Origin: Elusimicrobiota bacterium
Lineage (GTDB): Bacteria; Elusimicrobiota; Elusimicrobia; UBA1565; JACRDR01
Length of the DNA stretch: 27,059 nt
Assembly: GCA_041694815.1 (NCBI GenBank)
Contig: JBGFSC010000015.1
Span: 1-27,059, forward strand
Direction of reading: 5' to 3'
The stretch's first letter is position 1. Every line of letters starts with the position of its first letter. The notes beneath the pieces are model-generated. The model made no database searches and was not told the origin of the DNA. It was given only the letters and a program-made list of their open reading frames with translations. Position numbers and translations under genes: made by a program. Below, one piece after another: positions 1-27,059 of this stretch.

Positions 1-119
1 AGAAACCTTGCTTGAGCGAGCCTCGCTTTTCGATCTGCTCCACCTCAACCCCAAAAGGCTCGACCGCCTCAGGCGTCAAGACCTCCAGCTATGCCTCCAA
101 CTTTAACCGGACAGGAGTG
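1..119 (+). mobile_element. 3' end of an IS4-family insertion sequence (transposase tail plus right inverted repeat)
   Basis: Frame 2 is open from the window edge (ETLLERASLFDLLHLNPKRLDRLRRQDLQLCLQL, TAA at 104-106) and resembles IS4 transposase C-termini. TTTAACCGGACAGGAGTG (102-119) is the exact reverse complement of 26943-26960. Confidence 0.8.
2..106 (+). CDS. IS4-family transposase, C-terminal fragment (partial at window edge)
   Basis: Open frame from position 2 to a TAA lying inside the right inverted repeat; not in the ORF track. Confidence 0.7.
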   Translation, partial: ETLLERASLFDLLHLNPKRLDRLRRQDLQLCLQL

Positions 120-134
120 ATCGCGGAGTTAAAC

Positions 135-434
135 TCAAGGCTTGTGAATTCGCAGCTCCGTCCGAACGCGACTCGAGATTCTCTCAAAGGACTCGGATAC
201 CGGGGCTTTTTGATCCATGATCCTTCGGATCATTCGACGTTCCATGTATTTCGCGGCGCCCTTTGGGACATATCCACGGCGGCGGGGCCGCCCCGGAGCT
301 GGAGCGACGACGGCGGCGTCGAAGTATGGCTCATGGGCTTCGCTCGGCGGCGCGGCGAGGGCAAGCTGTTGCCTAAAAGCTGAAGCAAGGCCCGGGGAAG
401 GTTCTCCGGGCCCTCGAGCCGGCAGGACTCCCAT
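135..434 (-). CDS. possible small hypothetical protein
   Basis: ORF filling the gap between the IS end and the brnT promoter (ATG at 434; the track starts it at 440). No recognisable motif; may be spurious. Confidence 0.25.
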   Translation of the reverse strand: MGVLPARGPGEPSPGLASAFRQQLALAAPPSEAHEPYFDAAVVAPAPGRPRRRGYVPKGAAKYMERRMIRRIMDQKAPVSESFERISSRVRTELRIHKP

Positions 435-470
435 TGACAATAGCTATTAAATAGCTATAATATAGTTATT
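434..470 (+). promoter_or_regulatory. sigma70 promoter of the TA operon overlaid with three palindromic operator boxes
   Basis: TTGACA (434-439), 16 bp spacer, TATAAT (456-461). ATAGCTAT at 440 and 451, ATAGTTAT at 462 (11-bp period). Confidence 0.85.
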
Positions 471-471
471 A

Positions 472-822
472 GTGAAACTGGCTCCTGACCCAGCGGCGGC
501 CTTATGGTTGAGCGAGTATATACCTGAGAATGGAAACTTCGATTGGGACAAAGGCAATCGCGGGAAAAGCAGCAAGAAGCATGGCGTTAGTGATGAAGAG
601 ATCGAATCAATTTTCATGCAGAAGGAATTCATCTTTGCCGGCAGGATCGTGCAGCCAGTCCACGAAGAGTGGCGCGGGATCGTTCTTGGGCAAACAGCGG
701 ACGGAAAGTTGTTGGCGCTCATTTTTACGCGCCGAGGCGAGAAATTGCGTCCGATCTCATGTCGTCCAATGAGAGAAGGGGAAAGGAGGGTTTATGAAGC
801 TGGCATCCAAGCGCAGAGCTAA
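472..822 (+). CDS. brnT: BrnT-family ribonuclease toxin
   Basis: FDWDKGN..K...KHGVS..EIESIF and GIVLG.T..GKLLALIFTRRGEKLRPISCRPMREGERRVY follow the BrnT (DUF497) pattern; toxin-first order. Confidence 0.9.
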   Translation: MKLAPDPAAALWLSEYIPENGNFDWDKGNRGKSSKKHGVSDEEIESIFMQKEFIFAGRIVQPVHEEWRGIVLGQTADGKLLALIFTRRGEKLRPISCRPMREGERRVYEAGIQAQS

Positions 823-1042
823 AGACTTGCAGTTACGAGAATTTGAAAAGAAAGATTTGGGTCGTGAGATCGCGCAAAGCCGCTCGGCGGTTATGGTGCG
901 CCCACGAAGCCGCCAGATGCCCACGTCAATACTGCTCGATCCCGCCATCATTGACAAGCTCAAAGATAAGGCCGCAAAGCGGGGAATTGGCTACCAAACC
1001 ATGCTCAAGATAATCGTGCATGAGCATGTCGACGATTATTGA
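794..1042 (+). CDS. brnA: BrnA/CopG-type ribbon-helix-helix antitoxin
   Basis: C-terminal TSILLDPAIIDKLKDKAAKRGIGYQTMLKIIVHE (GxxYQT RHH motif); SD AGGAGG; overlaps brnT. Confidence 0.85.
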   Translation: MKLASKRRAKDLQLREFEKKDLGREIAQSRSAVMVRPRSRQMPTSILLDPAIIDKLKDKAAKRGIGYQTMLKIIVHEHVDDY

Positions 1043-1096
1043 TGAGTAACGAGTTTTTCATCCGACGATTGAAAAAGCTAGTATTTTTCTTGTAAA

Positions 1097-1171
1097 GCCC
1101 CGATAGCTTAACGGATAAAGCATCCGCCTTCGGAGCGGATGATCGAGGTTCGATTCCTCGTCGGGGCACCA
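1097..1171 (+). tRNA. tRNA-Arg (anticodon TCG)
   Basis: Cloverleaf: GCCCCGA/TCGGGGC acceptor, GCTT/AAGC D stem, TCCGC-CTTCGGA-GCGGA anticodon arm, CGAGG-TTCGATT-CCTCG T arm, encoded CCA. Confidence 0.97.
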
Positions 1172-1221
1172 GGCTTTGATTATTTAGTAGGCGACGGAGT
1201 CAGGAAGACATCGCCGCGCGT

Positions 1222-1881
1222 TTATAGTTTGAATCGATCGTCGGCTGATTCCGTATCGGGATACTCATCGATGGTAGCCGTGGGCTCGCTTAAGGCTCGA
1301 GACCATTTCCGCCTATTGTTCTTTCGTTGATAGGCCAGCAGCGCCTCGTTATAGGCCCTTTTCTCTTGACCGTCTTTTCTCTTTCCCAGCGCGCGCCCGA
1401 CCATGCTGCCGGCTCGAATGCCAAAGGAAAAGCCAAAGATCGACGCTGCGAAGACGAGGCCCAATGCGAGGAAGAATAAGATAAAAGGATGGAGGAGGAT
1501 GGGGCTAATAGAATTCCCGTGGCTGATGGATTGATTCAAATGATGAGGAAAGTACAGCAATCCGGCGATATAGGGCCCCACCGACCCGATGATCCACCCC
1601 AGTACCGAACCTTTTTCCTCGTACTTGCTCTCCCAGTGAAATGGGATGGGGGGTTTCGGGGCGCCTGGAGCATTCGCAGGCGACTGAGCCAGGAAAGCGC
1701 GCGAGCCTATTGCCGGAGCATTCGGTGTTTCCGCGCTGGGCCGCGTCGCGGTGGTCTGCGGCGCCGTCGCGTCAAAGAGCGTCGATGATTCCGCTTTTAG
1801 TTTTTCCGCGTCCTGCGGCTCCGAGCCAAGGGCCTGGGCGGCCAACGCCGTTGAAATAAAAACTAACGCCCAAAAGCGCAT
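1222..1881 (-). CDS. hypothetical membrane protein with signal peptide
   Basis: N-terminal signal-like MRFWALVFISTALAAQALG, Pro/Ala-rich linker, two hydrophobic segments, basic C-terminus. Confidence 0.7.
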   Translation of the reverse strand: MRFWALVFISTALAAQALGSEPQDAEKLKAESSTLFDATAPQTTATRPSAETPNAPAIGSRAFLAQSPANAPGAPKPPIPFHWESKYEEKGSVLGWIIGSVGPYIAGLLYFPHHLNQSISHGNSISPILLHPFILFFLALGLVFAASIFGFSFGIRAGSMVGRALGKRKDGQEKRAYNEALLAYQRKNNRRKWSRALSEPTATIDEYPDTESADDRFKL

Positions 1882-1964
1882 GACTCAAGTATTCTGGCCT
1901 TTTTGGTTGCCCGCCTGAGTCGAGTGGGGTGGGCTAGGCCAGGACCAAAGACCTAGTTTGTCGC

Positions 1965-2375
1965 TTATCTGTCGGGCACCGGCGTGACGAATTCCTTGAC
2001 CTTGGCGCAGAGCCTCGTCACGTCGAGCGGCTTGGTCAGGTAGCTGTTGGCGCCGAGGCTTAGGGCCTTCTCGATGTCCTTGATCTTGTCGAGCCCGGTG
2101 AGCATCACGACCGGCACCTTCGCGGTGGCCGGGTTGGCCCGGATCGCCGCGCAAGCCTGAAAGCCCGACATATGCGGCATCTCCACGTCGAGCAGGATCA
2201 GGTCCGGGATTTCCTTGAAAACGATCGGGAGCCCCTCCTGGGGGCTGTCGGCGCTCATCACCTCGAAGCCGACCCCGCTCAATATGTCTCGCACCAGCAT
2301 CCCGTTGACCGCGTCGTCATCGATGTGCACGATCAGCGGTTTGGAGCGCTTGGCCTTGGAGCCGAATCCGAACAC
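1965..2375 (-). CDS. single-domain response regulator (CheY-like receiver)
   Basis: HIDDD, PDLILLDVEMPHMSG, VVMLTG, YLTKP. Start placed at GTG 2375 (MFGFGSK...); the track's TTG 2411 is an alternative. Confidence 0.9.
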   Translation of the reverse strand: MFGFGSKAKRSKPLIVHIDDDAVNGMLVRDILSGVGFEVMSADSPQEGLPIVFKEIPDLILLDVEMPHMSGFQACAAIRANPATAKVPVVMLTGLDKIKDIEKALSLGANSYLTKPLDVTRLCAKVKEFVTPVPDR

Positions 2376-2419
2376 GGGATCATTAAGGCATTTTTCGGCG
2401 GAATCTGGCAACGCCGCAC

Positions 2420-2448
2420 TGGCGGGATCACCGCGCCCGCCCTATAAT
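2420..2448 (+). promoter_or_regulatory. putative sigma70 promoter for the HEAT-peptidase-PorV operon
   Basis: TATAAT at 2443-2448 with weak -35 TGGCGG at 17 bp spacing. Confidence 0.5.
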
Positions 2449-2480
2449 CGTTTTCGCGGGGTCCAATTTCCTTAATTTTC

Positions 2481-3635
2481 ATGAAATCTTTTTGTAAATT
2501 CTCCAGTCCATCCTTAAGCATCATCCAACTGCTCCTCGCCGTTTCCCTGGCCCACGCGGCCGATCCGGCGCCTGCCACTACTAAGGATAAGGCGCAGCAG
2601 CGCTATCAATTGGGAATGCGCGCCGTCGGCCTGTTGCGCGCTGCCGGAAAGCACGAGGACCCGGAGGTCCGCGCGCTGGTGATGGAGCAATGGGGGGAAA
2701 TCCGCAATCCCGCGGCGGCGGTTTTGCTTAAGCCGGCGCTCGCCGACGCCAACCCCTACGTACGCATCGCGGCGGCCAGTAGCCTGCGTCTGCTCGGCGA
2801 CCTGTCGGGTCGCAAGGCCCTGGAGGGGGTCGCCCTCGAGAAACCCGCGAAAGAGGCGAAGAGGGGAAAGAAGCCCTCGGAGGCTTTCAAGGCTCTCGAG
2901 GAGATGCGCGCCATCGCGAAAAGCAAGGTACGGGCGGCGGCCATCCGAGCGCTCGGCCGCATGGACTCTCCCGATCTTGAGCCCTTGCTGCGGCAGGCGA
3001 AGGGGGACACGTCGGGATTGGTGCGCGACGCGGCGGCCGTCGCCTTGGCGAGGCTGGGAAGCGAGGAGGAGGCGGCCGGATTCATCGAGGCGCTTAAGGA
3101 CCCTGACGACGGGGTGAGGCTCAGCGCGGTGCGCGCGCTCGGCGAGATCGGAGGGACCTCGGCGGTCGCTTCGCTCAAGAGCCTGGCCTCCGACCCATCG
3201 GCCACGATCCGGGCCGCGTTGATGCAGTCTTTGGGAATGATCGCCGACCCCACGGCGATCCCTGAGCTGCGCGCGGGCTTAGACGATGATAATGAACTCG
3301 TCCGAGCCAAGGCCATCGAGGCCTTAAGCCGCCTGGATGACACCGCCGCCGTGGGGCTGCTCCAGGAGGCCAAGGAAAAATCCAAGAATGCCTACCTGCA
3401 GCTCATGGCATTGCGGGGCTTAGCCAGAATCGGCCAACCGGTGGAGTTCGCCCTGGTGCAGCGTAGCCTCTCGCAGTCCGACAGCGACACCCGGCTTTTG
3501 GCCGTCGAGACCCTGGAGGCGGCTGGCGGCGAGGGCGCGGAGGGCATACTCGAGTTCGCGCTGGGGGACGCCGACATGCGCGTGCGGGTGCGCGCCGCCT
3601 CGGCCTTGGTCAAGCTGCTGCGGAGAAAATCATGA
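2481..3635 (+). CDS. HEAT/PBS-lyase repeat protein, probably exported
   Basis: Repeated L.D....VR..A..AL..LG units; N-terminal hydrophobic segment ending AHA; ATGA overlap with the next gene. Confidence 0.9.
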   Translation: MKSFCKFSSPSLSIIQLLLAVSLAHAADPAPATTKDKAQQRYQLGMRAVGLLRAAGKHEDPEVRALVMEQWGEIRNPAAAVLLKPALADANPYVRIAAASSLRLLGDLSGRKALEGVALEKPAKEAKRGKKPSEAFKALEEMRAIAKSKVRAAAIRALGRMDSPDLEPLLRQAKGDTSGLVRDAAAVALARLGSEEEAAGFIEALKDPDDGVRLSAVRALGEIGGTSAVASLKSLASDPSATIRAALMQSLGMIADPTAIPELRAGLDDDNELVRAKAIEALSRLDDTAAVGLLQEAKEKSKNAYLQLMALRGLARIGQPVEFALVQRSLSQSDSDTRLLAVETLEAAGGEGAEGILEFALGDADMRVRVRAASALVKLLRRKS

Positions 3636-6600
3636 GGTGGTCATTATCCCTTGCGTTTCTGCTTTGCTCGTTGACGCCGCAGACCTTCGCCTTCCGCGGC
3701 GCCCTCGAGGACTCGCGCTCGGAGGCCCGGCGATTCGGGCTCGACCGCCCTGAGCCGGCCTCGCCTAGGACGGGATCTCCGGACGCGCGGGCGCTGGCCC
3801 GCTTCAACACCCTCCGCTCGAAAGGGGCATCTATCCGCACCTCGCCGAGTGGAACGATTTCTTCCATCGCGGGCCCCCTTTCGGAGGCTCGGGGAGGCTC
3901 GGCACAAGAGATCGCGGCGGCCTTCCTGGTCGCCAACCACGAGCTCTTGCGGATTGATCCGGACGAGCTGGAATTGGAACGCTCCAATACGATGGCGGGA
4001 GGAAGTCACCTCCTGTACCGACAGCGGCACAAGGGGGTGCCGGTTGAATTTTCGCGAGTGAAAATACACCTTTCGGAGCGCGGGGAGGTGCTCGGATTCC
4101 AATCCTCCTATGTCCCGGGGATCGATTTGCCCGCCGTCCCGACGCTCTCCGCCCAACAGGCCGCGCGAGCCGCCTCCGCCGATGGGGGCGGAGGTGCCGA
4201 GGGAGGGTCCCTCGTTTACCTGCCGCTATACAAGAACGGCGAGCTGCGCCTGGCCTGGAAGTTCAAGACGCACGGGGCCCGGCGGTTGTGGGTCTACTAC
4301 GTCGACGCGCATAGCGGCGAGATATTGTTCCGCTACGATGAGCTGCGCTACGCCTGCCCCTCGGGGACGTCGGGGACGGTGACCGGCGAGGTGTTCGACA
4401 TCGATCCCACCAGCACGCCGGTGCAGGTGCGCCCTATCCCGCATCAGAAGGTCTACATGTACAACGCGGCGATGAGCACCTACGCCGTTACGGGCCTCGA
4501 CGGCTCCTTCTGCAACACGGGCACCTCCGGCAAGATATTCACCTCCCTCCAGGGCCCTTACGCGCGCGTAGCTCATTTCCAAAAGGGCTCAATGCTCTAC
4601 GACAACGGGGGCGGGAGCTGGTTCTCCGCCGCCTCGCCGGTGTCGACCCCGCACCCCTACCCCAACGGTGCCGCGCCCAACTCCTCTGTGTTCGTCGGAA
4701 CGCCCGCCGTCGCCGCGCCTCCGACGCCGCAATTTCCACCCGGCTCCATCGCCGTGCGCATGCTGCCGCACTTCTCCTCCTTCGCGGTGGGCAGCCTCAG
4801 CAGCGTAGACGGGGAGATTCTCGACGACGACCAAGCGCAGATCCTCGACGCCGACGGCGAGGCCGTCGCCTCCTATGTGGGCAACCGTTCGGCCTTCGTC
4901 GCGGCGGGCGTGCAGGGCTGCCTGGCCTGCGACCAGGCCGCAGGCAAGCCACCCCTGCGCGTGCTTCTTAGGGCGTCCGCCAGCGGCCAACAGCAGGGCT
5001 TCGACATCGACGTCTCAAGCTTCATGGTGCTCACCAACGCGCCGACCGTGGCGGCCAATCCCTCCAACGTCTTTTGGGCCGGCGCCGGCTCGGCCGACGG
5101 CACGCGCGACGAGATAAACGTCTTCTACCACCTCAACGCGATGCACGACTACTTCATCAACGGCGTCAACCGCTCCAGCGCCGCCGCCATCTCCGTGCCG
5201 GTCGCGGCGATGGTGCATTTCGGGCCGAACCTGGCCAACGCCTTCTTCAATCCGGAGCAGGGCAACTTCGCCTTCGGGGACGTGGGCGGGGGCATCGCCC
5301 TCGACGCCACGGTGATCCGACACGAGTACACGCATTTCGTCATCGATAAAATCTACCCGATCATCAATTTCGGCCAGTTCGGCGCCATATCGGAGGCGCT
5401 CGCCGATTATTTCGCCGGCAGCTCGCTCAACAATCCCTCCATCGGCAAGTACGTGTCCGGCTCCTTCGGGTCGGAGACCTCCTTACGCGAGCTCGCCTGC
5501 GCCCCACTGGGCGGCGGCACCTGCGCCAAATTCCCCCAGAACTGGAACGGTCAGATCCATGCCGACAGCCTGCCCTTGAGCCAGGCCTTCTGGGAGATCC
5601 GCAACGCCAAGGGCGCCGCTTGCGCCGACGGGTTGGTCTTCCAATCGTTGTTTTATTACCCCGAGAGCTTTCAGGAGTTCTACGACGCCTTGATCGCGGC
5701 GGACCATCTCAACCTAGTGGCCGAATGCGGAGGGTCGGGCGCCGCCAAAACCGCCATCCAGACGGCCTTCGCCGCCCATTTCTCCTTCACGCTGGCCGAC
5801 GCCTTCGAGCCCAACGACGGAGGACAATCGGCGACCGACATCTCGACGCGCCCCTCCGTCAGCGCCGCGATCAGCCCGGCCGGCGATACCGACTACTACA
5901 CCTTCGGCGCCGGGCCGGGTAGCATCCGGGCGGTGCTGTCGCTGCCCCGCGCGACCTCCGTCTCGTATTACGCCTACTCCCTGAGCCTCATCGACCGGCA
6001 GCTCAACGTGTTGGCCCAGGCGGATCCCGTCGTCGACATCAATCCCACCGGCGGGGGGCTCTGCCCGAACAGCGACTGCCAGACCTCGCAAAGCCAGGTG
6101 GTGCTCAGCTACGCCAACCCCGCCGCGGGCAAGTTCTTCCTGCGCGTCAGCGCGGCCCCGACCGATGGGGGCTCGAACTCGGGCACCCAATCGACCGTTC
6201 CCTACGGTCTGGCCGTCGATTGGCCGCGCTCGGGAGCCGTTTCCGGGGAGGTGGTCTCGGCGGTCTACGATCAGGACAATATCCAGTTCTCCGTTGCGGT
6301 CACCAGCTTCTCCGCCTTCCAGGATTATTCCTTCGCCTACGCGCAATTGCGCGACCAGTCCATGAACGTGCTGCCCCAGACGCAGACCAACGGGGCCAGC
6401 CCGTACCTTAACGTCGTCGGCCTCCCGTCGAGTTCGGGAGGAAGGATCACCGGGACCGTCAGCCTCTCTCCCGGATTCGCCGCGCGATTCCCCTCGGTCG
6501 GCACCATCCATCTGGAGATTTTCGGCAAGAACAGGCTCCAGGCGGCCGGAGCGGCGCAGGCGGCCGACTCCTTGGGGCTCTCGCAGGCATTGACGCTGGC

Positions 6601-6895
6601 CGGCTCGGGTTCCCCGGGTCTGACGGCGTGGAATAACATCTTCAATCCGAACCAAGGCCAGAAGGCGACCTTCAAGTACGAGACGTCCTCGGCCGGGCGC
6701 GTGCGCTTGAAGCTCTACACGATGGGCGGCACCTTGGTCAGCACCATCCTCGACGCGGACATGCCGGCCGGCAAGGGCTCGGTCGACTGGGCCGGCAAGA
6801 ACATGGCCGGCTCGGTCGTCGCCAGCGGCGTCTATCTGCTGCACCTCGAAGGCCCGGGCGTCGACGCCGTCGAGAAGGTGATCGTGGTGAAATGA
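3632..6895 (+). CDS. secreted zinc metallopeptidase (thermolysin M4 / fungalysin M36-like) with FTP/PepSY-like propeptide, PPC-like domain and C-terminal FlgD-Ig (T9SS CTD-like) domain
   Basis: Signal peptide; YRQRHKGVPV (FTP); LRLAW...YYVDAHSGEIL (PepSY); NAFF; HEYTH (5321-5335); AISEALADYF; QIHADS; DAFEPND...GDTDYYTF; NIFNP...VRLKLYTMGG...WAGKNMAGSVVASGVYLL...KVIVVK. Confidence 0.88.
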   Translation: MRWSLSLAFLLCSLTPQTFAFRGALEDSRSEARRFGLDRPEPASPRTGSPDARALARFNTLRSKGASIRTSPSGTISSIAGPLSEARGGSAQEIAAAFLVANHELLRIDPDELELERSNTMAGGSHLLYRQRHKGVPVEFSRVKIHLSERGEVLGFQSSYVPGIDLPAVPTLSAQQAARAASADGGGGAEGGSLVYLPLYKNGELRLAWKFKTHGARRLWVYYVDAHSGEILFRYDELRYACPSGTSGTVTGEVFDIDPTSTPVQVRPIPHQKVYMYNAAMSTYAVTGLDGSFCNTGTSGKIFTSLQGPYARVAHFQKGSMLYDNGGGSWFSAASPVSTPHPYPNGAAPNSSVFVGTPAVAAPPTPQFPPGSIAVRMLPHFSSFAVGSLSSVDGEILDDDQAQILDADGEAVASYVGNRSAFVAAGVQGCLACDQAAGKPPLRVLLRASASGQQQGFDIDVSSFMVLTNAPTVAANPSNVFWAGAGSADGTRDEINVFYHLNAMHDYFINGVNRSSAAAISVPVAAMVHFGPNLANAFFNPEQGNFAFGDVGGGIALDATVIRHEYTHFVIDKIYPIINFGQFGAISEALADYFAGSSLNNPSIGKYVSGSFGSETSLRELACAPLGGGTCAKFPQNWNGQIHADSLPLSQAFWEIRNAKGAACADGLVFQSLFYYPESFQEFYDALIAADHLNLVAECGGSGAAKTAIQTAFAAHFSFTLADAFEPNDGGQSATDISTRPSVSAAISPAGDTDYYTFGAGPGSIRAVLSLPRATSVSYYAYSLSLIDRQLNVLAQADPVVDINPTGGGLCPNSDCQTSQSQVVLSYANPAAGKFFLRVSAAPTDGGSNSGTQSTVPYGLAVDWPRSGAVSGEVVSAVYDQDNIQFSVAVTSFSAFQDYSFAYAQLRDQSMNVLPQTQTNGASPYLNVVGLPSSSGGRITGTVSLSPGFAARFPSVGTIHLEIFGKNRLQAAGAAQAADSLGLSQALTLAGSGSPGLTAWNNIFNPNQGQKATFKYETSSAGRVRLKLYTMGGTLVSTILDADMPAGKGSVDWAGKNMAGSVVASGVYLLHLEGPGVDAVEKVIVVK

Positions 6896-6896
6896 G

Positions 6897-8045
6897 GTGC
6901 TGAACCTGCTTTTCGCCGCCTTGGCCTCGCTTGCCGCCGCGCTTTGCGCCGGCGAGAACCCCGGCGTGACGGCCGTGCCCCTGCTGCAGGAGCCGGTCGG
7001 AGCCAAGGCCGTCGGCCTGGGCACCGCGTTCAGCGCGGTGGCCTCCGACGTGTCGATCCTGCATTACAACCCGGCGGGGCTCTCGAATCTCGATCACCGC
7101 GAGGCCAGCGCCATGTATTTGGGCGGGAGAGTCGATCAAAACGTCGAGTACGCGGCCATCGGCGGGCCGCTGCCCTTCGGGGGGCTTTCCGGCTCGGGGT
7201 ACGCGGCGGGGGGCGCCTCGCTGCTCTTGTCGCAGAACGGCCGCATCAACGTCAACCGCACCAACGCCGACGGATCTTTCGCCGGCAGCCAGAGCCTCGA
7301 CGCCGGAGGGGACATGGTCGCGACCTTCGGCTACTCCGAACGGGTGGGCTTCAACGATTGGGAGGGCGTCGATTCGAACGCGCGCTTTCACCACTTCGCC
7401 GGCCTTTCAGGCAAGTTCATACGCTCGACGCTGGCGCCTTCCTACGAGGCGCACGCCTTCGCGGCGGATATGGGGTATTTCATGCGCTCCCCTGAGCTCG
7501 GAGTGAGCGCCGCGGCGTCGCTGCTCAACCTGGGGGGGAAGATGCGCTTCATCAGCGAGGGGGACCCGCTTCCGCTGACCCTGCGCGCGGCGACGGCCTA
7601 CCATAGGAAGCTGCCGGGACCGACGGAGCACGGCCTGCTGTCCGCATTGGAATGGGATTACAATTACTACGAGCGGCGATGGTCCGCAGCGGCGGGACTC
7701 GAATATCAATGGCTCGAGTCTTGGGCGACGCGCGTCGGCTATCAATTCCGCCGCGGCCTGGCGGGCCTCACGGTGGGGTTCGGAGTCCGTTGGGGGGCCG
7801 TCGTGCTCGATTACGCCTGGGCGATGAGCCGGCACTTGGGGGACATGCACCGTTTCAGCTTCGGCTTCCGTTTCGGCCGAGTCCCGCTCAAGGAACGGGA
7901 GAAGGGCCGCAGGCGCGTCATCGAGAGCGTGCCGGAGCACGAGCCGCTCAAGGGGCTCGAGCAGAGAAAGCCCGAGCCGCCGGAAATGCCGCGGCGGGAA
8001 TTCAAGATGGAACGTTCCGACGGCGTTCCCGATTGGATATATTAG
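6897..8045 (+). CDS. PorV/PorQ-family (FadL-like) outer-membrane beta-barrel protein
   Basis: Signal peptide, GAKAVGLGTAFSAVASDVSILHYNPAGL signature, NLG.KMRF....DPLP, barrel end LDYAW....LGDMHRFSFGFRF, then a charged tail. Confidence 0.85.
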   Translation: MLNLLFAALASLAAALCAGENPGVTAVPLLQEPVGAKAVGLGTAFSAVASDVSILHYNPAGLSNLDHREASAMYLGGRVDQNVEYAAIGGPLPFGGLSGSGYAAGGASLLLSQNGRINVNRTNADGSFAGSQSLDAGGDMVATFGYSERVGFNDWEGVDSNARFHHFAGLSGKFIRSTLAPSYEAHAFAADMGYFMRSPELGVSAAASLLNLGGKMRFISEGDPLPLTLRAATAYHRKLPGPTEHGLLSALEWDYNYYERRWSAAAGLEYQWLESWATRVGYQFRRGLAGLTVGFGVRWGAVVLDYAWAMSRHLGDMHRFSFGFRFGRVPLKEREKGRRRVIESVPEHEPLKGLEQRKPEPPEMPRREFKMERSDGVPDWIY

Positions 8046-8052
8046 GGCGCGC

Positions 8053-8081
8053 TTGCAAGGCGCTTCGACAGCTGTTACACT
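8053..8081 (+). promoter_or_regulatory. sigma70 promoter, probably giving a leaderless HNH mRNA
   Basis: TTGCAA (8053-8058), 17 bp spacer, TACACT (8076-8081) with TG extension; ATG at 8088. Confidence 0.7.
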
Positions 8082-8087
8082 ATGAGC

Positions 8088-8687
8088 ATGTCCGCGGACG
8101 TTCTTCTCCTTAATAAGAACTTCTACGCGATACAGATCACCAGCTGGGAGAGAGCCATTTCTCTCCTTTATATGGAGCGAGCCCTGGTGGTCGACGAGGA
8201 TTACCGCACCTACGATTTCGAGAACTGGCTGGAGCTCTCCAAGACCATCGCGGAGCACCCGGCGGGATTCATCCACACGCCGACCTGGCGCATCGCGATC
8301 CCGGAAGTCATCGCCCTCAAGATTTTCGAGAAGGTGCCCCGCTGCGAAGTGACCTTCACGCGGCGCAACATCTACCGGCATTACAAGTACCGCTGCTGCT
8401 ATTGCGGCCAACGCTTCCCCTCGACGGAGCTCAACCTCGAGCATATCCTTCCCCGTTCGCGGGGAGGGCGCACGGATTGGACGAACGTCGTCACCTCCTG
8501 CATCCCGTGCAACCTGCGCAAGGGGAATCGACTCCCCTTGGAGGCGGGCATGCGCCTGAGGATCGAGCCTAGCCGGCCGCAATGGCCCCACGTGACCGCT
8601 CTTTCGCTGCATTCCCCCGTCCCCATACGGCGCTCCTGGCAGAAGTTCATCGACGCGGCCTACTGGGACAGCCAGCTCGAAGACTGA
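8088..8687 (+). CDS. HNH endonuclease (McrA-like)
   Basis: VLLLN...I.I.SWERAI.LL; TRRNIY; CCYCG...LNLEHILPRSRGG...WTNVVTSCIPCNLRKGN. Start placed at 8088 rather than 8082 because of the promoter position. Confidence 0.92.
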   Translation: MSADVLLLNKNFYAIQITSWERAISLLYMERALVVDEDYRTYDFENWLELSKTIAEHPAGFIHTPTWRIAIPEVIALKIFEKVPRCEVTFTRRNIYRHYKYRCCYCGQRFPSTELNLEHILPRSRGGRTDWTNVVTSCIPCNLRKGNRLPLEAGMRLRIEPSRPQWPHVTALSLHSPVPIRRSWQKFIDAAYWDSQLED

Positions 8688-10367
8688 TTGCCCGTCGAAA
8701 AAACCCCCGAAGAGAAGGCGCGCGCCAAACACGTGCATGGGCTCATCATGCTGCTTTGCGGCGGCATATTCATCGCCGCCGGCGCGGCTGCCGGATATCT
8801 GGCCTTCGCGGGCCGCGCCGGCCTCCCGCGCGGCCTCCGGTGGCTGTTTGGCCAGAGATCGGGGATCGCCGCGATACCCTCCTTGGAGGACCGTCCCGCC
8901 GACGCCGAGTCGCCCGTGCGATGGAGCTCCTGGGGCCGGGAAGCCTTCGAGCAGGCGAGGGGTAGCCGCCGTCTGGTATTGCTCCAGCTTAGCCCCCGTT
9001 GGGGGCATTGGACGCATTTGATGGACGCTGAGACGTATTCGGATCCGGCGGTGGCCGCTTGGATCCGCAAGCATGTCGTAGCCGTGAGGCTCGATCCCCA
9101 TGAGAGGCCCGACATCGCCCGGCGATATCTGTCGCGCGTCCCGACCGCGGCGCTGCTGCTGCCGAGCGGAGAATCGCTCTCGCAGGCGGCCTATGTCCCG
9201 TCCGGCCGTTTCCTCGCCTGGGCCGAGCAGGTGTCCGGCAGCGCTCGCAAGTCATGGGACGAGATCGACGCAGCGGCGCGCCGGGCGCGCAAGGCAGCGC
9301 ATGAGAAGGCGGGGTCTCTGCTGGGTCCGCAGCGGGACACCCTCTGGAGACAGATGAGCCCGGCGGAGCGGCGCTCCGCCGCGGAGCGCGCCGTGAGCGG
9401 GGGACTCGCCGCAGCTGAAAAGCTCGAGCAGGCGCCGCAGCGCTTCTTGCGGACGCAGCTTGTCTCCCTGTGGAAGGAGGCCTCTCTGCCGCGGTGGCGG
9501 CGCCATCTTAAAGAATCCCTCCGTCTCGAGGACCCGGTCTGGGGGGGATTCTACCGCTATTCCTCCTGTGCGGACTGGAAATGCCCCGAATTCGAGAGAA
9601 CCTTATCCGGCCAGGCCGCCGCCATCGAATCGCTCGCCCTCTCCGGAGAGCCGGACTTAACCGGGGCTGCGCTCAAGGCTGTCGCCTTCGTCGAACGATT
9701 TCTCAAGCAGAAGGAGGCTTATGCCGACGCGATGGATTCCGATGTCCGTAGGGGCTCTTCCTGGATCGACGGGGCCAGGTATTTCGCCCTAGACGAGCGC
9801 GGGCGTCTGCGGCTCGGCCTTCCCGAGATCGATCGCTCGGCCTACACCGCTCCTAACGCCGAGCTCGCGACGGCCTATCTGTTGGCCGGCAGGGCCATGC
9901 GCCGAGCGCCCCTGCTCGAATCCGGCCTCCGCCTACTGACGGCGCTCGAGCCTCGGATGGATTCCAGAGGCGCCTTACGGCGCCAAGGGTCCGGCGGGCC
10001 GTGCGGCCTACTCGAGGACCAATTGGCGATGGCTCGAGCGGAGTTGGCGGCCTTCGCCTGCACGCGCCGCGAGCCTTATCTCCACAGGGCTCGCAAGGCG
10101 TTGTCCTTCGCGTTGGGGCCGTTGCGCGATCCGTCGACCGGCGGCCTGCTTTTGAAGGCGCCGGAGGCGCGGGTGGCGGGCGATTGGCCCGAAGCCGTGG
10201 ACCCGGACGCCAGCGCGGCGGCGGCGCTTGTGGCCGATGATTTGGCCCGCTTGAGCGGGAAGGAATCAGACGGCAGGCGAGCTCGGGCGATGCTCGAGTG
10301 GGCCATGGCGCGCGAGGGGGCCATCGATCCCGTCCTTCTGGCGCGCGTCGCCCTCAGATTGCGTTAA
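8688..10367 (+). CDS. membrane-anchored DUF255/YyaL (SSP411)-like thioredoxin-domain protein
   Basis: N-terminal TM; SPVRWSSWGREAFEQA...LVLL...WGHWTHLMDAETYSDPAVA..I....VAVRLD..ERPDIARRY; DPVWGGFYRYS...W..P.FER.L. Confidence 0.85.
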   Translation: MPVEKTPEEKARAKHVHGLIMLLCGGIFIAAGAAAGYLAFAGRAGLPRGLRWLFGQRSGIAAIPSLEDRPADAESPVRWSSWGREAFEQARGSRRLVLLQLSPRWGHWTHLMDAETYSDPAVAAWIRKHVVAVRLDPHERPDIARRYLSRVPTAALLLPSGESLSQAAYVPSGRFLAWAEQVSGSARKSWDEIDAAARRARKAAHEKAGSLLGPQRDTLWRQMSPAERRSAAERAVSGGLAAAEKLEQAPQRFLRTQLVSLWKEASLPRWRRHLKESLRLEDPVWGGFYRYSSCADWKCPEFERTLSGQAAAIESLALSGEPDLTGAALKAVAFVERFLKQKEAYADAMDSDVRRGSSWIDGARYFALDERGRLRLGLPEIDRSAYTAPNAELATAYLLAGRAMRRAPLLESGLRLLTALEPRMDSRGALRRQGSGGPCGLLEDQLAMARAELAAFACTRREPYLHRARKALSFALGPLRDPSTGGLLLKAPEARVAGDWPEAVDPDASAAAALVADDLARLSGKESDGRRARAMLEWAMAREGAIDPVLLARVALRLR

Positions 10368-12145
10368 TTTTTCTTTTCCAGCCAGAGTCCGCCCAGCACG
10401 CAGGCGTCCAGTCCGCTTTTTAGATAAGAGGCTATCGCCTCGGCGGGCGTGTGCACGATCGGCTCGCCTTTGAGGTTAAAGGAAGTGTTGAGCAATACGG
10501 GGGAGCCCGTCGATTGGCCGACCCTCTCGATGAGCCGCCAATACGCCGGGTCCGAATCCCGGCGCACCAGCTGCACGCGGGCCGATCCGTCGGCGTGGGT
10601 GACGGCCGGTATGGCCGAACGCTTGGACGGGCGCACATCGGCCGTCAGAAGCATATAGCGGTAGGGGTAGGGGCGCCCGTCCTGTTCGAGCTCGAAGTAC
10701 TCGCCGGCGCGCTCGGCAAGCACCGAGGGAGCGAAGGGGCGGTAAGGCTCCCTGAACTTGATCTTGATGTTGACGATGTCCTTCATTTCCGGCTTCGTCG
10801 GCGAGGCCAGGATGGATCGGTGCCCCAGGGCCCGAGGGCCCCATTCGGCGCGGTCCCGATAGAATCCGATCACCTTGCCGGCGCTCAAGGCCTCCGCCGC
10901 CCGCTCCAGCAGCCCCTCCTCTCCCGGCTCGCTCGCCGCCAGGCCGGCGGCGGCCGCCGCGGCCCGGGCCTGCTCGTCCGAGAAAGCCTCCCCCCAAAAG
11001 GCGTGCTCCATGGCGAATCGGCGCGGCTGCCGGAGCAGGACATGGTGGGCGAACAGGGCGGCCCCCAGCGCCCCGCCGGCGTCTCCGGCGGCAGGCTGGA
11101 TGAATAGCTCCTTGAATCCGGTCTCGCGGAGGATGCGGCGGTTGGCCAGGCAATTGAAGGCGACGCCCCCGGCCATGCACAAGGCTTCGCGCCCCGTCCG
11201 GCGCTGCAGCGCGGACGCCATGGCCACGACCAGGTCCTCGACGACCTTCTGCACGCTGGCGGCGATGTCGGCGTATTCCTGGTTGCGCTCGAGCTCCGCG
11301 GGGGAAGGGGGGGTCGGGTCGTCGTAGAGGCTGGTGCGGGAGGTCACGAAGCGCGCCGAGGGGTCCCTCGGCTCTCCGAAGAGCCTCTCGAAGGCGCGGT
11401 TATACGTGGCATGGTCGCTGTAATGGAAGGAAAAATAATCCATGTTCAGCTCGAAGCTCCCGTCCGGGAAGCAGCGCACCAGCTTGCGGACCTTCTCCTC
11501 GTGGCGCGGGCTTCCGTAGGCGGCCATCCCCATCACCTTGTACTCGCCCTCGTTGACCTCGAAGCCGAGGAAGGCGGTGAAAGCCGAGTAGAGCAGGCCG
11601 ATGGAATGGGGGAAGCGGATCTCCTCTTCGAGCGAAAGGCGGCTGCCGTGCGGGCCGCTGGAGCCGAGCCCCCAGCTGGCCGTCGCCCATTCGCCGACTC
11701 CGTCGATGGTCAAGACCGCGGCGTCGGGAAAGGGGGAGCAGAAAAAAGAGGAGGCGGCGTGGGAGAGATGGTGGTCCACGAAGAGCAGGCGGGAGGCTTC
11801 GATGCCCAGGCGCTCGAGCAGTATGTTGCGGATCCAGAGCTTCTCCGAGAACCAGGCCTGCATCGCCTTGGGGAACACCCTCCAGGAGCGCGGCGCCGTG
11901 CCCACCAAGGTCTGCAGGAGGCGATGGAACTTGGAGAAGGGTTTCTCGTAGAAGACGACGTAGTCGAGATCCTGGGGGCGGCAACCGGCCCGGCGCAGGC
12001 AGAACTCGATGGCGTCCTTTGGGTAATGCGGGTCATGCTTGACGCGGGAATAGGCCTCCTGCATCCCGGCGGCGACCAGTCGGCCGTCCTCCAAGAGGGC
12101 GGCCGCCGCGTCATGATAGAAGCAGCTGATCCCTAGGATGCGCAT
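10364..12145 (-). CDS. carbamoyltransferase, CmcH/NodU family (SxtI-like)
   Basis: MRILGISCFYHDAAAAL, HHLSHAASSF, TIDGVGEW, GEYKVMGMAAYG, AGGVAFNC, PAAGDAGGALGAA, EWGPRALGHRSIL, KFRE.YRPFAPS, H.DGSARVQ, NTSFN. True ATG at 12145 (TGATG coupling). Confidence 0.96.
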   Translation of the reverse strand: MRILGISCFYHDAAAALLEDGRLVAAGMQEAYSRVKHDPHYPKDAIEFCLRRAGCRPQDLDYVVFYEKPFSKFHRLLQTLVGTAPRSWRVFPKAMQAWFSEKLWIRNILLERLGIEASRLLFVDHHLSHAASSFFCSPFPDAAVLTIDGVGEWATASWGLGSSGPHGSRLSLEEEIRFPHSIGLLYSAFTAFLGFEVNEGEYKVMGMAAYGSPRHEEKVRKLVRCFPDGSFELNMDYFSFHYSDHATYNRAFERLFGEPRDPSARFVTSRTSLYDDPTPPSPAELERNQEYADIAASVQKVVEDLVVAMASALQRRTGREALCMAGGVAFNCLANRRILRETGFKELFIQPAAGDAGGALGAALFAHHVLLRQPRRFAMEHAFWGEAFSDEQARAAAAAAGLAASEPGEEGLLERAAEALSAGKVIGFYRDRAEWGPRALGHRSILASPTKPEMKDIVNIKIKFREPYRPFAPSVLAERAGEYFELEQDGRPYPYRYMLLTADVRPSKRSAIPAVTHADGSARVQLVRRDSDPAYWRLIERVGQSTGSPVLLNTSFNLKGEPIVHTPAEAIASYLKSGLDACVLGGLWLEKKN

Positions 12146-12369
12146 CAGAACTGAGCGGAGGCCTCCTCCAAGGACTGGGTCTGGCGGGGCGGGCGGGTCC
12201 AACCCGAGCGGGGATTGAGGCGGACCCGGCAAACGAGGAAGAGGGGAGGGACGACCAGGAAGTAGAGCAGCACCAGCGTCGCCCAGGCCAAAAAGTCGAG
12301 GATGGCGCCGGCGACGCGCGCCCAGGCCCGCCAGAGCGCGAGCAAGACCTCCACGGCGCGGCGGGGCAT
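12145..12369 (-). CDS. SxtJ-like small membrane protein
   Basis: LWRAWARVAGAILDFLAWATLVLLYFLVVPP...SGW......QF resembles the SxtJ C-terminal half; ATG at 12369; typical context next to a carbamoyltransferase. Confidence 0.7.
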   Translation of the reverse strand: MPRRAVEVLLALWRAWARVAGAILDFLAWATLVLLYFLVVPPLFLVCRVRLNPRSGWTRPPRQTQSLEEASAQF

Positions 12370-12371
12370 GC

Positions 12372-12551
12372 TCAAAACAACGTGTAAATGAATGGGGTGA
12401 CGGGGGATTGGGTGGCCAGGAGGATAAGCCCGCAGAAGAGCAGCAAGGTCACGACGAGGGGGATCATCCACCAGAGGCGTTCGCGCCACAGGAAACGGAG
12501 CAATTCCCGAAAGGTCGATCCACGGCCTGCCAAGGACTTAAGCGCCTTCAT
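12372..12551 (-). CDS. DUF5989 / SxtK-like 59-aa membrane microprotein (absent from the ORF track)
   Basis: Translated by hand: MKALKSLAGRGSTFRELLRFLWRERLWWMIPLVVTLLLFCGLILLATQSPVTPFIYTLF; WWxxP and PFIYTLF motifs are family hallmarks. Confidence 0.9.
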   Translation of the reverse strand: MKALKSLAGRGSTFRELLRFLWRERLWWMIPLVVTLLLFCGLILLATQSPVTPFIYTLF

Positions 12552-12603
12552 GCCAAAATTGAAACATTTATGCGACGGAGTGTCTAGCGCCGCGGCCGAA
12601 GCG

Positions 12604-13731
12604 CTAAAAGCCGTATTCCTTGGCCAGGACCCGCATGATCTCGTCGGCGGCGATCCGGTGACCGACTGCGTTCGGGTGGAGCAGGTCCCGGGCGACGAAT
12701 ATCCTCTTGCCGCGGCCGGTCGAGCGCCGGAAGGGCTCGAGAAGGTCCACGAACTCGATGCCCTTGGCGGCCAGATGCCGTCGCAGGAGGCGCTGTGGCC
12801 TCTCGTCGCGGTAGCCCGGCGGAACCTGCAGGGCTACGGGGAATATCACCACCTTGAAGAACGCGCCCCTTTGGCGGGCGGACTCGTGTATCGCCTCGAT
12901 CACCTGGAGGGCGCGCGCCCAGTTCTCTTCCCGAAACATCTCCTCGAAGGCGTGCCGCATGCTCTCGAGGCTCCACCCCTCGAGCTTCTCGTTGCGCTTG
13001 ACGGCCGCGACGGATTCCGGATCTAGGGTGGCGACGAAATCCGAGGCGCTCGCGACTGGCCCGGCCGGTGGCGAGGCGCTCCCCTGGCGGGACCAGAGCC
13101 TCCCGAGCTTTCCCCGCAGGTCGGCCTGGTAAATCAGGAAGTACACGAGCCGGCTCTTGAGCAGCAGATGCTTGAGGCGGAAATGCAGGGGCAGGGGAAC
13201 TCCGGGCGCGAGCAGCGGCAGCGCCAAGGCCTTGGGGGCCGCGTCGTTCATGCACAGGAAAAGCAGCACGCCGTCGGGCTCGAAGCGCCAGGCCTTTCCT
13301 TGCAGGGTGAAATAATAGTCCCAGACATTGTAGCTCGTGGTGCCGAAATTGACGACGCGCAGGAGCTTGCCGCGGGGGAGGCGCTCGTTGACCCTCTTTT
13401 CAATGAGCCGCGGGGCGATCTCCTCGTAGGAAACCCTAGCGCCGTGGGCGATCGAATCGCCCAGGATGGCCAGGCGCCGCTCCCCGGCGGCCCTCGCGAG
13501 GGTGAAATCGGGGCCGCGCATACCCCAGCGGTTGTGTCCGTCCCATCGGCCCTCCGTGTATTCGAAGCGCGCGTAGGGGCGGCCCTCGTAGATGAGGCCG
13601 AAAGTCTTGGAGGCCCGGATCTGCGAGCCCGCGGACCAATTCAGATCCAGGGCGAGACGGCAGGCGAGCTCGGCGCAGGCGAGCCCGAGGAACACCCCCA
13701 GAAGGAGCAGCTTGAGCCTTTGGCGGAGCGT
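12604..13731 (-). CDS. membrane-anchored SGNH/GDSL-family protein
   Basis: LGLACAELACR anchor, NRWGMRG, LGDSIAHG (block I), VVNFG (II), MNDA (III), DLLHPNAVGH (V). Start uncertain: GTG 13695 or in-frame ACG 13731. Confidence 0.88.
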   Translation of the reverse strand, partial: TLRQRLKLLLLGVFLGLACAELACRLALDLNWSAGSQIRASKTFGLIYEGRPYARFEYTEGRWDGHNRWGMRGPDFTLARAAGERRLAILGDSIAHGARVSYEEIAPRLIEKRVNERLPRGKLLRVVNFGTTSYNVWDYYFTLQGKAWRFEPDGVLLFLCMNDAAPKALALPLLAPGVPLPLHFRLKHLLLKSRLVYFLIYQADLRGKLGRLWSRQGSASPPAGPVASASDFVATLDPESVAAVKRNEKLEGWSLESMRHAFEEMFREENWARALQVIEAIHESARQRGAFFKVVIFPVALQVPPGYRDERPQRLLRRHLAAKGIEFVDLLEPFRRSTGRGKRIFVARDLLHPNAVGHRIAADEIMRVLAKEYGF

Positions 13732-13732
13732 A

Positions 13733-14725
13733 TCAGACCTTGACGGATCTCAAGAAACGCGCGTTCTCCTCCGGCAGGGAGGGGTTGATGTACATCCCCG
13801 AGCCGAGCTCGAATCCCGCCGCGCGGCCCAGGCGCAGCACCAGGCTGATGTACCAATGGAAAGGCTCCGTCGTCCCCCGGTCCAAGGGAGTCGACTGGAT
13901 CACGAAGTTGTAGTCCGGGTTCTCGAGCCCCACGTGGAGCTTTTTGAGCACCGTCTGCAGCAGCCCCGCGAGGTCCCGGATCTCCTCGGCGGTGTTGTCG
14001 CCGAAGCTGGCGGCGTGCCGTTTCGGCAGGATCCACAGGTGGAAAGGGGAGAGGGCCGCGAAGGGGACGAAAGCCACGAATCTGGGGGAGTCCGCCACGA
14101 CGCGCTCGCCTTGGCGCAGCTCTTCTTCGACCATCTTGCAGAACACGCATACGCCGTTCTGGTCGTAATACTTCTGGGCTTCGTCCATGCGGTGGCGTAT
14201 ATGGGACGGCACGACGCAGGAGCCGATAAGCTGCGAATGCGGGTGCTCGAGGGAGGTGCCCGCGGACTCGCCGTAATTCTTGAAGAGCAGGGTCAAGGCG
14301 ACCTTGTTGTTCTGCAGCGAGGCGAGGAAGCGTTCCTTGTAGGCGGTCAAGAGGTCGAGCATCTGCTGAGGCTCCATGAGCGCGGGGTGCAGGTCATGGC
14401 GGGGGGAGTCGATGATGACCTCGTGGATTCCCTCGCCGGGGAGGCTGCGGTAGATGGCCTGCTTCGGGCGCTGGCCGGAGGGGGAGGGAACGAGCGCGGG
14501 GAATTTATTCGGCACCGCCCGCACGCGCCAGGCGCCGTTGCCCAGGGTATAGGTGGGCTCGCCGGTCAAGGATTCATTGCCCGGGCAGAACGGGCAATCG
14601 TCCTTTCTAGCCGGGGGGAGCTGCCTTAAGGCGCGGCGGTTCTTGAATTCGTTTGGCTTCTGTGCGCGGTCCTGGGCGATGATCACCCATTCCTTGGTCG
14701 CCAGGTTCTGTCGCAGTTCGGGCAT
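13733..14725 (-). CDS. galT: galactose-1-phosphate uridylyltransferase
   Basis: MPELRQNLATKEWVII, CPFCPGNE, NKFPAL, G.HEVII, NYGESAGTSLEHPHSQ (HxHxQ), AGFELGSG..IN...PE; start 14725 or 14731. Confidence 0.95.
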   Translation of the reverse strand: MPELRQNLATKEWVIIAQDRAQKPNEFKNRRALRQLPPARKDDCPFCPGNESLTGEPTYTLGNGAWRVRAVPNKFPALVPSPSGQRPKQAIYRSLPGEGIHEVIIDSPRHDLHPALMEPQQMLDLLTAYKERFLASLQNNKVALTLLFKNYGESAGTSLEHPHSQLIGSCVVPSHIRHRMDEAQKYYDQNGVCVFCKMVEEELRQGERVVADSPRFVAFVPFAALSPFHLWILPKRHAASFGDNTAEEIRDLAGLLQTVLKKLHVGLENPDYNFVIQSTPLDRGTTEPFHWYISLVLRLGRAAGFELGSGMYINPSLPEENARFLRSVKV

Positions 14726-14759
14726 CGTCACTCTCCTTGTCTATTGCGCTGCTGGGCGG

Positions 14760-16589
14760 CTACTCCTCCTCATCGAGCTTTTCCGCTTTTTTGCGTTGGC
14801 TGCGGTCCAAAATCTTCTTGCGCAGGCGGATCGATTTGGGAGTCACCTCGACGAGCTCGTCGGTTTCGATGAATTCGATGGCCTGCTCCAGGGTGAGCAG
14901 GCGCGGTGGGGTCAGCAGGATCGCCTCGTCGGAGGCCTTCGAGCGCATGTTGGTCAATGCCTTGGCCTTGCAAGGATTGACCACCAGGTCGTTGTCGCGG
15001 CTGTTCTGGCCGACGATCATGCCGGCGTAGACTTGGACGCCCGGGCCGATGAAGAGCACGGAGCGCTCCTGGAGATTCTGCAGCGCGTAGCCGGTGCTCG
15101 TCCCTTCCTCCTTGGCCACGAGCACGCCGTTGGCGCGGCGGGCCGCCTCGCCGGATTTCGGCGCGTAGCCATGGAAGCTATGATGCATGAGTCCCGTGCC
15201 GCGCGTCAAGGTGAGCATCTCGGACTTAAATCCCATGAGGCTCCTAGCCGGGATGATGTATTCCAGCCGCAGCCGGTCGGAGCCCTCGGTTTGCATGTTC
15301 TGCATCTGCGCCCCGCGGCGGCCCAGGCTCTCGAGTATGGCTCCCTGGTATTGGGACTCCAAGTCCACGACGAGGTATTCCGTGGGCTCGTGCTTGGCGC
15401 CGTTCTCTTCCTTATATATCACCTCGGGCCGCGAGACCGAGAGCTCGTAGCCCTCGCGGCGCATCGTCTCGATGAGCACCGACAAATGCAGCTCCCCGCG
15501 CCCGGAGACTCGGAAATTGCCCTCGCCGGGAAGCTCGTCGATGCGCAAGCCGACGTTGGTCTCGCGTTCCTTGAGCAGCCGCGCCTTGAGGTGCCGGCTG
15601 GTGACGAATTTCCCCTCTCGGCCGGCGAACGGGCTGTTGTTGACGGAGAACTCCATGGATAGGGTGGGCTCATCGATGACGAGCGGGGCCAGCGCCTCGG
15701 GGCGCTCGGCCGAGGCGATGGTGTCTCCGACGTCCACGTCCTCGAAGCCGGCGAGAGCCACGATATCCCCCGCCTGAGCTCGGGGGATCTCGCTGCGTTG
15801 GAGGCCGAAATAACCGAGAAGCTGGGTGACCTTGCCGACCTGCCTGGCTCCAGCCGCCTTGAGCAGCGCGACGGAGTCCCCCTTGGATACGGCGCCGTTG
15901 AAGATCCGGCCGATGGCTATCTTTCCCACGTAATTGGATCGGTCGAGCATCGTCACCTGCATCTGCAGCGGGGCGTCGGGGTCGGCCAGCGGGGCGGGGA
16001 CGTGCCGCTCGATGGTCTCGAAGAGGGGGGAGAGGTCCTTTCCCGGGCGTTCGGCGTCATAGGAGGCCCAGCCGGCCTTGCCGGCGGCGTAGACGACGGG
16101 AAAGTCGAGCTGCGGGTCGCTGGCGCCAAGGTCGATGAAGAGGGAGAAGACGGCGTCGAGCACGGCATGCGGCTTGGCGTTGGGGCGGTCCATCTTGTTG
16201 ATCACTACGATCGGCGCCAAACCGAGGGCCAGCGACTTGCGCAGCACGAATTTCGTCTGGGGCATGGGCCCGTCTTGGGCGTCGACGAGAAGAAGAACCC
16301 CGTCGACCATGCGGAGTATGCGTTCGACCTCGCTGCCGAAATCGGCGTGGCCCGGAGTGTCGACGATGTTGATGGTCTTGTCCTTGTACGGCACGGAGGT
16401 GTTCTTGGCCAGGATGGTGATGCCTCGCTCTCGCTCGAGCTCGCCCGAGTCGAGGACCTGCTCCTGCGCCTCCTCCGGCTTGACGATGAATTCGCCGGTC
16501 TGCTTGAGCATGGCGTCGACGAGCGTCGTCTTGCCGTGGTCGACGTGGGCTACGATGGCGATGTTGCGGAGGCTCTCGCGGCGGGTCAT
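14760..16589 (-). CDS. typA: translational GTPase TypA/BipA
   Basis: RNIAIVAHVDHGKTTLVD, ERERGITILAKN, DTPGHADF, NKMD, GRGELHL, EVTPKSIRLRK; ATG 16589 overlaps the glpK stop. Confidence 0.98.
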   Translation of the reverse strand: MTRRESLRNIAIVAHVDHGKTTLVDAMLKQTGEFIVKPEEAQEQVLDSGELERERGITILAKNTSVPYKDKTINIVDTPGHADFGSEVERILRMVDGVLLLVDAQDGPMPQTKFVLRKSLALGLAPIVVINKMDRPNAKPHAVLDAVFSLFIDLGASDPQLDFPVVYAAGKAGWASYDAERPGKDLSPLFETIERHVPAPLADPDAPLQMQVTMLDRSNYVGKIAIGRIFNGAVSKGDSVALLKAAGARQVGKVTQLLGYFGLQRSEIPRAQAGDIVALAGFEDVDVGDTIASAERPEALAPLVIDEPTLSMEFSVNNSPFAGREGKFVTSRHLKARLLKERETNVGLRIDELPGEGNFRVSGRGELHLSVLIETMRREGYELSVSRPEVIYKEENGAKHEPTEYLVVDLESQYQGAILESLGRRGAQMQNMQTEGSDRLRLEYIIPARSLMGFKSEMLTLTRGTGLMHHSFHGYAPKSGEAARRANGVLVAKEEGTSTGYALQNLQERSVLFIGPGVQVYAGMIVGQNSRDNDLVVNPCKAKALTNMRSKASDEAILLTPPRLLTLEQAIEFIETDELVEVTPKSIRLRKKILDRSQRKKAEKLDEEE

Positions 16590-18067
16590 GCGCGGACGCT
16601 CAGCGTGCGGCCGACCGCGTCTTTCCATCGCCCATAAGCGCTCTCCCTGGCCGAGGACGGCAGGCGCGGCTCGAAAACCCTGTCGACCGCGCGGTGGGCG
16701 AGGAAGGCCCCGCGGTCCGGCCATACGCCGGCCTCGATCCCCGCCAAGGCCGCCGCGCCGAGCGCGGTGGTCTCGCGCACGACGTAGCGCTCCACGGGGA
16801 TTCCAAGAAGGTCGGCTTGGATCTGCATGAGCAGGTCGTTAGAGCAGGCGCCGCCGTCGACTTGAAGGCGCTTGAGAGCCCGGCCCGTTGTCCTTTCCAT
16901 CTCGCGTACGACGTCGACCGTCTGCAGGGCCATGGCCTCGAGCGTCGCCCGCGCCAGATGCGCCCGGGTGCTGCCGCGGGTGAGGCCGAAGAAGGCGCCC
17001 CTCGCGCCGGGGTCCCAGTAGGGCGCCCCGAGCCCGGTCAAGGCCGGGACGAAGGTCACGCCGCCGCTGTCGGCGACGCCTCCGGCCAGGGCTTCGATCT
17101 CAGGGGAGCTCTTGAAGAAGCCTAGGCCGTCGCGAAGCCATTGCACCGCCGCCCCGCCGACGAAGACGCTGCCCTCGAGGGCGTACTCCGTCGCGCCGCT
17201 TATGCGCCAGGCGATCGTGGTGAGGAGGCGCTCGGAGAGCACGGGGGCGGCGCCGGCGTTGGTCATGAGGAAAAGGCCGGTGCCGTAGGTGTTCTTGGCC
17301 ACCTCCGGTGTGAATCCTCCCTGGGCGAACAACGAGGCCTGCTGGTCTCCGGCGACGGCCAGGATCGGCAGGGAGGCGCCGAAGAGTTCGGGGGACAAGT
17401 CCCCGAAATGCCCCGTGGTTTCCTGGACCGAGGGAAGGATGGCCTCGGGAACGCCGAAGGTCCTGCAAAGCTCCGGGTCCCAGCTCCCGGAGAGGGAGTA
17501 GAGAAGCGTCCTGGAGGCGTTGGAGGCGTCGGTCGCGTGCCGCTTGCCTCCCGTGAGCTTCCAGATCAGCCAGCTGTCGACCGTGCCGAAGGCCGCCTCT
17601 CCCGTCGCCGCCGCCGCGGCCGCTCCGGGAACGTGCTCGAGCATCCAGCGGATCTTCGTCGCGGAGAAGTAGGGGTCGAGAAAGAGCCCGGTCCTTTCAT
17701 GAACGAGCGGCCCGGCCCCGCGGGACTTGTGGGACTCGCAAGCCTCGGCCGTCCTGCGGTCCTGCCATACGATGGCGTTGCAGAGGGGCTTGGAGCTGCG
17801 GCGGTCCCAAAGGATCGAGGTTTCCCGCTGGTTCGTGACGCCAAGGGCGGCGATGCGCTCGCTCCCGGCGGCCTTGAGGGCGTCTTGCAGGCACTCGCGG
17901 GCGCTGCTCCATATCTGCTCCGGGTCGTGCTCCACGAAGCCGGGCTGGGGGAATATCTGGGGGAATTCGCGGTAGCTCTGGGCGAGCACGCGCAGGCGCG
18001 CGTCGAACACGACGGCGCGGTTGCCGGTTGTGCCAAGATCGAGAGCGAGCACGCAGTCTTTAGGCAT
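16586..18067 (-). CDS. glpK: glycerol kinase
   Basis: DLGTTGNR, TNQRET, IVWQDRRT, DPYFSATK, TDASNASRT, GDQQASLF, KNTYGTG, YALEGS, GLGAPYW, VDGG. Confidence 0.97.
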   Translation of the reverse strand: MPKDCVLALDLGTTGNRAVVFDARLRVLAQSYREFPQIFPQPGFVEHDPEQIWSSARECLQDALKAAGSERIAALGVTNQRETSILWDRRSSKPLCNAIVWQDRRTAEACESHKSRGAGPLVHERTGLFLDPYFSATKIRWMLEHVPGAAAAAATGEAAFGTVDSWLIWKLTGGKRHATDASNASRTLLYSLSGSWDPELCRTFGVPEAILPSVQETTGHFGDLSPELFGASLPILAVAGDQQASLFAQGGFTPEVAKNTYGTGLFLMTNAGAAPVLSERLLTTIAWRISGATEYALEGSVFVGGAAVQWLRDGLGFFKSSPEIEALAGGVADSGGVTFVPALTGLGAPYWDPGARGAFFGLTRGSTRAHLARATLEAMALQTVDVVREMERTTGRALKRLQVDGGACSNDLLMQIQADLLGIPVERYVVRETTALGAAALAGIEAGVWPDRGAFLAHRAVDRVFEPRLPSSARESAYGRWKDAVGRTLSVRA

Positions 18068-18079
18068 TTTTCCGTCGAG

Positions 18080-18088
18080 ATTATATCA
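18080..18088 (-). promoter_or_regulatory. extended -10 promoter of glpK
   Basis: TGATATAAT on the minus strand, 12 nt before the ATG; no good -35. Confidence 0.6.
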
Positions 18089-18111
18089 AGTGCTGAGCTA
18101 GGAGGCGGCCT

Positions 18112-18167
18112 AAAAAGAAGAAAGCCACCTGCGGGATGCCGTTCATGATGAGGGGCGGTGGCTTTCT
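18112..18167 (-). terminator. intrinsic-terminator-like hairpin with large loop
   Basis: AGAAAGCCACC/GGTGGCTTTCT 11-bp stem (18119-18129, 18157-18167), 27-nt loop, followed by a T-rich tract on the minus strand. Confidence 0.65.
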
Positions 18168-18184
18168 AAAACGTCCGCGACTGC
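18112..18184 (-). ncRNA. candidate ~70-nt sRNA or attenuator leader
   Basis: Bounded by its own promoter (TTGCGC-17-TATACT) and the hairpin plus U tract; no convincing ORF. Confidence 0.4.
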
Positions 18185-18189
18185 CGGGC

Positions 18190-18218
18190 AGTATACACAA
18201 AGCGCTGACGGCGCGCAA
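18190..18218 (-). promoter_or_regulatory. sigma70 promoter in the uppP-glpK intergenic region
   Basis: TTGCGC (18218-18213), 17 bp spacer, TATACT (18195-18190). Confidence 0.7.
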
Positions 18219-18249
18219 GCAAAAAGTTTACATGAACGTCATGGATTCG

Positions 18250-19044
18250 TCACCGCCGGGCCCAGTCCATGGCGAGGATGAGCGCGCCGAGGGCCAGCCG
18301 GTACCAGACGAAGAGGGCCACTCCCCGGTTCTGCACGTACGCCAAAAGGAATCGGATTGCCGCCACCCCCGAGACGCCGGAGGCCAGGATGCCGACCCAG
18401 AAGGCCGCGTTGAGATCTCCCGGGCCCAGGTGGCGTAATTGGTGCAAGGCGGCGCCGGCGATGATGGGCGTCGACATCAAGAACGAGAAGCGCAGCGCGG
18501 TCTCGGCGTTGAGTCCCGCGAGGAAGCCGGCGGTGAGGGTGACGCCGGAGCGCGAGACCCCCGGGACGATCGCCAAGGCCTGGGCCAGTCCCACCCAGAG
18601 GGCCCTTCCCCAGCCGAGCTCGCGCAGCCCGCGTTTGAGCGAGCCGATCCGTCTCGATAGGCCCAGGAGCAGGCCGAAGGCGATGAGCATCAGGGCGGTC
18701 AGGGAGGGCTCGCGGAAGACGGTCTCGGCGTAATCCTCCAACGTCAGGCCTGCGACCGCCGCCGGGATCGTGGCCAAGACCAAAAGGCCGAGCAGTCGGC
18801 CGTGGGCGGAGCGGGGGTTGGCCATCGCTCCAAAAATGAGATCGATCCAGTCTCGGAAGAAATACAGCGTGACCGCGGCGAGCGTGCCCAAGTGCAGGGC
18901 CACGTCGAAGACCAGCCCCGGGTCCTTCCAGCCGCAAAACCAAGGCAATAGGGTCAGGTGGGCGGAGCTCGAGATGGGGAGGAACTCGGTGAGGCCCTGG
19001 ACCGTTCCTAGGATGACGGCCTGGCCTAGGGGAATGTCCGTCAT
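18250..19044 (-). CDS. uppP: undecaprenyl-diphosphate phosphatase (BacA family)
   Basis: LGTVQGLTEFLPISSSAHL, HLGTLAA, AQALAIVPGVSRSGVT, FSFLMSTP, FVWYRL. Confidence 0.97.
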   Translation of the reverse strand: MTDIPLGQAVILGTVQGLTEFLPISSSAHLTLLPWFCGWKDPGLVFDVALHLGTLAAVTLYFFRDWIDLIFGAMANPRSAHGRLLGLLVLATIPAAVAGLTLEDYAETVFREPSLTALMLIAFGLLLGLSRRIGSLKRGLRELGWGRALWVGLAQALAIVPGVSRSGVTLTAGFLAGLNAETALRFSFLMSTPIIAGAALHQLRHLGPGDLNAAFWVGILASGVSGVAAIRFLLAYVQNRGVALFVWYRLALGALILAMDWARR

Positions 19045-20234
19045 GGATTATTCAGCGCTAAAACGGCGTATGCGAAGGCGACAGACAGCCATAGCAACGA
19101 GACCGCCGTCTGGGCCCAGGAGAAAGTCCTTAACAATGTCCAGGCGGATGTAATGGGGCTCAACGCCAAGCCGAGGGTCGATTCCGGAACCATCCGGACC
19201 CGCTCGATCACGGTGACGGCGGAAAACCTTTCTTTTCGAAGGCCTTCGATCACCGCCAGGGCCAAACGGCTAGCGTCCATGCGGGCGTGCCCGGGAATCG
19301 TCATCGCGTTCCAGACGCAGGGGGAAGACGCCCAGCCGTGATTGTCCCCGGCGCCGACCAAGAATAGGTTTTTTCGACGGGCCAGCTCGATGACCTCCCT
19401 CGATTTGGACGGCGGGAATTCGAGGGCCTTCGGCGAGGCGTTGACCAGCTCGAGTCCGGCCGCGCCGGCGTCCGCGAGCTCCGGGACTGAGTCCCATCGA
19501 TGGCGCCAGTATTCCGGCAGGCTCAACACGGCCAAGGCGCGGTGCTTCGGCCATGCCTCGGCCAGGAATCGGCGCAGGCCCTGCTCTCCGCCGTAGGCTG
19601 CGGGGTCGATGCGCTCTCGCGCCCCGAGCGCGACGACATGGGCCTTGTCCAGGCTCAACTCTTCGCCGGCCAACAACCGGCAGAGCGGCGTCCCCGCGGC
19701 CGTGGCCGGAGCCGCGTTGTGGTCGGTGATGAAGCTCGCCCCGAAGCCGAATCGCTCATGCCAGCGCGCGTTGGCCTCGGCCGAAAACGACTTGCGCCCG
19801 TCCCAGGAGGCATTGGTATGGGAATGAAAGTCGAGGAGCAGCGCATTAGGATCCTTGGCGACGAGACGGGCGGCGGGACGAGGGCCGAGCACGGCCCAGC
19901 CTAAATACAGAAAAACCAGGAGTAGGTAGCCGGCGTATTGCTTGAGCGCGCGAGCGGTGGGAATTTTCAGCCCGAACGCGAGGCGATAAATCCAGAACCC
20001 AGCGAGAAGGTAGGCGAACAGGACGATATCTTGCCGGACGCCGTTGCAAAGGATCGAGTCGGCGAATGATGAGAAGGGAGTCGTAGCCAGGTGCCAGAAG
20101 GACGGTTCTAACTCGAAGCCGGCCGGAGCTTGGCCGGTGAGCGCGTCGCGCAACGGCGCCAGCGGGAAGGCCTTGGCGAGCAAAAAGACGCCGCAAAGAG
20201 CGAGCCAGGGGAGAAGGCGCCGTTTAGACGGCAA
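19041..20234 (-). CDS. membrane protein with PHP-family phosphoesterase domain
   Basis: Three N-terminal hydrophobic segments and one C-terminal; DFHSHT..SWDG, FITDHN, GEE, HVVALG, GLELVN, GDNHG. Confidence 0.85.
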   Translation of the reverse strand: MPSKRRLLPWLALCGVFLLAKAFPLAPLRDALTGQAPAGFELEPSFWHLATTPFSSFADSILCNGVRQDIVLFAYLLAGFWIYRLAFGLKIPTARALKQYAGYLLLVFLYLGWAVLGPRPAARLVAKDPNALLLDFHSHTNASWDGRKSFSAEANARWHERFGFGASFITDHNAAPATAAGTPLCRLLAGEELSLDKAHVVALGARERIDPAAYGGEQGLRRFLAEAWPKHRALAVLSLPEYWRHRWDSVPELADAGAAGLELVNASPKALEFPPSKSREVIELARRKNLFLVGAGDNHGWASSPCVWNAMTIPGHARMDASRLALAVIEGLRKERFSAVTVIERVRMVPESTLGLALSPITSAWTLLRTFSWAQTAVSLLWLSVAFAYAVLALNNP

Positions 20235-21114
20235 GCGAAGCGAGTCTTTCCTCGAACTTCTGCTTGATGCTGGGGCCCTCGCCCTTGAGGAGGAAGTACT
20301 TGCTGGCCTTCGTCGAGAGGACGACGAGGCAGTTGGCCGGTACGTTGGCGCGGCGGTAGGCCTCGAGCTTGTGATGCCCGTCGAGCACGAAGCCCGCGAA
20401 GAAGGAGTGCAGGTTCTTGACCTGTCCCGAGGCGACGCTTTCCGGGACGGCGCGCTGGAGCATGCCGAGCATCAGCACGCGCGGCCTGTCGCCGTTGGCG
20501 ATCATCTGCTGGTATAGCTTGACGTATTCGTCGCGCAGCGCGCGCTTGGGCACCAAGGGGATGACGAAATCGTATTGCTTCTCGAGCAGGTCGGCGTGCC
20601 GCCATAGCCTGGGCTTGGAGCCCTCGTAATGCTCCCAGCCGGAGAGCAGGTCCTCCTGCGCGGGGTCCTCGATGCCCCAAATTTCCATGAATTCGTTGTT
20701 ATAGAAATAGGAGTTCTCATCGTCGAAGGCGAAAGGCCCCGACAAGGGGACGTTCGCCTGGAAGAGATAGTACTCGCCCTTGTCGAGCATCTCGAGTATA
20801 GGTGCCAGCTCCTCGATGAGCCTCTCGTCGAGGGGCCGCGGGATGGAAATGGTCTTGGGGAGGTTGGCCACCTTCTTGGAGCCAAGGGCCTGGGGTTCGG
20901 AAAGGCACTTGAACCAGAAATGGCAGGTGTCGCAATCGTTACCGATTTCGAACTTGCGCGACCCCCCCAGCTCGAAGAATAGGGTGTTCGCCTCGCCGTG
21001 CTTCTTGCCGACGCCGATTCTGAAAAACCCTTTGGAATTGGAGAGTTTTATCTTCCAAAGCTTCTCCTGGACCGAGGTCGCGTCCAGTCGAGGCGCCGAA
21101 GTCTCGGATTTCAT
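20224..21114 (-). CDS. hypothetical protein with CxxC and ParB/Srx-like VLDGHHK motif
   Basis: Strong coding bias, SD AGGAG, CDTC (20923-20934), GFVLDGHHKLEAY (DGHHK at 20368-20382). Confidence 0.8.
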   Translation of the reverse strand: MKSETSAPRLDATSVQEKLWKIKLSNSKGFFRIGVGKKHGEANTLFFELGGSRKFEIGNDCDTCHFWFKCLSEPQALGSKKVANLPKTISIPRPLDERLIEELAPILEMLDKGEYYLFQANVPLSGPFAFDDENSYFYNNEFMEIWGIEDPAQEDLLSGWEHYEGSKPRLWRHADLLEKQYDFVIPLVPKRALRDEYVKLYQQMIANGDRPRVLMLGMLQRAVPESVASGQVKNLHSFFAGFVLDGHHKLEAYRRANVPANCLVVLSTKASKYFLLKGEGPSIKQKFEERLASLAV

Positions 21115-21228
21115 ATCGGCTCGGTGCTCCTATTGTAGACTATAAACCCAGTTCCCGCAAGGCCGTATTTAAAACATGTAACATTTTGGATATGGAATTT
21201 TTGTCGAGTCCGGTTATACTTTCCCGCA

Positions 21229-23532
21229 ATGGACCCGCGAGACGACGAATCCGTTGACGGCGTGAACGATTTGGATGCCGCCCGCCTGGCCCTGCGCGGG
21301 GCCTTGTCGACCATCCGGGATCTGCAGGACGCCAACGCCCGGCTAAAAGGCCATCTTCAGGAGGCCGAAAGCAAAAGGAAACTGCATGACCATGAGCTAG
21401 GCGAGCTCCGCCGCCAGCTTGAGCATTGGCAGGCCGAGGGAAAGCGCTGGGAGGAGGCGAAGAAGGAGGAGGCCGAACGCTTAAAGCGCCTGGAGGATCG
21501 CTGCCGGTTGGAGGTGCGCGAACAGGAGCGACGCCAGATCTCCCAGCAGCAGGGGGAGATGGAGGAGAGCCTCCTGCGCTTGACAGCGGACGTGGAGCAG
21601 TTGCGCCGCGCCAACCAGGAGAAGGAGCGGCAGTGGCTCGAGGTCAAACGGCTTTTGGAGGTCCGCGACGCCGAATTGATGGAGGCGCAGCGCGAGAAGG
21701 TGGAGCTGCTCAACCGCTTCCGTCAGGACGCCGAGATGGTCGCGAGATTGCGCGGCCAGCGCGACGAGGAGATCGGGGCCATGCTCCGCGCGCGCGACGG
21801 CGAGCTGCAGGAGAAGGAGCGCCAGCGGCAGGAGGCGCTGCGCAAGAGCGAGGAGCTCGAGAAGCTCGTGGCCGCCGGAGCCAAGGAACTCGAGCTTAAG
21901 CTGCAGGAGCGCGAGGAGGCCCTGCTCAAGCAGTACCGGGAGAAAGAGCGGGCCCTGCAGGAGCGCTATAGCCAGCGGGAATCGGACCTCCAGGCCTCCT
22001 GGGCGGAGCTCGAGAACGGATTGTGGCAAAGAACCAAGGAGGCCCGGGAGAAGCTTGACCGGGCCGTGCAAGCCCAGTTTGACGAGCGCGCGCGGGCCTT
22101 GGCCGACCGCTCGCGCGAGATCGAGGAAATCCTCGAGCGGCGGCGCAACGATCTCGAGGACGAGTTCCTCAAGCGGGTGGCGGAGACGGAGAAGAAGTTC
22201 GCCGAACAGGAACGCCTGCTCCTCGACGGCTACCACCGCCGCGAGGCGGAGCTGCTCAAAAAATACGAGTTCGAACTCGGTAGGGAGAAGGAGGCCCTGC
22301 GGGAGAAGGCCGCGGACCTCGCGAGAGTCCAGGCCGAGGAGCATCGGCAGCGCTTGGCCGAGCTCGACCGCCGCACGGCCACTCTCGAGCAGGAGGAAAA
22401 GCGCATCGCGGATGAGGCGGCCGCCGAGGCCGCCCGGAGGCAGGCGCAAGACCGCATCGCCTTAAGCGAACGCGAGCGCGCCTTGGACGAGGCCTTCCGG
22501 CAGCGCGAGGTGGAGCTGCACGAGTCGTTCCTTAGGAAAGAGAACGCCTTGCGCGAGGAGTGGACCCGGCGCAAGGCCGAGCTTCTCGAGGAGCAGGAGA
22601 AGGCCGTCGAATCGGCGCGCCGCGTGCTCCAGACGGAGTTCGAGCAGAAGGGGAAGGCCCTCGAGGAGGCCTACAGGGCCCGCGTGGCCGAGCTCGAGCG
22701 CTCCCACCGCACGCTGGATGAGCAGTTTAAGACGTGGAAGGACTCGGTGCTCGAGGAGTTCCTCCTGAAGGAGAAGAATCTCGACCGGCAATGGATGGTG
22801 CGCGAGCAGGAGCTTATCCGTAAATACGAGGCCGCGATCGAGACCGAGCGCCGGGCGGGCCTGCTGGAGGTCCAGAAGACGAAGGAACAGCTCGAGTCGA
22901 TCCGCCGGCGGGGGGAGGAGGACCTCCAGCGGCGCGCGGAGGCGATGCAGGCCGACTACGAGCGGCTCGAGAAAGAGCTTCGCGAGGCCCTCGCGCGCCG
23001 CGAGGAGGAGACGCGCCAGAAAAGCGCGCAAATGCTCGAGGATGCGCGGCAGCGCCAAGAGGCCCTGCTCGCCCGCCAGGCGAAGCATCTGGAAGGGGAG
23101 ATGGAGCGCAAGGAGGAGCAGCACCGGCTCGCCGTCGAGGAGCTTAAGCGTCGGCACCAGAGCGATCGCATCGAATGGGAGAAGCGGCTCGACGAGCAGC
23201 GCCTGGCGACGCACGCCCTGCAGGAAAAAATGGCCGCGCTCCAGGCCGAGCACCAATCCCTGTGGGAAGATCTATGGGCGAACGAACGCAAGGCCGACGC
23301 CGAGCGCGTCGCCTTGGAGAAGAATTTTAAGGAACGCGAGGCCCAGCGTGACCGTCGCTATCAGCAGATGGAAAAGGAGCTCCATGCCCTCTGGGCGGAG
23401 AAGGAGCAGGAATACCTGCAGGCCCACCGGCACGCGCTTCGCGAGGCCGAGGCCGCCTTCAAGCGCAGGGAACAGGCCCTGCAGCGGGAACTCGAGGACG
23501 CCAAGAAGGCGCTGCGCGAGCCGCGCGCCTGA
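21229..23532 (+). CDS. 767-aa E/R/K/L/Q-rich coiled-coil protein
   Basis: Almost no Pro or Gly, continuous heptad-like pattern, no TM segment; TATACT (21215-21220) lies 8 nt upstream. Confidence 0.9.
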   Translation: MDPRDDESVDGVNDLDAARLALRGALSTIRDLQDANARLKGHLQEAESKRKLHDHELGELRRQLEHWQAEGKRWEEAKKEEAERLKRLEDRCRLEVREQERRQISQQQGEMEESLLRLTADVEQLRRANQEKERQWLEVKRLLEVRDAELMEAQREKVELLNRFRQDAEMVARLRGQRDEEIGAMLRARDGELQEKERQRQEALRKSEELEKLVAAGAKELELKLQEREEALLKQYREKERALQERYSQRESDLQASWAELENGLWQRTKEAREKLDRAVQAQFDERARALADRSREIEEILERRRNDLEDEFLKRVAETEKKFAEQERLLLDGYHRREAELLKKYEFELGREKEALREKAADLARVQAEEHRQRLAELDRRTATLEQEEKRIADEAAAEAARRQAQDRIALSERERALDEAFRQREVELHESFLRKENALREEWTRRKAELLEEQEKAVESARRVLQTEFEQKGKALEEAYRARVAELERSHRTLDEQFKTWKDSVLEEFLLKEKNLDRQWMVREQELIRKYEAAIETERRAGLLEVQKTKEQLESIRRRGEEDLQRRAEAMQADYERLEKELREALARREEETRQKSAQMLEDARQRQEALLARQAKHLEGEMERKEEQHRLAVEELKRRHQSDRIEWEKRLDEQRLATHALQEKMAALQAEHQSLWEDLWANERKADAERVALEKNFKEREAQRDRRYQQMEKELHALWAEKEQEYLQAHRHALREAEAAFKRREQALQRELEDAKKALREPRA

Positions 23533-23587
23533 TCTGAGCCGGATTTGAGACGTATTTGAGCTTTCCTTGAGCCCCGGGGTTTAAAAT
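23531..23587 (+). promoter_or_regulatory. four phased 11-bp direct repeats plus -10 element upstream of the ytxH-like gene
   Basis: GATCTGAGCCG / GATTTGAGACG / TATTTGAGCTT / TCCTTGAGCCC (TGAG at 23535, 23546, 23557, 23568); TAAAAT at 23582-23587. Confidence 0.6.
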
Positions 23588-23619
23588 CCATTCAAAGCCG
23601 CATTCATACGGGAGGGATT

Positions 23620-23898
23620 ATGGCCATGATAGAGCGCGAGGAGGAGTACGGTCTTTTTTCGGGCTTCAGGTATTTCCTATGGGGCGCGGCCGCCGGGATC
23701 GTCACGGGGCTGCTCGTAGCGCCAAAATCGGGGTTAGAAACCCGGGAGGACTTAAGCGATTGGTTCCAAGACAAGAAAGAGAGGACCAACCGCATCGTTT
23801 CCCGGCTGCGTGAAAAGCTGCCCGCCGCCGCGGAGAGGGCCCAGGAGGCCGGCAAGGAGATCTATTCGGGCGGCCAGGAGAACGACCGCCGCCTTTAG
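23620..23898 (+). CDS. YtxH-domain protein
   Basis: FLWGAAAGIVTGLLVAPKSGLETREDL signature; SD GGGAGG. Confidence 0.92.
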   Translation: MAMIEREEEYGLFSGFRYFLWGAAAGIVTGLLVAPKSGLETREDLSDWFQDKKERTNRIVSRLREKLPAAAERAQEAGKEIYSGGQENDRRL

Positions 23899-23933
23899 GC
23901 CGGCACACCGATAGCCTTTGCTCCCGCCGGCAG

Positions 23934-23952
23934 AGCGGGGCTCCGCCCCGCT
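23934..23952. terminator. GC hairpin between convergent genes
   Basis: AGCGGGG-CTCCG-CCCCGCT; no clear U tract. Confidence 0.3.
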
Positions 23953-24628
23953 AGGCGACGAACTCGTAGCCGGACGGCCGGGTCTTGAGCAGTTCCCCGT
24001 GGCTCCCTAAGGCCTTGCGCAGCCGCTCGACGGCCTTCTCCAGGGCGTTCGGGCTTGGGCTTTCCTGAGGCCATAATTCGCGAAGGAGCTTGGCGCGCGC
24101 CACCTCCCCTTTGGACTCCATCAGCAGCCGGAGCAAGGCGAGCAGGCGATGCGGGAGCGTGGCCACTATCTGCCCGCCGGTCCAGAGGTTGCGGTACTTG
24201 AGGTCCAGGCGAAAAGCTCCCTTGCGGATCTCATGCGAGGACTCGGCAAAACGTTGGGGCGCGGCCAGGAGCGATTCGACGCGGCGCAGGAGGCTGGCCA
24301 TCTCGAAGGGCTTGCGGATGTACTCGATGGCGCCCAGGGCGACCAAGGATTTGGCGAGCATGTCGGCCTCATCGCTGTAGGCGCTGATGACGATGACCGG
24401 GATCTCCCGGGTCTCCTTGGCGGCCTTCATCCTTTTGATGACCTCGACGCCGTTCATGTGAGGCAGCATCAGATCGAGTAGGACTAGGTCTGGGCTCAGG
24501 GAGAGCACCTTCTCGAATCCTTCCTGGCCGTTGAAGGCGTAATGGACGTCGTAGCCCTTGGCCCCAAGCGCGGCCCCCATGAGCTGCTGCAGATCCGGAG
24601 AGTCCTCGACGCTCAAGATGCGGGCCAT
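23951..24628 (-). CDS. OmpR/PhoB-family response regulator
   Basis: ILSVEDS, PDLVLLDLMLP, YIRKPF receiver; winged-helix LLRELW...NALEKAVERLRKAL...LKTRPSGYEF. Confidence 0.92.
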   Translation of the reverse strand: MARILSVEDSPDLQQLMGAALGAKGYDVHYAFNGQEGFEKVLSLSPDLVLLDLMLPHMNGVEVIKRMKAAKETREIPVIVISAYSDEADMLAKSLVALGAIEYIRKPFEMASLLRRVESLLAAPQRFAESSHEIRKGAFRLDLKYRNLWTGGQIVATLPHRLLALLRLLMESKGEVARAKLLRELWPQESPSPNALEKAVERLRKALGSHGELLKTRPSGYEFVA

Positions 24629-25468
24629 TCAAGCCTTCTCCGAGGGAACCCGCCGCGGGCGCGGGCCGCCGCCAAGCAGGTCCAGGGCGCCGCGGCCGAG
24701 GCAGTGGCCGCCGTCGGCCACCAGGGTCGCTCCATTGATGTATTCCCCCAGAGGCGAGCAGAGGTAAAGCACCAGGTTCGATACGTCCTCCTCGCGACCG
24801 AATCGTCCGGCCGGAATGGAGGCCAGCAGGCGTTGGGACATCTCGGGCTGCGGCCAGAGCCGCTCCCGCGCGCCCGGAGTGTCAATGAAGCCTGGGGCGA
24901 TCGCATTGACGCGCACGCCGCGCCCCGCCCACTCGGCGCCGAGGCTCCGCGTCATGGCCAAGACGCCCGCCTTGGCGGAGACGGAGGGGAGCAGCCCAGG
25001 CGCTCCCGTCCAGGCGTAGGTCGCTATCACATTGACGATGGAGCCGCCGCCGCGACGCAGCATGTGCCGGCCGGCCTCGATCGCGCAATAGAAGCTGCCG
25101 TTGAGCACGATGTCGACGACCTTCTTCCAGCGGATCGGCGTGAGGGACTCGGAGGGGCGGATGAAGTTGGCCGCGGCGTTGTTGACGAGGATGTCGACGC
25201 GCCCGAACGCGGAGAGAACCGACTCCATGAGTTCCTTAACTTGATCAGGATCGGCGACGTCGGTCGGACGCGCCAGGGCGCGGCGGCCGAGCCGCTCGAT
25301 CTCCGCCGCGGCCTCCCGCAGCGGCCCCTCGTGCCGCGCGGCGACCGCGACATCGGCCCCGTGGGCGGCCAGCTCCCGCGAGATGACGCGGCCGATCCCC
25401 GTGCCGCCACCCGTCACGAGGGCGACCTTGCCTGCGAGTAGGTCGCGCTTAAACGGCGACTCGCTCAT
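24629..25468 (-). CDS. SDR oxidoreductase, 2,4-dienoyl-CoA reductase-like (Bacillus FadH / peroxisomal DECR2 type)
   Basis: TGGGTGIG, NNAAANFI.P.E.LT...WK.VVDIVLNGSF, ATYAWTG.PG, SxxAK instead of YxxxK, EW...GVRVNAIAPG. Confidence 0.9.
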   Translation of the reverse strand: MSESPFKRDLLAGKVALVTGGGTGIGRVISRELAAHGADVAVAARHEGPLREAAAEIERLGRRALARPTDVADPDQVKELMESVLSAFGRVDILVNNAAANFIRPSESLTPIRWKKVVDIVLNGSFYCAIEAGRHMLRRGGGSIVNVIATYAWTGAPGLLPSVSAKAGVLAMTRSLGAEWAGRGVRVNAIAPGFIDTPGARERLWPQPEMSQRLLASIPAGRFGREEDVSNLVLYLCSPLGEYINGATLVADGGHCLGRGALDLLGGGPRPRRVPSEKA

Positions 25469-26256
25469 TCCCAGCGGGGGCGGCGCTTCTCCCTCATGGC
25501 CGCCATGCCCTCGCGGGCCTCGGGCCCGGAGAAGAGCCGTCGGGAGTCCTCCATGGCTTCCTTAAAAAGGCGCTCGTTGTCCGGGGAGCGGACGTCGTAT
25601 AGGGCCGCCTTGATCGAGGCGTAGGCCTGGGGCGGCAGCTTGGAAAGGGACTTGGCCTCGGAGGCCGCGGCGGCGCGCAGCTCGGCCGCGGGGACCAGCC
25701 GGTCCACGAGGCCGGCCTGCAGCGCCTCCTGGGCCTTGAGGGTCTCGCCTCGGAGGACCATGTCGCGCACGACGGAACGGCTCGAGCAGATCTTGAGCAT
25801 CCTGGAGATGAGCACTCCGGTCGGGGATATCCCCAGGCGCACCTCGTTGAGGGCGATGCGGCCATTTTCCTCCGCCATGAGGCGGAAGTCGCAGGCCATC
25901 GCGAGCACCCAGCCCCCCGCCATGGCGTAGCCGCCGATCGCAGCAATGGTGGGCTTGGGTACGGCCGCGAGGGTCCGATGGAGGGCGATAATTTTCCACA
26001 TCGCGTCGCCGCGCTCGGCTTCCGGCAGCGAGAGTATCTCCTCGAGGTCTAAACCGGCCGCGAAGTACTTAGGGAGGGCCGAGGCGAGTACTACGCAACG
26101 GACCGATGGATCGGTCCCGGCGGAGGTGAAGGTTTCCGAAAGGGTGCGGAGCATCTCCTGAGAGAGGTTATTGGAGGGGGGGCGGTTGAGGGTGACCCAC
26201 AAAGCGCCCTCCTCCCTGCTCGTTTCTATCGAACTCCCCGTGGTGGTTTGGCTCAT
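25465..26256 (-). CDS. enoyl-CoA hydratase/isomerase family, delta3-delta2 isomerase-like
   Basis: TLNRPP.N, F.AGLDL, AIGGYAMAGGWVLAMACDFR (first crotonase Glu absent), IALNEVRLGI; ATG 26256 with SD GGAGGT. Confidence 0.92.
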   Translation of the reverse strand: MSQTTTGSSIETSREEGALWVTLNRPPSNNLSQEMLRTLSETFTSAGTDPSVRCVVLASALPKYFAAGLDLEEILSLPEAERGDAMWKIIALHRTLAAVPKPTIAAIGGYAMAGGWVLAMACDFRLMAEENGRIALNEVRLGISPTGVLISRMLKICSSRSVVRDMVLRGETLKAQEALQAGLVDRLVPAAELRAAAASEAKSLSKLPPQAYASIKAALYDVRSPDNERLFKEAMEDSRRLFSGPEAREGMAAMREKRRPRWE

Positions 26257-26303
26257 CGCGACCTCCCTGTACGGCGCCATCTTATCATAAAATGCGGGGA
26301 GCG

Positions 26304-26969
26304 ATGACCGTGCTCTACGAGGACGACGCTCTGCTGGGGGTCGACAAGCCCGCGGGAATGTTAGTCGTGGCCGGGAGGGGTCCGGCGGCCGAGGAAAATA
26401 CGGTTTTAAAACAGTTTTCGAAGCAAGCGGGAAGGCGTTTATTCGTGGTCCACCGCCTCGACCGGGATACCAGCGGGGTGCTATTGTTTGCCAAGCGGGC
26501 CGATGCGCATCGCAAGCTCTGCGGATTATTCGAATCGAGAAGGGTGCATAAAACCTATTTGGCTATCGTCGACGGCGTGGTGGGTAAGCCAGGTGTCATC
26601 GATAAGCCGATTAGGGAATTCGGCTCCGGACGCATGGGGGTTTCGTGCGGCGGGAAACCCTCAAAGACGCGTTATAAGCCTCTTGAAAGCAGGGGCAATG
26701 CTTCGCTGTTGGAAGTTGAACCGGAAAGCGGGAGAAGGCATCAGATTCGAGTCCATCTCCATTCGATCGGACATCCGGTGCTGGGAGATCCTTTATATGG
26801 AAAGAAGACCGGCCTTTCGGAAAAAGCCCCACGCCTCATGCTTCATGCCTGGAAGCTTGAATTTAGTTGGATGGGTAAAAAGTTGAAGTTAACGGCTTCT
26901 AGGCCCATTGATTTCGATGGTTTCTTAGAAGGATTAAGAAATCACTCCTGTCCGGTTAAAATAGCGTAG
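26304..26969 (+). CDS. RluA-family pseudouridine synthase
   Basis: LYED....VDKPAG, VHRLDRDTSGVLLFAK, K.YLAIV.G, GRRHQIRVHL..IGHPVLGD.LY, LMLHA..L; SD GGGAG before ATG 26304. Confidence 0.95.
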   Translation: MTVLYEDDALLGVDKPAGMLVVAGRGPAAEENTVLKQFSKQAGRRLFVVHRLDRDTSGVLLFAKRADAHRKLCGLFESRRVHKTYLAIVDGVVGKPGVIDKPIREFGSGRMGVSCGGKPSKTRYKPLESRGNASLLEVEPESGRRHQIRVHLHSIGHPVLGDPLYGKKTGLSEKAPRLMLHAWKLEFSWMGKKLKLTASRPIDFDGFLEGLRNHSCPVKIA

Positions 26970-27059
26970 GCGCCCTTCGTCATTGGTAGAATGTTTCTGC
27001 GAGGAAGCAATCTACCGACGGAGGACGCCTATGCCTCATTATAACACAGTCCTGCATCA
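26943..27059 (+). mobile_element. 5' end of an IS4-family insertion sequence (left inverted repeat, promoter, transposase start)
   Basis: CACTCCTGTCCGGTTAAA (26943-26960) is the inverse of 102-119; then TGGTAGAAT extended -10, SD GGAGG, and ATG 27031. Confidence 0.82.
27031..27059 (+). CDS. IS4-family transposase N-terminus (DUF4372 type; partial at window edge)
   Basis: MPHYNTVLH.. matches the MxHxNTVFxQL start typical of these transposases. Confidence 0.72.

Follow-up and report, generated by a model that had tools for sequence, protein, structure and literature searches.

The acyl-tyrosine shuttle of DltX, PatA, and AlgI is a recent answer to the problem of moving acyl groups onto bacterial surface polymers and, to our knowledge, has so far been tied to MBOAT proteins. 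The characterized soluble O-carbamoyltransferases TobZ, NodU, CmcH, and NovN act, as far as we know, alone on soluble substrates, and the carbamoylation of saxitoxin is usually placed in the cytoplasm. An FXYXXF motif with a catalytic tyrosine is described for DltX and PatA (PMC12148441), and the DltX tail of L. plantarum, which ends in KFIYNEF, is described as occupying the catalytic pocket of DltD (PMC13653941). Reports on the saxitoxin clusters list sxtI, sxtJ, sxtK, and sxtL, the last encoding a GDSL lipase, together (PMC2679770, PMC2684587) and have two short uncharacterized proteins act "in conjunction" with the O-carbamoyltransferase SxtI, with a GDSL-type protein adjoining (PMC2679770, PMC2885083, PMC2684587). 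SxtL is annotated there as a decarbamoylase (gene table of PMC2679770; PMC3037375). In Lyngbya wollei, sxtI is truncated and sxtL is absent, and the main text of the paper on this organism does not mention sxtJ or sxtK. Within the literature searched, no link is drawn between SxtK or DUF5989 and DltX.

The locus that we compare with these systems lies in the window, by which we mean the whole 27,059-nucleotide stretch of Elusimicrobiota DNA that was analyzed. Five genes follow one another on the minus strand in the order GalT-like, SGNH (363 aa), DUF5989/SxtK peptide, short SxtJ-type, and NodU/CmcH-type carbamoyltransferase (Table 1). A sequence-only reading of this DNA had described the same arrangement, and all five genes were found where it had placed them. 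The SGNH gene is directly upstream of the peptide gene with a gap of 52 nt, the ATG of the SxtJ-type gene (12369) falls 2 nt past the TGA of the peptide gene, and the SxtJ-type stop codon overlaps the carbamoyltransferase ATG as TGATG. Because of this overlap, we place the carbamoyltransferase start at 12145 (MRILG...) and not at the TTG at 12232 given in the ORF list. With this 2-nt gap and this overlap, the peptide, SxtJ-type, and carbamoyltransferase genes are translationally coupled. The surrounding genes in the window are housekeeping genes, namely TypA/BipA, an FGGY kinase, and BacA.

Table 1 Positions of the module genes and the adjoining GalT-like gene in the window
Feature	Position	Strand	Profile support
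NodU/CmcH/SxtI-type O-carbamoyltransferase, ~593 aa from ATG	10364..12145	-	Pfam Carbam_trans_N + Carbam_trans_C
Short SxtJ-type membrane protein, 74 aa	12145..12369	-	local HMM E 4.4e-6
DUF5989/SxtK microprotein, 59 aa, ends PFIYTLF	12372..12551	-	Pfam PF19451
SGNH/GDSL-fold protein with N-terminal hydrophobic helix	12604..13695	-	Lipase_GDSL_2 9e-14
GalT-like hexose-1-phosphate uridylyltransferase (HIT superfamily)	13733..14731	-	TIGR00209 galT_1, GalP_UDP_transf

The SGNH, DUF5989/SxtK, short SxtJ, and carbamoyltransferase genes are best explained as a membrane-associated carbamoylation module, the same quartet as sxtL-K-J-I. The gene set is shared with the sxtI-J-K(-L) block and the peptide is a DUF5989 member. 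The window, however, does not represent a toxin cluster, and the SxtJ-type protein in it is truncated and has no match to the Pfam SxtJ model. The window SGNH protein is likened to SxtL by the GDSL description and by gene position.

The peptide scores 63.1 bits with Pfam DUF5989 (PF19451; cut-off 27, E = 2.4e-17), the match spanning profile positions 2-49 of 49, and it is the single copy in the whole genome from which the window comes. It comprises a basic N terminus, one transmembrane helix (approximately residues 27-47), and a tail of 12 residues in which Tyr56 is the candidate carrier residue. The DUF5989/SxtK family is large, with 3799 representative clusters at E ≤ 1e-3. For the tail, we used 135 members, namely the best 150 of these 3799 clusters, minus 16 with extensions or fusions, plus the window peptide. 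The consensus P-F-[IVL]-Y-x-L-F sits at the extreme C terminus, with Pro in 129 of the 135 members (position -7), Phe in 128 (-6), Ile, Val, or Leu in 133 (-5), Tyr in 134 (-4), Leu in 120 (-2), and Phe in 123 (-1). Such a conserved C-terminal FXYXXF-type motif, with its tyrosine, is what the sequence-only reading had pointed to. Among the best 150 of the 3799 clusters, the tail tyrosine is substituted once, by serine; as it is never Phe or Trp in the 135 members, a role for the hydroxyl group is indicated.

This conservation extends to 68 related loci from many phyla, where, together with the window, [FL]-x-Y of the tail is found in 70 of 70 peptides at 69 loci, two of the peptides being truncated at a contig edge. 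Because these loci were chosen via N-terminal patterns, their tail conservation was not selected for. A Chloroflexi subgroup of nine loci has the terminus FIYSLR, from which the final Phe is absent. In the window genome, the window peptide is the only one of 20,722 ORFs of at least 40 aa that ends in F.Y..F, a rarity that argues against a chance ending. The most strongly conserved region of the peptide includes W27, W28, and P31, which lie next to the membrane toward the cytosol. The peptide has a conserved Trp-rich juxtamembrane segment, FLWxxxLWWMIP. Family members have one hydrophobic 19-mer (mean Kyte-Doolittle 2.71) and a tail with a median of 13 residues, and they carry on average 5.2 Lys and Arg residues on the N side of the helix and 0.03 on the C side. 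This charge bias indicates a predicted topology with the N terminus inside, a single helix, and the tail outside, as in DltX.

The likeness to the DltX system is one of architecture as predicted: a single-pass microprotein of ~50-60 aa with a basic N terminus inside and a short tail outside that ends in F-I-Y-x-x-F, an invariant tyrosine, and a partner SGNH protein with a single N-terminal helix as its anchor. To compare with MBOAT tails, we took 20 MBOAT regions from peptide-bearing genomes and recovered 16 candidate ORFs, 13 of which end in F[IV]YF[QVD]F. Pro directly precedes the motif in three of these 13, and in nine of them the 10-14 residues after the last helix match the peptide in tail length. 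The comparison of DUF5989 tails with DltX and AlgI-type termini that had been suggested for this DNA thus returns the same FXYXXF motif. The module differs from the DltX, PatA, and AlgI systems in that it lacks an MBOAT protein, has an ATP-dependent carbamoyltransferase as the activating enzyme, includes an additional hairpin protein of the SxtJ type, and has relatives of which no more than roughly one in four has an SGNH gene adjoining the peptide. Because of this activating enzyme, the cargo would be a carbamoyl and not an acyl group. The lack of an MBOAT gene, claimed earlier for the window, holds more widely: MBOAT (PF03062) has no match in the window genome, which is 97.8% complete, nor among the 190 neighbor-cluster representatives of the peptide loci, and no MBOAT lies within 3 kb of the peptide. 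Among 50 other peptide-bearing genomes, whose completeness is uncertain, MBOAT was found in 22 and not in 28.

Pfam DltX (PF12459) likewise has no match in the window genome, and DltX is not among the 25 most-matched families, of 100, when the 135 peptide members are searched at E ≤ 10. That homology to DltX is not detectable lends some weight to an improbable alternative, in which the FXYXXF-like end is an independently arisen interfacial anchor and the SGNH neighbors reflect shared glycan-modification surroundings. Aromatic residues are common at membrane interfaces, as such an anchor would have it. The rarity of the motif among the ORFs of the genome speaks against convergence, however, as do the MBOAT tails, in which the identity reaches the preceding Pro and the tail length is similar.

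The SGNH neighbors bear on the same question. Across the 68 related loci, the peptide has a carbamoyltransferase beside it in 53, an SxtJ-type gene in 47, and a member of the SGNH subfamily in 15; at the 37 loci whose sequence extends 4 kb or more in each direction, the respective counts are 31, 30, and 9. No SGNH profile hit at the peptide loci is more than 2.5 kb from the peptide. Among 401 genomes sampled from the phylum, the SGNH subfamily is represented within 5 kb of the peptide in 26 of 110 peptide-bearing genomes. Adjacency is therefore ≈24% in two samples and absent beside ≈76% of modules, which is still ≈50-fold above a rough chance estimate, and five of the seven nearest relatives of the window SGNH protein adjoin a peptide gene. 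Across the 401 genomes, in counts not corrected for kinship, 80 have both genes, 40 the peptide only, 14 the SGNH gene only, and 267 neither. By adjacency and by this uncorrected co-occurrence alike, the claimed link between peptide and SGNH protein is far above chance. Independent convergence gains from the wide distribution of the SGNH subfamily, with 122 of 150 genes among the matches listed lying away from any peptide gene, and from the inflation of genome co-occurrence by kinship and by small-genome lineages without both genes. Against it stands the hand count in the largest family in which both genes are common, where 27 genomes have both, 7 the peptide only, 3 the SGNH gene only, and 11 neither. 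In 40 of the 120 peptide-bearing genomes of the sample, no member of the SGNH subfamily is found at E ≤ 1e-15.

The SGNH protein itself matches Lipase_GDSL_2 (PF13472), with a weak match to ALGX (1.2e-3, and 2.1e-10 in one relative). Its catalytic set comprises GDS (Ser81), Gly118, Asn150, and D-L-L-H (His340). In an alignment of 21 relatives, Ser81, His340, and Glu9, which lies in the N-terminal hydrophobic helix, show no variation, and Gly118 and Asn150 almost none; the intact Ser and DxxH motifs seen in the sequence-only reading are thereby upheld. Upstream of the GTG, the reading frame continues as RQRLKLLLLGV and has no canonical start codon, so the membrane helix is probably longer than annotated and the true start probably lies upstream of 13695. 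Net charges of +1.1 before and +0.35 after the helix weakly indicate that the SGNH domain would lie outside the membrane. Profile searches matched generic esterases (to 1.5e-16), CgnD (3.7e-11), AlgJ (5e-10), AlgX (9e-6), and PatB (0.014). In an AF2 model (pLDDT 82), the best PDB match is CgnD (8a2n; Z 21.1 over 237 residues, rmsd 3.1 Å), generic SGNH esterases follow at Z 15-17, and DltD (3bma) ranks 29th in Foldseek. CgnD, an SGNH hydrolase of the crocagin pathway, is thus the closest structural match, but it shares 18% sequence identity with the window protein. In the crocagin report, CgnD was purified, crystallized, and called a slow leader peptidase, and the cluster also has a carbamoyltransferase, CgnI (PMC10070186); because related clusters have a glycosyltransferase instead, the link of CgnD to carbamoylation is not specific (PMC10070186).

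The carbamoyltransferase matches Carbam_trans_N (E = 7.5e-83, 279 bits) and Carbam_trans_C (E = 2.8e-65, 219 bits) and keeps the GPRALGHRS site, in keeping with its earlier assignment to the CmcH/NodU type. This architecture and the GPRALG.RS site are shared with TobZ, NodU, CmcH, and NovN, whereas the branch to which the window enzyme belongs travels with two small membrane proteins. Assignment as a NodU equivalog was rejected, because the NCBIfam NodU model has a cut-off of 1000 bits and the enzyme scores 165. Its sequence shows no membrane segment, and the enzyme appears to be cytosolic.

Its neighbor, the SxtJ-type protein, consists of an amphipathic N-terminal stretch followed by a hydrophobic stretch of ~26 aa with a central Pro-Pro and basic residues on both sides. 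It has no Pfam or NCBIfam match, and a search of the window genome with Pfam SxtJ (PF19588) is empty even with the threshold relaxed to E ≤ 10. A local HMM of 13 short relatives, which also matches long SxtJ-type forms, does recover it (Table 1), and one long form of 150 aa (L035) falls in ESM Atlas clusters that carry PF19588. The earlier description as SxtJ-like thus stands by way of the local profile, but for a short form that fails the Pfam model. Of 49 relatives, 42 have a net positive charge on each side of the hydrophobic stretch and 44 have a Pro inside it, features that suggest a re-entrant hairpin whose two ends lie in the cytoplasm. Such a hairpin would make a poor channel, and the trans-membrane adaptor role once suggested for SxtJ is accordingly unlikely. 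Judged from these sequence features, the protein is probably a docking element for the enzyme at the membrane's inner face.

Aryl carbamates carbamoylate the active-site serines of serine hydrolases. The best explanation of the module, which we hold tentatively and at somewhat less than an even chance, is a relay in which Tyr56 of the peptide acts as the carrier, Ser81 of the SGNH protein takes over the group, and an extracytoplasmic acceptor receives it, with the SxtJ-type protein in a docking role. Held on Tyr56 as an O-aryl carbamate, the carbamoyl group would be offered to Ser81, and the SGNH protein would then carbamoylate its acceptor, probably a surface glycan or a lipid-linked sugar. 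The SxtJ-type hairpin and the FLWxxxLWWMIP segment would dock the cytosolic carbamoyltransferase onto the peptide. Much the same relay had been proposed from sequence; the tail motif, the DltX-like architecture, the SGNH link, and the absence of MBOAT agree with it, but the step from carbamoyltransferase to tyrosine does not fare as well. That first half runs into an obstacle of topology which the sequence-only reading had itself foreseen, with a carbamoyltransferase devoid of membrane segments and a tail predicted to lie outside, and no route for carbamoyl from the cytosolic enzyme to an outside tyrosine is visible among the module proteins. The tail might be loaded before post-translational insertion of the tail-anchored peptide, at a mid-membrane site that the SxtJ hairpin forms together with the tail as it re-enters, or via a donor not yet seen.

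The same obstacle gives room to an explanation that needs no trans-membrane transfer and that we regard as quite possible, if not the one to be expected. Here, the peptide and the SxtJ-type protein would be non-covalent docking subunits, and the carbamoyltransferase would act directly on a lipid-linked or membrane-bound substrate at the inner face. The tail would be a structural or partner-binding element, and the SGNH protein an independent esterase or decarbamoylase on the same product, a role long proposed for SxtL. The constant partners of the peptide, the carbamoyltransferase and the SxtJ-type protein, agree with docking, the SGNH protein being a minority neighbor. So do the apparently monotopic SxtJ-type protein with its cytosolic ends, typical of a docking element, and the inclusion of W27, W28, and P31 in the best-conserved part of the peptide. 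The SGNH fold is nearest to hydrolases, and SxtL carries its decarbamoylase annotation (PMC2679770, PMC3037375). Docking leaves unexplained, however, why P-F-I-Y-x-L-F is held at the exact C terminus, why its tyrosine never changes to Phe or Trp, why the tail has the motif found in the SGNH catalytic pockets of the Dlt and Pat systems, and why the SGNH subfamily, whose N-terminal anchor resembles that of DltD, is so enriched by the rough chance estimate.

A shuttle with another cargo or donor would also solve the topology problem, although we give it only a slight probability. The tyrosine would carry a different acyl group, or would obtain its carbamoyl group from a donor that is extracytoplasmic or lipid-linked; in one variant, the carbamoyltransferase first modifies a carrier, which is then flipped across the membrane. 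Six of the 37 full loci have peptide genes without an adjacent carbamoyltransferase, one group (L016) has the peptide among sugar epimerases, a methyltransferase, an amine oxidase, and a YfhO-like membrane protein, and glycan genes (Wzy_C, GT2, GT1, DegT, and pyruvyl transferase) are frequent nearby. A carbamoyltransferase is nevertheless encoded elsewhere in four of five genomes that lack an adjacent one, the translational coupling of the three genes argues for direct cooperation, and no flippase or donor-making enzyme recurs in the peptide neighborhoods.

A generalization of the preferred carbamoyl-tyrosine relay, which we consider rather doubtful, would make DUF5989/SxtK peptides widespread MBOAT-independent carbamoyl-tyrosine carriers and the SGNH proteins, including those of the SxtL type, terminal carbamoyltransferases instead of decarbamoylases or lipases. 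The tail-anchored peptide would move the carbamoyl group outward, possibly after loading before insertion. A very large microprotein family, coupled to a carbamoyltransferase and never found near an MBOAT gene, bears the terminal motif of the shuttle. If the tyrosine is a carrier, the shuttle principle would be broader, reaching a second chemistry through a second loading machine, and surface carbamoylation would gain a mechanism; SxtJ, SxtK, and SxtL, without function since 2008, would gain testable roles. Even if the tyrosine carries nothing, one branch of carbamoyltransferases would still have, in the peptide and the SxtJ-type protein, two membrane partners that are well defined and conserved.

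The GalT-like protein matches TIGR00209 galT_1 with 107.9 bits against a cut-off of 102.1 and Pfam GalP_UDP_transf at 1.2e-18. Its gene had earlier been taken as consistent with a glycan acceptor, but a GalT homolog lies near the peptide at none of the 68 related loci, and we regard it as incidental and not part of the module. The window genome encodes two further SGNH paralogs elsewhere, one of which adjoins a B12-radical-SAM gene.

The 59-aa DUF5989 peptide of the window is encoded in a coupled module with an SxtJ-type protein and a NodU/CmcH-type carbamoyltransferase, and it combines a DltX-like architecture and an acyl-shuttle tail with a recurrent anchored SGNH neighbor and no MBOAT. The arrangement of five same-strand genes within 10364-14731 of the minus strand, as described in a sequence-only reading, is confirmed by coordinates and profile matches. 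The 74-aa gene starts (ATG) only 2 nt past the TGA of the peptide gene, and its stop codon overlaps the carbamoyltransferase ATG (TGATG); the three genes are therefore translationally coupled. The SGNH gene lies upstream and ends 52 nt before the peptide gene. The rest of the window is of a housekeeping nature, with TypA/BipA, an FGGY sugar kinase, and BacA/UppP upstream of the module and a convergent DUF255/thioredoxin-like gene plus an HNH-domain gene downstream. The DUF255/thioredoxin-like gene shares a 4-nt coding overlap (10364-10367) with the 3' end of the carbamoyltransferase gene, and its start abuts the end of the HNH gene, whose HNH region weakly resembles IscB/Cas9d (NCBIfam E about 1e-10, far below cut-offs).

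Features of the module and its flanks, with profile matches (E-values unless stated as bits)
Feature	Position	Strand	Profile match
GalT-like uridylyltransferase	13733-14731	-	TIGR00209 107.9 bits, cut-off 102.1
SGNH/GDSL protein, 363 aa	12604-13695	-	Lipase_GDSL_2 9e-14, ALGX 1.2e-3
DUF5989 peptide, 59 aa	12372-12551	-	PF19451 63.1 bits, cut-off 27
Small hydrophobic (SxtJ-type) protein, 74 aa	12145-12369	-	No Pfam or NCBIfam match; local profile 4.4e-6
NodU/CmcH-type carbamoyltransferase	10364-12145	-	Carbam_trans_N 7.5e-83, Carbam_trans_C 2.8e-65
DUF255/thioredoxin-like protein, 559 aa	8688-10367	+	
HNH-endonuclease protein, 201 aa	8082-8687	+	HNH_5 3.4e-17

A word-based homolog search returned only 6 relatives of the peptide, and an exhaustive HMMER profile search was needed for the rest; at the 50% identity level, it yielded 3799 representative clusters with E of 1e-3 or below. 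Among the best 150 of these 3799 clusters, 137 end in F-x-Y-x-x-X, 7 have Leu or Ile in place of the first Phe of the tail, 5 carry a C-terminal extension or another ending, and 1 replaces the tail Tyr with Ser. After removal of 16 sequences with extensions or fusions, we aligned the tails of 135 members, including the window peptide, and found at positions -7 to -1 Pro in 129, Phe in 128, Ile, Val, or Leu in 133, Tyr in 134, Thr, Pro, or Ser in 124, Leu in 120, and Phe in 123. The tail Tyr, on whose conservation the proposed relay depends, is thus nearly invariant, and neither Phe nor Trp ever takes its place, whereas the flanking Phe positions vary, which points to a role for the Tyr hydroxyl group. 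We also collected 68 genomic loci from many phyla by means of two N-terminal patterns, so the tails were not selected for. Together with the window's own locus, these 69 loci hold 70 peptides, all of which show the tail motif, with two of the 70 cut by a contig end. Motif peptides without a membrane helix were found neither in the 68 loci nor in the window's genome, where an F.Y..F ending occurs in 1 of 20,722 ORFs of at least 40 aa, the DUF5989 peptide itself.

Some variants of the peptide were encountered along the way. In nine Chloroflexi loci (L044, L046-L050, and L052-L054), the tail reads FIYSLR, with the final Phe absent, and six of these loci have, directly 3' of the peptide gene, a conserved gene (cluster c4) for a hydrophobic 98-aa protein of unknown family. 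A dedicated search for fusions that extend the peptide returned none, which is weak evidence. Three matches of ≈205 aa from the exhaustive search (representative proteins P0039, P0042, and P0122) carry several hydrophobic segments in an N-terminal domain that no Pfam model matches, and a complete DUF5989 unit with the tail FIYTL[FW] follows this domain; they could be genuine fusions or overextended gene calls.

The acyl-shuttle motif is described as FXYXXF; its Tyr receives an acyl group in DltX and undergoes auto-acetylation in PatA, and the peptide FIYANF, once acetylated, works as a donor for the SGNH enzyme PatB (PMC12148441). In L. plantarum, DltX has about 49 residues and ends in KFIYNEF. 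A peptide of this tail binds DltD at its extracellular domain, which follows a single N-terminal helix, with a Kd of about 2.4 uM, and in an AlphaFold3 model, the tail occupies the catalytic pocket of DltD (PMC13653941). For comparison, we drew 16 candidate ORFs from 20 MBOAT regions in peptide-bearing genomes, and 13 of these end in F[IV]YF[QVD]F, with a Pro directly before the motif in 3 of the 13. Nine of the 13 have 10-14 residues past the last hydrophobic stretch, and the median for the peptide tail is 13. As anticipated, DUF5989 C termini share an FXYXXF-type ending with these MBOATs and with DltX, and a similar tail length with most of these MBOATs. The peptide contains a single 19-mer of strong hydrophobicity, with a mean Lys plus Arg count of 5.2 before it and 0.03 after it, a bias that predicts an N-in, tail-out orientation, as in DltX. 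A cytoplasmic tail, which would lift the topological problem discussed below, was rejected in view of this strong charge bias and a 21-residue hydrophobic stretch. Like DltX, the peptide is a single-helix microprotein with a predicted outside tail and an acyl-shuttle-type ending; unlike DltX, it has no detectable sequence kinship with that protein, as would be expected if the tail were a convergent look-alike. We regard such convergence as improbable. The N-terminal cytoplasmic/first-helix region of Wzz (PF02706) is also weakly matched by 73 of the 135 DUF5989 members (best E 0.0026), which we read as a shared juxtamembrane style only.

Unlike the known shuttle, the peptide module has no MBOAT. 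The absence first claimed for the window extends to the 190 neighbor-cluster representatives examined by Pfam scan and to the window's genome, which is 97.8% complete; likewise, no MBOAT was found in 28 of 50 other peptide-bearing genomes, the completeness of which is unknown. Instead, the peptide keeps company with a carbamoyltransferase, encoded within 4 kb in 31 of the 37 full loci (those with at least 4 kb on each side of the peptide gene) and in 53 of 68 overall, and with an SxtJ-type gene (30/37 and 47/68). A real shuttle with another donor or cargo seems to us quite improbable. No GalT homolog lies close to the peptide in any of the 68 loci, and we rejected GalT as a component of the system; its adjacency in the window, formerly read as consistent with a glycan acceptor, is that of an incidental neighbor.

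The 74-aa protein fails the Pfam SxtJ model, but a profile built from 13 short relatives matches both it and forms of 130-150 aa, and one long form falls in Atlas clusters carrying PF19588 SxtJ. Both flanks of the hydrophobic stretch are net positive in 42 of 49 relatives, and the stretch contains a Pro in 44 of 49. We read these features as a predicted re-entrant hairpin whose two ends lie in the cytoplasm, and thus as a putative enzyme-docking element and not a channel. A membrane channel is accordingly judged unlikely, as is the role of membrane adaptor suggested for SxtJ in the sequence-only reading.

Members of the SGNH subfamily have about 360-430 aa, an intact Ser-Gly-Asn-His set, and an N-terminal hydrophobic helix with an invariant Glu (21/21 aligned members; E9 in the window), usually with an Arg about four residues on. 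In the window, the frame 5' of the annotated GTG reads RQRLKLLLLGV and has no ATG, GTG, or TTG (12604-13730, minus strand). These residues would complete the membrane helix, which the annotated start seems to shorten, and that GTG is probably too far downstream. The charge bias around the helix is weak, so the presumed outside location of the domain is drawn mainly from analogy. An AF2 model (pLDDT 82) has an SGNH fold with a helical insertion. In the PDB, it most closely resembles the crocagin hydrolase CgnD (Z 21.1 over 237 aligned residues, rmsd 3.1 A); generic esterases score Z 15-17, and DltD ranks 29th in Foldseek. Profile searches retrieve AlgJ (5e-10), AlgX (9e-6), and PatB (0.014). 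Taken together, these scores mean that the fold does not tell a transferase from a hydrolase. CgnD as a sign of a carbamoylation-specific SGNH clade was set aside because glycosyltransferases are reported to replace the carbamoyltransferase in crocagin-related clusters (PMC10070186). Complex prediction of the SGNH protein with the peptide, both given as alignments and run without controls, gave ipSAE values of 0.01 and 0.00, which speak neither for nor against binding.

The link between SGNH and DUF5989 genes held up as a recurrent neighborhood and not as an exclusive partnership. The SGNH profile has 17 matches in the 69 loci, none of them more than 2.5 kb from the peptide gene; they adjoin it or sit beyond the SxtJ-carbamoyltransferase pair and are sometimes divergently transcribed. 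At the Marinobacter nitratireducens locus L058, carbamoyltransferase, SxtJ-type, peptide, and SGNH genes follow one another. A subfamily member is near the peptide in only 9 of 37 full loci (15/68 overall). We sampled 401 genomes from the phylum to which the window belongs; 120 encode the peptide and 94 the SGNH subfamily, and of the 110 in which the peptide match is strong, 26 have a subfamily gene no more than 5 kb away. Among the 150 subfamily matches listed for this sample, 28 are adjacent to a peptide gene, where about 0.5 would be expected by chance on a rough estimate that assumes a 10-kb span and genomes of about 3 Mb; adjacency also holds for 5 of the 7 relatives closest to the window's SGNH. 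Ignoring kinship, 80 genomes have both, 40 the peptide only, 14 the SGNH only, and 267 neither, an association inflated by two large small-genome families that lack both. A hand count in family f3, which is large and in which both genes are common, gives 27, 7, 3, and 11, respectively. Exclusive partnership is counted against by the 122 of 150 listed SGNH genes that lie away from any peptide gene, together with two further paralogs in the window's genome. One of these (G000:C29:13206-14306, locus L090:5207-6304; E 8.6e-50 to the subfamily profile) has no DUF5989 nearby and lies immediately downstream of a gene for a 569-aa B12-binding radical-SAM protein; genes of the B12-radical-SAM type are present near the module in locus L039 as well.

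We tentatively favor a covalent relay from the carbamoyltransferase through Tyr56 and SGNH Ser81 to an outside acceptor. Serine hydrolases are readily carbamoylated by aryl carbamates. Tyr56 would bear the carbamoyl group in the form of an aryl carbamate and pass it to Ser81, and the SGNH protein would then carbamoylate an acceptor outside the membrane. The relay as originally proposed is partly supported: the shuttle-type Tyr tail, the recurrent anchored SGNH, and the missing MBOAT have stood, GalT as a component was rejected, SxtJ as a membrane adaptor is unlikely, and the topology of loading tells against it. The loading step is the gap, in that the enzyme appears cytosolic, the SxtJ-type protein is unlike a conduit, and the tail is predicted to lie outside, contrary to the expectation that it could reach both enzymes. 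The helix lies near the C terminus, so insertion must follow the end of translation, and it is conceivable that the tail is loaded before insertion, which would make the peptide a single-use carrier. Another possibility is that the SxtJ hairpin meets a re-entering tail mid-membrane. Alternatively, the peptide may have a non-covalent docking role, with the SGNH protein acting as a separate esterase or decarbamoylase. This would avoid the loading step, although it does not explain why neither Phe nor Trp ever replaces the tail Tyr; we consider it a real possibility, if a slightly less probable one than the relay.

Published sxt cluster tables place the carbamoyltransferase gene sxtI together with sxtJ, sxtK, and sxtL; they give SxtJ and SxtK as of unknown function but said to act with SxtI, and SxtL as a GDSL lipase and proposed decarbamoylase (PMC2679770, PMC2885083, PMC2684587). 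Lyngbya wollei does not produce carbamoylated toxins; it has a truncated sxtI and no sxtL, and sxtJ and sxtK go unmentioned in the main text of that paper (PMC3037375). Like the sxt block, the window pairs a carbamoyltransferase with SxtJ-type, SxtK/DUF5989, and GDSL-type genes, and the quartet is therefore a non-toxin counterpart of sxtL-K-J-I by gene set. The association of SxtI, SxtJ, and SxtK is already known; among the open-access papers surveyed, none was found to connect DUF5989/SxtK with the acyl-shuttle motif.

Two further arrangements of the peptide and carbamoyltransferase genes were observed among the loci. At L059:9998-10528, two tandem DUF5989 genes, one with the tail FIYTLF and one with FIYPLF, are preceded by a single carbamoyltransferase ORF with a reading length of 908 aa. 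In five Anaerolineales loci (L016, with the peptide gene at about 10001-10183, L017, L020, L030, and L042), DUF5989 genes have no adjacent carbamoyltransferase and stand in a row of two NAD-dependent epimerases, a methyltransferase, an FAD amine oxidase, the peptide, and a YfhO-like 820-aa membrane protein; in the two genomes checked, those of L016 and L042, carbamoyltransferases are encoded elsewhere.
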